Positions 1 to 64,000 of a stretch of 64,000 bases of DNA are shown here, one piece after another (positions within the stretch are counted from its first letter, which is position 1; each line of letters opens with the position of its first letter). The notes under the pieces were generated by a model. The model saw nothing but the letters and a program-made list of their open reading frames with translations. It was not told the DNA's origin and ran no database searches. Position numbers and translations under genes: made by a program. The DNA is from a virus. The stretch covers positions 32,001 to 96,000 of IMG/VR virus record IMGVR_UViG_3300046820_002137, one strand, 5' to 3'.

Positions 1-1
1 T

Positions 2-115
2 TCAGCGCCTTATGATTTTGTAGTTCCAACTATTTTAGAAAATTTAGGAGTTTATAATATAAAAGTTATTGATGATAACGGTTGTGAGGCAACAACAAAT
101 TTAATTACTCCTTAA
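2..115 (+). CDS. 3' end of a truncated ORF (…SAPYDFVVPTILENLGVYNIKVIDDNGCEATTNLITP*), small virion-associated module
   Basis: Open frame from base 2 to TAA at 113-115, 1 nt before the next ATG. Its P…K-x-I-D-x-x-GCE pattern resembles the N-terminus of the 2075-aa protein (LPSQF…VKIVSILTGCE). Confidence 0.65.
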   Translation, partial: SAPYDFVVPTILENLGVYNIKVIDDNGCEATTNLITP

Positions 116-116
116 A

Positions 117-2033
117 ATGGCGGCATGTGTAAATTCAAATTATTGTATAACAGGAACAGGTAACCCTTTGTGGGATGACTCTTACTCAATACAGGGAGGT
201 CTTCACAATGGATATTCATATTTTCAAGGTATTACTAATGGGTATTATGTTTTTTTCTCGGTAGAAGGTTATTGGTGTTTGTCGGATACTTTAGATGGAA
301 CTTGTTTTTTATCAGGTCACTATCCTTGTACAACAGATTGTCCTGATTTATGTGATGGTTTTTTTATAGTCAATATATGTTTAACACCAACTCCAACTCC
401 AACCGTAAACTGTAGTGTATTTGACTTTGATGCAATTTTTGATTGTCAAGTTGCTGAAACTCCAACACCAACACCTACAATAACCAATACTCAAACACCA
501 ACACCTACAATAACAACAACAAATTTTTGTCCTTTTATAGGTGTAAATGCCACTATACAAAATATACCCCCAACACCTAGTGTTACAACAACCGTAACTC
601 CAAGTATAACCCCTTCACAATTCCCTAGAGATTGTGACTTTACAGGTGAGGTTACATTCTTCACCATTAACACACAGATATCGTGTCCAATTAGTAAACA
701 ATTCCAAAATTGTTCAACAGGTGAAATGTATTACACAGCTGATGTTTTACAAACACCATATGGAACTACATTACAACCATTCGAGGTGTTTACATCTAAT
801 GTAGATGGTGTTTACCAATGTATTACATTCATCGGATTTAACCAAAATGTAATAGGTATTAACGTGATACAACTACTTAACGGTCCTTTAGGTTATTCTA
901 ATTTAAACGACTGTCTATCATTGTGCGCTGGAGTTCCTCCAACACCTCAAGTAACACCAACTCCTTCATCGACACCTCCACCATTTGGTTTAAGGACTTG
1001 TTCAGTTATTTACTTAAGTGATGAAAATGGTGGAACTGAAAGTAACATTTATTTATATGATGTAGTTACAAATGACAGTACTAAACTTTCATTCACCGAT
1101 GTTATTCCAGGTTATAGAGACATCGCTCATACAGATACGAAAGTTTGGATTCAAAATGAAAACGAGTTAAGAGAATGGGATATAGTTTCGTTACCATTCT
1201 CATCAACTTATATTGGTAAGATGTCGCTACCAGCTAATTTAACACTCAGTGATGGATTAGTCGCTAAAGATAATAATACATTAATTGGTGTAACCTCGTC
1301 ACCTCAAACTGTTGTAGAAATATCGGTATCAACCGGGGTTGTAAATTCATTTACTAATCTATTCTTAGTTCCATCAGGTAGAGAAATTTCAGGAGACATT
1401 AGTTTAACAACACAAGGAAATTTAATTATAACATATGTCAACACTTCAACAAGTCAGTCATGGATTACTGAACACGAATATCAAACAGGTACTTTAGGAT
1501 TTGTTGCTTACGAATTTGAATTGTCTCCAACAATTACACAACCTGAGGGTATATTCCAAGTAGGAGGTGTGACATACATTGTTGATAAACAAACAGGTTT
1601 AGTATATAGTTTAACAAACATATTAACATCACCAAGTTTAAACCTTGTCGAGACAATCGGAATTGACGTTGACGGTATTTCTCAACAATCTTCTTGTTTA
1701 AATAATCTGACTACAGTTTCATTATATGTATTTAGAAAATGTCCTAATACTAACTATTATATTGTTCAAACAGAACAATCTATAACTACAACACCTAATA
1801 GAGTTATTTATGACGTTGCTAATAATGAATGTTGGGAGTTCTTATACACCACAATAACGACCCCAACATTCCTACCAACAGATAATGTATTGTATTGGAC
1901 GGGTAATTATTTCCAATCTGTTTTATCTTCAGTATATACAACTTGTACATCTTGTATTAACACTAATATAAACCCACCTCCTCCGCCTCCCCCAGTAGGT
2001 GGCAGAAATACAATTTTCTTACATATAGAATAA
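117..2033 (+). CDS. Thr/Pro- and Cys-rich putative virion surface/adhesin protein with one beta-propeller-like module
   Basis: 638 aa with TPTPT linkers and Cys-rich modules. A propeller-like module (CSVI…DIAH…REWDI…GDISLTT…GIFQ…SQQSSC, ~998-1697) is shared with other ORFs here. No signal peptide is visible. Confidence 0.7.
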   Translation: MAACVNSNYCITGTGNPLWDDSYSIQGGLHNGYSYFQGITNGYYVFFSVEGYWCLSDTLDGTCFLSGHYPCTTDCPDLCDGFFIVNICLTPTPTPTVNCSVFDFDAIFDCQVAETPTPTPTITNTQTPTPTITTTNFCPFIGVNATIQNIPPTPSVTTTVTPSITPSQFPRDCDFTGEVTFFTINTQISCPISKQFQNCSTGEMYYTADVLQTPYGTTLQPFEVFTSNVDGVYQCITFIGFNQNVIGINVIQLLNGPLGYSNLNDCLSLCAGVPPTPQVTPTPSSTPPPFGLRTCSVIYLSDENGGTESNIYLYDVVTNDSTKLSFTDVIPGYRDIAHTDTKVWIQNENELREWDIVSLPFSSTYIGKMSLPANLTLSDGLVAKDNNTLIGVTSSPQTVVEISVSTGVVNSFTNLFLVPSGREISGDISLTTQGNLIITYVNTSTSQSWITEHEYQTGTLGFVAYEFELSPTITQPEGIFQVGGVTYIVDKQTGLVYSLTNILTSPSLNLVETIGIDVDGISQQSSCLNNLTTVSLYVFRKCPNTNYYIVQTEQSITTTPNRVIYDVANNECWEFLYTTITTPTFLPTDNVLYWTGNYFQSVLSSVYTTCTSCINTNINPPPPPPPVGGRNTIFLHIE

Positions 2034-2045
2034 AAATAATAACTT

Positions 2046-3266
2046 ATGGACCAAGAAAAGATTAAAAAAAAAGTAAAAGAGATTTTTGAATCTAATGAAA
2101 AAATAACCGGAGTTTCTTTTGGATATAAAAAGAAAGATGGAAAAAGAACAGGCGAAATAGGGTTCTTAATTACCGTTAAAGAAAAAAAGAATGTTGAGGA
2201 ACTAAGTCCTCAGGAAATTATACCTCAGTCTTACTGGGTAGATGGTATTGAGTACCCTACTGATGTTATAGAAATTGAGTCTAACGAATTTTTAGCTTGT
2301 CCTTCTCAATGTTTAGTACAAAGCACTTATCCAAATATGTTCAAACAAAGACCTATTATGGGGGGATTGAGTATAGGTAATTCTTACGGCCCTTGTTGTG
2401 GGTCAGGTACTATGGGGTTTATCGCTGTTGATAATGTTAGTAACTGTTTGGTTGGTGTTACAAATAGTCACGTTGTTATGGGTATTGATTTTAGAAAATA
2501 CTATACCTCACAATGGAGTGTAAACTCTCAATTAATTAATGGTTTCTCCGATGGAGCTGCGTATCAACCTGGATTATATCCTACAGATGGTGCAAATCCT
2601 TCAACAGACGGAGTTGGTAGGTTAATAAGATACGTACCTCAAACACCACCTACTTCTTACAATAAAGTGGATGGTGCGGTAATGTCTTTAAGTGGTAGTG
2701 TAATAGATTATAATGAGTCATTTAAACAATTTGGTTTAAGTTATAACTCACCAATGGAATTTGCAACAACATCAGAGATAAATAATTTACTTTCAACTCA
2801 TGGTAGTGGAGGTGTATATTCTAGTGGTAGAACTACAGGTCCAAAAGGACCAGGTCCTTGTGAATTAAAAATAACCTCAATTAATGGTGTTGTTACTTTT
2901 TCTGACTCTTGGTTTGAAGATAGTATATTTTATGAAAGAGTTAATTCAGATTGTTTTAATCCTGTTAGGGGTGGCGATTCCGGTTCGGCATTGATTGCCG
3001 ATTTTGGTGGAACTTGGAAAATAATTGGATTAGTTTATATGGGAGCATTTAACAATTCTGGAGTCGCTCTATACGGTGGGGCTTGTCGAATTGACGATGT
3101 TGCCGAATTGTTGGATATTAGCGCTTGGGACGGAGGTCCTAATCCTGTTGTCAGTGTAGTTGAGTATATAACAGTTCCAGGAGGTAGTAATAATAATATG
3201 ATAACATGTAATGGAAAAGAATATTGGCAAATTGGTATGACCGCATTTAACAGTCAATGTACTTAA
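2046..3266 (+). CDS. Trypsin/chymotrypsin-like (S1, Nal1-like) serine protease
   Basis: Catalytic triad motifs TNSHV (His ~2469), KVDGAV (Asp ~2670) and GGDSGS (Ser ~2979), plus GRTTG. The N-terminal domain GVSFGYKKKDG…ITVKEKK…IP…TDVIE is typical of Nal1-like proteases. Confidence 0.88.
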   Translation: MDQEKIKKKVKEIFESNEKITGVSFGYKKKDGKRTGEIGFLITVKEKKNVEELSPQEIIPQSYWVDGIEYPTDVIEIESNEFLACPSQCLVQSTYPNMFKQRPIMGGLSIGNSYGPCCGSGTMGFIAVDNVSNCLVGVTNSHVVMGIDFRKYYTSQWSVNSQLINGFSDGAAYQPGLYPTDGANPSTDGVGRLIRYVPQTPPTSYNKVDGAVMSLSGSVIDYNESFKQFGLSYNSPMEFATTSEINNLLSTHGSGGVYSSGRTTGPKGPGPCELKITSINGVVTFSDSWFEDSIFYERVNSDCFNPVRGGDSGSALIADFGGTWKIIGLVYMGAFNNSGVALYGGACRIDDVAELLDISAWDGGPNPVVSVVEYITVPGGSNNNMITCNGKEYWQIGMTAFNSQCT

Positions 3267-3275
3267 TATAAATGA

Positions 3276-6200
3276 ATGACTAGTGTTTCAATAAACCAAA
3301 TAACGGGGTGTACTCCCCCATATGATATATACGTTTGTGACGTATATGGTAACCAATGCGTTTGGGTTTTATACGTCGACACTTTTGTACCTCCACCAAT
3401 TACTATAATATTACCGTCTCAATTTGATGACGCCCCCGCGGCGGGAGTTAAAATTGTCTCAATACTTACAGGTTGTGAGGACTTTGAAATCTGTACCTGT
3501 ATTCCTGAACCTACCCCAACTCCAGTACCTACTTTAACTCAAACGATTACGTCAACTATTACTCCTACGGTTACTCAAACTTCAACAATAACCTCAACAC
3601 AAACTAAAACTCAAACTCAAACTCCAACCCAAACTTCAACAATAACACCGACTAATACTCAAACTCAAACAATAACCCCCACTAAAACTCAAACTCAAAC
3701 TCAAACAATAACTCCGACTGTTACAAAAACAGTTACACAAACTAAAACTCAAACTCAAACAATAACACAGACACCAACAATAACAAAAACACAGACTCAA
3801 ACAGTAACACAAACACCAACAGTTACAAAAACAGTTACACAAACTAAAACACAGACTCAAACAGTAACACAAACTCAGACAATAACTCAAACTCAAACAA
3901 TAACTCAAACAATAACTCCAACTATTACATTAACCCAAACTATCACAGTAACCCCAACAATAACAAAAACTCAAACACCAACTGTGACCCAAACTATAAC
4001 TCAAACTATAACAATAACTCCTACAATAACCAAAACTAAAACACCAACCAAAACTCAAACACAAACTATTACAATAACCAAAACAAAAACATCAACAATA
4101 ACACCAACTCCTGATGTTTCTCCAACAGTAACTCCAACTATAACTCCAACTATAACTAAAACTTCAACTATAACTCCAACTATAACTAAAACTTCAACTA
4201 TAACTGTAACTCCAACCATAACCCCAACTATAACTCCAACTGTAACTCCAACCATAACTAAAACACAAACACAAACTGTCACTATCACACCAACAACAAC
4301 TCCAACAATAACTAAAACTATAACACAAACTGTTACAAAAACTCAAACATCTACAGTGACACAAACTGTAACATCTACCATAACACCTACCATAACACCT
4401 ACCATAACTAAAACTCAAACACAAACAATAACACCTACAAAAACAATAACACCTACAAAAACAAAAACACAAACTGTGACATCAACTCCTGATGTTTGTT
4501 ATTGTTATACTGTTTTAAAGAAAAATCCATCAGCAGGTTGTAGTTTATATTGGACTGATTGTAGTGGGGTGTTGCAGTTAAGTGGTACCACTTCATTACC
4601 TGATGTTGAATTTTATCTGTGTGTTAGAAACAAGGATATAGGATTAAATGGTCTTTGTCCGATTGACTCGGTTGAATTGACCGAAGGAAATGTTTGTTTT
4701 TCTTATAACGACTGTCAACCAATAACCCCAACACCAACTAAAACTTCAACATTGACCCCTACTGTAACTCCAAGTCAAACTTCTCCTCCCGGAATTTCAG
4801 AATGCTCGGTAATATTAAACAGTACAAATCCAGTAAGTGCTTACACATATGACGTTGGTTCGTCAACTTTAATACCAATTAATATACCATCAATACTTTC
4901 ATCTCAAGATATTTCTCACATATGGCTAGGCTCCTCTGGGTATCTTTGGATGTATAGTAATGGAGGTCAAATAATTAGACAGTGGGCAATTTCAAGTTTA
5001 GACCCGTTTGTTATAAGTCCAACATTTACTGATATTAGTTATCCACCAGGCTTCCCTGGATTAGGTAATGGTTTAGGATGTATCGATTCAACAACTTTAA
5101 TTTCTTCAACCGCATCTAATCCGTCAAGTATTATTGAAATCGATATTTCAACTACTCCATTTACCTATACAACTTTAGTAACATTACCGTCGGGGTATGT
5201 AATTTCCGGTGATATATTGTTATCTACAACAGGTCAATTAATTTTCACAGTTAGAAGGCCTATTCCATTACCCGCACAATCATTCATATATCAATATGAT
5301 TACCCATCAATGAGTAATGAATTGATAATCGATATTACTTCAACAATCTCATCTCCTTTAGGTATTTTCCAAGATAGTGGTAATTTTTATATCGCCTCTT
5401 CAAATGGAACAATATATGAGGTAAGTACATCTTCTCCATATACCACAACTCAAGTTGATTCCGTTTCGTCTACTTTGAATGGTGCATCTCAATCTCCACA
5501 ATGTATAACAACTAGTTTCCAACCAATACCCCCTTCATTTTTCGTGGTAAGTGTTGCTTCAGGTTTAGACACCACAGAATCTTGTGAGAATTGGGTTAAC
5601 CCAATTAATAGATTTAATGTTTATTCGTCACCTTATGGTTCAGGCTCAATAACCGCTAATACTTCTTATTTTTATTCGGATTCATCTTTAACCACACCAT
5701 TACCATTTGGAAGTAGAGTTTCTGATGGCATTAAATCATATGAGATTGGGTCACTAGGATTAGTTATTAGTGATTCGACATGTGTAACCCCAACTCCAAC
5801 AATGACAAATACCATTACTCCAACTCAAACTATGACCATTACGTCAACAAATACCATTACTCCAACTCAGACCACAACTCCAACAGTGACAAATACTATT
5901 ACTTCAACTCAGACCACAACTCCAACAGTGACAAATACTATTACTCCAACTCAAACTATCACTAAAACAGTAACAAATACGATTACCCCAACCCCGACTA
6001 TGACTCTAACAGTAACAAATACTGTAACTAATACAACAACAATTACTCCAACATTTTATCCACCAGAAAAAGCTTTCTTTAGTGGGTGTTGTAAAGAATA
6101 CGGAAATATTTTAATTTATGATATACCATTTTCTGTTTTTTCAGGTTTGGTTGATAATACTGTTTACTATATTAATAACACATTCTTCAACGGATGTGCA

Positions 6201-9200
6201 ACATATAAAACAAATTTATCAAGTTCAATATTTGAATACCAATATTCTATAACAGATTCATTTTCATCTCAAACAGATTGTAATTCTTGTTCGGTAAATT
6301 CATCTGTATTTTGTCCTTCGCCAACACCAACGCCAACTAAAACATCTACAGTTACACCAACACCAACTAAAACATCTACGGTAACACCAACCCTAACTAA
6401 GACATCTACAGTAACTCCAACCCCTGCGTACTGTTTAGAAACTTGTGATATTATTTATACAAATTCAGTAAATGTAACTTATCTATATAGACCAGCAACA
6501 GATACTAGTTTCCTTCTTTTACCAAATCCTGGATTTTTAGTGAGTGGTTTAGCTCACTCCGCTAACAAATTATGGATGAATACTTCAAATTCAGCATTAA
6601 TACGAGAATGGGATATTACATTATGTCGTTTTTCATACACACCAAGTGCCACAATTAACACTCCTTGGAATGTAGGTGGGGGATTATTTGCCATAAATGA
6701 CTCGACATTAATTGTTTCTAGAACATACACCAATCAAACTGGTGATGTTATATACGAATTAGACGTTTCGGTCGCACCTCCATTATCCACTTTAAAATTC
6801 TCATTAGGATTTGAAAGAAAATTACAGGATATGGTATTAACAACAACTAACAAATTAATAACTATAACATTCAATATTAACACCTTAGTTTGTTTTTTGA
6901 ATCAATTTAATTATTCCACAAATGTAAATGAATTACAAATAACTTTACCTTGGGTTGCCGCTGGTTTATTCCAATATAATAACGAACTATACCTTGTAAC
7001 TCAAAGTGGAGGAAATTATTATAAGATAGATTTAACTTTTCCATTTAACTTAACTTTTGTTCAAAACTTAGCATTTTCAACAAATGACTTATCTCAAATA
7101 TACGGTTGCATAACATTACAATTTGAAATACCTACCCCTACTCCAACATTGACCCAAACTCCAACCATAACCCCAACCATAACTACAACAATAACAACAA
7201 CTCTGACTCCTACTCCAACATTGACCCAAACTCAATTACCAGTTATTTCGGAATGTTCGGTTTTATTAAACAGTTCTTCACCCGCTAGCGCATACACCTA
7301 TAATTTAGGTTCCTCTGTTGTAGTACCATTAAATCTACCAGATATAATTTCTTCACAAGATATATCTCATTTTTGGTCAGGTTCAACAGGATATATTTGG
7401 TTATATAATAATGTTTTAGATGTTATTAGACAATGGGAAATAACAAGTTTAAATCCATTTTTAGTTAATCCTTCTTATACAGATATTTCATATGATGCAG
7501 GTATAAGCGCATTAGGTAATGGATTAGGATGTATAAACTCAACCACACTAATATCTTCAATTGCCTCTAACCCATCACAAATTATAACTATCGATATTTC
7601 AACTAGTCCATTTACTTACACAACAATATATGAATTACCAAGTAATTATGTAATTGCCGGTGATTTACTATTAACAACTAATAATAAATTAATTTTTACC
7701 GCAAGATTAGTTAGTGTACCATCTCAGTCATTTGTTTATCAATATGATTTTCCATCTATGACTAATGAAGTTGAGGTGAATATTACTTCAACAATTACTT
7801 CTCCTTTAGGATTATTCCAAGATAGCGGTAATTTGTATGTAGTATCCTCTTCAGGTCAAATGTATCAAATAAATAATAATTATCCTTATAATTTAACTCT
7901 TATTGATTCGGTATCAACTAACTTAAATGGGGCATCACAATCACCTCAATGTATAACCACTGGATTAACTTACTATGAACCATTACAATTGACTTTTGAG
8001 AATTGTTGTGATGGGACAATATTATACGTTTATAACATACCTTTCTCCACCGCATCTACTATTAGTATTGGACAAACCTATTATATAGAAACAGATAATT
8101 ATTCAGGTTGTTATTTTAATGTTGTAGAACAAACTCCAAATTATATAAGTCAGTTTGTAGATATATCAACATTATTCTTAAATTGTATTGATTGTACAAA
8201 TTTATATAATTGTCCTGGAGTTACTCCAACCCCAACTACAACTGTTACATCAACAAATACCCCAACTATGTCAATCACACCAACAATAACTTTAAGCCCA
8301 ACTATAACTAAAACTGTAACCGTAACAAATACACCTAATGTTTGTTATTGTTATACTTTATTAAAGGAAAACCCTTCAATAAGTTGTGATTTATATTGGA
8401 CAGATTGTGATGGAGTATTAAAGGTGAGTGGTACAACTTCTCTACCTGATGGTAATTTTTATTTATGTGTTCAAAATAAAGTAATAGGTACTTCAGGTTC
8501 ATGTTTTGCAAATGCTGTTGAATTTACTGAAGGTGGAATTTGTTTCTCAGATATCGATTGTTTACCTCCGACCCCAAGTCCAACTACAACCCCCACCATT
8601 ACACCAACAGTAACAAGAACTCCAACGATGAGTATTACACCTACAATAACTTTAAGTCCAACTATAACACAAACCAACACTCAGACCATAACAATTACCC
8701 CGAGTCCATCTTCTTACCCTATTTTAGCCTTTGTTAGTGTATGGTCAGGTTCATCAGTTACGTTACCTTACAATGGAATTGGTACTTATACAGGAACAAT
8801 TTATTGGGGGGATGGTTCTGTATCTGCAAATACGTTTGCAAATAGGACTCATACGTACTCAGGTAGTGGTACATGGACAATTGTGATTGATGGTACTATA
8901 ACTGGATGGTCATCAGGAAATGCTCCAACTCAAAGTAATAAATTATTAGAAATAAAACAGTGGGGTAAAGTTAAAAATGTTTTTGGTCAGTCAGCCTCAT
9001 TTAGTGGATGTAGTAACTTGGTATTAACAGGCGTTACAGACACTTATGACTTTAATGGTGTAACTAATACTGTAAATATGTTCCCAGGTTGTACTTCAAT
9101 AACGACAATAAACAATATATCAAGTTGGAATGTTTCCGGTGTAACTAATCTTGGTAACATGTTTAATGGATGTATTAATTTTAATGATGATATTACTACT

Positions 9201-9503
9201 TGGGATGTTTCTAATGTAATTTCAGTATCTAACATGTTATATAGTGCAACTTCATTTAATCAAAATTTAGGTAGTTGGGATATTTCTAATGTATCTGGTT
9301 TTAGTGACTTTATGGCCTACTGTGGAATATCAACTGCGAATTATGATAATACTTTGGTAGGATGGGCTAATTTAACATTACAAACTGGAAGGTATTTTGG
9401 AGCGTATGGTTTAACATATACATCCGCAGGTGCGGGCGGAACGGCTAGAAGTTCCATAATCTCAAATTATTCTTGGAGCTTTGTGGGAGACTCTGGTGTA
9501 TAA
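3276..9503 (+). CDS. Giant mucin-like modular surface/fibre protein: (T-x)n tracts, three propeller-like modules, Cys-rich modules, C-terminal BspA/DUF285 repeats
   Basis: 2075 aa with Thr-alternating tracts and internal duplications. The C-terminus has WGDG…HTY, then WNVSGVTN/WDVSNV…SFNQNLGSWDISNV and NYDNTLVGWA, as in Bacteroidota BspA-family surface proteins. Confidence 0.8.
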   Translation: MTSVSINQITGCTPPYDIYVCDVYGNQCVWVLYVDTFVPPPITIILPSQFDDAPAAGVKIVSILTGCEDFEICTCIPEPTPTPVPTLTQTITSTITPTVTQTSTITSTQTKTQTQTPTQTSTITPTNTQTQTITPTKTQTQTQTITPTVTKTVTQTKTQTQTITQTPTITKTQTQTVTQTPTVTKTVTQTKTQTQTVTQTQTITQTQTITQTITPTITLTQTITVTPTITKTQTPTVTQTITQTITITPTITKTKTPTKTQTQTITITKTKTSTITPTPDVSPTVTPTITPTITKTSTITPTITKTSTITVTPTITPTITPTVTPTITKTQTQTVTITPTTTPTITKTITQTVTKTQTSTVTQTVTSTITPTITPTITKTQTQTITPTKTITPTKTKTQTVTSTPDVCYCYTVLKKNPSAGCSLYWTDCSGVLQLSGTTSLPDVEFYLCVRNKDIGLNGLCPIDSVELTEGNVCFSYNDCQPITPTPTKTSTLTPTVTPSQTSPPGISECSVILNSTNPVSAYTYDVGSSTLIPINIPSILSSQDISHIWLGSSGYLWMYSNGGQIIRQWAISSLDPFVISPTFTDISYPPGFPGLGNGLGCIDSTTLISSTASNPSSIIEIDISTTPFTYTTLVTLPSGYVISGDILLSTTGQLIFTVRRPIPLPAQSFIYQYDYPSMSNELIIDITSTISSPLGIFQDSGNFYIASSNGTIYEVSTSSPYTTTQVDSVSSTLNGASQSPQCITTSFQPIPPSFFVVSVASGLDTTESCENWVNPINRFNVYSSPYGSGSITANTSYFYSDSSLTTPLPFGSRVSDGIKSYEIGSLGLVISDSTCVTPTPTMTNTITPTQTMTITSTNTITPTQTTTPTVTNTITSTQTTTPTVTNTITPTQTITKTVTNTITPTPTMTLTVTNTVTNTTTITPTFYPPEKAFFSGCCKEYGNILIYDIPFSVFSGLVDNTVYYINNTFFNGCATYKTNLSSSIFEYQYSITDSFSSQTDCNSCSVNSSVFCPSPTPTPTKTSTVTPTPTKTSTVTPTLTKTSTVTPTPAYCLETCDIIYTNSVNVTYLYRPATDTSFLLLPNPGFLVSGLAHSANKLWMNTSNSALIREWDITLCRFSYTPSATINTPWNVGGGLFAINDSTLIVSRTYTNQTGDVIYELDVSVAPPLSTLKFSLGFERKLQDMVLTTTNKLITITFNINTLVCFLNQFNYSTNVNELQITLPWVAAGLFQYNNELYLVTQSGGNYYKIDLTFPFNLTFVQNLAFSTNDLSQIYGCITLQFEIPTPTPTLTQTPTITPTITTTITTTLTPTPTLTQTQLPVISECSVLLNSSSPASAYTYNLGSSVVVPLNLPDIISSQDISHFWSGSTGYIWLYNNVLDVIRQWEITSLNPFLVNPSYTDISYDAGISALGNGLGCINSTTLISSIASNPSQIITIDISTSPFTYTTIYELPSNYVIAGDLLLTTNNKLIFTARLVSVPSQSFVYQYDFPSMTNEVEVNITSTITSPLGLFQDSGNLYVVSSSGQMYQINNNYPYNLTLIDSVSTNLNGASQSPQCITTGLTYYEPLQLTFENCCDGTILYVYNIPFSTASTISIGQTYYIETDNYSGCYFNVVEQTPNYISQFVDISTLFLNCIDCTNLYNCPGVTPTPTTTVTSTNTPTMSITPTITLSPTITKTVTVTNTPNVCYCYTLLKENPSISCDLYWTDCDGVLKVSGTTSLPDGNFYLCVQNKVIGTSGSCFANAVEFTEGGICFSDIDCLPPTPSPTTTPTITPTVTRTPTMSITPTITLSPTITQTNTQTITITPSPSSYPILAFVSVWSGSSVTLPYNGIGTYTGTIYWGDGSVSANTFANRTHTYSGSGTWTIVIDGTITGWSSGNAPTQSNKLLEIKQWGKVKNVFGQSASFSGCSNLVLTGVTDTYDFNGVTNTVNMFPGCTSITTINNISSWNVSGVTNLGNMFNGCINFNDDITTWDVSNVISVSNMLYSATSFNQNLGSWDISNVSGFSDFMAYCGISTANYDNTLVGWANLTLQTGRYFGAYGLTYTSAGAGGTARSSIISNYSWSFVGDSGV
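3510..4490 (+). repeat. Low-complexity coding repeat encoding about 325 aa of (Thr-X)n, including a 30-bp tandem duplication at ~4138-4207
   Basis: ACN-rich hexamer periodicity; the unit ctataactccaactataactaaaacttcaa is repeated in tandem. Confidence 0.9.
5845..5960 (+). repeat. 42-bp tandem coding repeat (NTIT-x-TQTTTPTVT), about 2.5 copies
   Basis: caaatacYattactYcaactcagaccacaactccaacagtga occurs twice, followed by a partial copy. Confidence 0.8.
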
Positions 9504-9504
9504 T

Positions 9505-9532
9505 AAAAAATCCCGTAAATATTTACGGGATT
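9505..9532 (-). terminator. Intrinsic terminator at the convergence of the + and - gene blocks, possibly bidirectional
   Basis: Perfect inverted repeat aatcccgtaaat/atttacgggatt (9509-9532); an A-run on its left gives a U-tract on the - strand. Confidence 0.75.
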
Positions 9533-9553
9533 AATCTATTTAAAAAATTTTAA

Positions 9554-10144
9554 TTATTTTTTATTAAGATAACTCAATACAACAGTATATGAGTCGGACA
9601 TATCAAAATTTTCTTTTTTGAGTGTGTTGTTTTTTGTATACATCCACTGAATTTGTGGTTCTCTTTTAGCCACTAAATCCCAAATTATTTGTTTTTTATC
9701 ACAATCTTTAGGATGTCCTCCAAATAAAACAAACTTACCTTTATCATTCTTTTGTACTAACTCAGGAAATGCGGTTTTTCTTGACTCATATGTTGAAATA
9801 TATTCAGGTACAATTCCAAGAACATCATAAACTTCTTTACTTATTAAAGTATTATATCTTAATAAAGTACCAATTGTGTACGCGTTATTTGAATTTAATA
9901 GTGGTTCTTCGATAACACACTTAACAATACCTAAACCCTTATACTCTTCTAATTTTTTTCTAAAAGAAGTTGATTTAAGAAGTAATTCTTCCATCTTGTT
10001 TTCTGAAGTTGGTTTAGGTCTAGGAGATATATGAGTTAACTCTAAAAGTTGTTTAGTGTTCATGTCAAATAGAGCCCAACCAATGGTTTTGGTGGATATA
10101 TCAAGTCCTAAAATTTTAGGACTTTCTTTTAAAGATTTCTTCAT
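9554..10144 (-). CDS. RuvC-like Holliday junction resolvase (RNase H fold)
   Basis: ILGLDISTKTIGWA, CVIEEP and DMSDS acidic catalytic motifs. ATG at 10144 is preferred to the TTG at 10159, which overlaps the upstream gene. Confidence 0.8.
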   Translation of the reverse strand: MKKSLKESPKILGLDISTKTIGWALFDMNTKQLLELTHISPRPKPTSENKMEELLLKSTSFRKKLEEYKGLGIVKCVIEEPLLNSNNAYTIGTLLRYNTLISKEVYDVLGIVPEYISTYESRKTAFPELVQKNDKGKFVLFGGHPKDCDKKQIIWDLVAKREPQIQWMYTKNNTLKKENFDMSDSYTVVLSYLNKK

Positions 10145-10148
10145 AAAA

Positions 10149-12542
10149 TTAAAAATCAAACTTTATCAAAAACTGTTGTATGCCTGTTCTTAGAACGGGA
10201 GACTGCATTTTTGATATAATCATAAGATTTTTGTCGTCATCGTAAAGACCAATGTCTGTTATATAAGAAGAAGTACCAGGGGTCCAAGTAGGATTTGTTG
10301 TATTTTGGAAATCAGCATTACCCAAATTAACTTTATATCTCATCTCATATATTGTCGCTTGAATGTCAGTTTCAATAGAACCATAAAAATAATATTCATC
10401 TCCAAAATTCAAAGTAATCCCTTGTTGACCTATTGTTGTTAATGAAATTAAGTCAGCCAAGTTAAATGGGGAGGCATTACTATAATCATCACTAGTTATT
10501 ACAAAAGTTGTCGATGAAAAAGCTCCAGGAGGAATAAACCCATTAATTAAATAATCTTGTAAATCCAATGTTTTATTAATAACCCTCCAATCAGATGGGT
10601 CGGGCCTTTGGTCCCCCTCAACTATTTGAGCTAAAACATAAAATTGGTCAGCAATAAAACCTTGTACATTTGAGGGTGAGGCGTCAGGAACATTCATACA
10701 GGCGAACTCATTACCAAAATTAATCGCAACATCTTTTGCAACAGAATCACAACTAGGGTTTGGACCTTGTATTTTTGAATAGTAATTACAGTGTAAAAAA
10801 TTAGTAAATGTTGTTGAATTATACATCAAATATGTTATGTACATATACTGAGTATTCCCAGTTAACAATCCATCATAAGGTGTGGTTCCGCTTCCTCCAC
10901 AAACATTAGGAACAACTAAGCTTAATCTAGGTGCTGGCAAAGTCCAATTTCGATTAGACTTATATGACATCGCAGCAATTATTTCCTCATCATCAATAAT
11001 AATAATATGGTCATCAGGAAATACTTTACCAATTCTGCTAGGATAACCATCTTCATTAGCATTACCATCCCAAAGGTGAAAATATCTATGACCAGGTCTG
11101 TTCATATCTTGGTTAAAATTTGATGTTAAATAATGAGCTTGGAATAAATTTAAAGTCGCAAACCCTGGAGGGTCTACCCAAAATGTTTGTCCGCTACAAC
11201 ATGTCGGTGATTTATGCCACATTAACCAAGGTATGTGTAATCTAAAATTACGCCCCTCTCCTGTTGTATCAGCAGGTAGTGATGGGTCATGAGCCTGCAT
11301 TGCAAACTTTTCCCCATAAAAATAATCTATAGTTTGATTTGTATAATGTATTATCGCAATTGCCTTTTGTTCTTCAGGTCTAACAGTTATTCTATCACCT
11401 AATGAGTTATTATAAAAAACAGAACTACTATCTGTTTGTCCAGAACTTGATGAATATCCATAGTATTCTTTACTACCAAGATATTCAACTGAACCAAATC
11501 CTGCGTAATCTACGTATGTTGATGACATTAACCCTGCCGGATTTTCAGACCAAGGAATATTCATATTCCAAATTTTTGTATCAAATTGGTCAGTATCACA
11601 AACAGATTCAAAATTAATAACATCATCTCTCCAATGTTCTCTTGGGGTAAGACTATCGTAAAGTTCAGTCATACCAGATGGGTAAAATAAAATTCTTCCG
11701 AAACAACCGCTCGCAAAGTAACTAAAGTTCGGTGTAGGTCTATCCAATTCAATTATATTATTACAAAATGAAACTACTTTATACGTTAGTATCGGATAAC
11801 AATTTGTAAATGACATTAAACATGGTGTAGGTTCAGGTGGGGTGCAAATGAATCTAGTAGGTTCAGGTGGACAATTAGTACCTGATGGGGTTGGTGTTGG
11901 TAATGGGGTTTCACAAGGATATTCAGGTTGTTGTGGGGGTGTTGATGACGGAGTTGGTGTTGGAGTAGGTGAAGTTGGGATTACACAACTACAATTATTA
12001 GCCCCAACTCCATTGTAATATATTGTTATAATATCTCCTGATTGAGGTAGTCTTAATATATTACTGTTACATGCTGAAAAAGACACCTCTATTGTATTAC
12101 TACCATTTAAAGTAGTCATATCAACAATATAGTTTGAATTTAAAGCTATATTACCTGTAGTAATAGCACTCCAATCTAAAGTACTAGCGGTTAAATCAGC
12201 ACTAAAAAATCCTCTCATAGCGGCGGTATTAAACACATCGTATATTTGAGAATCTGCATTTGGTACTCCATATGTGTTACCTTGCAAACCTTTAACGTAA
12301 TACGGATATTTGATATATTGTTTATTAGGTTCACATCCAAAACTATTATTATGAGAGTTGAATCCAGGTGTTAATATCATAGTGTCAAACTGATTGTAGG
12401 TTGAAGGTAAATTATAAGTAACCTCACAATCTCCAATTTGAAAATAAGATATATTAAAGTTACCTTGTGATAGTTTTTTTCTACCTGCGTCAGTTAACCT
12501 TGAATTTATTAGACCTGATGTATTTTTAAGTATGTAACTCAT
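10149..12542 (-). CDS. Virion structural protein, tail-collar/fibre-attachment-like
   Basis: N-terminal LTDAGRKKLSQG…YFQIGD and C-terminal YITDIGLYDDDKNLMIISK resemble the two halves of phage tail-collar fibre (DUF3751-like) domains. Contains a Pro/Thr linker and lies in the baseplate cluster. Confidence 0.55.
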   Translation of the reverse strand: MSYILKNTSGLINSRLTDAGRKKLSQGNFNISYFQIGDCEVTYNLPSTYNQFDTMILTPGFNSHNNSFGCEPNKQYIKYPYYVKGLQGNTYGVPNADSQIYDVFNTAAMRGFFSADLTASTLDWSAITTGNIALNSNYIVDMTTLNGSNTIEVSFSACNSNILRLPQSGDIITIYYNGVGANNCSCVIPTSPTPTPTPSSTPPQQPEYPCETPLPTPTPSGTNCPPEPTRFICTPPEPTPCLMSFTNCYPILTYKVVSFCNNIIELDRPTPNFSYFASGCFGRILFYPSGMTELYDSLTPREHWRDDVINFESVCDTDQFDTKIWNMNIPWSENPAGLMSSTYVDYAGFGSVEYLGSKEYYGYSSSSGQTDSSSVFYNNSLGDRITVRPEEQKAIAIIHYTNQTIDYFYGEKFAMQAHDPSLPADTTGEGRNFRLHIPWLMWHKSPTCCSGQTFWVDPPGFATLNLFQAHYLTSNFNQDMNRPGHRYFHLWDGNANEDGYPSRIGKVFPDDHIIIIDDEEIIAAMSYKSNRNWTLPAPRLSLVVPNVCGGSGTTPYDGLLTGNTQYMYITYLMYNSTTFTNFLHCNYYSKIQGPNPSCDSVAKDVAINFGNEFACMNVPDASPSNVQGFIADQFYVLAQIVEGDQRPDPSDWRVINKTLDLQDYLINGFIPPGAFSSTTFVITSDDYSNASPFNLADLISLTTIGQQGITLNFGDEYYFYGSIETDIQATIYEMRYKVNLGNADFQNTTNPTWTPGTSSYITDIGLYDDDKNLMIISKMQSPVLRTGIQQFLIKFDF

Positions 12543-12569
12543 TTGTTATAAATATACTTTTTAAAGTTT

Positions 12570-15500
12570 TTAAGTAATTACTACTTGACAATAATTACAT
12601 CCACTAATTACCGCGTTCGCCAGTGTGTAATTTTCAACCGCCTTAGAACTGTAGCAATAGTTAGAGATATTTTTAACTATCGTGGTAGTAGTTTCTACAT
12701 TAATAGAATCACCTGAAATCATGTAGACAGTGTTCCAATTCTCAGTAGAAGCCGTAATGTATTTAGAATTACTTTGGCAGCCTGCGGCAAAATTAGTTCC
12801 AGTAGATGTACTTGAACCGCTTGAACTTATCGCTTGTGGAACGTTGTTCAATTTTAATATGGAGTTAGTTGTAAGTGTGGATGCGGTTTGAGATGGCGAT
12901 GTATCAAACGTATTGGTATGTAAAACATCAAATATAATAGTCGTACCTGTTGGTAAGGACGGTGTGACGTTTACTATTGTATTATATTGTTTTGTAAGTG
13001 TGGTTGTGGTATTCGAAACTATAGATTGACTAGTTGTTAAATATAAATTGTATACGGTTATGTTTTGAGCAGAGGTTAATGTAATTTTTTGTGTAGTTGT
13101 TGCACCACTTAAGTCTTTACCTATCACAATATAATCACCACCTTTTAGTCCGTTAAAAATTGGGTAACTCTTATAAGTTGTTCCATTGTCTATTGAATAC
13201 TGATATGGGGGAGTTCCTCCTGTTACATTAAACACGATGGAACCATTAGATTCTTGTGTTGGGTTATTTTGAGATATTTTCATTCCTAATGTTGGATTAT
13301 ATGTACATAATCCTTGTGAAATTGTAAGGTCATACGATGACCCTGATATTGTATAAATACCAAATGGACTAACCGGATTGTGAGTCGCCTCAGATAAGAA
13401 CCCTGTCGAACCCGTTACCCCACTAGTCTCCCATTTTGTGGTATCGGTGTTAAAATATAATACCCAATCATCCCCTGTCTCACCACATGGTAATTGACCA
13501 GTCCAACTTGCTTGACCATTTATTTCACCATTATAAGTTAATTCAAAAATGTCCTCTCCACATTCAGACGGATTATCGAATGATGCACAAACATCACCAC
13601 TATAACATAAACCTTCGAAAACTCTAGCCGTTATTGTTGAATAGGTTGACCCTATAACCCCCCAACCCGTTACTGGTGGCGACTTAGGACTATAGTTTAA
13701 TATTTTATATGATTCCCCATAAAATCCTTGGATAAACCAATAAGGTTGTTTACTATCATTAACCCAATAAATTGAATAATCGCCACTGTTATCAACCCAA
13801 CTTGGTTTACCATTAATTAATCTTTGGTTATCATTAAATTGATATTGATTTGGTGTTCCATCAATTGTTATTGTAACACATAATTTTGGTTCGGGTGATA
13901 ATGATGTTGGCGAAATGGATAAAGTTGATGTGAAATTTTGAGGTCCTGAAACAACACAGACTGTAACTGCCGTAAAATCATAGTAATAGTCAGTAGTTGT
14001 TGCGGTGTATTCTCCAGGTAATAATTGGTATAAATTTGGTCCACTTTGCCCATTACTCCATGTTGTAAGATATGGTGGGGTTCCTCCAGTTATTGTTAAT
14101 GTTGCAGTTCCATCACCAACTACAGATTGTGAAGAAGTTGTAGAACATATCACCCCCATGGGATATAAAACAATCGGAGCACATTCATTACCTAATAAGT
14201 AATAAGTACCACATTGATTAGTTCCACTTACAGATGGATATAATGTTGTAGGGTCAGGGTCAGGTGGGTCACAACCTTGTAAAACGCTAGTAACTGTAGT
14301 TGCCGTACACGCGGAACAATTAATAAAATAATTAGACTGAAATAGATTAACACTAGCATCATAAATGATTGATGATGGAGGTATAGCGGTTCCATATACC
14401 TCGCAGCACCCTGTAAAATGACGCATTTCTAAATAATACGACTCACCAGGTATTGGTATTTTATTTTGTAAGGATTGAGCTACAGGTTGAACTCCAGAAC
14501 TTAATGTAAAATTATTTGTTGGGAAATTTTGTACCCCGAAAAATGAACTTGGGTTTCCCGAATCATCATCACAAATTTTAAAATAAACAGGAGGGTTTGA
14601 ACCATAGGAAGTACTAAACCAATCACTAGCACTTATACAAGTAGTTGGAGTTGAGTCCTGCCATTCATAAACAGTACCAACCGGATAAGTTGAATTTATA
14701 TTTAATATACTTAATAAGGTATTAGTTGACACTTCCCTACATTCCCACCAAAATTCAATATCATTCCAAAATATAATACCGTTTATATTATTATTACCGT
14801 TTTTTAATGTAAATTCAAAGGCATTTCTACCTCCAATTATACCCGCATCTGAAGCGTTAACAATTCCACATTGTGAATACACAACTAATAATGTATTAGA
14901 CGCAGGTGGTGTTGGTCCACCTCCAGTTGGAGTTGGGGTCTGTGGTGGTGTTGGTGTTATTGGAGGTGTTGACCCTCCTCCTCCCCCTGTTGGTGGTGTT
15001 ATTGTTGGAGTTGGTGTTGGGGTACCACCTGGTGGTACCGCCCCCATTGAATTTAATAGGGGTTCTCTAGCTCCTCCAGGTGCGAAAAGAGCTAAAGACC
15101 TTGATACTTGCCCCGGTGAAAACATAAACATACAAGCACTACGTGTATAGTCCATGTAATTCATCGTCATTTCAATTGGATTACCAGGGCAACTAGAATA
15201 GTGAGGATAAGCTGGGCATCCTGAGTTTGGTCCATCGTGTTCTGGTGTATCACTAACCCCATCACTAGCTCCACACCCACTACCTCCCCATATATGTTTT
15301 AAATTTAACCAGTGTCCTATTTCATGTACAGCAATCCTACCAATGCCGTATATAGAGTTAGACGGGTTTGGATTCGATATACTACCAACTGAAAAATATG
15401 ATATAACTATACCGTCACGTTCAGGTGACCCTCCCGGATAAGGGGCGTAACCACCTAAACCAGGTTCTAAAGCACACACCCAAATATTTAAATAACTGTC

Positions 15501-15965
15501 TCTATCCCAAGCATCAAATCCACCATCTGAAAAAAATCTAGGGTCATTTGGACCGTCAAAATAATCCAAATTAGTAGTTCTTCTCTGTATACCAGTTGTA
15601 GGGTCACCATTTGGGGCTCTTGACGCAATAGTAAATTGTATACCCATGTTACCCGCCGGTTGGAATATTGGTGGTACGTCAACTATATCAGGGTTTGTTG
15701 CACTAAAATCTAAATTTAATTGGTCTATTTGTGCTTGTAATAAATCATAGGAAACATTTTGTTCCGTTGTTTTATATATAACATGGAAAACTACAGGTAT
15801 TGTAATTATCTGAGTTGAAGTGTAGGAAGGATTAATTGCTAAAAATGCCGTTGTGAAATTTTCAACCGCTGTTTTTCCAGACGCGTAACTAGGGTCAACT
15901 AAGTTTAAATAATCCTCTTGAGCGTCTAATCCACAAGGTAAAGATATTTCAGTAAAACTACTCAT
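12570..15965 (-). CDS. M43 (pappalysin/ulilysin-type) zinc metalloprotease fused to a Pro/Thr linker, a Cys module and SprB repeats
   Basis: IPVVFHVIY, YLNIWVC, HEIGHWLNLKH (15294-15326), DGVSDTP, Met-turn NYMDY and FSPGQ. SprB-like repeats follow (GGTPPYLTTWSNG…LLPGEY and GGTPPYQYSIDNG). Confidence 0.88.
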   Translation of the reverse strand: MSSFTEISLPCGLDAQEDYLNLVDPSYASGKTAVENFTTAFLAINPSYTSTQIITIPVVFHVIYKTTEQNVSYDLLQAQIDQLNLDFSATNPDIVDVPPIFQPAGNMGIQFTIASRAPNGDPTTGIQRRTTNLDYFDGPNDPRFFSDGGFDAWDRDSYLNIWVCALEPGLGGYAPYPGGSPERDGIVISYFSVGSISNPNPSNSIYGIGRIAVHEIGHWLNLKHIWGGSGCGASDGVSDTPEHDGPNSGCPAYPHYSSCPGNPIEMTMNYMDYTRSACMFMFSPGQVSRSLALFAPGGAREPLLNSMGAVPPGGTPTPTPTITPPTGGGGGSTPPITPTPPQTPTPTGGGPTPPASNTLLVVYSQCGIVNASDAGIIGGRNAFEFTLKNGNNNINGIIFWNDIEFWWECREVSTNTLLSILNINSTYPVGTVYEWQDSTPTTCISASDWFSTSYGSNPPVYFKICDDDSGNPSSFFGVQNFPTNNFTLSSGVQPVAQSLQNKIPIPGESYYLEMRHFTGCCEVYGTAIPPSSIIYDASVNLFQSNYFINCSACTATTVTSVLQGCDPPDPDPTTLYPSVSGTNQCGTYYLLGNECAPIVLYPMGVICSTTSSQSVVGDGTATLTITGGTPPYLTTWSNGQSGPNLYQLLPGEYTATTTDYYYDFTAVTVCVVSGPQNFTSTLSISPTSLSPEPKLCVTITIDGTPNQYQFNDNQRLINGKPSWVDNSGDYSIYWVNDSKQPYWFIQGFYGESYKILNYSPKSPPVTGWGVIGSTYSTITARVFEGLCYSGDVCASFDNPSECGEDIFELTYNGEINGQASWTGQLPCGETGDDWVLYFNTDTTKWETSGVTGSTGFLSEATHNPVSPFGIYTISGSSYDLTISQGLCTYNPTLGMKISQNNPTQESNGSIVFNVTGGTPPYQYSIDNGTTYKSYPIFNGLKGGDYIVIGKDLSGATTTQKITLTSAQNITVYNLYLTTSQSIVSNTTTTLTKQYNTIVNVTPSLPTGTTIIFDVLHTNTFDTSPSQTASTLTTNSILKLNNVPQAISSSGSSTSTGTNFAAGCQSNSKYITASTENWNTVYMISGDSINVETTTTIVKNISNYCYSSKAVENYTLANAVISGCNYCQVVIT

Positions 15966-16055
15966 TTAAATAAAATTACAATTTTCCATTTTTATAAAAC
16001 TTGAACTATAATTAATAATTATCAAAATATTCAAAACAACTACAAAAAAACTATT

Positions 16056-18905
16056 TTATGGTATTAATTCCTCCGTTAAACATTCGTAATATTGATTACC
16101 AACCAATAAATTAGTAGGTGTTGGTGGTGATGGCATAACATATTCAAAAGTTACCGTATAAGGACTTGATGTATCTACAGAATAAACTCTTAAATCATCC
16201 TGATTCATAACGTATAATGTAGTTGCAATTTGGAATACACTATATGAAGAACCTGGTGGTAATAATGCTTGAGCTTCTAAATAACCAGTACTAGTATATT
16301 GACTTAAGAAATTATTATTATCAACGTCTAATGTTGTAATAAATATTTTACCAGTATTTGTGAAACTAATTGAATTTTTAATTTCAGTAAATGGAATTAG
16401 TGACAAATTGAATTTAGGAGTAACATTTCCATTACTTAGGTCAACTTGCATTAAATCATAGGACCCACTAACGTTACATAATAATGTATTACTATCGAAA
16501 TATGATAATCCATAAGTCAGTGTTTGTGATAAAATAATTTCTCTATTATATGTCAAATCAATAGGACACAAATTATTTATATCATATTCAAAAATACTAC
16601 CCCCACCGCCATCTAATACCCACAATTTATTTTCACTTCTTGTTATACCTAATGATGTAGTATATTGAGTTGTGGTTGGTAATATCTCATATAGATTAGT
16701 ACTAGGATTAAAATCATATACGTCATTATCTGAAGCGAATAAAACATCACAAACTTTAACACAAGCGACGTTACAAGTTTCACAGGAGATATCATATAAA
16801 ATTTTAACCGCAACGTTTACAACTAAGTCTGATAAATTATTTTGATTAATACCACAACCAGCAATAATTGTAATAGTACCATTTGGGTAATTAAATATTA
16901 TCTCATCTATACCTGTTATCTGTAATATAAGTTGTCTAATAGTTTCAAAAAAGACATTGTCCGTTGGATAATCTCCTAACCCATAACCATAATAAAATAT
17001 TTCACTCAATACCGCAGCCCCAATGGTTACTTCCGCAGTCCATGTTGTTTGGTTTAAAATACAATTAGTATCCCCCGCAGTTAAATCAAAATAACCCTCA
17101 GACAACATTTCTTTAAGTCCTTTTTTAACTATAATACCGTTGTCTTGGATATCACCATTACAAACATTATAAGTTTGCTGGGAACTAAACACTAAAGGTC
17201 CTACTAATGTTATATCTTTAGTTAAAGTACACCCATTACTATCATTAATGGTTAATGTGTAAGTTCCTGGTGATAAATTTATTACTGTCAATCCGGTTTG
17301 ACCATTAACGTTATTACTCCAAGTTAATGTAAATGGTGGTTCACCTTGTGTAATGAAAGTCGTAATACTACCATTGACTCCATTAGTTGGATTTATACCT
17401 TGTAAACTAAAGTCCACAGGTGGTATGGTGTCGATAATAAATGTTTCTTGTATTTGACAACCTGTGTCGTCAGTAACACTAATAAAATAACCCCCAACGG
17501 TTAACCCATTAAAAGTGTAATTAGTGTTTGAGGTCGTAACCGGTGGTAACCCGTTTACCTCGTAAGTGTATGTGGAACTTGTTCCAAAAACTTCTACATA
17601 TAACGAACCTACAGAAGTTAAACAATCGGCATCGGTAGTCGTAATCTGTATTGAAAAATTATCAATAGTGTTAATCGTAACGCTTTGGTAAAATGTACAT
17701 GGTCCATTATCACTTATATTTAAATCATAGATACCACCCTGTAAATTAGAAAATGTTATTGTAGGCACATTACTTGTTAGTGTTTGTAAAAATCCGCTAG
17801 TATTAGACAATACAAATGTGTAAATAGGGGTACCTCCAATTAGATTAACCGTTATAGTTCCTTGTCCATTGTCACACACACTGTCTGTGGTAATTATAGA
17901 TTGTAACGAAAAACCTCCAGCTGTTAGTAATGAGGTTTGGATTACGGTAGTACAAAGTCCAGCATCAGTTACTGTCACTGTGTACGGACCTGATGGTAAA
18001 TCTATAAAGGTATACGAATTAGAAAAACTAATGTCTTCAAATCCATTCGATAGTTGGTACCTAAATGGTGCCGTTCCACCACTTAGATATAATGTAAATG
18101 ACCCATCTGCAGCATAACATGAAGGTGGATTAAGAGTTAATGCAACTTGTCCTAACGATTCTACCAAATTTACATCAACTGATTTATTAACAACACACCC
18201 ATTAGAATCCGTAACTGTCACGTTGTATGAACCGTATGTCAATCCTGATATTGATGATGTTGTTTCTCCATTTGACCATAGATAAGTGTATGGAGCACTA
18301 CCGGTTAAACCTGTTACGAATAATTTACCTGAATTAGCAAAACATGCAGAATCATTTACAATGTAAAATCCATAATCAAATGAAGTTGATGATAATATTA
18401 TACAAGTTTCTGATTTTCCTGTACATCCCCCTCCATCATCCGCTATCACATACCATATTCCAGCAGGAACTGTGGTGGTGTAGAAATTATTTAAAGATGT
18501 ACCAGAATTGTAAAATCCATTTGTAGTTTCATAAACATAGTATGTCGATTCCCCATAAGAATTTGAGGTTTGAGCAGTTAAGCTACCACTATTTACACCA
18601 CATGTAGTATCAATATGGTCAGTTATAGAAACACACGCACCGCTTGAAATAAAAAAACTAACTAAAACGGGGTCAGGATTTGATATACAACTATCATATA
18701 ATTGAAAGGTATATGTTCCAGCGCTTAAATTGTATTCAGTGTATGTTGTAACTCCCGGCCCTAAAAAAACTAAATCAGTTCTTGGGTAAACCCATTGTAC
18801 TGAATAGTCAGGAGCACTACCAAAGATTTCCAAATTAAATATTCCAGAGTCAGTTATCGAGCAGTCACCAGTTAATGTTAAAAGGGTTTGTAGATTACAC
18901 GCCAT
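16056..18905 (-). CDS. SprB-repeat adhesin-like virion protein with a C-terminal propeller-like module
   Basis: Multiple G-x-APYTY-x-WSNG…L-x-x-G-x-Y-x-VTVTD-x-x-GC repeats. The start is placed at ATG 18905, which gives a TAATG overlap with the upstream stop. Confidence 0.8.
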   Translation of the reverse strand: MACNLQTLLTLTGDCSITDSGIFNLEIFGSAPDYSVQWVYPRTDLVFLGPGVTTYTEYNLSAGTYTFQLYDSCISNPDPVLVSFFISSGACVSITDHIDTTCGVNSGSLTAQTSNSYGESTYYVYETTNGFYNSGTSLNNFYTTTVPAGIWYVIADDGGGCTGKSETCIILSSTSFDYGFYIVNDSACFANSGKLFVTGLTGSAPYTYLWSNGETTSSISGLTYGSYNVTVTDSNGCVVNKSVDVNLVESLGQVALTLNPPSCYAADGSFTLYLSGGTAPFRYQLSNGFEDISFSNSYTFIDLPSGPYTVTVTDAGLCTTVIQTSLLTAGGFSLQSIITTDSVCDNGQGTITVNLIGGTPIYTFVLSNTSGFLQTLTSNVPTITFSNLQGGIYDLNISDNGPCTFYQSVTINTIDNFSIQITTTDADCLTSVGSLYVEVFGTSSTYTYEVNGLPPVTTSNTNYTFNGLTVGGYFISVTDDTGCQIQETFIIDTIPPVDFSLQGINPTNGVNGSITTFITQGEPPFTLTWSNNVNGQTGLTVINLSPGTYTLTINDSNGCTLTKDITLVGPLVFSSQQTYNVCNGDIQDNGIIVKKGLKEMLSEGYFDLTAGDTNCILNQTTWTAEVTIGAAVLSEIFYYGYGLGDYPTDNVFFETIRQLILQITGIDEIIFNYPNGTITIIAGCGINQNNLSDLVVNVAVKILYDISCETCNVACVKVCDVLFASDNDVYDFNPSTNLYEILPTTTQYTTSLGITRSENKLWVLDGGGGSIFEYDINNLCPIDLTYNREIILSQTLTYGLSYFDSNTLLCNVSGSYDLMQVDLSNGNVTPKFNLSLIPFTEIKNSISFTNTGKIFITTLDVDNNNFLSQYTSTGYLEAQALLPPGSSYSVFQIATTLYVMNQDDLRVYSVDTSSPYTVTFEYVMPSPPTPTNLLVGNQYYECLTEELIP

Positions 18906-21900
18906 TAATAACACAAAATATTAAAGTTTATACCGACATCTATTTTGATGTTAACACCAACTTTGTCAGTAGAACAACTCATGTCATAAATAATGACATC
19001 ATCGTTAGTTCCAAAATAATAACCATATCCTAAAGAATCTAAATTATTTAATGCAATATTAAGTGCGAAGTCCCACTCTCCAGTTGACGGTGAACTGAGT
19101 GGCCCTGTGTAACCAACACCATTATACGCCGGGTAAGAGACTACTTGTGCATTGTCTATTTGTATGATAACAAACCATTCGGAAGTTAGTGTGTTTAATT
19201 CACAACTATTTAACGAATAACCTATAGAGTTCAAGTACGAATTTAAGACCGAACCTAAAATTCCATCAAAGTCGGGTACTTGTGGATTATTACTAAATGG
19301 ATATCTTTGGCAGGTTACTGACGTGACAGCACATCCAACATCATAAATGTCAGTAGTCACAATACAAGGTCTGCAAGGTACAGGTACTAATTGACAACCA
19401 GCTTGTCTTCTCCATACAAATTTTTGTCTGTGAAATATAGAATTTTCATATCTAACACCTGTGTTCCATATTGTTGTTGCGGGTATCATTTGTTCAACCA
19501 GTCTAATCCAATAATCTCCAAGTCCATTAACATATTCCATCATATTTTGATACTTGAAGTTATTATTTTCTAATCCGGCTAGTTTTTGAGATTCTATATA
19601 TTTCCAATAAATCGACTGTAATGTCGGATATGCACTTGTTTTACCGTCGGTTTGGTATTGTCTATTTCTAACATTAATCATGTTTTTCCAAAAAGTTTGG
19701 GCAAACTCGAAAAATGTTTTTCTTTTTGGTTGTGGGTTAATTTGAGTCCAATCAACTCCCCCACGATATGGGTATTCTATTCTTGGGTTTGGATTACATC
19801 TAGTTGGTCTTGGTTCAAATAAACCTCTATTAGGTATTGGATAATTATATTGGGTTGACATATACCATACATCATACACAATTCCTTGTGCTGGATTTAG
19901 AAATAAATCAACATTTTTAGCATTTAATACTAATCTATCATCTTGTGTAGTATATCTCGCGTTAAAAGAACTATCTCTATTAATTCTTAAACCTATTTCA
20001 TTATCAACCCAGCTTTTATTGTTATCAACAACTGGTGATAAATTAAAACCTAAATTCATATATGGGAAATCCCTGAATCTATTCAAATATATTTGTCCAT
20101 ACGTGAATGGTGCCAACTCTGTTTGATAATTAGGATTAGACCCTGTAAAAACACTATTAGTTAAATCAAAAATTTCAGGCGACCTATGTGAAGGGGTTGA
20201 TTCAAACCAACCAGCACCCATTTGGAAATAATAGTCCTCGGTACTATCGGGAGCTAACGGAAACCCTTCATCATCTACAGGGTAATTATCTCTTACCAAA
20301 TCAACATCTTGTATTGATAATGCGGTAGTAAACCCTGTATATTTTACTCCGAATATTGAGAAGACATTTGTAGGGTCTAATTGTGGAGCTTCGGTAACAT
20401 ATGTTCCTCCTGATATCTGAGCGTAATACGTATTAAATTGTGATATGTTTATTTTTTGGTCAACCAAATAAATAAACTCATTAAACTCCACCAAAGCATC
20501 GGGAGCACCAATAAGTCTCATTAATATCTCAATTGACTTTCTTGTTCCCTTAGATTTAAACAAATAAGCAGAATTTAAAATTAAATTTCTATAATATTGA
20601 TAATTTAATTCATCTGGTGTTTTTTCAACACCTACACCTGAAAAAGAAGACTCGTTACTATTTTTTTCTCCAAAAACCGAACCTAAAAAGTCCTCATTAC
20701 TTATTGGTGATATGTTGGTTGTCCAACCTAATGTTTGAGCTAAATTTTTTAAAAGTTTTGATGGGATATCGTCTCCAACATTATAATTAACAGAATTCAT
20801 AAAGGCAAGAGCGTTTATGAATTTATTAACTTCATCAAAACTTCTACCATAAATCTGAAGAACTTTCTCCATTTTTTGACCTATGGTATCGAAATCTTTA
20901 TAAGAACCAGTAGTTAAGAATCTTGAAATTAAATTAGTCCTAAATGAATCAAAATATTCACTTATTTGGTTTAACTTTATTAAATATTGTTCGAATCCAT
21001 TTGACATAATATCAATGTTCCAAACACCATTCATTGGCCACGTTACACTCTCGGTAGAAATATAAAAACTTCCATCATCCGCCTCTTTAGGTACTCTAAA
21101 ATTAGAAGTATATATAGGGGTTCCATTTCTGTTAAGTAAAAAGTTTTCAACCTCGTCCAAATCATCACTATAAACTTTATTAACCTCCATATCATTTGGA
21201 CGTATAATTAAAGTGTCATAAGTTGTGGATGAACCTGAAAATGGATTACCGTTAACTGTTATAGTTAAAGTTCCTGTTGTTAAAGAATTAGTTGGTATTA
21301 TTTTTTTTAAAGAATAACCCGTTCCATTGTAGTACAAAGAATACTTCGAATATTCCGTTGTCATATTTCTTAACTCAGAAACCTCAATTTCTCTTAATTC
21401 AAGATTTCTAGTAGATGCCGTTGTAAAATCAATTCCAAATGGATTTCTGATTCTACTTATTGTTAAATTAAAAGTTGTTAAATCTTGAACAACGTCATAA
21501 ATAATATTTTGGGCCGTTGGACCATCTTTATAATTTAAACCAATTCTATTAGATTCAATACCCGCAGGGAAATAACTAATTATTTTGGTTACCGATGATG
21601 ATATCCTTTTCGCCATCGAACCAAACTGAACAAAATTAGTTACTTCAGATAAATCAAAATTAGGATATACTTTAAAATTATTTTCAAAAATAATTTTGGA
21701 TTGTTCTATCGAATAAACACCTAGATTCTCTAAATTAATTGGTTCTGAAAATACTCCAGTATAAAAAGTTCTATCAGATTTTTCAGTGATAGAGCTTGTA
21801 AAATTAAAATTCCCTTGCGTAAGTCCTCCCCCTTGGACTAGTTGAAATCCAACTAAATCATCCGAAAACGTTCCCGCTCCTGATGCCGGTGTAGGTGGGC

Positions 21901-21925
21901 AAATGAATTTTTTTTGTGTCGCCAT
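18905..21925 (-). CDS. Baseplate wedge protein (T4 gp7 / P2 gpI-like)
   Basis: LLKNLAQTLGW…YLFKSKGTRKSIEILMRLIG, the KGT motif of gpI/gp7 wedge proteins; lies downstream of the gp6-like gene. Confidence 0.6.
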   Translation of the reverse strand: MATQKKFICPPTPASGAGTFSDDLVGFQLVQGGGLTQGNFNFTSSITEKSDRTFYTGVFSEPINLENLGVYSIEQSKIIFENNFKVYPNFDLSEVTNFVQFGSMAKRISSSVTKIISYFPAGIESNRIGLNYKDGPTAQNIIYDVVQDLTTFNLTISRIRNPFGIDFTTASTRNLELREIEVSELRNMTTEYSKYSLYYNGTGYSLKKIIPTNSLTTGTLTITVNGNPFSGSSTTYDTLIIRPNDMEVNKVYSDDLDEVENFLLNRNGTPIYTSNFRVPKEADDGSFYISTESVTWPMNGVWNIDIMSNGFEQYLIKLNQISEYFDSFRTNLISRFLTTGSYKDFDTIGQKMEKVLQIYGRSFDEVNKFINALAFMNSVNYNVGDDIPSKLLKNLAQTLGWTTNISPISNEDFLGSVFGEKNSNESSFSGVGVEKTPDELNYQYYRNLILNSAYLFKSKGTRKSIEILMRLIGAPDALVEFNEFIYLVDQKINISQFNTYYAQISGGTYVTEAPQLDPTNVFSIFGVKYTGFTTALSIQDVDLVRDNYPVDDEGFPLAPDSTEDYYFQMGAGWFESTPSHRSPEIFDLTNSVFTGSNPNYQTELAPFTYGQIYLNRFRDFPYMNLGFNLSPVVDNNKSWVDNEIGLRINRDSSFNARYTTQDDRLVLNAKNVDLFLNPAQGIVYDVWYMSTQYNYPIPNRGLFEPRPTRCNPNPRIEYPYRGGVDWTQINPQPKRKTFFEFAQTFWKNMINVRNRQYQTDGKTSAYPTLQSIYWKYIESQKLAGLENNNFKYQNMMEYVNGLGDYWIRLVEQMIPATTIWNTGVRYENSIFHRQKFVWRRQAGCQLVPVPCRPCIVTTDIYDVGCAVTSVTCQRYPFSNNPQVPDFDGILGSVLNSYLNSIGYSLNSCELNTLTSEWFVIIQIDNAQVVSYPAYNGVGYTGPLSSPSTGEWDFALNIALNNLDSLGYGYYFGTNDDVIIYDMSCSTDKVGVNIKIDVGINFNILCY

Positions 21926-22833
21926 TAAGATGTTATATTAGTGAAGTTTTTACTGAAATCGATATTATTACCTCTATCTTGTCTAACTTCAAATAATAAG
22001 TTATTAAATTGGTCTCTAATTTCGTATAAGTTATATTGTTTGTAAATGTTATTTTGAGTATCGTACATTGTGTAAATACCGTCATCAATAGCCTTGGTTT
22101 GATTACCGAACAGAGCGATTGCCATTGTTGAGAAATCGTGCTCAGCCATTTCAATGTCCAATGTTATTGGATTAAAAAACGTATTTGTAATTATTATATT
22201 TTGATTAGGTTGTCCAATATATGGAACCGCATTTGGTTTGTTTGAAGGTGATGATGATGGTGATAATGTACAGAAAACAATATTGGTATTATTATCAGTA
22301 TAACGATATCTTATGGCCTTTGCCGAAGTATTTGTTAAGTTTTGTACGACAGGTTCACAAAAGAAACTAGAGGTAATTATTCTAAAAAAATTAGGTATTT
22401 TACTACCGTCAGAATTTAAATATTCAACTCTAAATCCTACAAGTCCTTGTGTTACAAATTTGTTTCGATACTCAGAAGGAACCGAGTTTAAATCAATGAC
22501 TATCCCTCTAACATTAGGTAAGGACGATAAAACACCACAATCTAATATTGTAGTTCTAATCTGTGCAGGTCTAATATATAGTGTATAGATACCGATTCTA
22601 TTAAAGGTATCTACAGGTAATTTTAAATTATATAAACCACCTAAAATTTCAACATCTGCATTACCACCGGTATTTGCGTTATTGAAATAAGGTCTAAGTA
22701 AAGCCGCCGCATCTAACTTTGTCAATAAAAAATTACTAGTATCATCTCTAGATGGTGTATAATTTAATATGATTTCTACGTCCTCTGGTGAAACATCCGC
22801 CGGTCTTATTGTTCCATATGTACCTGTTGCCAT
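21925..22833 (-). CDS. Hypothetical structural protein (baseplate cluster)
   Basis: 302-aa beta-rich ORF, coupled (TAATG) to the wedge gene and preceded by the TATTTAT motif. Confidence 0.6.
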   Translation of the reverse strand: MATGTYGTIRPADVSPEDVEIILNYTPSRDDTSNFLLTKLDAAALLRPYFNNANTGGNADVEILGGLYNLKLPVDTFNRIGIYTLYIRPAQIRTTILDCGVLSSLPNVRGIVIDLNSVPSEYRNKFVTQGLVGFRVEYLNSDGSKIPNFFRIITSSFFCEPVVQNLTNTSAKAIRYRYTDNNTNIVFCTLSPSSSPSNKPNAVPYIGQPNQNIIITNTFFNPITLDIEMAEHDFSTMAIALFGNQTKAIDDGIYTMYDTQNNIYKQYNLYEIRDQFNNLLFEVRQDRGNNIDFSKNFTNITS

Positions 22834-22879
22834 TGTTTAAAAATAATTTGATTTTATTATAAATACCTTTTATTGTATT

Positions 22880-24061
22880 TTATGTGGATACAATATTGAA
22901 AAATCCATATCCATAATTCTCTAAATCCCCCACGTTATTAACCTCTCCAAGTCTTTGTATTCTTTCTAGCGCCGAGTTCTTACCTCTTTCAATAAAGACA
23001 TTAGAATAAACTTCGGTATCAAAAACAACGTTCATTAAAACTTCGTTTTTAGTAACTGCACTACATTCTAAATCAGTACATCCTGAAGAAGAAATTACAA
23101 ATATTGTTGTTCCATCATTGTAATCATAATAATCTATGTCATTAACGGTATAGGCTGTATAAGGTAATGAAGGATTTGGACTGTAAACAATTCCTATGGA
23201 CCCTGACGAACCAGTAACTAAAACGTTTGGTTTAAATTTACCGTCACCAATTCTTGTTGGGTCTCCTTTTCTTCCCCATTGTACTAAATCATTCAAAGAC
23301 GATTTAGTATAACCTGTTATTATAAATGGAATTGTGGTGAATTGGCAACATGGTACCGTAGTTTCACACACCGCATCTCCTGAAAAAATAAAGTCATATT
23401 GTAGTGGTGTTGTCGACCAACTTCCTCCTTGTGGGGTAAAAAATGCAGTCCCATTAGGATTTGTTGCTACTATATCAACATATGGTACAGTTATTTCTTT
23501 AACTATTACGTTGTATCCCCATGGACTTAATCCTGACATAGTAATTGTGTAAGTACCACTTGAAGAATATGTATGTTGGTAATAGTTCGGTGAAAATGAT
23601 GTCACTGTTTGAACCCCTGTTCCGTCACCCCAATCAACATAATAATTAGAAAACTCTAAATATTTTTTAAATTCTACGTCAGAGGTATTAAAGAAAAATA
23701 TATCAAATGGACTTGAGGTCTCTGCGGTGAATATAAAATTCATCATAGTATCTTTCTGAGTCACAGCACCATCGAATACAGAATAGTATCCTATATCAAC
23801 AGCGTTTTGACTTAAAAACACAGGTATTGACAAGTCACTTAATAAAGAGTCCCCGTTAGTTCCTCCTGACAGGATTTGAGTCATCGATGAATATACGTAA
23901 GTGTTTGCGGTAGTATTTACTGTTCTTGGGTCAGGTGGTAATATGCAGCATGGGTCAATCTCTCCATTAACCAAATATGTATTATCAATAAATGGTATTG
24001 GGAATAAATCATTCCTGACATTTTCAGGTGATATTCGTATGTAATATGACCTATCTTGCAT
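22880..24061 (-). CDS. Structural protein with a PKD/Ig-like domain
   Basis: VDWGDG…HTYSSSGTYTITM PKD signature. Confidence 0.7.
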   Translation of the reverse strand: MQDRSYYIRISPENVRNDLFPIPFIDNTYLVNGEIDPCCILPPDPRTVNTTANTYVYSSMTQILSGGTNGDSLLSDLSIPVFLSQNAVDIGYYSVFDGAVTQKDTMMNFIFTAETSSPFDIFFFNTSDVEFKKYLEFSNYYVDWGDGTGVQTVTSFSPNYYQHTYSSSGTYTITMSGLSPWGYNVIVKEITVPYVDIVATNPNGTAFFTPQGGSWSTTPLQYDFIFSGDAVCETTVPCCQFTTIPFIITGYTKSSLNDLVQWGRKGDPTRIGDGKFKPNVLVTGSSGSIGIVYSPNPSLPYTAYTVNDIDYYDYNDGTTIFVISSSGCTDLECSAVTKNEVLMNVVFDTEVYSNVFIERGKNSALERIQRLGEVNNVGDLENYGYGFFNIVST

Positions 24062-24876
24062 TATTGTGGCGGATTTACATATTCATACCAATTTATGGGT
24101 GTTCCTATTCCTTCTCTATTACCAGTTAAAATATCATATATTTTATAGGTGTATGTTGAATAATCTAATTCTATTTTTTTATAAAAATAAGTTTCGGGTG
24201 GAAATAAATATTTTTCAGGTAATGTTCCTTGTGGTGTTGTCATCATTTTTATGAAATCACCATTCTTAGCATCAAAAAATTTAGCCGTCATGTAGAAGGT
24301 ATCTAGATTAATTACGTTCCGGTCTCTTAACCAATAAATAAAAAAACCTTCTTTTTTGCCAATATAATCTAATGGATATTCGGGGATTGTAATATCCACA
24401 TTACTAACAACCGGAGATATAGTAACATTTTCACTTCTTGGTCCATCTGATGATAATATAATTGTAAAATAATTTTTTTGAGTTGTGGTTATTGTAGTGT
24501 CATAAAAATCCAATTTAAAGAATGACTTTTTAAATTGTTTGGTTTGATAGTACACTTCGAAAGCCCCTAAAGTAGCCGCAGTAAAACTACAAACCCAATC
24601 AGATGCCGACGACCCAGGGACATCAACATCCGATAATGTAAAAAAATTAAACTTATATACAATTTCACTTAAATTAATTAATGGTGGAATATCATAATAA
24701 TCATGACCAAATCTAACAATTTCATAGTCTTTAGGTGAACCGATAATTTCCTCAACCACCTCGTCTTCATAAATTTCAATACTATCATTTCGGCCATGAA
24801 AATCCCATTTAATCTCGATAGGTATATCAATAGATTGGTCTGTTTTTGGTAATATGAATCTATAATTATTATTCAC
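24061..24876 (-). CDS. Hypothetical structural protein
   Basis: 271-aa aromatic-rich ORF that overlaps both neighbours in the baseplate operon. Confidence 0.6.
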   Translation of the reverse strand: MNNNYRFILPKTDQSIDIPIEIKWDFHGRNDSIEIYEDEVVEEIIGSPKDYEIVRFGHDYYDIPPLINLSEIVYKFNFFTLSDVDVPGSSASDWVCSFTAATLGAFEVYYQTKQFKKSFFKLDFYDTTITTTQKNYFTIILSSDGPRSENVTISPVVSNVDITIPEYPLDYIGKKEGFFIYWLRDRNVINLDTFYMTAKFFDAKNGDFIKMMTTPQGTLPEKYLFPPETYFYKKIELDYSTYTYKIYDILTGNREGIGTPINWYEYVNPPQ

Positions 24877-26662
24877 AGGGGTCTATAAATGGGTCTTCTA
24901 CATCATTAAATAGTTTATAGTTAGTTCCTTCAGGTATTAATTTAAAAATTAAATTTTTAAATGGATGATGTTTTCCATTCAAAAATGGTTGGTCTACTCC
25001 GATTCCGTTGGAATCTATGTAACCATATGAATACAGGTCTCTCCAAACAAAGGTATTTCTATTCTCAGAAAATGTTGCATAGTTAGGAATATCAACAACA
25101 TTTCTTGGGTCACCTTCCTCTAAATAATCTGAAAAAGCCCTAATTGGTATAGAATATAACGGTTGATAGAAATAACCCGGATTAAACTGAAATCCGTTGT
25201 CATTTTGCAACACACATGAAAAATTATTATTATTAAACTTAATTTTGTGATATCTATGTGAAATTACTCTTTCGGTTTGTTCATAATCATTCCATTCACA
25301 TAGGTCACCGTCTATAGTATCACCACTAACAAGAGGATTTGTATATATAAAATCGAATGGAGCCCCACCGGCGTTATTAACATATGGATATGGATTTAAA
25401 TTATTATAAGTTGTTGTATTTAAATATGTGTTAGAGTTTGGGGATGCCCACCATGTTGATGGTACCCCTGCCATTGGAACTAATGGTAGGTTAAAGTCAA
25501 ACCCCCATCTTAACCCCTCAGTCCACCCCATATATCCTTTCCAAATTACAGTTACGAATAATTCAGATACCGGTCTTTTTTGATTGTCTATTAATTTATT
25601 TAAATCAAAATCTTTATTAAAACTCAACGTATAAGTATCAGAACCTTCTTTCAAAGAAATTCTACCAACATTATTTGGGGTTCTTGCAGGATATTCATAC
25701 TTTTTTTCATTTTTGAATGGATTAGTTTCAAATCCTGAATTTACTAAAACAATATCTTCAGGATTATTCAAAATAATGTGTTTTCTTATATAATATTTGG
25801 ACTTGGATTCTACAGGTGCATTTTGTAAAATAACTCTTTTTGCAGTACCTTGTACTCCTGGATTGAATGTACCTCCTAAAAACCCAACATTAATTATGTT
25901 AAATATATATAAATCACTTTCGTAAGTTCCATCACCTAAAGAATAAACTTGGAATAAATTGTTACCTAAATAATCAAAACTTAATTCCACAAATTCACCA
26001 ACATTAAACCCATGCTTTACAGGACATACAAATGTAATTAACCTCCTACCGCTTAAAGTCGTGTCTCTTATATAAAAAGGTATTCCGTCAGCCACGTCCC
26101 AATTTAAATTATGAACAGTAGTACCATCATAAAGAATGGCGTTTAATGCTTCATTAACAATATTTTCATAAGGATAACTTATATAAAAACTCCAATTATA
26201 AGATGATGCACTTTTAGCTTGTAATATTTGATGATATTCAGGTGGCGTTCCTGAATCAGGTGCCGTGTAACCTAAAAAATTATAATCAGTTCGAATAAAA
26301 CTAAACTCATCGTACCCAGGAAATCCAGCCCATAAAGTTGGTGATGTGCCTCCCGTACATTGTATTTGAGCATCAATATTTCCATTAACATAATACAAAC
26401 TATTTATAAATGGTTCATATGCACTTACACCTGTGTATGAATTTTTAAATATAAAAGTAAGTTTAGACGCTGGTCTAAAAGTTGTGGATTTTTGTCTTTC
26501 TCTATCAAAAACAATTTGTAAATCAATATCAACACTTCTATCGTATTCCGTTAGTTCTTTAACAGTTTGTACAAAAGGTACCTTGATTGAAAAATCAACG
26601 TCAACGGCACTTTTATATCTCAAAGAACCTAATAAAAGTCTGATTTCTTGTTGATTACCCAT
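24869..26662 (-). CDS. Hypothetical structural protein
   Basis: 597-aa ORF with a TAATG overlap with the upstream gene, in the baseplate operon. Confidence 0.6.
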   Translation of the reverse strand: MGNQQEIRLLLGSLRYKSAVDVDFSIKVPFVQTVKELTEYDRSVDIDLQIVFDRERQKSTTFRPASKLTFIFKNSYTGVSAYEPFINSLYYVNGNIDAQIQCTGGTSPTLWAGFPGYDEFSFIRTDYNFLGYTAPDSGTPPEYHQILQAKSASSYNWSFYISYPYENIVNEALNAILYDGTTVHNLNWDVADGIPFYIRDTTLSGRRLITFVCPVKHGFNVGEFVELSFDYLGNNLFQVYSLGDGTYESDLYIFNIINVGFLGGTFNPGVQGTAKRVILQNAPVESKSKYYIRKHIILNNPEDIVLVNSGFETNPFKNEKKYEYPARTPNNVGRISLKEGSDTYTLSFNKDFDLNKLIDNQKRPVSELFVTVIWKGYMGWTEGLRWGFDFNLPLVPMAGVPSTWWASPNSNTYLNTTTYNNLNPYPYVNNAGGAPFDFIYTNPLVSGDTIDGDLCEWNDYEQTERVISHRYHKIKFNNNNFSCVLQNDNGFQFNPGYFYQPLYSIPIRAFSDYLEEGDPRNVVDIPNYATFSENRNTFVWRDLYSYGYIDSNGIGVDQPFLNGKHHPFKNLIFKLIPEGTNYKLFNDVEDPFIDPCE

Positions 26663-29600
26663 TAAAATTCATAAACATCAGTTTTTATCCACTTAACCAA
26701 AAATCTATCGTAAGCAGTTTTACCTAAGCTTATACCAAAGTAAAAATAATAGGGACCAGATGATGTAAAAGTTCGGTTACTATTACCTGGTGGTAATGGA
26801 GGTTCTGGGTCAATTTCTCCGGCCGGATTTACGTTGAATATATAGGCTTTATTATAAGTATACAGAGTCGGGTTTTCGGGATGCATAAAATCCGAATCCG
26901 GGGAAGATGCACCTAATCTGTCAAATTCTTGATAATACGAATCAAAAAATACGGGAGATGGGTCAGTGGCCCAATCATTATCTTGGTCACCAAAAATACT
27001 ATCGTCATCTGAATTTTGTTTTATTATCCACTGATAAATTGGAACTCTTTGTGAAAATATTGGTATGTCATTGTATACACATGGATTTGACAAATCACCT
27101 GTTGGGGTAACAACCAATCTATGAGGTGAAATCCAATCTCTTAATTGAACTTCTTCTTTATAGAATATTCCAAAAACGTTATTTCTAGCACCTGAGGAGT
27201 TTAAAAAAACCGAACTAGTAGGTACAATTGGAATTGAGTTTGGTTCAGAACCATAGTATTCGTCAGGGTCAAATTCTTTAATCCCTATTTGTGAGTTTAT
27301 GGCAACCATTTGAGCGTAGTCACCATCGACTTTTTTAAACCCTCTATCATTAAATAACCTTTGAATCATGTCGGTAGCGACCCCTGCAGCCCCGCCACCT
27401 AATATAGCCGCAAATTGTTCTAAAATTAAACCCGCAATACTCCTACTAAGTAATCTAGACAAGAAAAATTGACTTATTAATTCTGAAACATCTTTAAACG
27501 AGGTATGATATAAACGATTCATAACGTATCCATCGTATCTCGGGTCCAAAACCAATTCACTAGTATATTTGGTTCTAGGTCCCATATCCAAAATTGTAGT
27601 TGGATTTTGTAACAATTTAACATTTGCACCAGATGAGTCCTCGAATTCAATATCAAATGGACCAAATCCAAATGCGTTTGTTTTTCCAACAAATCCGGTT
27701 GGGTGTCTGTATGGTGAAGACCTGTAATATAATACATTGGTTTCGTAATCAGGAAATACTAACTGATTACAAGAACAAATATATGGTGAATTCTCAGGTG
27801 GTGGTGTAAATCTTACTTGATTCCTTACTGGATACATAAATAATGTTCCGTTTATCCACTGATTAGTAAACATATGTCCAAATACGTTTCTACAGGCCGC
27901 AAAATTCAATTTAATTCTAGCGGACCACTCAAACACCAAATAGAAATCTAAAGGGATTGTTAACATGGGGGCGGTTACCAATTTATAACATCCGTTTTCG
28001 ACTATTAGGTCTCTTTGTGGAGGACTTATACTAATATTACCTAAATTAACAACATTTCGATAACAATCGTTATTAGTGTCAGGTTCTAATATTATCATAC
28101 CATCACTATCGGTACTATAACATCGTAAAGGTGCTAATCCCGCACAATCCAAAGATTCCGCAACATTGTTAGGTAACGCCGGATTATTTTGTAATTCTGT
28201 CAAGTTGTCCGCAGCAGCACCAGCGTCTCCTGTTCCGGGTGGGGATGACGCTGAGGATACTAATCCATTATCATTAACAGTGTTAACTGCTAATAAATTA
28301 TTCGCCATTAAAGGATAACTAATTTCTATATAATGCCCTGTGGGTGTACTTGTACCATCACAATATAACATAGTACTTGACATAAATAATCTGTCCGACC
28401 TCATTACAATCCTTTCTGAATTATCAAAAATCATGTCCTCAATAAACGCAGGGTCATTGTTATATGGAACACAGTAATATGCCGAAAAAGGTGGACTAGC
28501 CTCAAATCCATTAGACCAATTATATATCGGTGGGGTATTGAATACAAAAGTAGTGGCATCAAATGGTGAGTATGACGCCGCTAATCTAGAGTCATTAGTA
28601 TAAACATATGAACCTCCTTCAACTATTTCATTAAGAAAATACCCCTTACAAGCTCTACCATTTGTGGTTGTATTATAAAATAAACCATTATTAGAAAATA
28701 AATCACCTGTAGTGTAAACGTCAGGTGCTATTGATGGGTAGGAATTGGAGCCACCATAAGGTCGATAGAAAGGAGAAATTGGTAACGGTTCAACCGAATT
28801 CCAAAAATCTCTAGTCATCCTATTATTACTTATAATTCTCAAAGTACCACTAGGTCCTAAAGTCTCAACAGCAGGGGGCCATCCGTCAATAGTATTTGTA
28901 TAATATGTAGAATCCATTCTTGAGTAAGTTGTTGTAGCACTAGATGTGAATGTTTGAAATAAACTAGGGTCTAAGGATAGTTCATATGATGGATGAAACA
29001 AATATTCACCAGGTGTATACACATCAGCACTACCATTAGAACCTAAATGTCTAACACACTTAAATCCTCCTTGGATTGGTATATTTAATTTAAAATTATC
29101 TTCAACAATATAAAATGGGTCGGCAGCCCATGCGGAATTAAAATCGGTGTCAACCCCGTACAATCTACTAATATCAAATCGGCATCTTTGTCTTGTTGAG
29201 TATGGGTCAACCCCTCTTACTAAAAAAATTAATTTCTGTAATGAAAAATCTTTAAGACAAGTAAAACCTAAGTTACCACTAGCACCGTACGTAGTGAACG
29301 GAAAGACCCAAGTAGGGGGATAATCGAACGGGGGAATTGGGGGAATTGTAAACGGATAACTATTATCCACACCGGCAACATCCGTTCTAAAAAGATACTG
29401 GAATGTGGTCATATCACTATTCATTACTCGGTTATATAGTGTTCCAGGAAAAGGGTTACCCACCGCTTGAGCTCTCGCCATATATTCTCCAACAGTTGTG
29501 TTGTGAATAACTTGGAAGTATTCAACATCCATTTGAAATTTAGCATAATTATTGTTAGTTCTTGCAGTCAAGTTATAGTAAGTTGGATTATTACCAGTAC

Positions 29601-32211
29601 CATCCGGTCTTGCCCATAATACTTCAGCATTATCTATTTGGTAATATAATATATCATCATCTGTAGGATTTCCGGGGTCATTAATCTCAATTACCGGAGT
29701 TCCTCTTGTTGACCCAGTAATTGCTCTATTATTAAACTGATTATCATTGGTTAGGCCAGTTAAATTTGGGTCTTGTGAATTTGTAGGTTCAATAAAAGAT
29801 ACCATTTGACCTACATTCCAATTTACAGATGGTTTAGCCATCAATATTATCACATTATCTAAGTGCCATTTACTAATACCATTCCCAGGTAAATCAATTG
29901 CAAAAGACGCCTTTATTCTATTATACCCTCCTCCAGGATTAAAAGCGCTTTCATCAAAATACTTAGCTTTGGTATTTAAAATATTAAGTCTTTCCCAGAA
30001 AGGTAAACTTGGAGAGTATATAAATTCAAATCCCGGTTCATCATCAATCTCAAATGGTACAGGATATGGTGCTCTAGATATTTCACTTCCATTATATGGT
30101 CTTCCCGCAATTATTAATCCATATGCGGCATCAGGATTTCCGGCCGGGCAAATTCTCCAATTTGAAGGTTGGAAAAATGGGGTGATGAAGGTTGATGCTC
30201 CTATTTGGTTTGCCGTATTTAATAAGTCAGCTCCTGCCGATGAAACCGAGCCAACACTAGTTTGACTACCACCATCTTGTGCCGGTTCATCACATGAGCA
30301 CATTTCACAATTAGGATAGGTTAACATTGGTAGGTTCATTGACCCATTTCGACATCTATCTTCGAAGTCATCAGCAATACCTTGGAATTTGTCGCACACC
30401 CTAGATAATGTATCACATAATCCACTTAAAAATCCAAATGGGGTTATATTTAAAAAAGAAGTTCCAGCAATAGAACAAATACCATCCGCAATTGCACATA
30501 TAAAACCAGCAATACCTTCCATAACCACCCAAAGAATACACACAATCAAACCAACTATATGTTTTAAAAGTATTACTGCAAATAATATTGGTGTGAAAAT
30601 TCCTAATATAAATGTGAACAATATATATATTATATCGTTTTGGAACATACCGTCGTTTGCGGGAAACTTATTGTGAGTACCCTCACATTCCTCATTCAAA
30701 ATATCTTTAATCGCAATTATTTTATATCTATTCAAACCACCTCTATGTTCGGAAATCATTTGTGACACAGTATAAACTTTACTGTGAATCATTTCATAAA
30801 ATCTGTCTTCACAATTAACCGCCTCATCAACCATAAGTAATCCGGTTGGAGTTAGGTTACCTCCTGAGTCGGTCTCTCCATATTCATTCCAATCCAAACT
30901 AAAAGCATAAGATGCTCTAACCTGTTTATACTGAGGACTAGCCAATAAAGTAGTTGTTGGTGCAATACACCCTACAAAAGCTTCAGTTAAGAAGTTAGCA
31001 TCTTGTATTGATGGGTCTTGGTCATAAGAATCCCAACCCCATTCTTTAATGTTTGGTACCAAAAAAGCGCCTCTAATAACTTCATTAGACAGTGAAGGCG
31101 CTTGTTCCCATTTAACTTTAAACCTATATTTTCCTTTTGTTGGTATACCTACGTTAGGGTCGTTAGAAATTTGTCTATTACCAAATTCATCAGTATAAAC
31201 ATAATCTAAATTCATAGGTACATCTATTAACCATGTCCCATTTTCGTCTACACATTTACCTCCATTTTCTAATTCATAGGTTTCAAGTACAGGTCTTCCG
31301 TCTGAATCTATATTTATAGTTTGTCTTATTGACAATAGTTCCCCAGGACCTGTAATTAAATTACACAAATTTCCAATTTTTTTTCTAGCCTTACAGTTTC
31401 TTTTCACCGCCTCTTTATCAACATTAGAAAATATTGACCCCATAAAAATAGCCGCGGGTTCTATTTTGATACCAAATTCTTGTGATAAATCAAAATCTAT
31501 TCTTGTAATACCTAAATAACATATTTCAGGTTGTCCCCATAATGGAACTACTTCAATAGTTCTATTTGATTGTTTTATTTGTGGTAGTTCTCCTAAATTT
31601 GTAGACGCTCTAAATTCAGTTCCTGATACTTGCTGTTCATTAGCTAAATTAAGTCTTATCATATCCTGTGGTGATAATGAAAATTCACCAATATCCGATA
31701 AGTCAACATCTAAGTGAACTATTTGAGTACCGACAGGTACTCCAAATAACATAAAGTCACCACTATCATTTGTTTTAGTCGTATATTTATAATATTTTTC
31801 AAAAACCTCGGAAACTTCAGGTATAATTAAAACGTCTTCCCTCGATGGAAAAGTACCTGTTGGTATATGACCTCCGTGTGATTTTTCATAAGGAAGTAAA
31901 TTATAACGATATCCGTCATCATTTAAGTCATTGAGGGTCTTATATGGATAAATGTCATTGAGCGTAGGATTATTTTCATCACTATCTGATAATGGTATAA
32001 AGATTGAAACCTTGGCGTTTGGTATTCCAAGTCCATTATTGGCACTTACCCTGCCTACCACAACTCCATAATCAGAACATTGTCTAGTATAAATTTGACT
32101 TTGTAATATTTTTAAAGAAAGAATCTCTAACGACTCAAAATCCTGTTCTAACGCTATGTTTAGTGCTTTGTCAACACCAATTTTAGTCCTTAATCTATAT
32201 GAATTACCCAT
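26662..32211 (-). CDS. Large baseplate-associated protein with an N-terminal carboxypeptidase-regulatory/prealbumin-like domain and an internal hydrophobic segment
   Basis: 1849 aa; YGVVVGRVSANNGLGIPNAKVSIF…TTKTNDSGDFMLFGVPVG; a hydrophobic stretch of about 55 aa at ~30460-30635. Confidence 0.6.
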   Translation of the reverse strand: MGNSYRLRTKIGVDKALNIALEQDFESLEILSLKILQSQIYTRQCSDYGVVVGRVSANNGLGIPNAKVSIFIPLSDSDENNPTLNDIYPYKTLNDLNDDGYRYNLLPYEKSHGGHIPTGTFPSREDVLIIPEVSEVFEKYYKYTTKTNDSGDFMLFGVPVGTQIVHLDVDLSDIGEFSLSPQDMIRLNLANEQQVSGTEFRASTNLGELPQIKQSNRTIEVVPLWGQPEICYLGITRIDFDLSQEFGIKIEPAAIFMGSIFSNVDKEAVKRNCKARKKIGNLCNLITGPGELLSIRQTINIDSDGRPVLETYELENGGKCVDENGTWLIDVPMNLDYVYTDEFGNRQISNDPNVGIPTKGKYRFKVKWEQAPSLSNEVIRGAFLVPNIKEWGWDSYDQDPSIQDANFLTEAFVGCIAPTTTLLASPQYKQVRASYAFSLDWNEYGETDSGGNLTPTGLLMVDEAVNCEDRFYEMIHSKVYTVSQMISEHRGGLNRYKIIAIKDILNEECEGTHNKFPANDGMFQNDIIYILFTFILGIFTPILFAVILLKHIVGLIVCILWVVMEGIAGFICAIADGICSIAGTSFLNITPFGFLSGLCDTLSRVCDKFQGIADDFEDRCRNGSMNLPMLTYPNCEMCSCDEPAQDGGSQTSVGSVSSAGADLLNTANQIGASTFITPFFQPSNWRICPAGNPDAAYGLIIAGRPYNGSEISRAPYPVPFEIDDEPGFEFIYSPSLPFWERLNILNTKAKYFDESAFNPGGGYNRIKASFAIDLPGNGISKWHLDNVIILMAKPSVNWNVGQMVSFIEPTNSQDPNLTGLTNDNQFNNRAITGSTRGTPVIEINDPGNPTDDDILYYQIDNAEVLWARPDGTGNNPTYYNLTARTNNNYAKFQMDVEYFQVIHNTTVGEYMARAQAVGNPFPGTLYNRVMNSDMTTFQYLFRTDVAGVDNSYPFTIPPIPPFDYPPTWVFPFTTYGASGNLGFTCLKDFSLQKLIFLVRGVDPYSTRQRCRFDISRLYGVDTDFNSAWAADPFYIVEDNFKLNIPIQGGFKCVRHLGSNGSADVYTPGEYLFHPSYELSLDPSLFQTFTSSATTTYSRMDSTYYTNTIDGWPPAVETLGPSGTLRIISNNRMTRDFWNSVEPLPISPFYRPYGGSNSYPSIAPDVYTTGDLFSNNGLFYNTTTNGRACKGYFLNEIVEGGSYVYTNDSRLAASYSPFDATTFVFNTPPIYNWSNGFEASPPFSAYYCVPYNNDPAFIEDMIFDNSERIVMRSDRLFMSSTMLYCDGTSTPTGHYIEISYPLMANNLLAVNTVNDNGLVSSASSPPGTGDAGAAADNLTELQNNPALPNNVAESLDCAGLAPLRCYSTDSDGMIILEPDTNNDCYRNVVNLGNISISPPQRDLIVENGCYKLVTAPMLTIPLDFYLVFEWSARIKLNFAACRNVFGHMFTNQWINGTLFMYPVRNQVRFTPPPENSPYICSCNQLVFPDYETNVLYYRSSPYRHPTGFVGKTNAFGFGPFDIEFEDSSGANVKLLQNPTTILDMGPRTKYTSELVLDPRYDGYVMNRLYHTSFKDVSELISQFFLSRLLSRSIAGLILEQFAAILGGGAAGVATDMIQRLFNDRGFKKVDGDYAQMVAINSQIGIKEFDPDEYYGSEPNSIPIVPTSSVFLNSSGARNNVFGIFYKEEVQLRDWISPHRLVVTPTGDLSNPCVYNDIPIFSQRVPIYQWIIKQNSDDDSIFGDQDNDWATDPSPVFFDSYYQEFDRLGASSPDSDFMHPENPTLYTYNKAYIFNVNPAGEIDPEPPLPPGNSNRTFTSSGPYYFYFGISLGKTAYDRFLVKWIKTDVYEF

Positions 32212-32284
32212 TAAACACTTTTTTCATAAATAGTTTATTTGCCACTTTACTAGAAGATAGTTTATTATCGGGCAAAATAAATTA

Positions 32285-34123
32285 TCAAGAAAAATTGACT
32301 GTAGAAAGATTCTTTACTCTAATATTAATATCCTTACTAGGGAATCTAACTTGATACGTCTGACTAGGTTCCGCAAATATTGTATCATCCACAAGTTCAA
32401 TCTGTCTTGTTAGACTGTCAGAATATCTCTGAGAGGTTTGAGACGACGAATAAGAACCTCCAACTTTGTTATAAACAACAATATCAGATAAAGAAATAAC
32501 TCCATTTTCACTTTGTATCTGTCTTCTTAATTCTGATATATAAACATTCTCTCCCATTTGTCTATTGGATGGGTCGAAGAAATCAGAAACTAAATTAATT
32601 ATGGATGAAATAACCGCTCCTTGATTTTGACTACTGTCTAATACAACATCAATTGTCAAAGATAAATCACAAACGTTAGCTGTTTCAACTGAAACATAAT
32701 CATTAATCATTCTATAATTAGACAAATAATTAGCAACATTATTCTTTAAAGTATTTGATACAATTTCTGTCAATTTACCGTTGTCATCATATGACAACAT
32801 CTTTATTCTTATTTTATTATTATCTTCAGTAATTGCCACTTTAGCCGGAGCTCCGAACTGAGATGGCATTGTTCTTATTATTGAGTCATAATCATTAACC
32901 GTAACCGCCCTGTTCTGTGCCGCAAAGTTAAAACTTACTAAGTTTCTAACCTCCTCAGTTGTTGGTGCCGCCGCACCACCAATAGCCGCAGTAACATTTG
33001 TACATCTTAATGAATTAATAACCGTATTATTTATAGAATCTGATGGTCCGTTAACAAAGAATGATACTGTACCTAATTGTGTAATAACATTAACACCTAA
33101 GTTACTATTAGCCCCACCACCAATTCTATATTGTACAAAAATAGTTGAGTTAGATTTCAATGTACTTCCTAATGCAAAATTATTCGAGTATTTATACAAA
33201 TCTAATTTATATCCATTACGGGCGAACTCTCTTAATTGTTCATCCGCAGATTGACTACCTCCACCAAATGTCATTTTCAAAAATCCTTCGGGTGTATATT
33301 CGGTAATAAATTTACTATTTGTTGTTATATATTTTCCAACTTTAATTCCTGGCCTATCTGTCTTTTTTGTAGGGTCTTCTATAAAAACTCTATCCTCCGC
33401 CAAAGCTTTGACTTCGTACCATCTATTATCAGAACCTAAAAATTCCTGAGCTGACGGTACATTAGCATACTGAGTACCGTCTTTTAATAATACTGAAGTC
33501 ACTCCCAATACATTTTTTTCAGGTAAAAATAATTCATAAAATGGTTTTACATCATTAGGTGTTACTACTTTTTTGAATACTTTGGTTATACCATTAACTA
33601 CTGTTTCTCTCTTAACAATAGTATAATTAAGTAACTTGTTATTTGCGTCAAATATTGGAATTTTAAGTCGATTGGGGTACCCATCAGCACTAACAGGGGA
33701 AGCGAAATCTATATCGTAAACTGTTTCAAAAACTTGTCCAGCTCCATTAACCTGTGAACCTCTCCTCAAAATACCACAGTATCTCAAGTCTTCTTTATCT
33801 CCAAATGCCGGAACTGTGATAGAAAAATCAACAAGAGCAACTGATGGTCTCTGTCCGGGTATTTTGAGTCCGTAAGTTCTAGCTATGTTATATATTGAGG
33901 ACCTCTGTTGAGCAAATTGTAAAACCGTTTCCTGTATACTTCTGTCTATGTTGAATTGTAAATTATCTGAAACAGCGGCATTTAAGTCCAACAACGCCGA
34001 AAATACTGACGCGTCGTTAAAATTACTTACCAAATCAGGATAATAGGTTTGTGTGAAATTTATTAACTCAGTCCTAATTGATTGGAAATCTCTAGTAGTA
34101 TACGATATTTTTTTATTTGCCAT
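32285..34123 (-). CDS. Baseplate wedge subunit (T4 gp6 / Baseplate_J-like)
   Basis: YTTRDFQSIRTELI, MTFGGG, VQYRIGGG…N and AQNRAVTVNDY; directly follows the gp25-like gene. Confidence 0.85.
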   Translation of the reverse strand: MANKKISYTTRDFQSIRTELINFTQTYYPDLVSNFNDASVFSALLDLNAAVSDNLQFNIDRSIQETVLQFAQQRSSIYNIARTYGLKIPGQRPSVALVDFSITVPAFGDKEDLRYCGILRRGSQVNGAGQVFETVYDIDFASPVSADGYPNRLKIPIFDANNKLLNYTIVKRETVVNGITKVFKKVVTPNDVKPFYELFLPEKNVLGVTSVLLKDGTQYANVPSAQEFLGSDNRWYEVKALAEDRVFIEDPTKKTDRPGIKVGKYITTNSKFITEYTPEGFLKMTFGGGSQSADEQLREFARNGYKLDLYKYSNNFALGSTLKSNSTIFVQYRIGGGANSNLGVNVITQLGTVSFFVNGPSDSINNTVINSLRCTNVTAAIGGAAAPTTEEVRNLVSFNFAAQNRAVTVNDYDSIIRTMPSQFGAPAKVAITEDNNKIRIKMLSYDDNGKLTEIVSNTLKNNVANYLSNYRMINDYVSVETANVCDLSLTIDVVLDSSQNQGAVISSIINLVSDFFDPSNRQMGENVYISELRRQIQSENGVISLSDIVVYNKVGGSYSSSQTSQRYSDSLTRQIELVDDTIFAEPSQTYQVRFPSKDINIRVKNLSTVNFS

Positions 34124-34128
34124 ATTAT

Positions 34129-34587
34129 TTAAATATTAATTATAACAAAATCACTAGCATTAAAAACATCACTATTAATTCTGTAATCAATTTTTATCTT
34201 TGCGGTATGTTCCAAAGTACCTATACCCGGAACTCTAAAAACTCTATCATCATTATCATTAATATATGAACCCTTATCTTCGTCTCCATCTGAAGCGGGT
34301 TTAATATCTATTTTAGTTATTGTAATTCCGGGTATGTATTCACCAACTGAATCTCTAATCTCAGATTCTATTTCTGAAAATGTTGGTCCATCCAACGGTT
34401 CAAATAGATATTCGTACAACCTTGTTCCAAAATCAGGTAAAAAATATCTTGTACCTTTTCTTGTTAATATTAAATGAACCAAATCAGTTCTAATTTCCTC
34501 ATCTTTAGTTGTTGATAAATCAAAATAAGTCCCATTAAAAGAATCTCTAAAAGGAAAATTTATACCGTATGTTTTTCCGTTTGCCAT
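34129..34587 (-). CDS. Baseplate wedge / sheath initiator (T4 gp25, GPW_gp25 family)
   Basis: GINFPF…IRTDLVHLILTRKGTRYFLPDFGTRLYEYLFEP signature. Confidence 0.9.
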   Translation of the reverse strand: MANGKTYGINFPFRDSFNGTYFDLSTTKDEEIRTDLVHLILTRKGTRYFLPDFGTRLYEYLFEPLDGPTFSEIESEIRDSVGEYIPGITITKIDIKPASDGDEDKGSYINDNDDRVFRVPGIGTLEHTAKIKIDYRINSDVFNASDFVIINI

Positions 34588-34599
34588 TTATAATAAATA

Positions 34600-35223
34600 C
34601 TATTCAGTTGATTTTATATTATAATAATAACTATCACCATCTTCGGCGACCCATCTATCTGACAAAGTTTCAACTGAAGGTAAATCAGTGTCAACTTTAA
34701 TCTCTTTTGGTTCTATTGGGAATTTGTTTGTAACCCAATTTGAATCCTTCCAATAAATTCTATTATTGGGTTGGCACAAAAGATAACCGTCATCACCAAT
34801 TAAAATGTGACCACACTTATAATCTGAAGGTTCATCAGAATATGGATTTCTGTACCAATCAATCGTCATAAGATATGTTGCCCAAATTTTTGAGCCATCC
34901 CTTAAAACAACCTGACACCTTTTTTCATATAAATAATCATAAGTTGTTACAGTTACGTTTTCAGAAAAACAATCCCATAATTGTTTAAAGTGAAACGGTA
35001 TGTCGTTAGTCGGTTCCTTCATGAATATTTCAGAAATAGGAACCCTTGACCTCATCATTCCATAATCCGTCATTACATGGAATGTTAATATTTTTCCAGC
35101 AACTGATTGGACGGCAAAAGCGTAAGCCTTGTGGAATTTATTATCATCTTTAGGATTTTTTGTAAAATGTGATACCCTAACTAAACACTTAAACAATTCA
35201 ATGTTTTCATTATATACCGCCAT
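34600..35223 (-). CDS. Conserved phage protein of unknown function
   Basis: 207 aa; the motifs RVPIS, LWDCFS, YLMTIDW, SDEPSDYKCGH and QPNNR recall a widespread uncharacterised phage family (from memory, not searched). Confidence 0.65.
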   Translation of the reverse strand: MAVYNENIELFKCLVRVSHFTKNPKDDNKFHKAYAFAVQSVAGKILTFHVMTDYGMMRSRVPISEIFMKEPTNDIPFHFKQLWDCFSENVTVTTYDYLYEKRCQVVLRDGSKIWATYLMTIDWYRNPYSDEPSDYKCGHILIGDDGYLLCQPNNRIYWKDSNWVTNKFPIEPKEIKVDTDLPSVETLSDRWVAEDGDSYYYNIKSTE

Positions 35224-35242
35224 ATTAATAAATATCTTAAAT

Positions 35243-35267
35243 AAAAAATCCCGATTACTCGGGATTT
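35243..35267 (-). terminator. Intrinsic terminator downstream of nrdA
   Basis: Hairpin aaatcccga-ttac-tcgggattt with a U-tract on the - strand. Confidence 0.75.
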
Positions 35268-35270
35268 ATT

Positions 35271-37703
35271 TTATGATGAACAACCAAAACATTCAAACTC
35301 AGAATTTGCGGGTTTCGGTGGTAAATTCATGTTACTATAATCAACCTTTGGTGGTTCAGGTGTTACATTTGGTTTTGATACTTTTGATATATCTACTGCC
35401 AAGTGTTTTGCTCCCGTTGAAATTGCCTTTGTTCTAACATAGTAACAAAGTGTTTTCAGTCCCTTTTCCCATCCATAGAAGTGAGAAGACGATATCTTAG
35501 AAAGAGTTGGATTACCCATATAGATATTCATTGATTGTGATTGGTCAATAAAAGGAGCTCTGTCAGCCGCCATCTCAATTAATTCCTTTTGTGAAATTTC
35601 CCAAATTGTTTTGTATTTTGGGATTAGATGTTCAATTCTTTTAACTTTCTTATTGTATTGTTTGTCCTCGGGGTCAAGGTAGTTATTGAAATTAATTCCC
35701 TGAACTGAACCTTCATTAAGAATAATTTCATTCTTTAGGTCTTCTCCCCAAATACCAAGCTTCTCAAAATCGTTAATCAAATACTTGTTAACAATCATAA
35801 TCTCACCACCAACAACTCTTCTATTAAAAATGGCCGAGTGAGCGGGTTCTGTCATTTCATATGACCCTGTAATCTTGGCAGATGACGCGACAGGCATTTG
35901 AGCGGTGAATAAAGAGTTACAAACACCATACTTACTAACATTCTCCTTCAATATCCCCCAAGGCCATCTTCCTGACAACTCGTCTTCTTTAAGTCCCCAC
36001 ATATCAAACTGAAATATTCCGTTTGACATTGGTGACCCTTCAAAAAAGTCATACGGTTTATATTCACCATCAATACATAGTCTGTTACTTTCAGTGATGG
36101 CCGCAAAATAAATTGTTTCAAAAATTTCTTTATTAAGTTTTTTGGCTTCGTCAGATGTAAAGATGTAGTCCATCAAATAAAATACATCGGCAAGACCCTG
36201 AGTTCCAATGGCAATTGCTCTTTGTTCACGTCCACCCTTGTTTCCTTTTTCAGTTGAATAGTTGTTAATATCTACAACTTTGTTTAACGCCCTTACAACT
36301 TTACGGGTTTCTTCATACAACAACTGATGATTAAAATCTCCGTCTTTAATGAAGTTCTTTAATACCATTGATGACAATGTACAAATCGCAGTTGTATCTT
36401 CATCTGTATATTGGTAAATCTCATTACAAAGATTTGACTGTTTGATTACACCGATATTTTGGTGGTTTGTCTTTTTGTTCGCGTTGTCCTTTGAGCAAAG
36501 ATATGGAACACCAGTCTCAATTTGAGATTCAATAATCTTGGACCAAATTTCTTGGGCTTTAACTTTTTTACCAAGTCCTAATTCAACTGCTTTATTATAA
36601 TTTTCTTCATACTCATCCCCGTAACATTCTTGGAGGGGTTTAACACCCGCTTTCTTAATATCATTCGGACAGAACAAATACCAATCACCATTGTTCTTAA
36701 CAGCTTTCATAAAGTTATCGGGAATCCAAAGAGCCGTAAATAAGTCACGAGCTCTTAATTCTTCAGCACCTGTATTCTTTTTAATATCCAAAAGGTCAAA
36801 AATATCTTTGTGCCAAGGTTCCAAATAAATTGCCGCTGAACCAGGACGACGACCTTGTTGATTAAAGAAACGAAGTGATTCATTGACAATCTTCAAATAT
36901 TTCAAAAGTCCTCCGGCAAATCCACCTGATGATGAGATACGGCTTTCTTTACTACGAATATTTGACATAGAAAGACCAATACCTGCAGCATCTGATGAAT
37001 ATGTTGAGATGTCTCTCATTGTATTCAAAAGACCTTCTCTTGAGTCCGCATCATTAAAGTGAAGAACACAAGAGGCGAGTTGTGGAACCTTTGTACCGGC
37101 ATTAATCATAATTGGTGTTGCCGGTGAAATAAGTTGACTTGAAAGTGATTTGTAGTATTCAACAGCTTGTTCAAATGATTTAGTTACCCAAATTGCAACA
37201 CGCATGTACATGTGTTGTGGTCTCTCGATTGTTTTACCACTTGGTAGTTTCAAAAGATACATCTCTTGTAATGACCTCCAAGCAAAATAATCAAAATTAT
37301 AATCATTGTCGTGATTAATAACTTCATCAACATTAGATGGTCCGTAACTGCTAATCATATTTATAAACTCCTCATTAACAATTCCTTCTTTGTAAAGTGC
37401 CATCATAGTATTTGAGAAACTTGGGTTTGTTTCTTTATGATAAGATGAAATTGCAACAGATGACGCGAGTCTAGAATAATCGTGGTGACTACCAGTATAA
37501 GCGGCGGCTATTTCATAAATTAATTTATCCAAATCTTTGGTCATAATCTCACCTTCGGTTGGTACCGAAGTGATTACTTTAATAAAGATTTCGTCCGAAT
37601 TTACGTTCAAACCTTTCGCCGCTCTTTTAATTCGGTTATATATTTTCTGTGGGTTAAATGACGAGTCCTCCCCACTTCTTTTTTTAATTTTTAAAGACAT
37701 CAT
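35271..37703 (-). CDS. nrdA: Class Ia ribonucleotide reductase large subunit with N-terminal ATP cone
   Basis: IKKRSG ATP cone, ATP…NAG, LASC, SNLCNEI, CTLSS, MPVASS, YYVRT and C-terminal CFGC. Confidence 0.97.
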   Translation of the reverse strand: MMSLKIKKRSGEDSSFNPQKIYNRIKRAAKGLNVNSDEIFIKVITSVPTEGEIMTKDLDKLIYEIAAAYTGSHHDYSRLASSVAISSYHKETNPSFSNTMMALYKEGIVNEEFINMISSYGPSNVDEVINHDNDYNFDYFAWRSLQEMYLLKLPSGKTIERPQHMYMRVAIWVTKSFEQAVEYYKSLSSQLISPATPIMINAGTKVPQLASCVLHFNDADSREGLLNTMRDISTYSSDAAGIGLSMSNIRSKESRISSSGGFAGGLLKYLKIVNESLRFFNQQGRRPGSAAIYLEPWHKDIFDLLDIKKNTGAEELRARDLFTALWIPDNFMKAVKNNGDWYLFCPNDIKKAGVKPLQECYGDEYEENYNKAVELGLGKKVKAQEIWSKIIESQIETGVPYLCSKDNANKKTNHQNIGVIKQSNLCNEIYQYTDEDTTAICTLSSMVLKNFIKDGDFNHQLLYEETRKVVRALNKVVDINNYSTEKGNKGGREQRAIAIGTQGLADVFYLMDYIFTSDEAKKLNKEIFETIYFAAITESNRLCIDGEYKPYDFFEGSPMSNGIFQFDMWGLKEDELSGRWPWGILKENVSKYGVCNSLFTAQMPVASSAKITGSYEMTEPAHSAIFNRRVVGGEIMIVNKYLINDFEKLGIWGEDLKNEIILNEGSVQGINFNNYLDPEDKQYNKKVKRIEHLIPKYKTIWEISQKELIEMAADRAPFIDQSQSMNIYMGNPTLSKISSSHFYGWEKGLKTLCYYVRTKAISTGAKHLAVDISKVSKPNVTPEPPKVDYSNMNLPPKPANSEFECFGCSS

Positions 37704-37722
37704 AGTTTTAAAAGATAATCAA

Positions 37723-38670
37723 TTAAAAGTCGTCCGTAAAGGACAATGTTTCGTTCAACTTTGCTTTTTGGTACTCAACAGTTCTTGATTCAAAAAAGTT
37801 ACCTTTTGTTTCAACTGCAATTTGTTCCATGAATTTAAATGGTTGTTCAACATTAAATTGTTTCTTACATCCCATCTTAACAAGTAGACCATCGACCACA
37901 AACTCAAGATATTGTTTCATAAGGTTTGAATTCATTCCAATAAGTGAAACAGGAAGTGATTCTGTGATAAACTCTTTTTCAATTTCAAGTGCCGACAACA
38001 AAATTTCTTTAATTCTCTTTTCACTTGGTTTATTTTCACAATGGTTATTCAAAAGATGAATTGCAAAATCACAGTGTAGATTTTCATCCTTAAAAATAAG
38101 TGAATTAGCGTTACATAAACCTTGCATAAGTCCTCTTGACTTGAGCCAAAAAATTGAACAGAATGAACCTGAGAAGAAGATTCCTTCTACCGCCGCAAAT
38201 GCCACAAGTCTTTCTTGAAACGATGCGTTTGTAATCCAATCAAGAGCCCACTTAGCTTTCTTTTGGACTGCGGGAAGTCTGTCAATTGCATGGAAACATT
38301 CGTCTTTTTCTTTTGGATTTGACACATAGGTATCAATCAAAAGTGAGTACATTAGACTATGAATGTTTTCCATTGCAAGTTGGAAACCGTAAAAGAATTT
38401 TGCTTCAGGATATTGTACTTCTCGGTAGAAATTTTCAGCCAAGTTTTCGTTAACAATTCCATCTGATGCCGCAAAGAATGATAGAACATTCTTAACAAAG
38501 TATTGTTCATTTTCTGAAAGGTTTTCCCAATCACGAATATCCCCTGATAAATCAACTTCTTCTGCCGTCCAAAATGCCGCTTGATGCATTTTATAAAATT
38601 CCCATATATCGTTATGTTCGATAGGAAATATTACAAACCTATTTGGGTTTTCTACTAAAATCTTTTCCAT
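37723..38670 (-). CDS. nrdB: Class Ia ribonucleotide reductase small subunit
   Basis: [30 protein letters not shown] (radical Tyr), [14 protein letters not shown] and NFFESR. Confidence 0.97.
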
Positions 38671-38675
38671 ATTTA

Positions 38676-40058
38676 TTAATTATTTTGTTGTTCTCTTTGT
38701 TTTCTTCTTTCGAGTAAATCTTTTACTCGTTGTCTCTGTTGTTCTTCTTTCTGCTCCTCAAGTCCTAAGAATGTTACTGAACTTTCGGTATCTATTTCTA
38801 ACATACCGTTATCGAACTTACAATTTTCAAATACAATACCGTCATCACCAATTCTTGATTTGGTTATGGCAATTGTAGCAAGTTTCATCTCTTTTTGTTG
38901 TAATGTTTTAGCAACAGAGATAATAACGTGACCAACTTGAGCTTTCTTAATTGACCCTCCCATTTGGTCTGTTGTTACAACCTCAGAAGAGATTGAACTT
39001 CTATTACCCTGTGTTGCCGTCCATCCAACTAAATTTAACTCGTGACACATCGCCTCGAAACCTCTCATAACCGAACCTTCACTCTTCCACTCATCACCCA
39101 AATTTTTATCAGGCACAATACAGTCGATATAATCTAATACAATCATATCTAATTTAACACCATCTGCAATCATCTTACGAATTTGATTTTTGATTTGCAG
39201 TATTGTTAAAGTATCAGATGGTAGTTTCTTTAAGATGAGTCGATTTTCCATCTTACTCTGTACCTCTCTAACCTTATCCATTACCTCATCTTTCTTATTT
39301 GATAACTCATCAGGGTGAACCTTTGTCCAAAGTGTGATGTGTTTACGTTGGATAATTTTAGGGTTATCCTCGAAGAATATTTGAAGTACGTTATATCCCA
39401 AATTAAATGCGTGGTTTGATATTTTGGTTAAGAATGTAGATTTACCTACACCTGTAGGGGCTAAGATAACACCTAATTCCCCTTTTGCCAAACCTCCCTT
39501 CAAAAGTCTATCGATTCCCGGTATTCCCATTGGAATCGGGTGACGATAATCCTCATTAAGTACATCATCCAAATTAGAGAATACGTCCGACATCCCATCC
39601 TCTCGTTCCCCAACTTGAAGGGCCTCTCTAACTAATTCTTCGAGTTTATCATAACTTTCAAACTCACCACCATCAATAACTTTTTGAGCTTTAGTAATGG
39701 CTTTCTGTAGTTCTTGTTGTTTACAAAACTTGAGAGCCTTTTCTTGAATGAAACCACTACCTTCAATTGGTGAATCTTTAATTTTTGTGATGGTATCCAA
39801 CACAATCTTAGACGCCAATTCTTGTTGTAGTTCCGACTTAGTTATCTGTTCTAATGTATCAAAAGTTGGTACGTGTTCGTATTTGGAATAGTACTCCTTA
39901 ATCATTTGCAAGATGATTTTGAAGTACTTATTTTCAAAATATTGTTGTTCTATAACGTCAATTATGGACCTTCCGAACTCTTTATCAATAATGATTTGAT
40001 TCAATAATTGTATTTGAAAAGAAGACCCTAAATAATCGAAATTTTTGTTTGACGCCAT
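38676..40058 (-). CDS. Replicative DnaB/gp41-like SF4 helicase
   Basis: Walker [12 protein letters not shown], Walker B VLDYID, ATQGNR and KSR. Confidence 0.92.
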
Positions 40059-40087
40059 AGTAAATTTTTGTTCGTTTTTGATAAATA

Positions 40088-40540
40088 TTATCGCTTAGTA
40101 CTAATTCCCGCGAATTCAAAAGTTAAATTTTTCGCTGAAAAAATGTCAGTAAGTGATGAAAGCAAACTTTTTATATGAGGGCGGATATCTACGGTGTATC
40201 TTATTTTAGGAGGGAAAATCTTAGCATCAATCTGACGATGACAAATTGTCATGTCCCCATGTTTAATAAAGATGTTAAAGTGTTCTGGTCCGTCGGTATA
40301 TGACGTATCCAAAATAGATGGATTACCCTGAATCTCATAAGAATTTTCAAGCATATAATCCACAGTTTTCATTTTCAAACGATGCATGAGAGTATTTTTA
40401 AATTCTAAAATAAACTCATAAAGTTCGGATGAGTATTTCGCTTCGGGGTTGTAATCACGAACATTAAAATACCTCTGAACGATGATGTTATCGTTAACCA
40501 TCATCAAAAACTCAAGTTTTGTTAAATCTTGCTCTTTCAT
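40088..40540 (-). CDS. Hypothetical protein in the replication block
   Basis: 150-aa ORF between the exonuclease and the helicase; no recognised motif. Confidence 0.6.
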   Translation of the reverse strand: MKEQDLTKLEFLMMVNDNIIVQRYFNVRDYNPEAKYSSELYEFILEFKNTLMHRLKMKTVDYMLENSYEIQGNPSILDTSYTDGPEHFNIFIKHGDMTICHRQIDAKIFPPKIRYTVDIRPHIKSLLSSLTDIFSAKNLTFEFAGISTKR

Positions 40541-40546
40541 AAAAAA

Positions 40547-41551
40547 TTACTTTTTGGTTTTAAATTGTTTTTTTTCTTTTCTTGTTAATTTCATAAACGG
40601 TTTTACGAAGTTTACCCACGCTTCATCATGTTTTGGGAGAAATTTGAAGAACCCGTCCTCCATCATCATACGGATTAGGTTTCTATGTCCTCTCCCCTCG
40701 GGGTCTAATGTTTCACTATAATATAATTCGACTATTTCCTTACCTTCCTCTGTGATTAACGGATTAGACAAATCCACGATTTTGTTGTTAATCTCAAAAA
40801 ATTCATTTCCATAGATACCTGATTTTGTTTTACCTGAAAGTAAGTTTTGTAATATTTTGTTCTCTTTGTCCTCGGTAAGTAATACCTCGGCTCTTGTTAA
40901 AATATCGTTAAAAGAAACCTCATGGTCAAGTATCTCGGGAAATAATTTGACTAAAGTTTTTTCACCCAAATAATATATACCATCAATATTGTCCGATTTA
41001 TCACCTGACAATATTTTATATGTTTTTACATTATAGTGTGGAATTTCAACCTCATGTAGTTTGATAAAATCACCTTTCTTATATGTTAATCTCTTACTAG
41101 GTGAGTATATAGAAACGTTCTCAGATATTAGCTGGGTTAGGTCCTTATCACTCGAGAAAATGGTTATATTCTCGTTGTTTGCAATTTGACAATAATACGC
41201 AATAAGGTCATCCGCCTCATTGTTGTTAATATCAACTTGACGAACAAACATCTCTTCAAGATATTGTTTTACCCTATGTTTTTGTTGGTAAAACGACTCT
41301 TCTTTAAAGTCATATCCAGGTTTTCTGTTCTCCTTGTATTGGGGGTAGATTATTTTTCTTGTAAGGGAACTACCTTCTCCATCCCAAAACACAACTACTT
41401 TATCAAAGTTTTCTTCTTCGATAAATCGTCGGGTAGTATTTAGAAAATGCCAAATACCCCCAACGTGTTTACCTTCGTGAAAGAAATCTTTCACACCATG
41501 AAATCCAATTTTTAATAAATTGTTTCCGTCAATTAATAATGTTTTGGTCAC
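40547..41551 (-). CDS. 5'-3' exonuclease / flap endonuclease (T4 RNase H, Pol I N-terminal-like)
   Basis: LLIDGNN, VFWDG, YKENR, EADDLIA, SSDKDLTQL and GDKSDNIDG; GTG start. Confidence 0.92.
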   Translation of the reverse strand: MTKTLLIDGNNLLKIGFHGVKDFFHEGKHVGGIWHFLNTTRRFIEEENFDKVVVFWDGEGSSLTRKIIYPQYKENRKPGYDFKEESFYQQKHRVKQYLEEMFVRQVDINNNEADDLIAYYCQIANNENITIFSSDKDLTQLISENVSIYSPSKRLTYKKGDFIKLHEVEIPHYNVKTYKILSGDKSDNIDGIYYLGEKTLVKLFPEILDHEVSFNDILTRAEVLLTEDKENKILQNLLSGKTKSGIYGNEFFEINNKIVDLSNPLITEEGKEIVELYYSETLDPEGRGHRNLIRMMMEDGFFKFLPKHDEAWVNFVKPFMKLTRKEKKQFKTKK

Positions 41552-41562
41552 CTTTTATTTAA

Positions 41563-42573
41563 TTAAGGTTCGACTTCTTCTTTCAAATCAAAATCCAAAT
41601 CAGACACACCCAAAATATCTTTCCAATATTCCGCATGTTCTTTTTTGTAACTTTCAATGGATGCCTTTTCTTCGGCTGGTTCTTTACCCGCCATAAATCC
41701 ATGTGGTGTAACTATAATTTTACCATCCTCATAACCTAATCCATTGATGTGGTTTTTAAGTACAGATACTTTGGTACGAACCGCAAATTTAACAGTTCTC
41801 TTATCTTTTGTGGCGGTAATCTTTGTAGTACCAGCACCTTTTTGATTACCAAACAAAAATACCAAAGATGAGTTCAACCAAATCGCTTCACCACCTTTTG
41901 CCTTAATTTTTGGTTGTCCAAAAGGATTATCAGGAAGTTCAACCCAAGGCTGATTAACAATAACGAGTGTGTTTTCAAACTTTGAGTCAGCTTTACGACT
42001 ACCTGAAATTCGTTGGTTAATACCCATACCAATCTTGTCGGCAAGAACCGAGGCATTGTGTTGTTTACCACCTTTACCTTCAAAGGTCATCTTACAAGGA
42101 ACTGAACCAACAGAATCCCAAAGGAATAATAAACTATAGTCCAACTCACCTTTTTCTTGAGCGTCCAACAAGTTGTTTATATATTCTGTGATTTGTTCAA
42201 TATAATCGAAGTTATTATTAAATAGATAAAATCCATCCCAATCAATCTCACCTGTTGATTCATCAACAACTTCTTCACATTGAAAACCCATAATGCGAGC
42301 GTGTTCAAATGACCACTTTTGTTCGGTAATAATGAACACAGGAAGAATTCCTTTTTTCTGAGCGTCAACCGCGGCCTTTACAAGTGCGGTAGTTTTACCT
42401 GTGTCTGAGTGACCTAAGAACATATTAATATGTCCTATGGCCGGTCCAGGAATTCCAACCGCATCCAAAAATTCTGTACCCAAGTCAAAATACCTTTGAG
42501 GTTTGTATTTTGCTGAAGTAGAGAACTTAGATTTGATTGAATCTAAACCTAATTCTTTTTTCTTAATTGCCAT
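41563..42573 (-). CDS. RecA/UvsX-like recombinase
   Basis: Walker A GHSDTGKTT, FIITEQK, Walker B FLWDSVG, IVNQ, GGEA and KNH. The start is moved to ATG 42573 (MAIKKK), 1 nt after the upstream stop. Confidence 0.85.
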   Translation of the reverse strand: MAIKKKELGLDSIKSKFSTSAKYKPQRYFDLGTEFLDAVGIPGPAIGHINMFLGHSDTGKTTALVKAAVDAQKKGILPVFIITEQKWSFEHARIMGFQCEEVVDESTGEIDWDGFYLFNNNFDYIEQITEYINNLLDAQEKGELDYSLLFLWDSVGSVPCKMTFEGKGGKQHNASVLADKIGMGINQRISGSRKADSKFENTLVIVNQPWVELPDNPFGQPKIKAKGGEAIWLNSSLVFLFGNQKGAGTTKITATKDKRTVKFAVRTKVSVLKNHINGLGYEDGKIIVTPHGFMAGKEPAEEKASIESYKKEHAEYWKDILGVSDLDFDLKEEVEP

Positions 42574-42574
42574 A

Positions 42575-42799
42575 TTAACTATATTTCTTAAATTGTTGTA
42601 GAGCATCCAGCTTATCTTTAGCACTAGCCAATTGGTCTACGAATTTATCCATCTCCTCTAAGTGTTGGGGATGTTCTCCGATACCCACAGGATTATTAAG
42701 ATAAATCATGAGAGTTGCCTCGGCTTCTGAAATTTGGGCGGAGTACTTATTGGTCAACGCCTCATACAATTTTTGAGTAATTTTTTCTTGATTTGACAT
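42575..42799 (-). CDS. Small conserved helical-hairpin phage protein (NPVGIGEHP motif)
   Basis: 74 aa; two amphipathic helices around NPVGIGEHP, a motif I recall from small proteins of T4-like phages. Confidence 0.65.
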   Translation of the reverse strand: MSNQEKITQKLYEALTNKYSAQISEAEATLMIYLNNPVGIGEHPQHLEEMDKFVDQLASAKDKLDALQQFKKYS

Positions 42800-42814
42800 T
42801 TTTAAAAGGTATTA

Positions 42815-42842
42815 AAACTACCCCATATTTCAGGGGTAGTTT
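42815..42842 (-). terminator. Hairpin / terminator downstream of the SSB gene
   Basis: aaactacccc-N8-ggggtagttt. Confidence 0.65.
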
Positions 42843-42860
42843 GATTAATATTTTTTTTTA

Positions 42861-43712
42861 TTAGAAAGGTAGGTCGTCAGAAGGTTCGTCTTCAGATTGT
42901 GGGTCAACAATTGTTTTCTTTCCACCCATAGACATGGTTTCCTCTAGTTCACTTCCGTAGATGTACTTACCTGCGTCAGAATCCCAACGTGGAACTTCAC
43001 CACGAGCAATTGCCTCGAGATATTCAGCCGGCTTCTTAGAATATACATCACTCCAACCCAACTCATCATTCACCCATGTTTCTTTGGTTTCCTTATCATC
43101 ATGAAGTGGTGATGGGTCGTCGTGCATAATTGTTTGAATAACTGTATACGTTGCGCCTTTTGGAGTTTTCGCTTTAGTCAACTCAAGAATAATATCTCTA
43201 CCATTTTCAGGGTCAGTGATATCTCCCTTTTGACGGAAAATTGGAATGATTTTATCCAAAATACCTTCGTTCTTATAGTTGTGCTTAAAACGCCAGAACT
43301 TAACACCATCTTGTTCGTTGTCACGGTCGATTACCTTAACAATATAGAATTTACGTGGTTTATACTGTTTTGCAAGCTCCTTATCAGACTCTTTTCCCGT
43401 TGACATGAGTTCTTCATAAACTTCTGACAATGGAGAACGCTCGTTGTCATTTTTACCTGGGTCGAAAAACTTTTGCCATTTTCCATCAACTTGAACTTCG
43501 TGAAACCATACTTCTTTGAATGGTGAACTTCCATCTTTTGTTGGGAGGATTCGGAGTCGTTTTTGACCTTGTTTCTCGTTATCCTTAAGGATAGCCGCGA
43601 AATACTTTTTCATTCTTTCATCTTGAGACATTTTTGAGGAGTTAGATGAACCTCCTTGTTTTGAATTTTCGTACTGCGAAAGAATCGCATCTAAAGAATT
43701 GTTTGTCGCCAT
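42861..43712 (-). CDS. gp32-like single-stranded DNA-binding protein
   Basis: RLRILP…PF…WFH, YIVKVIDR, DITDPENGRDI and an acidic C-terminal tail ending DDLPF. Confidence 0.85.
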   Translation of the reverse strand: MATNNSLDAILSQYENSKQGGSSNSSKMSQDERMKKYFAAILKDNEKQGQKRLRILPTKDGSSPFKEVWFHEVQVDGKWQKFFDPGKNDNERSPLSEVYEELMSTGKESDKELAKQYKPRKFYIVKVIDRDNEQDGVKFWRFKHNYKNEGILDKIIPIFRQKGDITDPENGRDIILELTKAKTPKGATYTVIQTIMHDDPSPLHDDKETKETWVNDELGWSDVYSKKPAEYLEAIARGEVPRWDSDAGKYIYGSELEETMSMGGKKTIVDPQSEDEPSDDLPF

Positions 43713-43740
43713 AATAATTAAAATTTAAAATTGTTTATTA

Positions 43741-43769
43741 ATAATAAGTGTCAGCCTTTGTTTTGTCAA
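43741..43769 (-). promoter_or_regulatory. Sigma70-type promoter TTGACA-N17-TATTAT at the head of the replication block
   Basis: The - strand reads ttgaca aaacaaaggctgacact tattat. It sits immediately downstream of a terminator and 28 nt upstream of the SSB ATG. Confidence 0.7.
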
Positions 43770-43772
43770 ATT

Positions 43773-43797
43773 AAAAAGGGGTCATTTGACCCCTTTT
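43773..43797 (-). terminator. Intrinsic terminator closing the upstream structural unit, possibly bidirectional
   Basis: aaaaggggtca-tt-tgacccctttt, with A/T runs on both sides. Confidence 0.8.
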
Positions 43798-43798
43798 A

Positions 43799-44464
43799 TT
43801 ATCTTACCTCGGTGAAGTCTCCCGATTCCTCATCTCCAAAATCTCTAAAACTTTTTTTGATATCTATAGGTGAATAACCTTCAACATCATCCTGTGTTAG
43901 AATATAATCATTTTTTCCTGATTTTTCCAAATCAATTTCTTTATCCTCAAAAAAATCACTTAGTTTTTGGTTAAACGGTCCTGAATCTAAACTACGTAAT
44001 TCAAGTTTTTCCTCAGGAGTTTTTGTTCTATATTTTTCAACTTTAGCCTCTAAATCATTTAATTTGGTAACGATAGAATCCATATTAGATAGTTTACTTT
44101 CTAACTCTTCTAAGTGTTTGAATAAGTTATCAAAGTATTCTTCTTGTTTTGTTTCAATATTTTTTTGTGACTTAACTAAATCTGTTATTTCAAGTTCTTC
44201 TCCTTTTGCTTTACCTTCCTCATCTCCAATTTTTTCAACATCTGGGTCGGTTGCAACATCCACAGGTTGTGGAGCCGCGGTTTCAGGTGCTGCCGGAGGT
44301 GGTGGAGCCGCACCTTCTGCGGGTGGTAATGCTCCCGGGTCACCAGGTGGTGGGGGAACCGCACCTGGGTCCGCTGGTGGTGGAGGTACATCCTGTTCAG
44401 TGATATAATTATTTATTTCGTTATATCTTTTAATTTCATTTAAAATTTTTAAATCTACTCTCAT
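43799..44464 (-). CDS. Acidic, proline-rich coiled-coil protein, possibly an internal head or scaffold-like protein
   Basis: 221 aa; PPPP-x-DPGA repeats after ITEQ; central coiled coil. Confidence 0.6.
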   Translation of the reverse strand: MRVDLKILNEIKRYNEINNYITEQDVPPPPADPGAVPPPPGDPGALPPAEGAAPPPPAAPETAAPQPVDVATDPDVEKIGDEEGKAKGEELEITDLVKSQKNIETKQEEYFDNLFKHLEELESKLSNMDSIVTKLNDLEAKVEKYRTKTPEEKLELRSLDSGPFNQKLSDFFEDKEIDLEKSGKNDYILTQDDVEGYSPIDIKKSFRDFGDEESGDFTEVR

Positions 44465-44468
44465 TTGT

Positions 44469-44693
44469 TTAACCGTTTAAAAGTTGTTTAACTCCATGTA
44501 AAGTTTCTACTTGGATTTTTTTATTAATATTCATGGTATTATCTACTCTCTCGATTAGACCATCTTTCATTCTCACGGTGTAACAATCACCAGTGTCTAA
44601 ATCACATACCTCTTTGAATCCGCCGCCAGCGTCTCTTTCGGTTATTCTAGTATTTTTTCCCAAATACCTGTCTAAAATTTCTTTAGTATTCAT
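44469..44693 (-). CDS. Small hypothetical protein (CDLDTGDC)
   Basis: 74-aa ORF in frame with operon spacing and preceded by the TATTTAT motif. Confidence 0.6.
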   Translation of the reverse strand: MNTKEILDRYLGKNTRITERDAGGGFKEVCDLDTGDCYTVRMKDGLIERVDNTMNINKKIQVETLHGVKQLLNG

Positions 44694-44737
44694 GGTTTTT
44701 TATTTATAAATATCTTTATTATGATAAAAATTGTTAC

Positions 44738-47700
44738 TTAAATAACAGTCTCATCCATTAAACTTATAGCATCAGATACCTCAGTAATTATGTTATTTTT
44801 TTGAGTTTCACTCATTTCGTCCCAAACATTAGACTCAAGCTGTTTTGCTTCAGAATTTAAAACTATAAATTTCTCATATTCTCCATCTTCCGCCAAATTT
44901 GGAGTAATTCTTTGCGCCCATCTTTGTGTTAATATTTTAACAGAATCTTCTAAACTATTAAATGACACGTATGGTTTATTATTAGATGTACAATAAAATA
45001 ATCCATTACCATTAGAATCTACTTTAAAATAATTAGCCGACCCACCCCAGTCTCCTGAAATATCAATACCGGCAAAATTATTATTATACGTTTCAAAGTT
45101 CGGATTAGAGAACGTACTCGTATATAATTTAGCAAAAACAATTTGACTTAGTATTGTTGACCTTTCAATATCATTTGGTATTGCCTCTAATGATAATCTT
45201 ATAACCACCTCTTTAACTTCTTTAGGTGTTGCGGTTGATTTAACTGGTTCTTCTTTTAAGTATTGAGAATACTTAGTATTTGCACTACAAGTTTGATTTT
45301 CAGAGAAAGTATTTGCGGGATTTGAATTTATATTATCGTAACTTTCTTGAGTTTGTGATTTAACATTTGTTGCCGAACCTTGTTCAGTATCGGTTTCTTG
45401 TTTCATCCTATCTTGTATTTTCTTTATTAAATTAGTCTTTAATGTTTGAATAAATTGGTCAACTTTAGGTAACGCCGCAGTTGGTTGTCTTACTCCCGTT
45501 AATCTTGTTTCAAACATACCAGGTGCTATTGCATGTGTAACTTCCAATATCATGTAAGGACCACTAAACATAGGTACATATCTTAAATTAAAATACATTG
45601 TAGGTTGAATAAGTGCGTTACCCATCATGTTTATAGTACAGTTGTAACTTCTATTTTTATATATGTTATATAACGATGTGCTTTGTGTTGCTCCTCCTCT
45701 GTTTCCAGCCTGATTTGCCATACTATTAATCACTTGGAGTGACTCAGCGGTAGAAGTACCAGATTCTTGGGATACTTCAAATGATTTAAATATAGATTGA
45801 TTTTGAGTTCCTATATCCACATTAAATCCAACCACTTTATTAGATTTATCCCAGTCAGTTTTATTTGTTTGGTTCTCGACAAGAGGATTATCAGAAGCTC
45901 TTCTCAAGTCAAACGCGTCGTCTCTAAACCTATAATCGACATTATTTTTCATGTCAACGTGTTCAGACGCTTTAGTTGAATACATACAAACCATCTTAGC
46001 TGAAGAATCTCTATAATCCACATTCAAAAATGTACCAAATAATGTGTTACCAAATTCTAGAGTACCTTCAGGTTTAGGTTTAGGATTTTTTCCAGCATCT
46101 TGTACGTTATAAAAATTAACATAAGATGGCATATTCATTATGACAAAATTGTTTTCAATCAATATAGATTGGAAAAACGTGAATACTGTCATTTTTGGAT
46201 TTATGTTCACCAGTTTATCTTTAAGTTTAAAGATATCAATTAATACTTTATCTCCAACATTTCTACTCGCTCTATCCAACATTAACAAATCCTCAAACAG
46301 TGTCTTTTCTTTAAAATTAGCACCCGCTATCCATTTATCGTTGGTTGCCTTAAATGATTCCCATAGTTCTACTTTTGTTTGTTTACCATCTAATTCAGAT
46401 GGTTTTGGTGGTTTGTTTTGGGAACTTGTAACATTAGCCAAAGCACTTCTAATTCTTAACATTAAGTTATTTACTGTATCGGATTGAAAACTATCAACTT
46501 GATTCAAATACTCATCCATAGAATTAACTAACGTAACATTACCCCATTTAGAATTAGCATCAGGAACTGTAGGGTATTGTGGTTCTGGTGGTGTTTCGAT
46601 ATTTGTAACGTATTGTTCATCATCAGAATTTTGAGATACAAACCCATAAACTGTTTCAATGGCTTGATTAACAATAACCGTATTATTGGTTGGGTCATCA
46701 ATATCAACTTGTTCCCCTGTAAATTCAGAATCACCATTCTCATTCTTTAAAACAACAAATTTTTTTTGGTTATTTTTATACACGGTTACAGTAGATGCGT
46801 CATTAAGTGTATATATCTGTAGAATTTGACCAGGAAAATTAGTTGTGGGTAAAGAAGGACTAACACCTGTTTGTTCTTGTGTTAATTTTTGAGTTGCATA
46901 TATTTTAATTATTGGTGCTAAATTTTCTATATTTTTCTCAGTAAATTCAACATTTAAATCAACAAAAAAATCAGTAATATATGAACCATTGTCAGTATAA
47001 CTTAACTCAGGTATTTCTGAAAACCCTACATATAATTCTAAAGCCTTCCAAGCGTCTAGGTTATTAGTAGACGAAGTAGTTAATGTTGTGGTTCCTCCAT
47101 TTGTTGGTAATGAGTTTTGAACATAACTACCCCAACTATACGGGTCCTTAATATCTCTATTTGAAAAAGTATAAAACAATCTTTTATCAAACCCTGAAGG
47201 ATTACCTAATTTAAAAACTATGTCGTAATTTAAAAATTCTTTTAAATAACTATTAACTTGGGTAGCTTGGGTTTGTTGTATATTAGAGACGATATCTGTT
47301 GCCGATAAATCTGCCGGAGTATTTTTAGGCACCTTCATCATTTCCCTCATCATCATTTGGAAATTTTTAAATGATTTCTTAGGTATTGATTCCCCTTCTG
47401 TTGATGTTGATGACTGATAGTTAGTCACTGACTGTGAGAAATTTAAAAATTCCTTTTCAAAACTATCTAAGGCATTTTTATCAAAAGCGCTAAATAATTC
47501 TGAAATTAAATCATACCCTAGTTCATCAGAGTTAAGGGAATAATTTTCTTGCTCTTCGGAATCATTATTAACGTATTTTATATATTTATTAGGTCCTGGT
47601 TTAGATAATTTACTGATATCAAAATAACCATAATTAGGACACGCCCACATTCCTCTAACCGAACCATCATACATAGCATAGTTACCACTAACTTCAATGA

Positions 47701-50700
47701 CTAACTTAGCATTATCTGTGTCACCTTCAAAACATTCATTAAATGTTTGATTAATTAAACTACCATTAGATGGGATTGGATATTCAAAATTTCCGTCTGA
47801 AGTATCTACTGTTACAGACCAAGGAGTTAGACTTAAACTCCTACTAGAATTAGCAGGGTCAAAACCTAAATTACCATTTATTATTGCGTCACTTACAACA
47901 TTTAAATTTACCCCTGAATCAATCCCACTTTGGATATCGGAACTAGTATATCCATTAAAAACTTCAGAACCTTGATAGAAAACATTAAAGTCGTTAATTA
48001 ATTTAGGATAAAAACCTGTGTTAATTACAGTTTGGGTTGGTCCTCCTATTGTGAAATTAACATCCTGTTCTAGTACTATTTCCACACTTTCACCGTTAAC
48101 AGTTAAATTATATGCGGTTGTTGGGTCTGAATTTACTGGGTCATAGTTTTCAATATATTCAAAATTATTCCAAACACCGTCCATAATATCTACGTTGTTT
48201 TGAATATCGTTTTTGTATCTATACCATATCGAACCTATTTTTAAAACCCAAGCATACGGAACTTTATGAATCGCACTGAACTTTTTTAACGTGGCCAATA
48301 TATAATCTAAATCATTAGTTGTATTATTAGACTGACTTGAATTATAAGTTTTATATTTTTCTCTTAGGGTACATAATGGTAGACTGTTAATAAACAAGTA
48401 AGCCGCAGTAACAAATGGAGAGTCTTCCCCATTAGTTTGTTTTAATACACCCTCTTGAATCGCGTTTATAAACATAGGAGTATTCAACATAGAATTAACT
48501 TGGTCTGCCGATACCCCAGCATCGTAATTTTTATATCTAATATTACCTTCAGTTAAAAACTGAGTTTGGTAGGTTCTATTATTAAAAAATTCAATTAAGT
48601 CAGTTTCTTTGTTTACGTTTGGTACCTGAGCGTTTTCATAAATGAAATTTGTTATAGGTCTTTTTGTTAATGTAGTATCAGTGTTGTTAAAATTAGAAAT
48701 AATTTTATTACTCCTGTTATATGTTATTATCTTAGTAGTATTAAACGCAGCCTTAGCGTCAGAAACCGCAGCACCATTAGCCAAAGAGTTCTTAACCCAA
48801 TCTGTATTAGTTATCGGATATGTGTCTAATAAATCAAATTCATTTGTCTCAGAATTACCAGTTATAAAATTTTCGAATTCTGTTTCATTTTCCAATGAAA
48901 CCAATGGATTTGATTTTGTTGCCGCCACTGTACGTACATCCAAAAATTGGAACCCACCGCTTTCAGTTTGATTCTTGATATATTCAGTGTTGAATATACC
49001 CCTTATAAAGTTTTGCCAACTTTTACCCATACCTGAATTTGATATGTGTTTAAGTGTTGGTACAAAATTTTCAGAATTTAACCCGTAGTTTTTCAATTTT
49101 TCAATCAAAAATCCACTATCAGTTCCTAATCCGTTAACCATATTTATTTTTTCGGCATCCGATATAGTACTAGCCACAGAATCTCTACTTTGTGTAGATG
49201 AAGCGGCTCTAGAAAGTCTAGAATAATTTGAGGTATAAAATAATCTTTCATATATTTCATAGAAAAATTTAACCTCATCTTTATTTGAAAAAATTTCGTT
49301 GGTTACAGGAAATTCCATTCCATTCATTGAAACTCTTTTGACATCAGTTTCCTCGTTAAAATTAGGTTGCCCGTTTTTAGTATCTCCCGCTCTTTCAGTA
49401 TACCCTCTTAAAAACTCTTCTAAAAATTCAACTTCAGGCCATACATCATATTGATTCCCTTTTGTTTGACTAACATAATCAGGGTCTCCAGGGTATGCTA
49501 TTACATACTTTTCCTCTCCATTTTCTCCATTAGTTTCAACAATAAATTGAGGCCATGGATATATCGGTAAAGTTTCGTTATTACCTGATGATATATTATC
49601 GGCACAAGCACTTGAAGTTGATGAGTTTAAAATACAATTTTTTCTTACTTTATCATCTCTCTTGTCCCAAGCTCTAGTATGAACATCATCCATCATTCTT
49701 AAAAATGCCTCTGAATTTGCAAAAATAACCGCCATAATATTCCTAGCAGTTGGTACGAATCCAAGTCCTGTACTTTTACTTTGTAACTTTTCTGCAAGAG
49801 CCTTTGTTATGTCATCTTGAATTTTTTCTCGATAAGCAATTAAATCTTTACTCATTCTATTAGTCTCACTTAAAAAAGTCTGAGTTAGAACTTTAGTTTC
49901 CTTATTAATATTAGTGTTGTTTAAATTACCAAATTTATAATATGTGTATTTAGGGACGGGTTCTCCATCTTTAAGAGTTATATTTCCCGCATTAAAATTC
50001 ATATTTTCAGATAATTCTTTACCCAACGCATTTAAATCTTCAGTAGTTGGTTCTTGATTACCCTTTCTCTGTTTAAATGTTTCTGTTAAGTTAATTTCAC
50101 TAGGATTAGTTAATTCTTGGTAAAATAATTCAATTTTTATATTATTTGGTATACTACTTCGTTGTTTTTTACCGTTTATTTCATAAAACCCGTTTTCTCC
50201 TACTGTTTTATTACTATTTAATATTGTGTTATATTCGGTAATAAGTTTTTTTAGATTTGTAAGAGCCTCTTCTTTCTTTTTCTCATCCGAAAATTCTTTT
50301 TTGAATGAATACAATTTCATGTCGTCTGAGACCGAAACAAAATAATTTTGTTTGTCCATGTATGTTTCAAACCAAGATTCATTTAAAATGTAAAAAACTT
50401 TGTTTTGATACTCTTTTAACTTTTTTTCATAAAATTCCAAGTCATTAAGTGGGGCCATATTTTGTTGTATGAAAGACTCCAAATAATTTTTTATAAAAAA
50501 TTCCAATCTATAATACATTTGCATTATAGTAATCTCTGGAAAATCATCAGGTATTAAACCTTTATTTTTGTACTCACTATATAGTTCTTTAATTTTTTGT
50601 GTTCCCTTTTGAACCGGTAAATCGTTAACTGTTGTAGATTGTGACGGACCTCCTTCATTACCCTTAACAGGTAAGTTATTACTATACATGTGAGGAGTTG

Positions 50701-51442
50701 CCAGAGCCGCCGCCATTGTAACCTCATTAAGCACGTTGTACTTATAAGTTATCATTTTTAATGTTATATGAAAATTACCGCTCGATGTACTATATCGACT
50801 AGTAAAATTCTCTAACATCAATGAATACCTAACCGCCTTACCAAAAAATCCTTTTATTGTTAAATAAAATATCGGATACGGTAAGTTAAAGAACACCGCA
50901 TATGGTGAATTGTCACCTCCTTCAAATAAAGCCCTGCCTTTTACATCCTCTAATTCAATAGTTACTGTTGGGGTAAAAGAAGTATTTTGTTTTATATTAA
51001 TTGATACGATTCCAAGTAACCCGTTATCTACCGCCCCTTGTTTACCATTAGATAATAAGGTTTGTCTAGTATAGAAATCATCATCTTTATCAGGATTTTT
51101 AAATGTGTCTACCTTTACTTGGTTATCACCCAACCCTTTTAAAGTATTTTTACCTGTAATTTCATCAGTATAACTGTTATCTAAAAATTCTTTACCACCA
51201 GGTTTTAAAAAATTAATGGCGGCTATCGATGTATTTCTGATAATATCGTTATTATCAGAACCTAAAGCTAGTTTTGTTCTCGGTATTGGTTTACACTCTA
51301 AATTAGCATACATCACCAAATTTTCATGGTTGATGAGCCTTTCTTTTGAGTTACCCTCATCATCAATTACTTTATTTGGGTCAACAATAACTATATTATT
51401 ATAATCAAATTCAACTAATATGTTTTCTGAGTTATCTACCAT
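44738..51442 (-). CDS. Giant baseplate hub protein (gp27/GPD/VgrG-like) with a C-terminal glucosaminidase-like domain
   Basis: N-terminal GIVSINIK…VTIELED…FYLTIKGF and late CTINMMGNALIQP…YF…SGPYMILEVTH-x-I…FET-x-L-x-G-x-R are hub/late-control-D signatures; it follows the LysM-like gene. Confidence 0.7.
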   Translation of the reverse strand: MVDNSENILVEFDYNNIVIVDPNKVIDDEGNSKERLINHENLVMYANLECKPIPRTKLALGSDNNDIIRNTSIAAINFLKPGGKEFLDNSYTDEITGKNTLKGLGDNQVKVDTFKNPDKDDDFYTRQTLLSNGKQGAVDNGLLGIVSINIKQNTSFTPTVTIELEDVKGRALFEGGDNSPYAVFFNLPYPIFYLTIKGFFGKAVRYSLMLENFTSRYSTSSGNFHITLKMITYKYNVLNEVTMAAALATPHMYSNNLPVKGNEGGPSQSTTVNDLPVQKGTQKIKELYSEYKNKGLIPDDFPEITIMQMYYRLEFFIKNYLESFIQQNMAPLNDLEFYEKKLKEYQNKVFYILNESWFETYMDKQNYFVSVSDDMKLYSFKKEFSDEKKKEEALTNLKKLITEYNTILNSNKTVGENGFYEINGKKQRSSIPNNIKIELFYQELTNPSEINLTETFKQRKGNQEPTTEDLNALGKELSENMNFNAGNITLKDGEPVPKYTYYKFGNLNNTNINKETKVLTQTFLSETNRMSKDLIAYREKIQDDITKALAEKLQSKSTGLGFVPTARNIMAVIFANSEAFLRMMDDVHTRAWDKRDDKVRKNCILNSSTSSACADNISSGNNETLPIYPWPQFIVETNGENGEEKYVIAYPGDPDYVSQTKGNQYDVWPEVEFLEEFLRGYTERAGDTKNGQPNFNEETDVKRVSMNGMEFPVTNEIFSNKDEVKFFYEIYERLFYTSNYSRLSRAASSTQSRDSVASTISDAEKINMVNGLGTDSGFLIEKLKNYGLNSENFVPTLKHISNSGMGKSWQNFIRGIFNTEYIKNQTESGGFQFLDVRTVAATKSNPLVSLENETEFENFITGNSETNEFDLLDTYPITNTDWVKNSLANGAAVSDAKAAFNTTKIITYNRSNKIISNFNNTDTTLTKRPITNFIYENAQVPNVNKETDLIEFFNNRTYQTQFLTEGNIRYKNYDAGVSADQVNSMLNTPMFINAIQEGVLKQTNGEDSPFVTAAYLFINSLPLCTLREKYKTYNSSQSNNTTNDLDYILATLKKFSAIHKVPYAWVLKIGSIWYRYKNDIQNNVDIMDGVWNNFEYIENYDPVNSDPTTAYNLTVNGESVEIVLEQDVNFTIGGPTQTVINTGFYPKLINDFNVFYQGSEVFNGYTSSDIQSGIDSGVNLNVVSDAIINGNLGFDPANSSRSLSLTPWSVTVDTSDGNFEYPIPSNGSLINQTFNECFEGDTDNAKLVIEVSGNYAMYDGSVRGMWACPNYGYFDISKLSKPGPNKYIKYVNNDSEEQENYSLNSDELGYDLISELFSAFDKNALDSFEKEFLNFSQSVTNYQSSTSTEGESIPKKSFKNFQMMMREMMKVPKNTPADLSATDIVSNIQQTQATQVNSYLKEFLNYDIVFKLGNPSGFDKRLFYTFSNRDIKDPYSWGSYVQNSLPTNGGTTTLTTSSTNNLDAWKALELYVGFSEIPELSYTDNGSYITDFFVDLNVEFTEKNIENLAPIIKIYATQKLTQEQTGVSPSLPTTNFPGQILQIYTLNDASTVTVYKNNQKKFVVLKNENGDSEFTGEQVDIDDPTNNTVIVNQAIETVYGFVSQNSDDEQYVTNIETPPEPQYPTVPDANSKWGNVTLVNSMDEYLNQVDSFQSDTVNNLMLRIRSALANVTSSQNKPPKPSELDGKQTKVELWESFKATNDKWIAGANFKEKTLFEDLLMLDRASRNVGDKVLIDIFKLKDKLVNINPKMTVFTFFQSILIENNFVIMNMPSYVNFYNVQDAGKNPKPKPEGTLEFGNTLFGTFLNVDYRDSSAKMVCMYSTKASEHVDMKNNVDYRFRDDAFDLRRASDNPLVENQTNKTDWDKSNKVVGFNVDIGTQNQSIFKSFEVSQESGTSTAESLQVINSMANQAGNRGGATQSTSLYNIYKNRSYNCTINMMGNALIQPTMYFNLRYVPMFSGPYMILEVTHAIAPGMFETRLTGVRQPTAALPKVDQFIQTLKTNLIKKIQDRMKQETDTEQGSATNVKSQTQESYDNINSNPANTFSENQTCSANTKYSQYLKEEPVKSTATPKEVKEVVIRLSLEAIPNDIERSTILSQIVFAKLYTSTFSNPNFETYNNNFAGIDISGDWGGSANYFKVDSNGNGLFYCTSNNKPYVSFNSLEDSVKILTQRWAQRITPNLAEDGEYEKFIVLNSEAKQLESNVWDEMSETQKNNIITEVSDAISLMDETVI

Positions 51443-51758
51443 AATAAAAGAAATGATTATCTAATTGATTCTTATAATCCTGTAATGAAGTTACAAGTGG
51501 AAATGGAATTGTCAATACACTACCGTCAACTATATTCCATTCTTGTCCTCCAAACTTAGGGTTAGCTTGTAAAATTAACCATCCAAAAAATGGCGAACCA
51601 TAATACTGTTGTGAAACTTTATCAAGTCTAGATTGTCCAACCTTATAGATATATCTTTTATCTGTGCTTTTACTAGGTAAATCCACATAAGTAACGACAG
51701 TTTGTTGTCCGTTAACTATAAATTCAGTATATCTATTATAATATTGTTTTTTTGCCAT
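51432..51758 (-). CDS. LysM-like baseplate protein (gp53 / P2 gpX-like)
   Basis: SRLDKVSQQYYGSPFFGWLILQANP…G-x-VLTIP. Confidence 0.8.
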   Translation of the reverse strand: MAKKQYYNRYTEFIVNGQQTVVTYVDLPSKSTDKRYIYKVGQSRLDKVSQQYYGSPFFGWLILQANPKFGGQEWNIVDGSVLTIPFPLVTSLQDYKNQLDNHFFYYGR

Positions 51759-51760
51759 TG

Positions 51761-54700
51761 TTAGAAATTAAACTTAGCGTTATCTAAATAAGTAGTGTTA
51801 GGTCCATGATTTTGACCGTCATATAGTTTTTTAATATCCTCTGATTGTGTTGCATTATCTACACCCGGAACCGTTGTATAATTGAACTTTCTTGTTTTAC
51901 CTTTTGGGTACATTTTCTCATCTAAATCATCAACAAAATCTTTATAGTCATTACTGTCTTTGAAGTCGGTGTAAAGTTCTTCTTCGTATTCAAGTTCTTT
52001 AGTATACTCCTTGGCCAAATCATCAACAATACCATCAAATTTATTTTTCAAATTGGTTGGGTCACTAACACTTACAAGGTCTCCTTTTATAATTGAATTT
52101 TTAAAACTTTCTCTTTTATTACTGTCTTGTAAAACTCTTGAAATAATTAAGAAGAAATGTTTTTCGGGACTATCCACACTGTTTCCTCCGATAAAGTTAT
52201 CATACACTGGTATAAAATTACCAACTTCATCATAAGGTTCTTCAGTTATCTTATTATCAGTTAATAGTGTTTGATAATCAATCAAAGTATTTGACGCTCT
52301 ATTTAAATCATCCCAAAGTTCATCATCCGTGGAGCTAATTGAAGGGTTTACAGTTGTGGTTGTTGTACTAACTTCACTAGTTCCATTAATAGTATATACT
52401 ATCGGTAGATTCTTATCTCCAATTTTACCGTCAGTTAGGGTGGCAACAAGATTTAATTTTCTTATAATCCTACTATAATCCTGTTGGAAAGTTACCATTT
52501 CTTGTGATGTTGTATATAAAACATTTGAAAAATTGTTATATAGGTCACTAACATAAGATATCATATTTTCGGTAATAGTATCCATTACATTTGACTGCCA
52601 ACTAAATTTATCCAATTCTTTCATGATTGGATTCGTTCTATCTGTTATTTCACTCTTAACTAAATCAAAAATATCCTTTGTAAACGAGTCGATATTTGAT
52701 GGTGCCCCATATATTGGAGCATCGACTTGACTAGTTGTACTGATATTTAATCCACCTTCGTTATATAATCTGTCTTTGTTCATGAATTGAACAATTCCGT
52801 GATTAGTATTCAACATTACTTTTTCTAACAGATTAGGAATCGTTTCCATATATGTTTTAGTACTTCCCTGAAGTTCGTCCATAACTTTTTGGTAACTTAT
52901 GTCACCAGTTTGTCCACTTTCTACCGGATTTGTACTTAATATTTCTCCGATGGTATTACCACCATCATTTGTTGGTTGATTATCAACATTATTGACTGTT
53001 GAATTTTCTTCTCCTAATTCAAGAGCGTCAATAAATTTCTTATCCAAAGCTTTCCAAGAATCATCGGTCCATGTTGACCTTTCATCATATATTTCAGTGT
53101 TAGCGTAATAGTTAAATGATAGTGCGTTTTGTAACTGTTCAACCGGTTTTGCAAGTCCATGACCACCAATCATATCAAAACTTAATGATATTTTGGCAAT
53201 CATAGGTTGTACACCAATACCCTCAGGGTTCATATCAAAAAGTGGTGACTCATAAGTTATACCTAATTCTCTTGGGATTATTTTACAGTTATAGAAATCA
53301 CCGATTCTAAGTATCAAAACCGGAGGTGCTCCAAATGATGTATTAACAGCATCATTTGATTTAGGTTTACCATCAGAACCTATCACAGGTATAGTTTCAC
53401 CAGGTCTAACACATTGATTTAAGAAAGTTAATCTAGCATTTAAACCTTCAGGTGTCATAGAATGGAACGCCGGGTTGAAGTACTTAATCTTTTCTTTTAT
53501 TGAATCGTAAACCATTGGGGCGTTTTCTTTTATAACCTCGAAATAATCACACTCAGTTAATAAATTTCTAACTATCTGTTTACTAATACCTTCTTTGAGT
53601 TTTTTTTCAATTGTTACATTATCTTTTGGTTGTGGTTTTTGTGGTACAATTCCTTGTTCTGAGGTGGAACTACTTGGTGGGTTAAAAAGAACACCCGGAT
53701 TTTCTTCTAAATTATCGGGTATAGTTCCAGCGTCAGATGGTTTATCGTTTATAACTATGGTACTTATTCTAAGTCTTCTACATGCCATAACACTAACAGA
53801 ATAAATCTGAGAACCGTTGTTTGTTGCCCCATTTTTATCCTCAACAGGTGTCGTACAATTTACGGTATCTTGCATAACCCCTCCTTGTGCTATAGGGTTA
53901 GTAAAAGATTCTCCTGACCCTCCACCAAAACTTATTTTTAAGCTTCCATTATCAATATACTTACCTAAACTAACACCACCTGATGTAAAGTTTCTAAAGT
54001 ACTCAACAATAGAATCACTTCTTTTTTGGTTTATTGTCTCATTAAAATTAGAACTAACTGTAAAAGATTCACCACCCTCTAAAACTATTGATATTGTTTT
54101 TTTCTCGGTAGTTAGAATACTAAACGCATCTTGAACCATTGAGTTTCCTCCGTCATTAATTAAAGAAAAATTATCTTTAATAACTTGGTCAAAAAATTCA
54201 TTAACATTTCTATTAAAATCATCCTCATTAAACAATTGTTCGGCGTTAGATACATATTCAGAAGACTTACTAATATATTGATTATATAAAACATCATAAG
54301 AATCTACCGTTCCGTTAACCGATGGTGAATTATCATCAAAATAGAATGATAAATTTTCATATTTGTTTACAAAATCATCAACACTTGGTTCATTAGTTAC
54401 AATAGAACTAGTTGAACTATCCGCATAGTTTCCACTAGTATTAGTTTGCGAGTCTTTTCCAATTGAATTAATAATATTTGTGACATCTTCTTGACTACTT
54501 TGTGGGTTGTTTAAAATTTCTTGATAGGTATATAAGTCTTTGGTAGGTAAGGTATTAAATTTTTGAGCTAATGTGTAGATATCATACTTCACACATCCTG
54601 CGAAAAATGAATCAATTATAGAGTCAACTCTTTCTTTAGCAACTCCTTTTAATTGTTTATCAACAATTAAATTCATTACCGAAGGACTATCAACTATTAT

Positions 54701-56806
54701 TTTCCAACTAATTGTTCCCTTTCTACTACTCTCTTTATATGTGAAAACAGGTTCAGGTCTTCCTAAAAAACTAGTAGGATTCCAATTCGCAGAACTACTA
54801 TCGCTAAATGTTAAATCATATGGCGGAAACCACATTACTCTACCACCATTGGGTCCTTTTTCACAAGTAGGTAATTCATCATAGGTGTATCCAGGTCTAC
54901 TTGAGGTCCTCCATGCTAAATTTTCAATAGAGAACATATATTTTTTAGCGTATCCACCTTTTCCGTTGTCATCATCTTTAATAATATTTGTAGAACCAGG
55001 ATTTTTAGTTGGTGAAATATTCAAATTATATGTGTTATCAAGTACAGAATATGAAAATCTTCTACCTGATTTAGTTATACCATCAGTTTTTTGTAAATCA
55101 TTATAAGCATAATATGGAGTATCCTTAGCAAAGACTCTACAGTATTCAATTCCGGCCTCAGCACCTGTTGCGTTATCAACATAAGATAATACTTGAGAAC
55201 CTTTTGTTATTTCTTTGTAACCGTCATTGAATACTTTACTAACTTGATTTATTGCATTACCTACGTGTTTTAGACGACTAATTCCTTCTACCAAATCTCC
55301 TGAATCAATTAATCTTTGAGTTTGGTCTAATATTGAATTATCTCTAAAGTTTACATTTGTTGAAGAATTTTTAGTGAAATTTGAACTAACTAAATTAAAA
55401 TCTTCGTCAATTTGTCCCGCACCTCCTCCTGGTGTTGGTTTGTACCCGGCATTCTTTTTATATTTAGGAGATGTCCAAACAAATTGACCGTCAATACCTC
55501 CACCATCAGATAGGGATTTTGCTGCGAGTCCAAAATTTAATACATCTTGATTACCTTCATACAATATACCCAATTCTGATGGACCATAAACAGGTGATGC
55601 AACTTGTTGTCCATATGGGTTAATCGGTAATTGGTTTGGTGGAGAATTTATCTGAGATGGCTCAGCGGTTCTACCACCAACATAATATCCACCAACCAGT
55701 GTTCCATTATTTGGGTCTATTATACCTGATACAATATTAATCAGTCCTTGGACAAGGTTACCTAATAATCCTCTATCATATGCAGGACGATACCTGTTAT
55801 AATCAATGTTATTAAATAATGCAGACCTTTGACCATTACCTGTATTTGCTAGAAAAATTTCAGATGGGTTTCTGGTTAGATTAAGTATAGGCCCTAAAAA
55901 CCCTCCAGTTACGTTATTTAAAACATTTAACGCAATTGATGTTTGTTGAGTTTGTAATCCAAGAAACGTATTTTCATTAAAGTAATCACCCGGAATAGGT
56001 GATACAGGCCAATAAGCACCTGCCAGTCTTGTAGCAAAATCAACCGCCGCCAGTATAGGACTTTCAGGTACCGTAATTCTCCAATTTCTATAAACTAAAG
56101 GTTGTTGTCCTGTTATTAATAAACTAGCTTCAAATGGGTCTTGTAGACTCGCTAAGTTTACCGCACCAACAGTATTTTGATAAATCTCAAGATTAATTCT
56201 TTCGATGAATAAATTTTTTAGATATTCCGCACCTAATCTAGCTATAAATGAATCTTGTGATAACGGACCCACAGAACCTTGGGGATTAGATGAAAACAGG
56301 ATTTCATATGGAGAATAAAACGAAGGTACGAACGTAGGTGGGTCCCAATATGGACCAAAATACTTATTTAAATTAGGTAAGTCTTCAGTTGAATATAAAA
56401 GAATGTATTTGTTATCAGGTATATAGGAGTTTAAATTCGCCGGTGAATACTTTTCTTCATTTAGGTAAAATGTACTGTTTGCGGCTAAAACACTTTCGGT
56501 TAAGGGATAATAAGGTTCTCCGCTAGGTTTAACAGGTACTAACGCTCCGTTATAATTTATTGATAAATTATAACCTCCAGATGGTCCGTATTCGTTTAAA
56601 GGGTATAATGTATTTGGATATGGTGACTGCCCAATCAAATTGTCCGGTGAGTTAATGACCGAACTATCTGTCAATTGAGTTTCATAAGCAACATTAGATA
56701 CTGGCGGAACGTATGAACCAACAACGGTGTACGGTGATAAATTTCTAGCTAAAAGTGAGTCTCTAAAAGATTGACTAGACGCAAAGGATAAAATACTATC
56801 TGCCAT
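51761..56806 (-). CDS. Tail tube initiator-like protein (gp48/gp54/CIS-tube fold) with an inserted OmpA-like domain
   Basis: FSDSSSANWNPTSFLGRPEPVFTY-x-x-S-x-R-x-x-TISW and APPVLILRIGDFY…MIAKISLSF; located between the tape-measure and LysM genes. Confidence 0.65.
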   Translation of the reverse strand: MADSILSFASSQSFRDSLLARNLSPYTVVGSYVPPVSNVAYETQLTDSSVINSPDNLIGQSPYPNTLYPLNEYGPSGGYNLSINYNGALVPVKPSGEPYYPLTESVLAANSTFYLNEEKYSPANLNSYIPDNKYILLYSTEDLPNLNKYFGPYWDPPTFVPSFYSPYEILFSSNPQGSVGPLSQDSFIARLGAEYLKNLFIERINLEIYQNTVGAVNLASLQDPFEASLLITGQQPLVYRNWRITVPESPILAAVDFATRLAGAYWPVSPIPGDYFNENTFLGLQTQQTSIALNVLNNVTGGFLGPILNLTRNPSEIFLANTGNGQRSALFNNIDYNRYRPAYDRGLLGNLVQGLINIVSGIIDPNNGTLVGGYYVGGRTAEPSQINSPPNQLPINPYGQQVASPVYGPSELGILYEGNQDVLNFGLAAKSLSDGGGIDGQFVWTSPKYKKNAGYKPTPGGGAGQIDEDFNLVSSNFTKNSSTNVNFRDNSILDQTQRLIDSGDLVEGISRLKHVGNAINQVSKVFNDGYKEITKGSQVLSYVDNATGAEAGIEYCRVFAKDTPYYAYNDLQKTDGITKSGRRFSYSVLDNTYNLNISPTKNPGSTNIIKDDDNGKGGYAKKYMFSIENLAWRTSSRPGYTYDELPTCEKGPNGGRVMWFPPYDLTFSDSSSANWNPTSFLGRPEPVFTYKESSRKGTISWKIIVDSPSVMNLIVDKQLKGVAKERVDSIIDSFFAGCVKYDIYTLAQKFNTLPTKDLYTYQEILNNPQSSQEDVTNIINSIGKDSQTNTSGNYADSSTSSIVTNEPSVDDFVNKYENLSFYFDDNSPSVNGTVDSYDVLYNQYISKSSEYVSNAEQLFNEDDFNRNVNEFFDQVIKDNFSLINDGGNSMVQDAFSILTTEKKTISIVLEGGESFTVSSNFNETINQKRSDSIVEYFRNFTSGGVSLGKYIDNGSLKISFGGGSGESFTNPIAQGGVMQDTVNCTTPVEDKNGATNNGSQIYSVSVMACRRLRISTIVINDKPSDAGTIPDNLEENPGVLFNPPSSSTSEQGIVPQKPQPKDNVTIEKKLKEGISKQIVRNLLTECDYFEVIKENAPMVYDSIKEKIKYFNPAFHSMTPEGLNARLTFLNQCVRPGETIPVIGSDGKPKSNDAVNTSFGAPPVLILRIGDFYNCKIIPRELGITYESPLFDMNPEGIGVQPMIAKISLSFDMIGGHGLAKPVEQLQNALSFNYYANTEIYDERSTWTDDSWKALDKKFIDALELGEENSTVNNVDNQPTNDGGNTIGEILSTNPVESGQTGDISYQKVMDELQGSTKTYMETIPNLLEKVMLNTNHGIVQFMNKDRLYNEGGLNISTTSQVDAPIYGAPSNIDSFTKDIFDLVKSEITDRTNPIMKELDKFSWQSNVMDTITENMISYVSDLYNNFSNVLYTTSQEMVTFQQDYSRIIRKLNLVATLTDGKIGDKNLPIVYTINGTSEVSTTTTTVNPSISSTDDELWDDLNRASNTLIDYQTLLTDNKITEEPYDEVGNFIPVYDNFIGGNSVDSPEKHFFLIISRVLQDSNKRESFKNSIIKGDLVSVSDPTNLKNKFDGIVDDLAKEYTKELEYEEELYTDFKDSNDYKDFVDDLDEKMYPKGKTRKFNYTTVPGVDNATQSEDIKKLYDGQNHGPNTTYLDNAKFNF

Positions 56807-56845
56807 TTACCTGATTTAATATATAAATACCAAAGACTTATTTTT

Positions 56846-58654
56846 TTACTCTTTCTTCTTAAAGTCTTTACCCATTTCTTCAAATATTTTATATATTCTT
56901 TCTTTAATTTCTTGAATATTAAGAGCATCCATAACTTGTTGAGTGGACATACTAGAAGGAGCGGTTACATTAATGTTAATATCCATTTTAGACTCTTCAG
57001 AAGTTTTAACTTCGGTGGTCTTTGACTTTTCTGTTCCTGGGGTAACTTCACCTGTTTCAACTGGTTGTACAGTTTGTGCTTGGGATTTAAAATCAATTCC
57101 TGTTACATCTTTTAGTTGGGTTTTTAGTGTCTCAGGCATTTCAGTACCATATGTACTAAACAATTGTGCAAATCCTTCAGCATTTTGATTAATAATTCCA
57201 CTTTGTTCATTAGCCGTTTTAGTAATTAACTCCAATAATTTATCACCTTCCTCCGTGAAATCAAAATTACCAGCCATCATTTTTTCAAACATTGATTTTA
57301 GTTCCCCACTTGAGCTATCTATCAATTCTCTAACAGCTCCTGTACCTAAAGCCCCTCCTTCTGTTATAACATTGGTCCCTTCTCTTGTAATTTTTGTAGC
57401 ACCTTTAATCATATCATCAACAAGTTTAGTACTTGCAATACCTCTGGCGGCTCTACCTTCCAATTTTTTTAGACTAGACGCCATACTTTTTTGTAAATCT
57501 AATTGTTCAGCAGCTAAATCCTCCATAGCCTTTGGTTTTGACGATTCTATTAACTTATCAAGTTGTTCTTTATTGTTAGTGTCCGCTAAAACATCCGCTA
57601 ACTTTTGTTCTTTACCATCTACCGTAATAACATACTCACCATCTTTCATTTCCGCTAAATTAGCAACCATTTTTTGTTGCTCTTCAGACATAAAATCAGG
57701 AAATTTAATTTTCCTCATTTTATCTTCTAACTCCGCAGAACCCATTGCCATTTTTGTTAGTTCGTCATAAGCAATACCTGTTGCTTTAGAAATCTCTCTG
57801 AGTTGTAATTTACCTTGTGGCGCAATTTCAAACTGACCTTTCTCATTTAATTGAACAAATTGTTCTGTCATTTGTACAAGTTGATTCTGTAATTCAGTAG
57901 GGTCATTAAGTGAAAGGTCCATCAATCTTAACGGGTCTAATAAGTCAGATTGTGTAACTCCTAATCGTTGTAATGCTGACGACATCTCTATCGCTTTTTC
58001 AGGATTATATAGATTATCTGCAAAACTCAAAGTAGTCTTCATGTCAATCCTCATACTTGATGCTTGAGCTGCCATCTTAGCTAAACCATCAACACCACCC
58101 GCAAAATTATACTTATTCATGGAATCCATGTTAGCAACCGCTTGTTCACTAACCGCCTTGACACTTAATCCTTGTTGTCGAGCCACGTCAACAATTTTTT
58201 GCATACCTTCAGCAACACCATATGCAGAAACACCAACATTTTTAAATGCCGGTAATAATTCTTTAGCTTCTTTACCAGTTACAGTAGCTGCCGCATAAAT
58301 ATCTTTGTAAACATCTCCACCTAAAATAACATTTCGTCTAAGGTCAGCAGCAGCCGCTAATTGAATTTTTGTAACATCCTCATAAGAACCACCTAAACCC
58401 AAGACCTCGGCTGAGGCATCTGCCATTGCTGCTTTTATTTGTTGAATATTCTCTCTACCTTGTCCAAAAAGATTGGTTACTTTTGTTGCTTCAACGTCTA
58501 GTCTTTGTATTTCTTTAATTACCGTAGGAAAACTAACGTCAATCATGCTGTTGAAGGACTCCTCGATTTTTTTCCCGAATGATTTAAAATAAACATCCGC
58601 AGCCTCTACGGAGGCTTTTGATATATCATCTGTTGATGGAGTTCCGTCTTGCAT
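56846..58654 (-). CDS. Tape-measure-like protein
   Basis: 602 aa, Ala/Gln/Met/Lys-rich and helical with no Cys or Trp; canonical position after tube and chaperone genes. Confidence 0.65.
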   Translation of the reverse strand: MQDGTPSTDDISKASVEAADVYFKSFGKKIEESFNSMIDVSFPTVIKEIQRLDVEATKVTNLFGQGRENIQQIKAAMADASAEVLGLGGSYEDVTKIQLAAAADLRRNVILGGDVYKDIYAAATVTGKEAKELLPAFKNVGVSAYGVAEGMQKIVDVARQQGLSVKAVSEQAVANMDSMNKYNFAGGVDGLAKMAAQASSMRIDMKTTLSFADNLYNPEKAIEMSSALQRLGVTQSDLLDPLRLMDLSLNDPTELQNQLVQMTEQFVQLNEKGQFEIAPQGKLQLREISKATGIAYDELTKMAMGSAELEDKMRKIKFPDFMSEEQQKMVANLAEMKDGEYVITVDGKEQKLADVLADTNNKEQLDKLIESSKPKAMEDLAAEQLDLQKSMASSLKKLEGRAARGIASTKLVDDMIKGATKITREGTNVITEGGALGTGAVRELIDSSSGELKSMFEKMMAGNFDFTEEGDKLLELITKTANEQSGIINQNAEGFAQLFSTYGTEMPETLKTQLKDVTGIDFKSQAQTVQPVETGEVTPGTEKSKTTEVKTSEESKMDININVTAPSSMSTQQVMDALNIQEIKERIYKIFEEMGKDFKKKE

Positions 58655-58684
58655 TTTTTACAGTATTACAATAAATACCGTCTA

Positions 58685-58813
58685 TTAAGAATTTTGACTA
58701 TTACCTTCATTTAATTTACCAATAATATACTTTCTTAAGTAAGTGGGCATCAATAAAAAGTCAGAATAAGACGTATTTAAATTTTTTGCGAGTACTATAT
58801 ACTCGTTCGCCAT
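58685..58813 (-). CDS. Small ORF missed by the track (MANEYIVLAKNLNTSYSDFLLMPTYLRKYIIGKLNEGNSQNS); probable 'T' part of the tail assembly chaperone
   Basis: 42 aa between chaperone and tape measure. The pattern S-x-x-D-x-x-x-MP-x-x-x-R is typical of gpT-like segments. The frame stays open upstream across the chaperone stop. Confidence 0.7.
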   Translation of the reverse strand: MANEYIVLAKNLNTSYSDFLLMPTYLRKYIIGKLNEGNSQNS

Positions 58814-58826
58814 ATATTCTCTGTGG

Positions 58827-59582
58827 TTAGAAGAAAGGCCGAAAAAATTCAACCCCAAAAACGATATCGACTTTCGTTTCTTCTCCTGATGGGGCTATTA
58901 CTCTTTTTGTTAAATCTAATGATGGAACGTTGTCCTTTAAAAAATTTCTAATGAATTTGGAATCCGCAATTGGAAGTTGTTCTACAAATATTGCAATTTT
59001 TCCTTTATCGGTATCACCATCTAATTCAACTATTTGTTTTTGTAGCTTAATAGTAACTTTAGGAGCAACTCTTCCTTGTGGATAATTTTCAATGATTCTA
59101 TCAATTTCCTGTAGTTCACCAAAATTTATAGGTTTCAATTTAACTTTAGCACCTGTCTTTGGAAGTTCCACTGAAAATGTTCCGTCTTCATTTGGTCTAC
59201 TTTGTCCTTGTTTTACATTTAATTCGTCTAAAACAAGTGTTTTCTCAAATAATTTACCGGTTTTAGGGTCTTCAAGTCTTACGACATACTCAGGTCCAAA
59301 CGCCGTATTTCTTAAAAACAATAATATAGCTTGGATATCTTCGTCTAACAATTCCTCAGGTCTTAAATCATGTTCATAAATTTTATTTCTTAAAAGAGAC
59401 ATTACAACACTATCCTTATTACTTAATCCTGATAATAAAAAGTTTTCATCTGTAGCAGTCAGATAACCTACTTTTATTGATTTTTTCTTAGATTTGTAAA
59501 AAATTCCACCTGTTGGTAGTATGACCACATCATGTGGTAGAGTAAAATTTTCAGTTGCCGCGTTTAAAAGTGAAGAATCCAT
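58827..59582 (-). CDS. Tail assembly chaperone / T4 gp26-like baseplate hub assembly protein
   Basis: LPTGGIFY, LTATDE, LL-x-x-D-x-x-AILLFLRNTAFG, LPKTG…KP and C-terminal EFFRP; lies between tube and tape measure. Confidence 0.75.
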   Translation of the reverse strand: MDSSLLNAATENFTLPHDVVILPTGGIFYKSKKKSIKVGYLTATDENFLLSGLSNKDSVVMSLLRNKIYEHDLRPEELLDEDIQAILLFLRNTAFGPEYVVRLEDPKTGKLFEKTLVLDELNVKQGQSRPNEDGTFSVELPKTGAKVKLKPINFGELQEIDRIIENYPQGRVAPKVTIKLQKQIVELDGDTDKGKIAIFVEQLPIADSKFIRNFLKDNVPSLDLTKRVIAPSGEETKVDIVFGVEFFRPFF

Positions 59583-59583
59583 T

Positions 59584-59721
59584 TTATTCTTTTTTTAAAT
59601 TTTCATTAGTTTGATTTTGGGAATCTTTTTTTGTATTTTTCTTATGTCGGTTAAGGAACTCCTCTTCCGTTTCAAAAACTTTCCCACAAGTATTACAAGT
59701 AAATCCAGTTTGAGTTTCCAT
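59584..59721 (-). CDS. Small ORF missed by the track with a C2H2-like Zn knuckle (METQTGFTCNTCGKVFETEEEFLNRHKK…, 45 aa)
   Basis: ATG 59721 to TAA 59584, ending 1 nt before the chaperone ATG; F-x-C-x2-C-GK-x-F…H pattern. Confidence 0.65.
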   Translation of the reverse strand: METQTGFTCNTCGKVFETEEEFLNRHKKNTKKDSQNQTNENLKKE

Positions 59722-59727
59722 AATAAC

Positions 59728-59757
59728 AAAAAATCCCATATTAATAATATGGGATTT
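59728..59757 (-). terminator. Intrinsic terminator downstream of the tail tube gene
   Basis: aaatcccatatt-aat-aatatgggattt with a U-tract on the - strand. Confidence 0.7.
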
Positions 59758-59780
59758 ATATAATATTGTAAAGATTTATT

Positions 59781-60269
59781 TTAGTAAACTAAAATACAAC
59801 GGTCCATTCTTAAAGTAGCCTGTATAGTCGCAACTTTATCATCAGTATAACTTAATGAATCAAAGTTAACATCCGATAAAAATGTCCCCTCAAGAATCCA
59901 TTTTTCAACAACTACACCTGTAGGGTCTAACATCTCAAGGTCAACATTCTTTTTATAACCCGCCGCATAACCCATACGACCTGTTACTGATTCCGCACAT
60001 AAACGAACCCATTCCATTAAAGCTTGTGATGCAGAAGGCCCTATTGGGTCTCTAAAGGTTACGTTGATTGTACCCCACGTAAATCTTCCCGCAACATATG
60101 TTTCAGTGTTTAAGAAAGGAATGGCCACTGGAGTAATTGTAATTTTGGGTCTTGAAGTACCCTCAACAAACCATTCATTTATACCTAATGTAGAAGGAAA
60201 ACGCATAATAAATCGGTTTTTCCTTTTTGGTTCATAAGGTATGGGCATTTTCATTAGTAAATCAGCCAT
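59781..60269 (-). CDS. Tail tube protein (T4 gp19-like)
   Basis: EPKRKNRF, RPKIT, YVAGRFTW-x-x-I-x-VTF-x-D, LMEW, YKK, VVEKW-x-L-x-G and L-x-Y…TLRMD. Confidence 0.9.
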   Translation of the reverse strand: MADLLMKMPIPYEPKRKNRFIMRFPSTLGINEWFVEGTSRPKITITPVAIPFLNTETYVAGRFTWGTINVTFRDPIGPSASQALMEWVRLCAESVTGRMGYAAGYKKNVDLEMLDPTGVVVEKWILEGTFLSDVNFDSLSYTDDKVATIQATLRMDRCILVY

Positions 60270-60299
60270 CGTATTTTTGTTTTAATTTTTTATTCTTTT

Positions 60300-60311
60300 T
60301 ATTTATAAATA
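60300..60311 (-). promoter_or_regulatory. TATTTAT putative phage promoter motif (palindromic TATTTATAAATA copy) upstream of the tail tube gene; one of 11 copies
   Basis: The same heptamer lies upstream of 11 minus-strand genes (see findings). Confidence 0.6.
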
Positions 60312-60385
60312 TCTATTAATAATTTTTTTCTCTTTACTTTTACTTTTTTAGAGATAAATTACATATTAATATTACTAGTTAATTA

Positions 60386-61204
60386 TTAATAAGGTTTCTT
60401 TACTCCTCCTGCGGTTGAAATTGTTTTAATTATGTTGTCTGGTTTGTTTTCAAAATGACTCTTAACTTTTTCTAAATTTCTTAAATCATCATCTGAAAAT
60501 CCTATTGTTGGTATAAAATTATTTGAAACTATGTTCTTGAAATACGCTTTTTTCTGAATGTGTTTTGAAATTCTTTTAACATATCCCACAAAATCATTTA
60601 AAGCTTTAATTTTACCTTCTTCGGGACTAGCAGCACTTCCTTTTCCATAAGTTACAGGATAGAATCTACACATATTAAGATACTCCCTAATCATGTCTTT
60701 TTTAGATGACTCACCTAAACCTTCGATTTCTCTATACTTTTCTAAATTTTTAATCAATTCATTAGAATCAATACCCATATGATTTGAAATTATCATATTG
60801 TAAACAGATTCTTTCATAACACTTGGAGTGTGCCCTCTAGCCGTGACTATTGAAAATATCGACCCATTATTAATGGCTTCGACAAAATCACCCCAAGCAG
60901 GTCCTGGTTTTCCAAGTAAAGAATCAATTATAAATTGTTTATCACCCTCTACACCAAAATACCTAAACGGGTTTTCTGCAAAACCAACAATTTCATGTCC
61001 ATCATAATCAAACGGTTCTTTTCCAATTTTCATACGATATTCGGCAAAATCTTCTGTAGACATTCCAACCTCATCACCATCATTATCCTTAAGTATTATT
61101 TTGGTTGGCATAACTAATATGTTATCATCCCAATCAAACGCATAATACTTCATATCAGGAGTTCCTGAATCTGTCACACCTTCGTTAATCTTTTTAAATT
61201 TCAT
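60386..61204 (-). CDS. HAD-superfamily phosphatase-like protein
   Basis: Motif I AFDWDDN, motif II IVTARG, a conserved Lys (EEGK) and motif IV FSDDD-x-x-N. Confidence 0.75.
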   Translation of the reverse strand: MKFKKINEGVTDSGTPDMKYYAFDWDDNILVMPTKIILKDNDGDEVGMSTEDFAEYRMKIGKEPFDYDGHEIVGFAENPFRYFGVEGDKQFIIDSLLGKPGPAWGDFVEAINNGSIFSIVTARGHTPSVMKESVYNMIISNHMGIDSNELIKNLEKYREIEGLGESSKKDMIREYLNMCRFYPVTYGKGSAASPEEGKIKALNDFVGYVKRISKHIQKKAYFKNIVSNNFIPTIGFSDDDLRNLEKVKSHFENKPDNIIKTISTAGGVKKPY

Positions 61205-61217
61205 ATTTGATTATAAA

Positions 61218-61251
61218 TATAAAGACAGACCGACTTTTGCCGGTCTGTCTT
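61218..61251 (-). terminator. Intrinsic terminator downstream of the tail sheath gene
   Basis: The - strand reads aagacagaccggc-aaaa-gtcggtctgtctt (one G-U pair), then tatattt. Confidence 0.7.
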
Positions 61252-61261
61252 ATATTAATGT

Positions 61262-64000
61262 TTAGATATTTTCAAACGAAGCTCCTGTTGGAGTTATATA
61301 GAATGTGATATCTATAAATTCAAGAGCCTTTGTTGGTTTAATATAAATTTTACCAGTCATTTGATTTCTATCTAAGTCAGCCACATCTGAAGAAACTGTT
61401 ACACGGAAATCGTATAAACCTCTATCTCTTCTGATAGCGTCTAAGATTGGGTTAACGGCATCCAAGAAGTCTTGTCTAACTTTTTGGTCGTTTTGTTCAA
61501 ACAACAATCTTACAGAAACCGCCGAAATCAACTTACGAGCTTGTAACAACAATCTTCTAACGTTAATTCTGTCAAGAGCTGACTGTCTAATTTGTAAAGT
61601 TTTATTACCCCAAATTACAGTTCCTACATCAGAGAAGGTTGCAATTGGGTTAATTCTACCTTGATAAAGAGTGTCTCTATCTTCTTGAGTCAGTTTCTTA
61701 CGAGCCTTAATTGCATTTACAATACCACGAGTATAACCAGCAGCTGCGAACCAAGGGAACGCGATGTTATCGGTTAATGCTAAGTTTCTTGTTACCTCAG
61801 CTGTAGGTGGAATGTAAATTTGAGTGTTGTTTACACTATCACGAGTTAATACCCATGGGTAGTAAGTACATGTATAGTTAGAATCAATACCTGTGGTATC
61901 CAAGTTATCAACCGCCTCTTGTGGATAGATTAAATCTTGGGAATCACCAAGTTGTGGAACAAACATATTATAGTCAGGAGTAGTTGTTATATACAATGAA
62001 TCCGCTCTGTCATATTCCACCATTTCTATGGCTGATTCAACAAGATTTGAATGGTTAACATAATCAATACCTGGAGTAACAAATACGTTAATGTTAACAG
62101 ACTCAGGATTAGAGAATGTCTTCTGTCCTAATAAATAAGCATAATAGTCGGTGTTAGCCCAGTCAACTGAATTATCACCTACAGTTATTTGCTTAAATGC
62201 GCCCCATCCTGTTGCGTTTGGATATCTAATATCCGCACAAGCACCTTTTAAATAACCACTTCTACCTAAAATAAATCTGTCACTATTTGTTCTATACTCT
62301 CTATAGATGTCCCATCCGTCGAAACCTCCTTGACATAAGAAAGTAAATTTACGAGCATAAATTCTATAGTACGGATTCGTCTCTTCATCAGGGTCAGATG
62401 TAAATGGAGCGGCTCCAACATCAAATGCCGCGCTTCCTGAGGTTGTGTATGAATTAGGTATTGTAATTCCAGATGCGTTTATATCCATATGGAATCCCTT
62501 AGTTTGATAATCCCAATCTGAAGCCGTTGTAGAGTTACAAACTGAAAATACCGGTAATTGTTTACCCTTATATTGATAAAAATCTAAATCAATACCTATT
62601 GTATCTGAAATACCCAAGTAAGTTCTACGTACATTATCACCAGGACTTGCTACTGAATCATTTCCACCTGTAGCCAAACCAAATGGTGGGTCATAAATTA
62701 TTTCACCTGGGTAATCGTATTTAGTCTTATATACAGGGAACGGAGGATTAATAGAATCACCATAACTTCTCATTGTATATCCTACGAAACCACAAGGTAA
62801 AGAATCTATTGGAGCATCTTCATTAATTTCAATCATTATGTATTTAGAATTTAATGCGTATTCACCGTCTTTAGTTCCTATTTTTTTAGCAATAAATGAA
62901 TTATCACTTGGGTCCATACTACAATTAGTAAATTTCTCTAAAACTACCGGATTAGCATCTGAATCAAAGAAATCTCTAACTAATACATCAAAAGTTCCGT
63001 TATTAAATGAAATGTTCACAATAGAAATTTTAACTTCGGTGTTTGCCGCATTACCATCAGAAATTGTGGTAAACTTAAATAAGTTATACACTTTGTTACC
63101 CCTCAATTCAGAAACAACCCATGGAGATGCGGGTGATTGATACTGGTCTAAATACCAAGCAATTGATGATGGGTCGCTATCTTGTCTTGCATTTGGTAAA
63201 GCAATTAAATCACAATTTAAACCTCTAATATAACCTTTTCTATATGCGTAGTTTAAAAGAGATTGATATCTTTCCTCTACGAATAAAGGTACTAATGTCC
63301 TTGGTTTTGCGAAATTACTAGAACCAAAAACCTTACTTATATATTTAGGGTCCGAATTTGTTAATGAAGTTTCAAAGAAGAAATTTTCTCCATCTTTATT
63401 AGTCACATTTAATCCAAAAGTTGCATATGGATTTTTACTCACACCTGAATAAGGTCCTGTACAATCCATAGATACATCTGTTAATCCTGAAACTTCATAA
63501 ACAGGTCCATCGTCAGATGAATAAGTTGCCAAACCTCTAGAACGAAGAGTTGCGATAACTAAATTATCATACAATACATAAGATTGACCAGACCAAGTAA
63601 AAATAGCACCGCCAACAGAACCACTATAACATGTTAAAACCGAACCAACGTTACCTGAACCTGTTGTTCCTGTTGGACTTAAAGGAGTACAAGGGTCTTG
63701 TATTGTTACTGACACAGTCCAGTTTGTTGTTACTGAAGAATCATTTGAAACTAACACATATGTTAATGAGCCGGCATCAAAGTTATTTGTTGTTACATTA
63801 CTTTCTTGAGGATTACTATCTACAGTTATAGTAGTAGTACAAGAACTAAATATACTAGTTACTTGAGTTAGGTCGGCACCCGCAAATGACGCGTAGGGTA
63901 ATACAACTGTAATTGTATTTGTGTTATAATTTATACTTCCTGAAATACCTGAAACTGAATAATTATAAAATGTTGCACAATTGTTTGATGTTGATGTTTG
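61262..64000 (-). CDS. Contractile tail sheath protein (T4 gp18-like), 5' end outside the window
   Basis: GGFDG, YYPW, IPP, PWFAAAG-x-x-RG, LYQGRINPI, VIWGNKTLQ, SALDRINVRRLL and IKPTKALEFI. The frame is open from base 64000 (913 codons), so the track's GTG start at 63757 is internal. Confidence 0.93.
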   Translation of the reverse strand, partial: QTSTSNNCATFYNYSVSGISGSINYNTNTITVVLPYASFAGADLTQVTSIFSSCTTTITVDSNPQESNVTTNNFDAGSLTYVLVSNDSSVTTNWTVSVTIQDPCTPLSPTGTTGSGNVGSVLTCYSGSVGGAIFTWSGQSYVLYDNLVIATLRSRGLATYSSDDGPVYEVSGLTDVSMDCTGPYSGVSKNPYATFGLNVTNKDGENFFFETSLTNSDPKYISKVFGSSNFAKPRTLVPLFVEERYQSLLNYAYRKGYIRGLNCDLIALPNARQDSDPSSIAWYLDQYQSPASPWVVSELRGNKVYNLFKFTTISDGNAANTEVKISIVNISFNNGTFDVLVRDFFDSDANPVVLEKFTNCSMDPSDNSFIAKKIGTKDGEYALNSKYIMIEINEDAPIDSLPCGFVGYTMRSYGDSINPPFPVYKTKYDYPGEIIYDPPFGLATGGNDSVASPGDNVRRTYLGISDTIGIDLDFYQYKGKQLPVFSVCNSTTASDWDYQTKGFHMDINASGITIPNSYTTSGSAAFDVGAAPFTSDPDEETNPYYRIYARKFTFLCQGGFDGWDIYREYRTNSDRFILGRSGYLKGACADIRYPNATGWGAFKQITVGDNSVDWANTDYYAYLLGQKTFSNPESVNINVFVTPGIDYVNHSNLVESAIEMVEYDRADSLYITTTPDYNMFVPQLGDSQDLIYPQEAVDNLDTTGIDSNYTCTYYPWVLTRDSVNNTQIYIPPTAEVTRNLALTDNIAFPWFAAAGYTRGIVNAIKARKKLTQEDRDTLYQGRINPIATFSDVGTVIWGNKTLQIRQSALDRINVRRLLLQARKLISAVSVRLLFEQNDQKVRQDFLDAVNPILDAIRRDRGLYDFRVTVSSDVADLDRNQMTGKIYIKPTKALEFIDITFYITPTGASFENI

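What the first reader, a model, noticed from the sequence alone, without database searches (positions are those of the whole stretch)
58685..58850. Candidate +1 (or -2) programmed frameshift at UUU_UUU_CGG in the tail assembly chaperone
Seen: the chaperone ends GAA TTT TTT CGG CCT TTC TTC TAA (EFFRPFF*). The +1 frame is open across this point and reads FGLSSNHREY-MANEYIVLAK…MPTYLRK…NS*, running into the small ORF before the tape measure. CGG should be a rare Arg codon in so AT-rich a genome, and tRNA-Phe can re-pair from UUU to UUC. Known: G/GT chaperones normally use -1 shifts (-2 in Mu); UUU_CGN is the +1 shift site of influenza PA-X and amalgaviruses. Inference: a PA-X-like +1 shift makes a ~298-aa G-T fusion in a gp26-like chaperone.
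Basis: partly seen in the sequence, partly recalled or inferred. Interest (0 to 1): 0.8.

Follow-up and report, generated by a model that had tools for sequence, protein, structure and literature searches.

The report
Conserved +1 frameshift in tail chaperone
A phage tail-assembly gene related to T4 gp26 most likely makes a second, longer protein when a few ribosomes slip one base forward at UUU-CGG, and this layout recurs in relatives from very different phages.

Summary
On the minus strand a 251-aa PF12322 (T4 gp26/gp51 family) gene sits between the tail tube gene and a tape-measure-like gene. It ends GAA TTT TTT CGG CCT TTC TTC TAA, and the +1 frame stays open for 51 more codons, giving a 298-aa fusion.

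The evidence is comparative; there are no RNA or protein data.
- All 80 close relatives keep the site and a 53-54-aa +1-frame peptide.
- That peptide is under purifying selection (pN/pS 0.37, against 1.0-1.26 in the other frames).
- The ATG at 58813 is not conserved, and 7 loci have a TAG that blocks any upstream start.
- CGG and CGC are the two rarest sense codons of the contig (4 and 3 of 37,086).
- More distant clades, including Bacillus phages SP-15 and HSE3 and Microcystis phage Mel-JY01, keep the +1 relationship at a TTT_Y site (148 of 154 unique sequences).
- Some sites have only 3-4 T, which argues against a -2 shift and against RNA-polymerase slippage.
- One lineage replaces the overlap with two tandem genes, a short one and an in-frame long one, as in T4 gp26/gp51.

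Verdict: a programmed +1 ribosomal frameshift (confidence 0.78), a new variant of the known chaperone frameshift. Vladimirov et al. 2022 could not be read.

The parts
58827..59582 (-). 0-frame gene for the short chaperone form (G), 251 aa, T4 gp26/gp51 family
   Evidence: ORF. PF12322 at 28.8 bits (cut-off 24.5). phrog_150 'baseplate hub', 4.9e-10. 4263 homologues.
58842..58847 (-). U6 run. The proposed P-site codon UUU is 58844-58842, and it slips to UUC at 58843-58841.
   Evidence: Sequence. TTT TTT is invariant in 45 of 45 unique coding sequences. It is the only in-frame TTTC in the gene.
58839..58841 (-). A-site codon CGG, one of the two rarest sense codons of the contig
   Evidence: Relatives have CGG in 35 and CGC in 10 of 45 unique coding sequences.
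58827..58859 (-). 33-nt block TTTGGGGTNGARTTTTTTCGSCCTTTYTTYTRR, conserved at nucleotide level. It includes the 0-frame stop TAA at 58829-58827.
   Evidence: 80 of 80 loci. Lowest synonymous variation in the gene, 0.151 against 0.366 overall. Many otherwise divergent metagenome contigs match only this block.
58688..58840 (-). +1-frame codons read after the shift (residues 248-298 of the fusion; the 'T' extension). The stop follows at 58687-58685.
   Evidence: Conserved peptide. pN/pS 0.37 and 0.25 in this frame. The domain is predicted helical in a natural in-frame homologue.
58856..58858 (-). TTG in the +1 frame, four codons upstream of the site. This is the rival independent start.
   Evidence: Present in 33 of 35 unique sequences but cut off by a TAG in the other 2 (7 loci). 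No A-rich leader like those of the contig's genes.
58811..58813 (-). ATG in the +1 frame. It is not conserved; the closest relatives shown have Leu here.
56846..58654 (-). 602-aa gene in the tape-measure position, called by position only
   Evidence: ORF. No Pfam or PHROG hit. The corresponding gene is annotated as tape measure in phage HSE3.
59781..60269 (-). Tail tube gene
   Evidence: phrog_4542, 3.8e-27. PF06841 at 24.8 bits, below its cut-off.
61262..63757 (-). Tail sheath gene (the frame stays open to the window end)
   Evidence: PF17482 and PF04984, both above cut-off.

Best explanation
This is a programmed +1 ribosomal frameshift in a gp26-family tail assembly chaperone gene.

Most ribosomes read the 0 frame and stop at the UAA at 58829-58827, making the 251-aa short form (G).

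A minority shift when codon 247 (UUU, 58844-58842) is in the P site and the very rare CGG waits in the A site. The peptidyl-tRNA-Phe moves one base forward onto UUC, and GGC is read next. Translation then continues for 51 codons to the UAA at 58687-58685. The result is a 298-aa long form (G-T) with a helical C-terminal extension.

By analogy with lambda G/GT and T4 gp26/gp51, the two forms together would guide assembly of the tail around the tape-measure protein encoded immediately downstream.

Shown here: the sequence, the frames, the codon rarity, conservation of site and frame, purifying selection on the extension, relatives that lack any start codon, and natural in-frame and two-gene versions.

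Inferred: that shifting actually happens, its direction and efficiency, the role of CGG, and the assembly function.
For: 1. Gene order is sheath, tube, PF12322 gene, overlapping +1 ORF, tape-measure-like gene. Mel-JY01, SP-15 and HSE3 have the same order.

2. Close relatives. All 80 of 80 loci (62-85% protein identity) keep TTT TTT CG[G/C] CCT and a 53-54-aa +1 extension. One locus is cut by its contig end.

3. Selection. In the stretch after the 0-frame stop and before the first conserved Met (+1-frame codons 7-31), pN/pS is 0.37 in the +1 frame. It is 1.0 and 1.26 in the other two frames (33 unique sequences).

4. Start codons.
- The ATG at 58813 occurs only in the window.
- 2 of 35 unique sequences (7 loci, L009-L015) have a TAG directly before AAT TTT TTC and no ATG, GTG or TTG before codon 30.
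- In the distant viral-contig sets, 35 of 80 unique +1 sequences have no upstream start in the +1 frame.
- In the metagenome set, 38 of 68 have none.

5. Codon rarity. CGG (4) and CGC (3) are the rarest of 37,086 codons, and the contig carries no tRNA gene.

6. Distant clades keep the +1 relationship at a TTT_Y site.
- Viral contigs: 80 of 82 unique sequences.
- Metagenome contigs: 75 of 80 loci are +1, and all 68 unique +1 sequences have a TTT_Y site.
- 11 and 7 of these sequences have TTC TTT TGG, a run of only 4 T. HSE3 has TTC TTT CGT.

7. Loss of the site goes with another solution.
- L176 and L182 have no slippery site. Their T-like protein is a separate gene with its own ATG.
- L191 to L193 have the extension in frame. 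In L191 and L192 (L193 not examined) a second, short PF12322 gene lies just upstream.

8. A profile of the extension finds 5 proteins of 308-331 aa among its best 150 hits. In all 5 the extension is the C-terminus of a PF12322 protein. The predicted fusion aligns with one of them straight through the junction (E 3e-27).

9. T4 gp51 is a PF12322 domain (residues 1-201) plus about 48 further residues, and gp26 is the short paralogue.

10. Synonymous variation is lowest in the whole gene at the site.
Against: - There is no direct evidence of expression. No RNA run holds the sequence, and there are no proteomics or ribosome profiling data.
- 33 of 35 unique sequences in the window's clade keep a +1-frame TTG four codons upstream of the site, so independent initiation is not excluded for them.
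- L176 and L182 show that a free-standing T-like protein is viable.
- The rare A-site codon is not general: other clades have UGG, UAC, CAC or CGU. In this clade CGG/CGC is also dictated by the +1-frame codons, so its rarity may be a by-product.
- No covarying RNA stimulator was found.
- For the T6 and T7 sites, a -2 shift or polymerase slippage would give nearly the same product.
- The in-frame protein whose junction best matches the prediction (P0252) comes from a single 1.8-kb contig and could be a homopolymer error.
- The sets from viral and metagenome contigs may share records, so the unique counts cannot simply be summed.
Confidence: 0.78

Rival explanations
1. The small ORF is a separate gene. 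It would start at the conserved TTG (58858-58856) or, in this phage, at the ATG at 58813, giving a free 42-57-aa protein with no frameshift.
For: TTG at -4 is present in 33 of 35 unique sequences of the clade. Gene callers list most relatives as separate small proteins of 55-134 aa (145 of the best 150 hits). L176 and L182 encode a free-standing T-like protein with its own ATG.
Against: Seven loci have a TAG between the TTG and the site. In the distant sets, 35 of 80 and 38 of 68 unique sequences have no ATG, GTG or TTG upstream. The ATG is not conserved. The frame is +1 in all but a handful of cases, and loss of the site coincides with gain of an ATG or with an in-frame fusion. The TTG lies in a non-A-rich coding context, unlike the contig's real starts, which are ATGs preceded by A/T-rich leaders without SD.
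Confidence: 0.08
2. RNA polymerase slips on the T6 run (A6 in the template). A fraction of mRNAs then have one U fewer or two more, and these encode the fusion in frame.
For: T6 is invariant in the clade, and T7 is the commonest site in other clades. The product would be identical to that of a +1 shift. The title of Vladimirov et al. [quoted passage not shown] That paper was not readable here, and a citing paper says it means two separate genes.
Against: 18 unique relatives have TTC TTT TGG (a run of 4) and HSE3 has TTC TTT CGT (a run of 3), yet both keep the same frame layout. From recalled knowledge, six T is short for efficient bacterial polymerase slippage. No RNA data could be found to test it.
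Confidence: 0.07
3. The shift is ribosomal but -2. The P-site tRNA-Phe moves back two bases within the U6 run, which adds one extra Phe at the junction.
For: U6 allows perfect re-pairing at -2. The first Phe codon is TTT in 45 of 45 unique coding sequences although TTC is a common synonym. A -2 shift is reported for phage Mu chaperones (recalled from Xu et al. 2004, not read here).
Against: Relatives with TTC TTT TGG or TTC TTT CGT cannot re-pair at -2, because the tRNA would land on UCU. The natural in-frame homologue aligns with the +1 product without a gap at the junction (a single contig).
Confidence: 0.05

Closest known systems
Lambda G/GT-type tail assembly chaperone frameshift (Levin 1993 and Xu, Hendrix & Duda 2004, as described in the Atkins et al. 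2016 review, PMC5009743; passages read)
   Same: Two overlapping ORFs lie between the tube gene and the tape-measure gene. [quoted passage not shown] A short product and a C-terminally extended product are expected. The layout persists despite sequence divergence.
   Different: The direction is +1 at UUU_Y rather than -1 at an X_XXY_YYZ heptamer. The -1 frame closes after 11-17 codons. The protein family is PF12322 (T4 gp26/gp51), not the lambda G family. The extension is only about 51 aa.
T4 gp26 / gp51 (hub assembly chaperones: Leiman et al. 2010, PMC3004832, Table 2 read. Called the T4-like tail assembly chaperone genes by Vladimirov, Gautam & Davidson 2022, Virology 566:9, which was not readable; known only from its title and from citing passages in PMC10885494 and PMC12846349)
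   Same: Same Pfam family. Same conserved C-terminal Phe-Phe motif. gp51 is the family domain plus about 48 extra residues and gp26 is the short form. The L191/L192 lineage found here has the same two-gene layout.
   Different: T4 uses two divergently transcribed genes and no overlap. Gene 26 is followed by gene 25. Homology between the gp51 tail and the extension here was not detected (hhalign probability 0.1%).
Influenza A PA-X and amalgavirus +1 frameshift at UUU_CGN (Firth et al. 2012, cited in PMC5009743; passages read)
   Same: UUU is in the P site and can re-pair to UUC. A rarely used CGN codon is in the A site. No obvious RNA stimulator is present. A low-level shift gives a short +1-frame C-terminal extension.
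   Different: That system uses a eukaryotic ribosome. Its preceding codon is UCC; here it is UUU. In relatives of this gene the A-site codon is often UGG or UAC, so CGN is not a defining feature.
Haloarchaeal myovirus HSTV-2 chaperone, 'very likely +1 frameshifting' (PMC5009743, passage read)
   Same: A +1 shift proposed for a myovirus tail chaperone.
   Different: Archaeal host. Neither its sequence family nor its shift site was compared here.

Membership tests
Pfam PF12322 T4_baseplate (T4 gp26/gp51 family) | Profile match above the curated gathering score | tested here: met
   28.8 bits against a cut-off of 24.5, covering residues 30-245. T4 gp51 scores 177.5 bits. Fold search of a natural long-form homologue finds gp26 / 'baseplate hub' models in BFVD (59 hits at E<=0.001).
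Frameshifted tail assembly chaperone pair (G/GT type) | [quoted passage not shown] | tested here: met
   The tape-measure call rests on position only.
Frameshifted tail assembly chaperone pair (G/GT type) | [quoted passage not shown] | tested here: met
   80 of 80 close loci. 80 of 82 and 68 of 72 unique distant sequences.
Frameshifted tail assembly chaperone pair (G/GT type) | The second ORF has no translation start of its own | tested here: inconclusive
   A start is absent in 2 of 35, 35 of 80 and 38 of 68 unique sequences. The window itself has TTG at -4 and a non-conserved ATG.
Frameshifted tail assembly chaperone pair (G/GT type) | Both G and GT proteins are made, in a skewed ratio, and both are needed for tail assembly | not testable with these tools
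   No RNA or protein data. Natural in-frame long forms beside short paralogues are indirect support only.
-1 frameshift on an X_XXY_YYZ heptamer (lambda, P2) | The extension lies in the -1 frame and a heptamer is in the right phase | tested here: not met
   The -1 frame closes after 11-17 codons in all loci shown, and the extension is in the +1 frame. One distant contig, L196, has a U_UUU_UUC site with a -1 layout.
PA-X-like +1 frameshift (UUU_CGN) | P-site UUU followed by C, with a rare CGN codon in the A site | tested here: met
   UUU CGG, where CGG is 4 of 37,086 codons. This does not hold for the family as a whole, where the A site is UGG, UAC, CAC or CGU.
prfB (RF2)-type +1 frameshift | A stop codon in the A site and a Shine-Dalgarno element 3 nt upstream of the P-site codon | tested here: not met
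   The A site holds a sense codon. GGGGU lies 7-8 nt upstream in the window. Only 4 of 83 genes on the contig have any SD-like 4-mer upstream.

The most novel reading that the evidence does not exclude
A stimulator-free +1 ribosomal frameshift at UUU_Y is the ancestral and still dominant way in which gp26/gp51-family chaperones make their long form. It would be shared by phages of Bacillus, cyanobacteria, and freshwater and marine bacteria. The T4 two-gene system (gp26 plus gp51), a free-standing small protein, and perhaps a -1 site would be later replacements. That would make it one of the largest natural classes of +1 frameshifting in bacteria-infecting viruses, and it would explain why T4 looked like the exception to the chaperone frameshift rule.
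Probability: 0.55. Interest if true: 0.72.

Novelty: new variant of a known kind. Interest (0 to 1): 0.62.

Why it matters
Programmed frameshifting in tail chaperone genes is a textbook case, but it is almost always -1, and T4 has been cited as the exception (PMC5009743).

This finding places the T4 gp26/gp51 family inside the rule, with a different direction of shift. It shows three or four interchangeable evolutionary solutions to the same need for a short and a long form: a +1 shift, gene duplication with an in-frame fusion, a free small protein, and possibly a -1 site.

It also has practical uses:
- A simple rule for annotating these genes, which are currently split into a 'baseplate hub subunit' plus a 'hypothetical protein' in SP-15, HSE3 and Mel-JY01.
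- A natural series of UUU_Y sites with different A-site codons for studying what drives +1 slippage in bacteria. Some of the hosts, to judge from this contig, do not use Shine-Dalgarno sequences.

Tried and rejected
- RNA stimulator. RNAalifold on 33 unique sequences gave -5.8 kcal/mol. The local hairpin (GGGG...CCUU around the U6 run) consists only of invariant pairs, so there is no covariation test. The single-sequence fold has z = -1.24.
- SD-like stimulator. Rejected for this host, because only 4 of 83 genes have an SD-like 4-mer upstream.
- In-frame fusions among close relatives. A word-based search with residues 240-298 of the fusion found none in proteins of 163-522 aa.
- Homology of the extension to the C-terminus of T4 gp51. 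hhalign probability 0.1%.
- Solved structures and families for the extension. There is no significant PDB sequence match (best E 0.2) and no PHROG family. The G alignment has no PDB sequence match. The long-form model has no PDB fold match at E<=0.001.
- Binding of the extension to the tail tube protein. Complex prediction gave no support (score 0.00). This counts neither for nor against binding.
- Expression. No RNA holder is listed among 24 runs. Laying contigs of 4 DNA runs showed no insertion or deletion in the T6 run.
- Fold of the predicted fusion itself. Not obtained. A natural in-frame homologue was folded instead.
- Genomic context of P0197 and P0252 in viral contigs. Only two distant matches for P0197 and none for P0252.
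- Literature. Vladimirov et al. 2022 is not held. Searches found no paper describing a +1 shift in a gp26-family gene. 'tail assembly chaperone' together with 'PA-X' occurs only in the Atkins review. Supplements were not consulted.
- Earlier findings of this scan were not open.

Full report
**What is there.** The window is 33.5% GC and nearly all its genes lie on the minus strand. Around the finding the order is as follows.
- Tail sheath, 61262-63757 and onward (PF17482 and PF04984).
- An unassigned 272-aa ORF.
- Tail tube, 59781-60269 (phrog_4542, 3.8e-27).
- A 51-aa ORF with weak zinc-finger hits.
- A 251-aa gene at 58827-59582. It matches PF12322 'T4_baseplate' above its cut-off (28.8 against 24.5 bits) and phrog_150 'baseplate hub'.
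- A small overlapping ORF at 58685-58858.
- A 602-aa gene with no family hit, in the tape-measure position (56846-58654).
- A 1681-aa gene.

The +1 frame is open across the site. Reading TTTC as one step gives a 298-residue product.

**Is it more than chance?** The nonamer alone is not: there are 2 matches in the window against 1.5 expected. The context is another matter.
- This is the only in-frame TTT-C in the gene.
- CGG is the single CGG among 20,067 codons of the window's long ORFs.
- On the full 120.6-kb contig, CGG (4) and CGC (3) are the two rarest of 37,086 sense codons, and the contig carries no tRNA gene.

**Close relatives.** A scan of viral contigs found 458 relatives, and the best 80 were kept (62-85% protein identity).
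- All 80 carry TTTGGGGTNGARTTTTTTCG[G/C]CCTTTYTTY followed by a stop.
- All 80 have a +1-frame extension of 53-54 codons with a conserved peptide (FF[G/A]LS......[M/I]PTY.RK[Y/F]...). One is cut by its contig end.
- For +1-frame codons 7-31, which lie after the 0-frame stop and before the first conserved Met, pN/pS is 0.37 in the +1 frame. It is 1.0 and 1.26 in the other two frames. For codons 31-50 it is 0.25 (33 unique sequences).
- Synonymous variation in the 0-frame gene is lowest at its last nine-codon windows: 0.151 against 0.366 overall. TTT TTT and CCT are invariant in 45 of 45 unique coding sequences, and the Arg codon is CGG in 35 and CGC in 10.
- Contigs of four DNA runs show no insertion or deletion in the T6 run. 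Many otherwise unalignable contigs match only the 33-nt block 58827-58859.

**Could the small ORF start on its own?**
- The ATG at 58813 exists only in the window.
- A +1-frame TTG four codons upstream of the site is present in 33 of 35 unique sequences, because it lies inside the conserved TTTGGGG.
- In the other 2 unique sequences (7 loci, L009-L015) a TAG follows it, and no ATG, GTG or TTG occurs before codon 30.
- The contig's genes start at ATG after A/T-rich leaders, and only 4 of 83 have an SD-like 4-mer upstream. The TTG context does not resemble them.

**Distant relatives.** The same gene order and the same +1 relationship occur in four sequenced phages.
- Microcystis phage Mel-JY01: AAC TTT TTT TGG CCT.
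- Bacillus phage SP-15: GAA TTT TTT CAC. Its annotated 39-aa gp046 begins inside the conserved domain.
- Bacillus phage HSE3: GAG TTC TTT CGT CCC.
- A 484-kb uncultured phage: AAC TTT CTA.

In all of them the two ORFs are annotated as separate genes or not annotated at all.

Scans seeded with three of these genes, those of SP-15, Mel-JY01 and the uncultured phage, returned 102 loci, of which 98 were analysable and 82 unique. Of the 82, 80 have the extension in the +1 frame after an in-frame TTT followed by T or C. Their sites are:
- TTT TTT TGG CCT, 62
- TTC TTT TGG CCT, 11
- CTT TTT TGG CCT, 3
- TTT TTT TAC CCT, 2
- TTT TTT CAC, 1
- a T8 run, 1

Thirty-five of the 80 have no upstream start codon in the +1 frame.

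A metagenome scan found 227 relatives, and the best 80 were kept. The extension is in the +1 frame in 75, in frame in 3, and in the +2 frame in 1. In 1 locus it was not found. All 68 unique +1 sequences have a TTT_Y site:
- TTT TTT TAC CCT, 35
- TTT TTT TGG with CCT or CCA, 25
- TTC TTT TGG CCT, 7
- TTT TTT TAT CCT, 1

Thirty-eight of the 68 lack an upstream start. The viral and metagenome collections may share records, so these counts should not simply be added.

**The exceptions are informative.**
- L176 and L182 have lost the slippery site (TTC TTG TAT and TTC CTT TGG). They encode the T-like protein as a separate gene with its own ATG and about 20 extra N-terminal residues.
- L191, L192 and L193 come from three different metagenome records. 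They carry the extension in frame, with a diverged junction and no T run.
- In L191 and L192 a second, short PF12322 gene lies immediately upstream. It is 289-290 aa, and the paralogues match with BLASTP E 7e-30. L193 was not examined for this.
- L196 has AGT TTT TTC TGG with the extension in the -1 frame, which is a U_UUU_UUC layout. It is a single contig.

**The extension as part of a longer protein.** A profile of the extension was searched against 1.84 billion proteins. It found 1474 hits at E<=0.001 and 390 at E<=1e-10.
- Of the best 150 hits, 145 are small proteins of 55-134 aa.
- The other 5 are 308-331 aa, with the match at the C-terminus. All 5 have PF12322 in front of it.
- The predicted 298-aa fusion aligns with one of them (P0252) straight through the junction, without a gap (E 3e-27).
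- P0252 rests on one 1.8-kb contig and could be a homopolymer error. The other four have diverged junctions.
- A model of the natural long form P0195 is confident (pLDDT 83.6, pTM 0.79). The extension forms three helices, the last one long.
- There is no PDB fold neighbour at E<=0.001. Among predicted viral structures there are 59 hits at E<=0.001, named gp26 or 'baseplate hub'.

**T4.**
- Gene 26 ends ...EFFELL and is followed directly by gene 25, with no overlapping extension.
- gp51 matches PF12322 over residues 1-201 of 249 (3.9e-52). gp26 and gp51 are paralogues (BLASTP 2e-6).
- This fits the description in PMC10885494 (passage read) of Vladimirov et al. 2022, which says T4-like phages carry a short gene and a longer fused gene instead of frameshifting. 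I could not read that paper. Another citing paper (PMC12846349, passage read) says it reports poly-T slippery sequences in TAC-N genes of T4-like phages, so part of what is reported here may already be in print.
- Leiman et al. 2010 (PMC3004832, Table 2 read) list gp26 and gp51 as hub assembly chaperones.
- The Atkins et al. 2016 review (PMC5009743, passages read) states that G-T frameshifting is conserved among long-tailed phages 'except T4'. It mentions one probable +1 case, the haloarchaeal virus HSTV-2.

**Mechanism.** The feature common to all clades is an in-frame UUU followed by U or C. This lets the P-site tRNA-Phe re-pair one base downstream.
- Sites with runs of only 3-4 T (18 unique sequences plus HSE3) cannot re-pair at -2 and are poor substrates for polymerase slippage. 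A +1 ribosomal shift is therefore the one mechanism that fits every clade.
- In the window's clade the A-site codon is CGG or CGC, the rarest codons. This should lengthen the pause, as at the influenza PA-X site.
- That rarity may partly be a by-product. The +1 frame requires TTY followed by GGC or GCC, which leaves only TGG, CGG, TGC or CGC for the 0 frame. Other clades use UGG, UAC, CAC or CGU.
- No covarying RNA structure was found.
- The invariant TTT GGG upstream of the site remains unexplained.

**Function.** By position, family and the two-gene parallels, the short and long forms are the counterparts of lambda G and GT and of T4 gp26 and gp51. Binding of the extension to the tube protein is only an analogy.

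**Verdict.** It is a new variant, in direction and in protein family, of the known chaperone frameshift. The case rests on comparative evidence only, and the novelty carries one caveat: the unread 2022 paper.

Noticed in passing
window 58854-58859 (minus strand): The codons TTT GGG, 3-4 codons upstream of the shift site, are invariant at synonymous positions in 45 of 45 unique coding sequences. The +1 frame should not be read there, and GGG is a minor Gly codon. A hairpin pairing GGGG with CCUU across the U6 run is predicted, but it has no covariation.
   Followed up: partly
whole contig (window = contig 32001-96000): Only 4 of 83 genes have an SD-like 4-mer upstream, and leaders are A/T-rich. 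The 120.6-kb contig has no tRNA gene and is 32.4% GC. This suggests a host that does not use SD-led initiation, such as Bacteroidota. The host was not identified.
   Followed up: partly
L191:2890-4678 and L192:95-1904: Two tandem PF12322 genes: a short one, then a long one with the extension in frame, followed in L192 by a 1033-aa gene. This is a T4 gp26/gp51-like two-gene solution, but in tandem orientation.
   Followed up: yes
L176 and L182 (just after the chaperone stop): The T-like protein is encoded as a separate gene in the +2 frame, with its own ATG and about 20 extra N-terminal residues. The slippery site is lost.
   Followed up: partly
L196 (chaperone 3' end): The site is AGT TTT TTC TGG with the extension in the -1 frame, a canonical U_UUU_UUC layout. 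It could be a switch of shift direction or an error in a single contig.
   Followed up: no
L082:4647-4874 (Bacillus phage SP-15) and L187:3180-3401 (phage HSE3): The annotated small 'hypothetical' genes (SP15_046, HSE3_gp075) lie in the +1 frame of the 'baseplate hub subunit' gene, and that frame is open from the TTT site. The ATG of SP15_046 falls inside the conserved domain, so the annotation probably truncates it.
   Followed up: partly
window 59584-59739 (minus strand): A 51-aa ORF between the tube and chaperone genes has weak C2H2 zinc-finger hits, all below the Pfam cut-offs.
   Followed up: no
window 51761-56806, 56846-58654 and 60386-61204 (minus strand): Three ORFs of 1681, 602 and 272 aa in the tail module have no Pfam family. 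The 1681-aa one has only a weak PHROG hit of unknown function.
   Followed up: no
window 49147-49155 (plus strand): A second TTTTTTCGG lies on the strand opposite to most genes. It is consistent with chance (2 matches found, 1.5 expected).
   Followed up: no
alignment A1 (L082, L083, L084 against the window): T4 gp26, SP-15 and the 484-kb phage keep paired Cys motifs in the chaperone (L083 has CPRC and CDWC; T4 and SP-15 have their own spacings), which suggests a zinc ribbon. The window's clade has lost these Cys.
   Followed up: no
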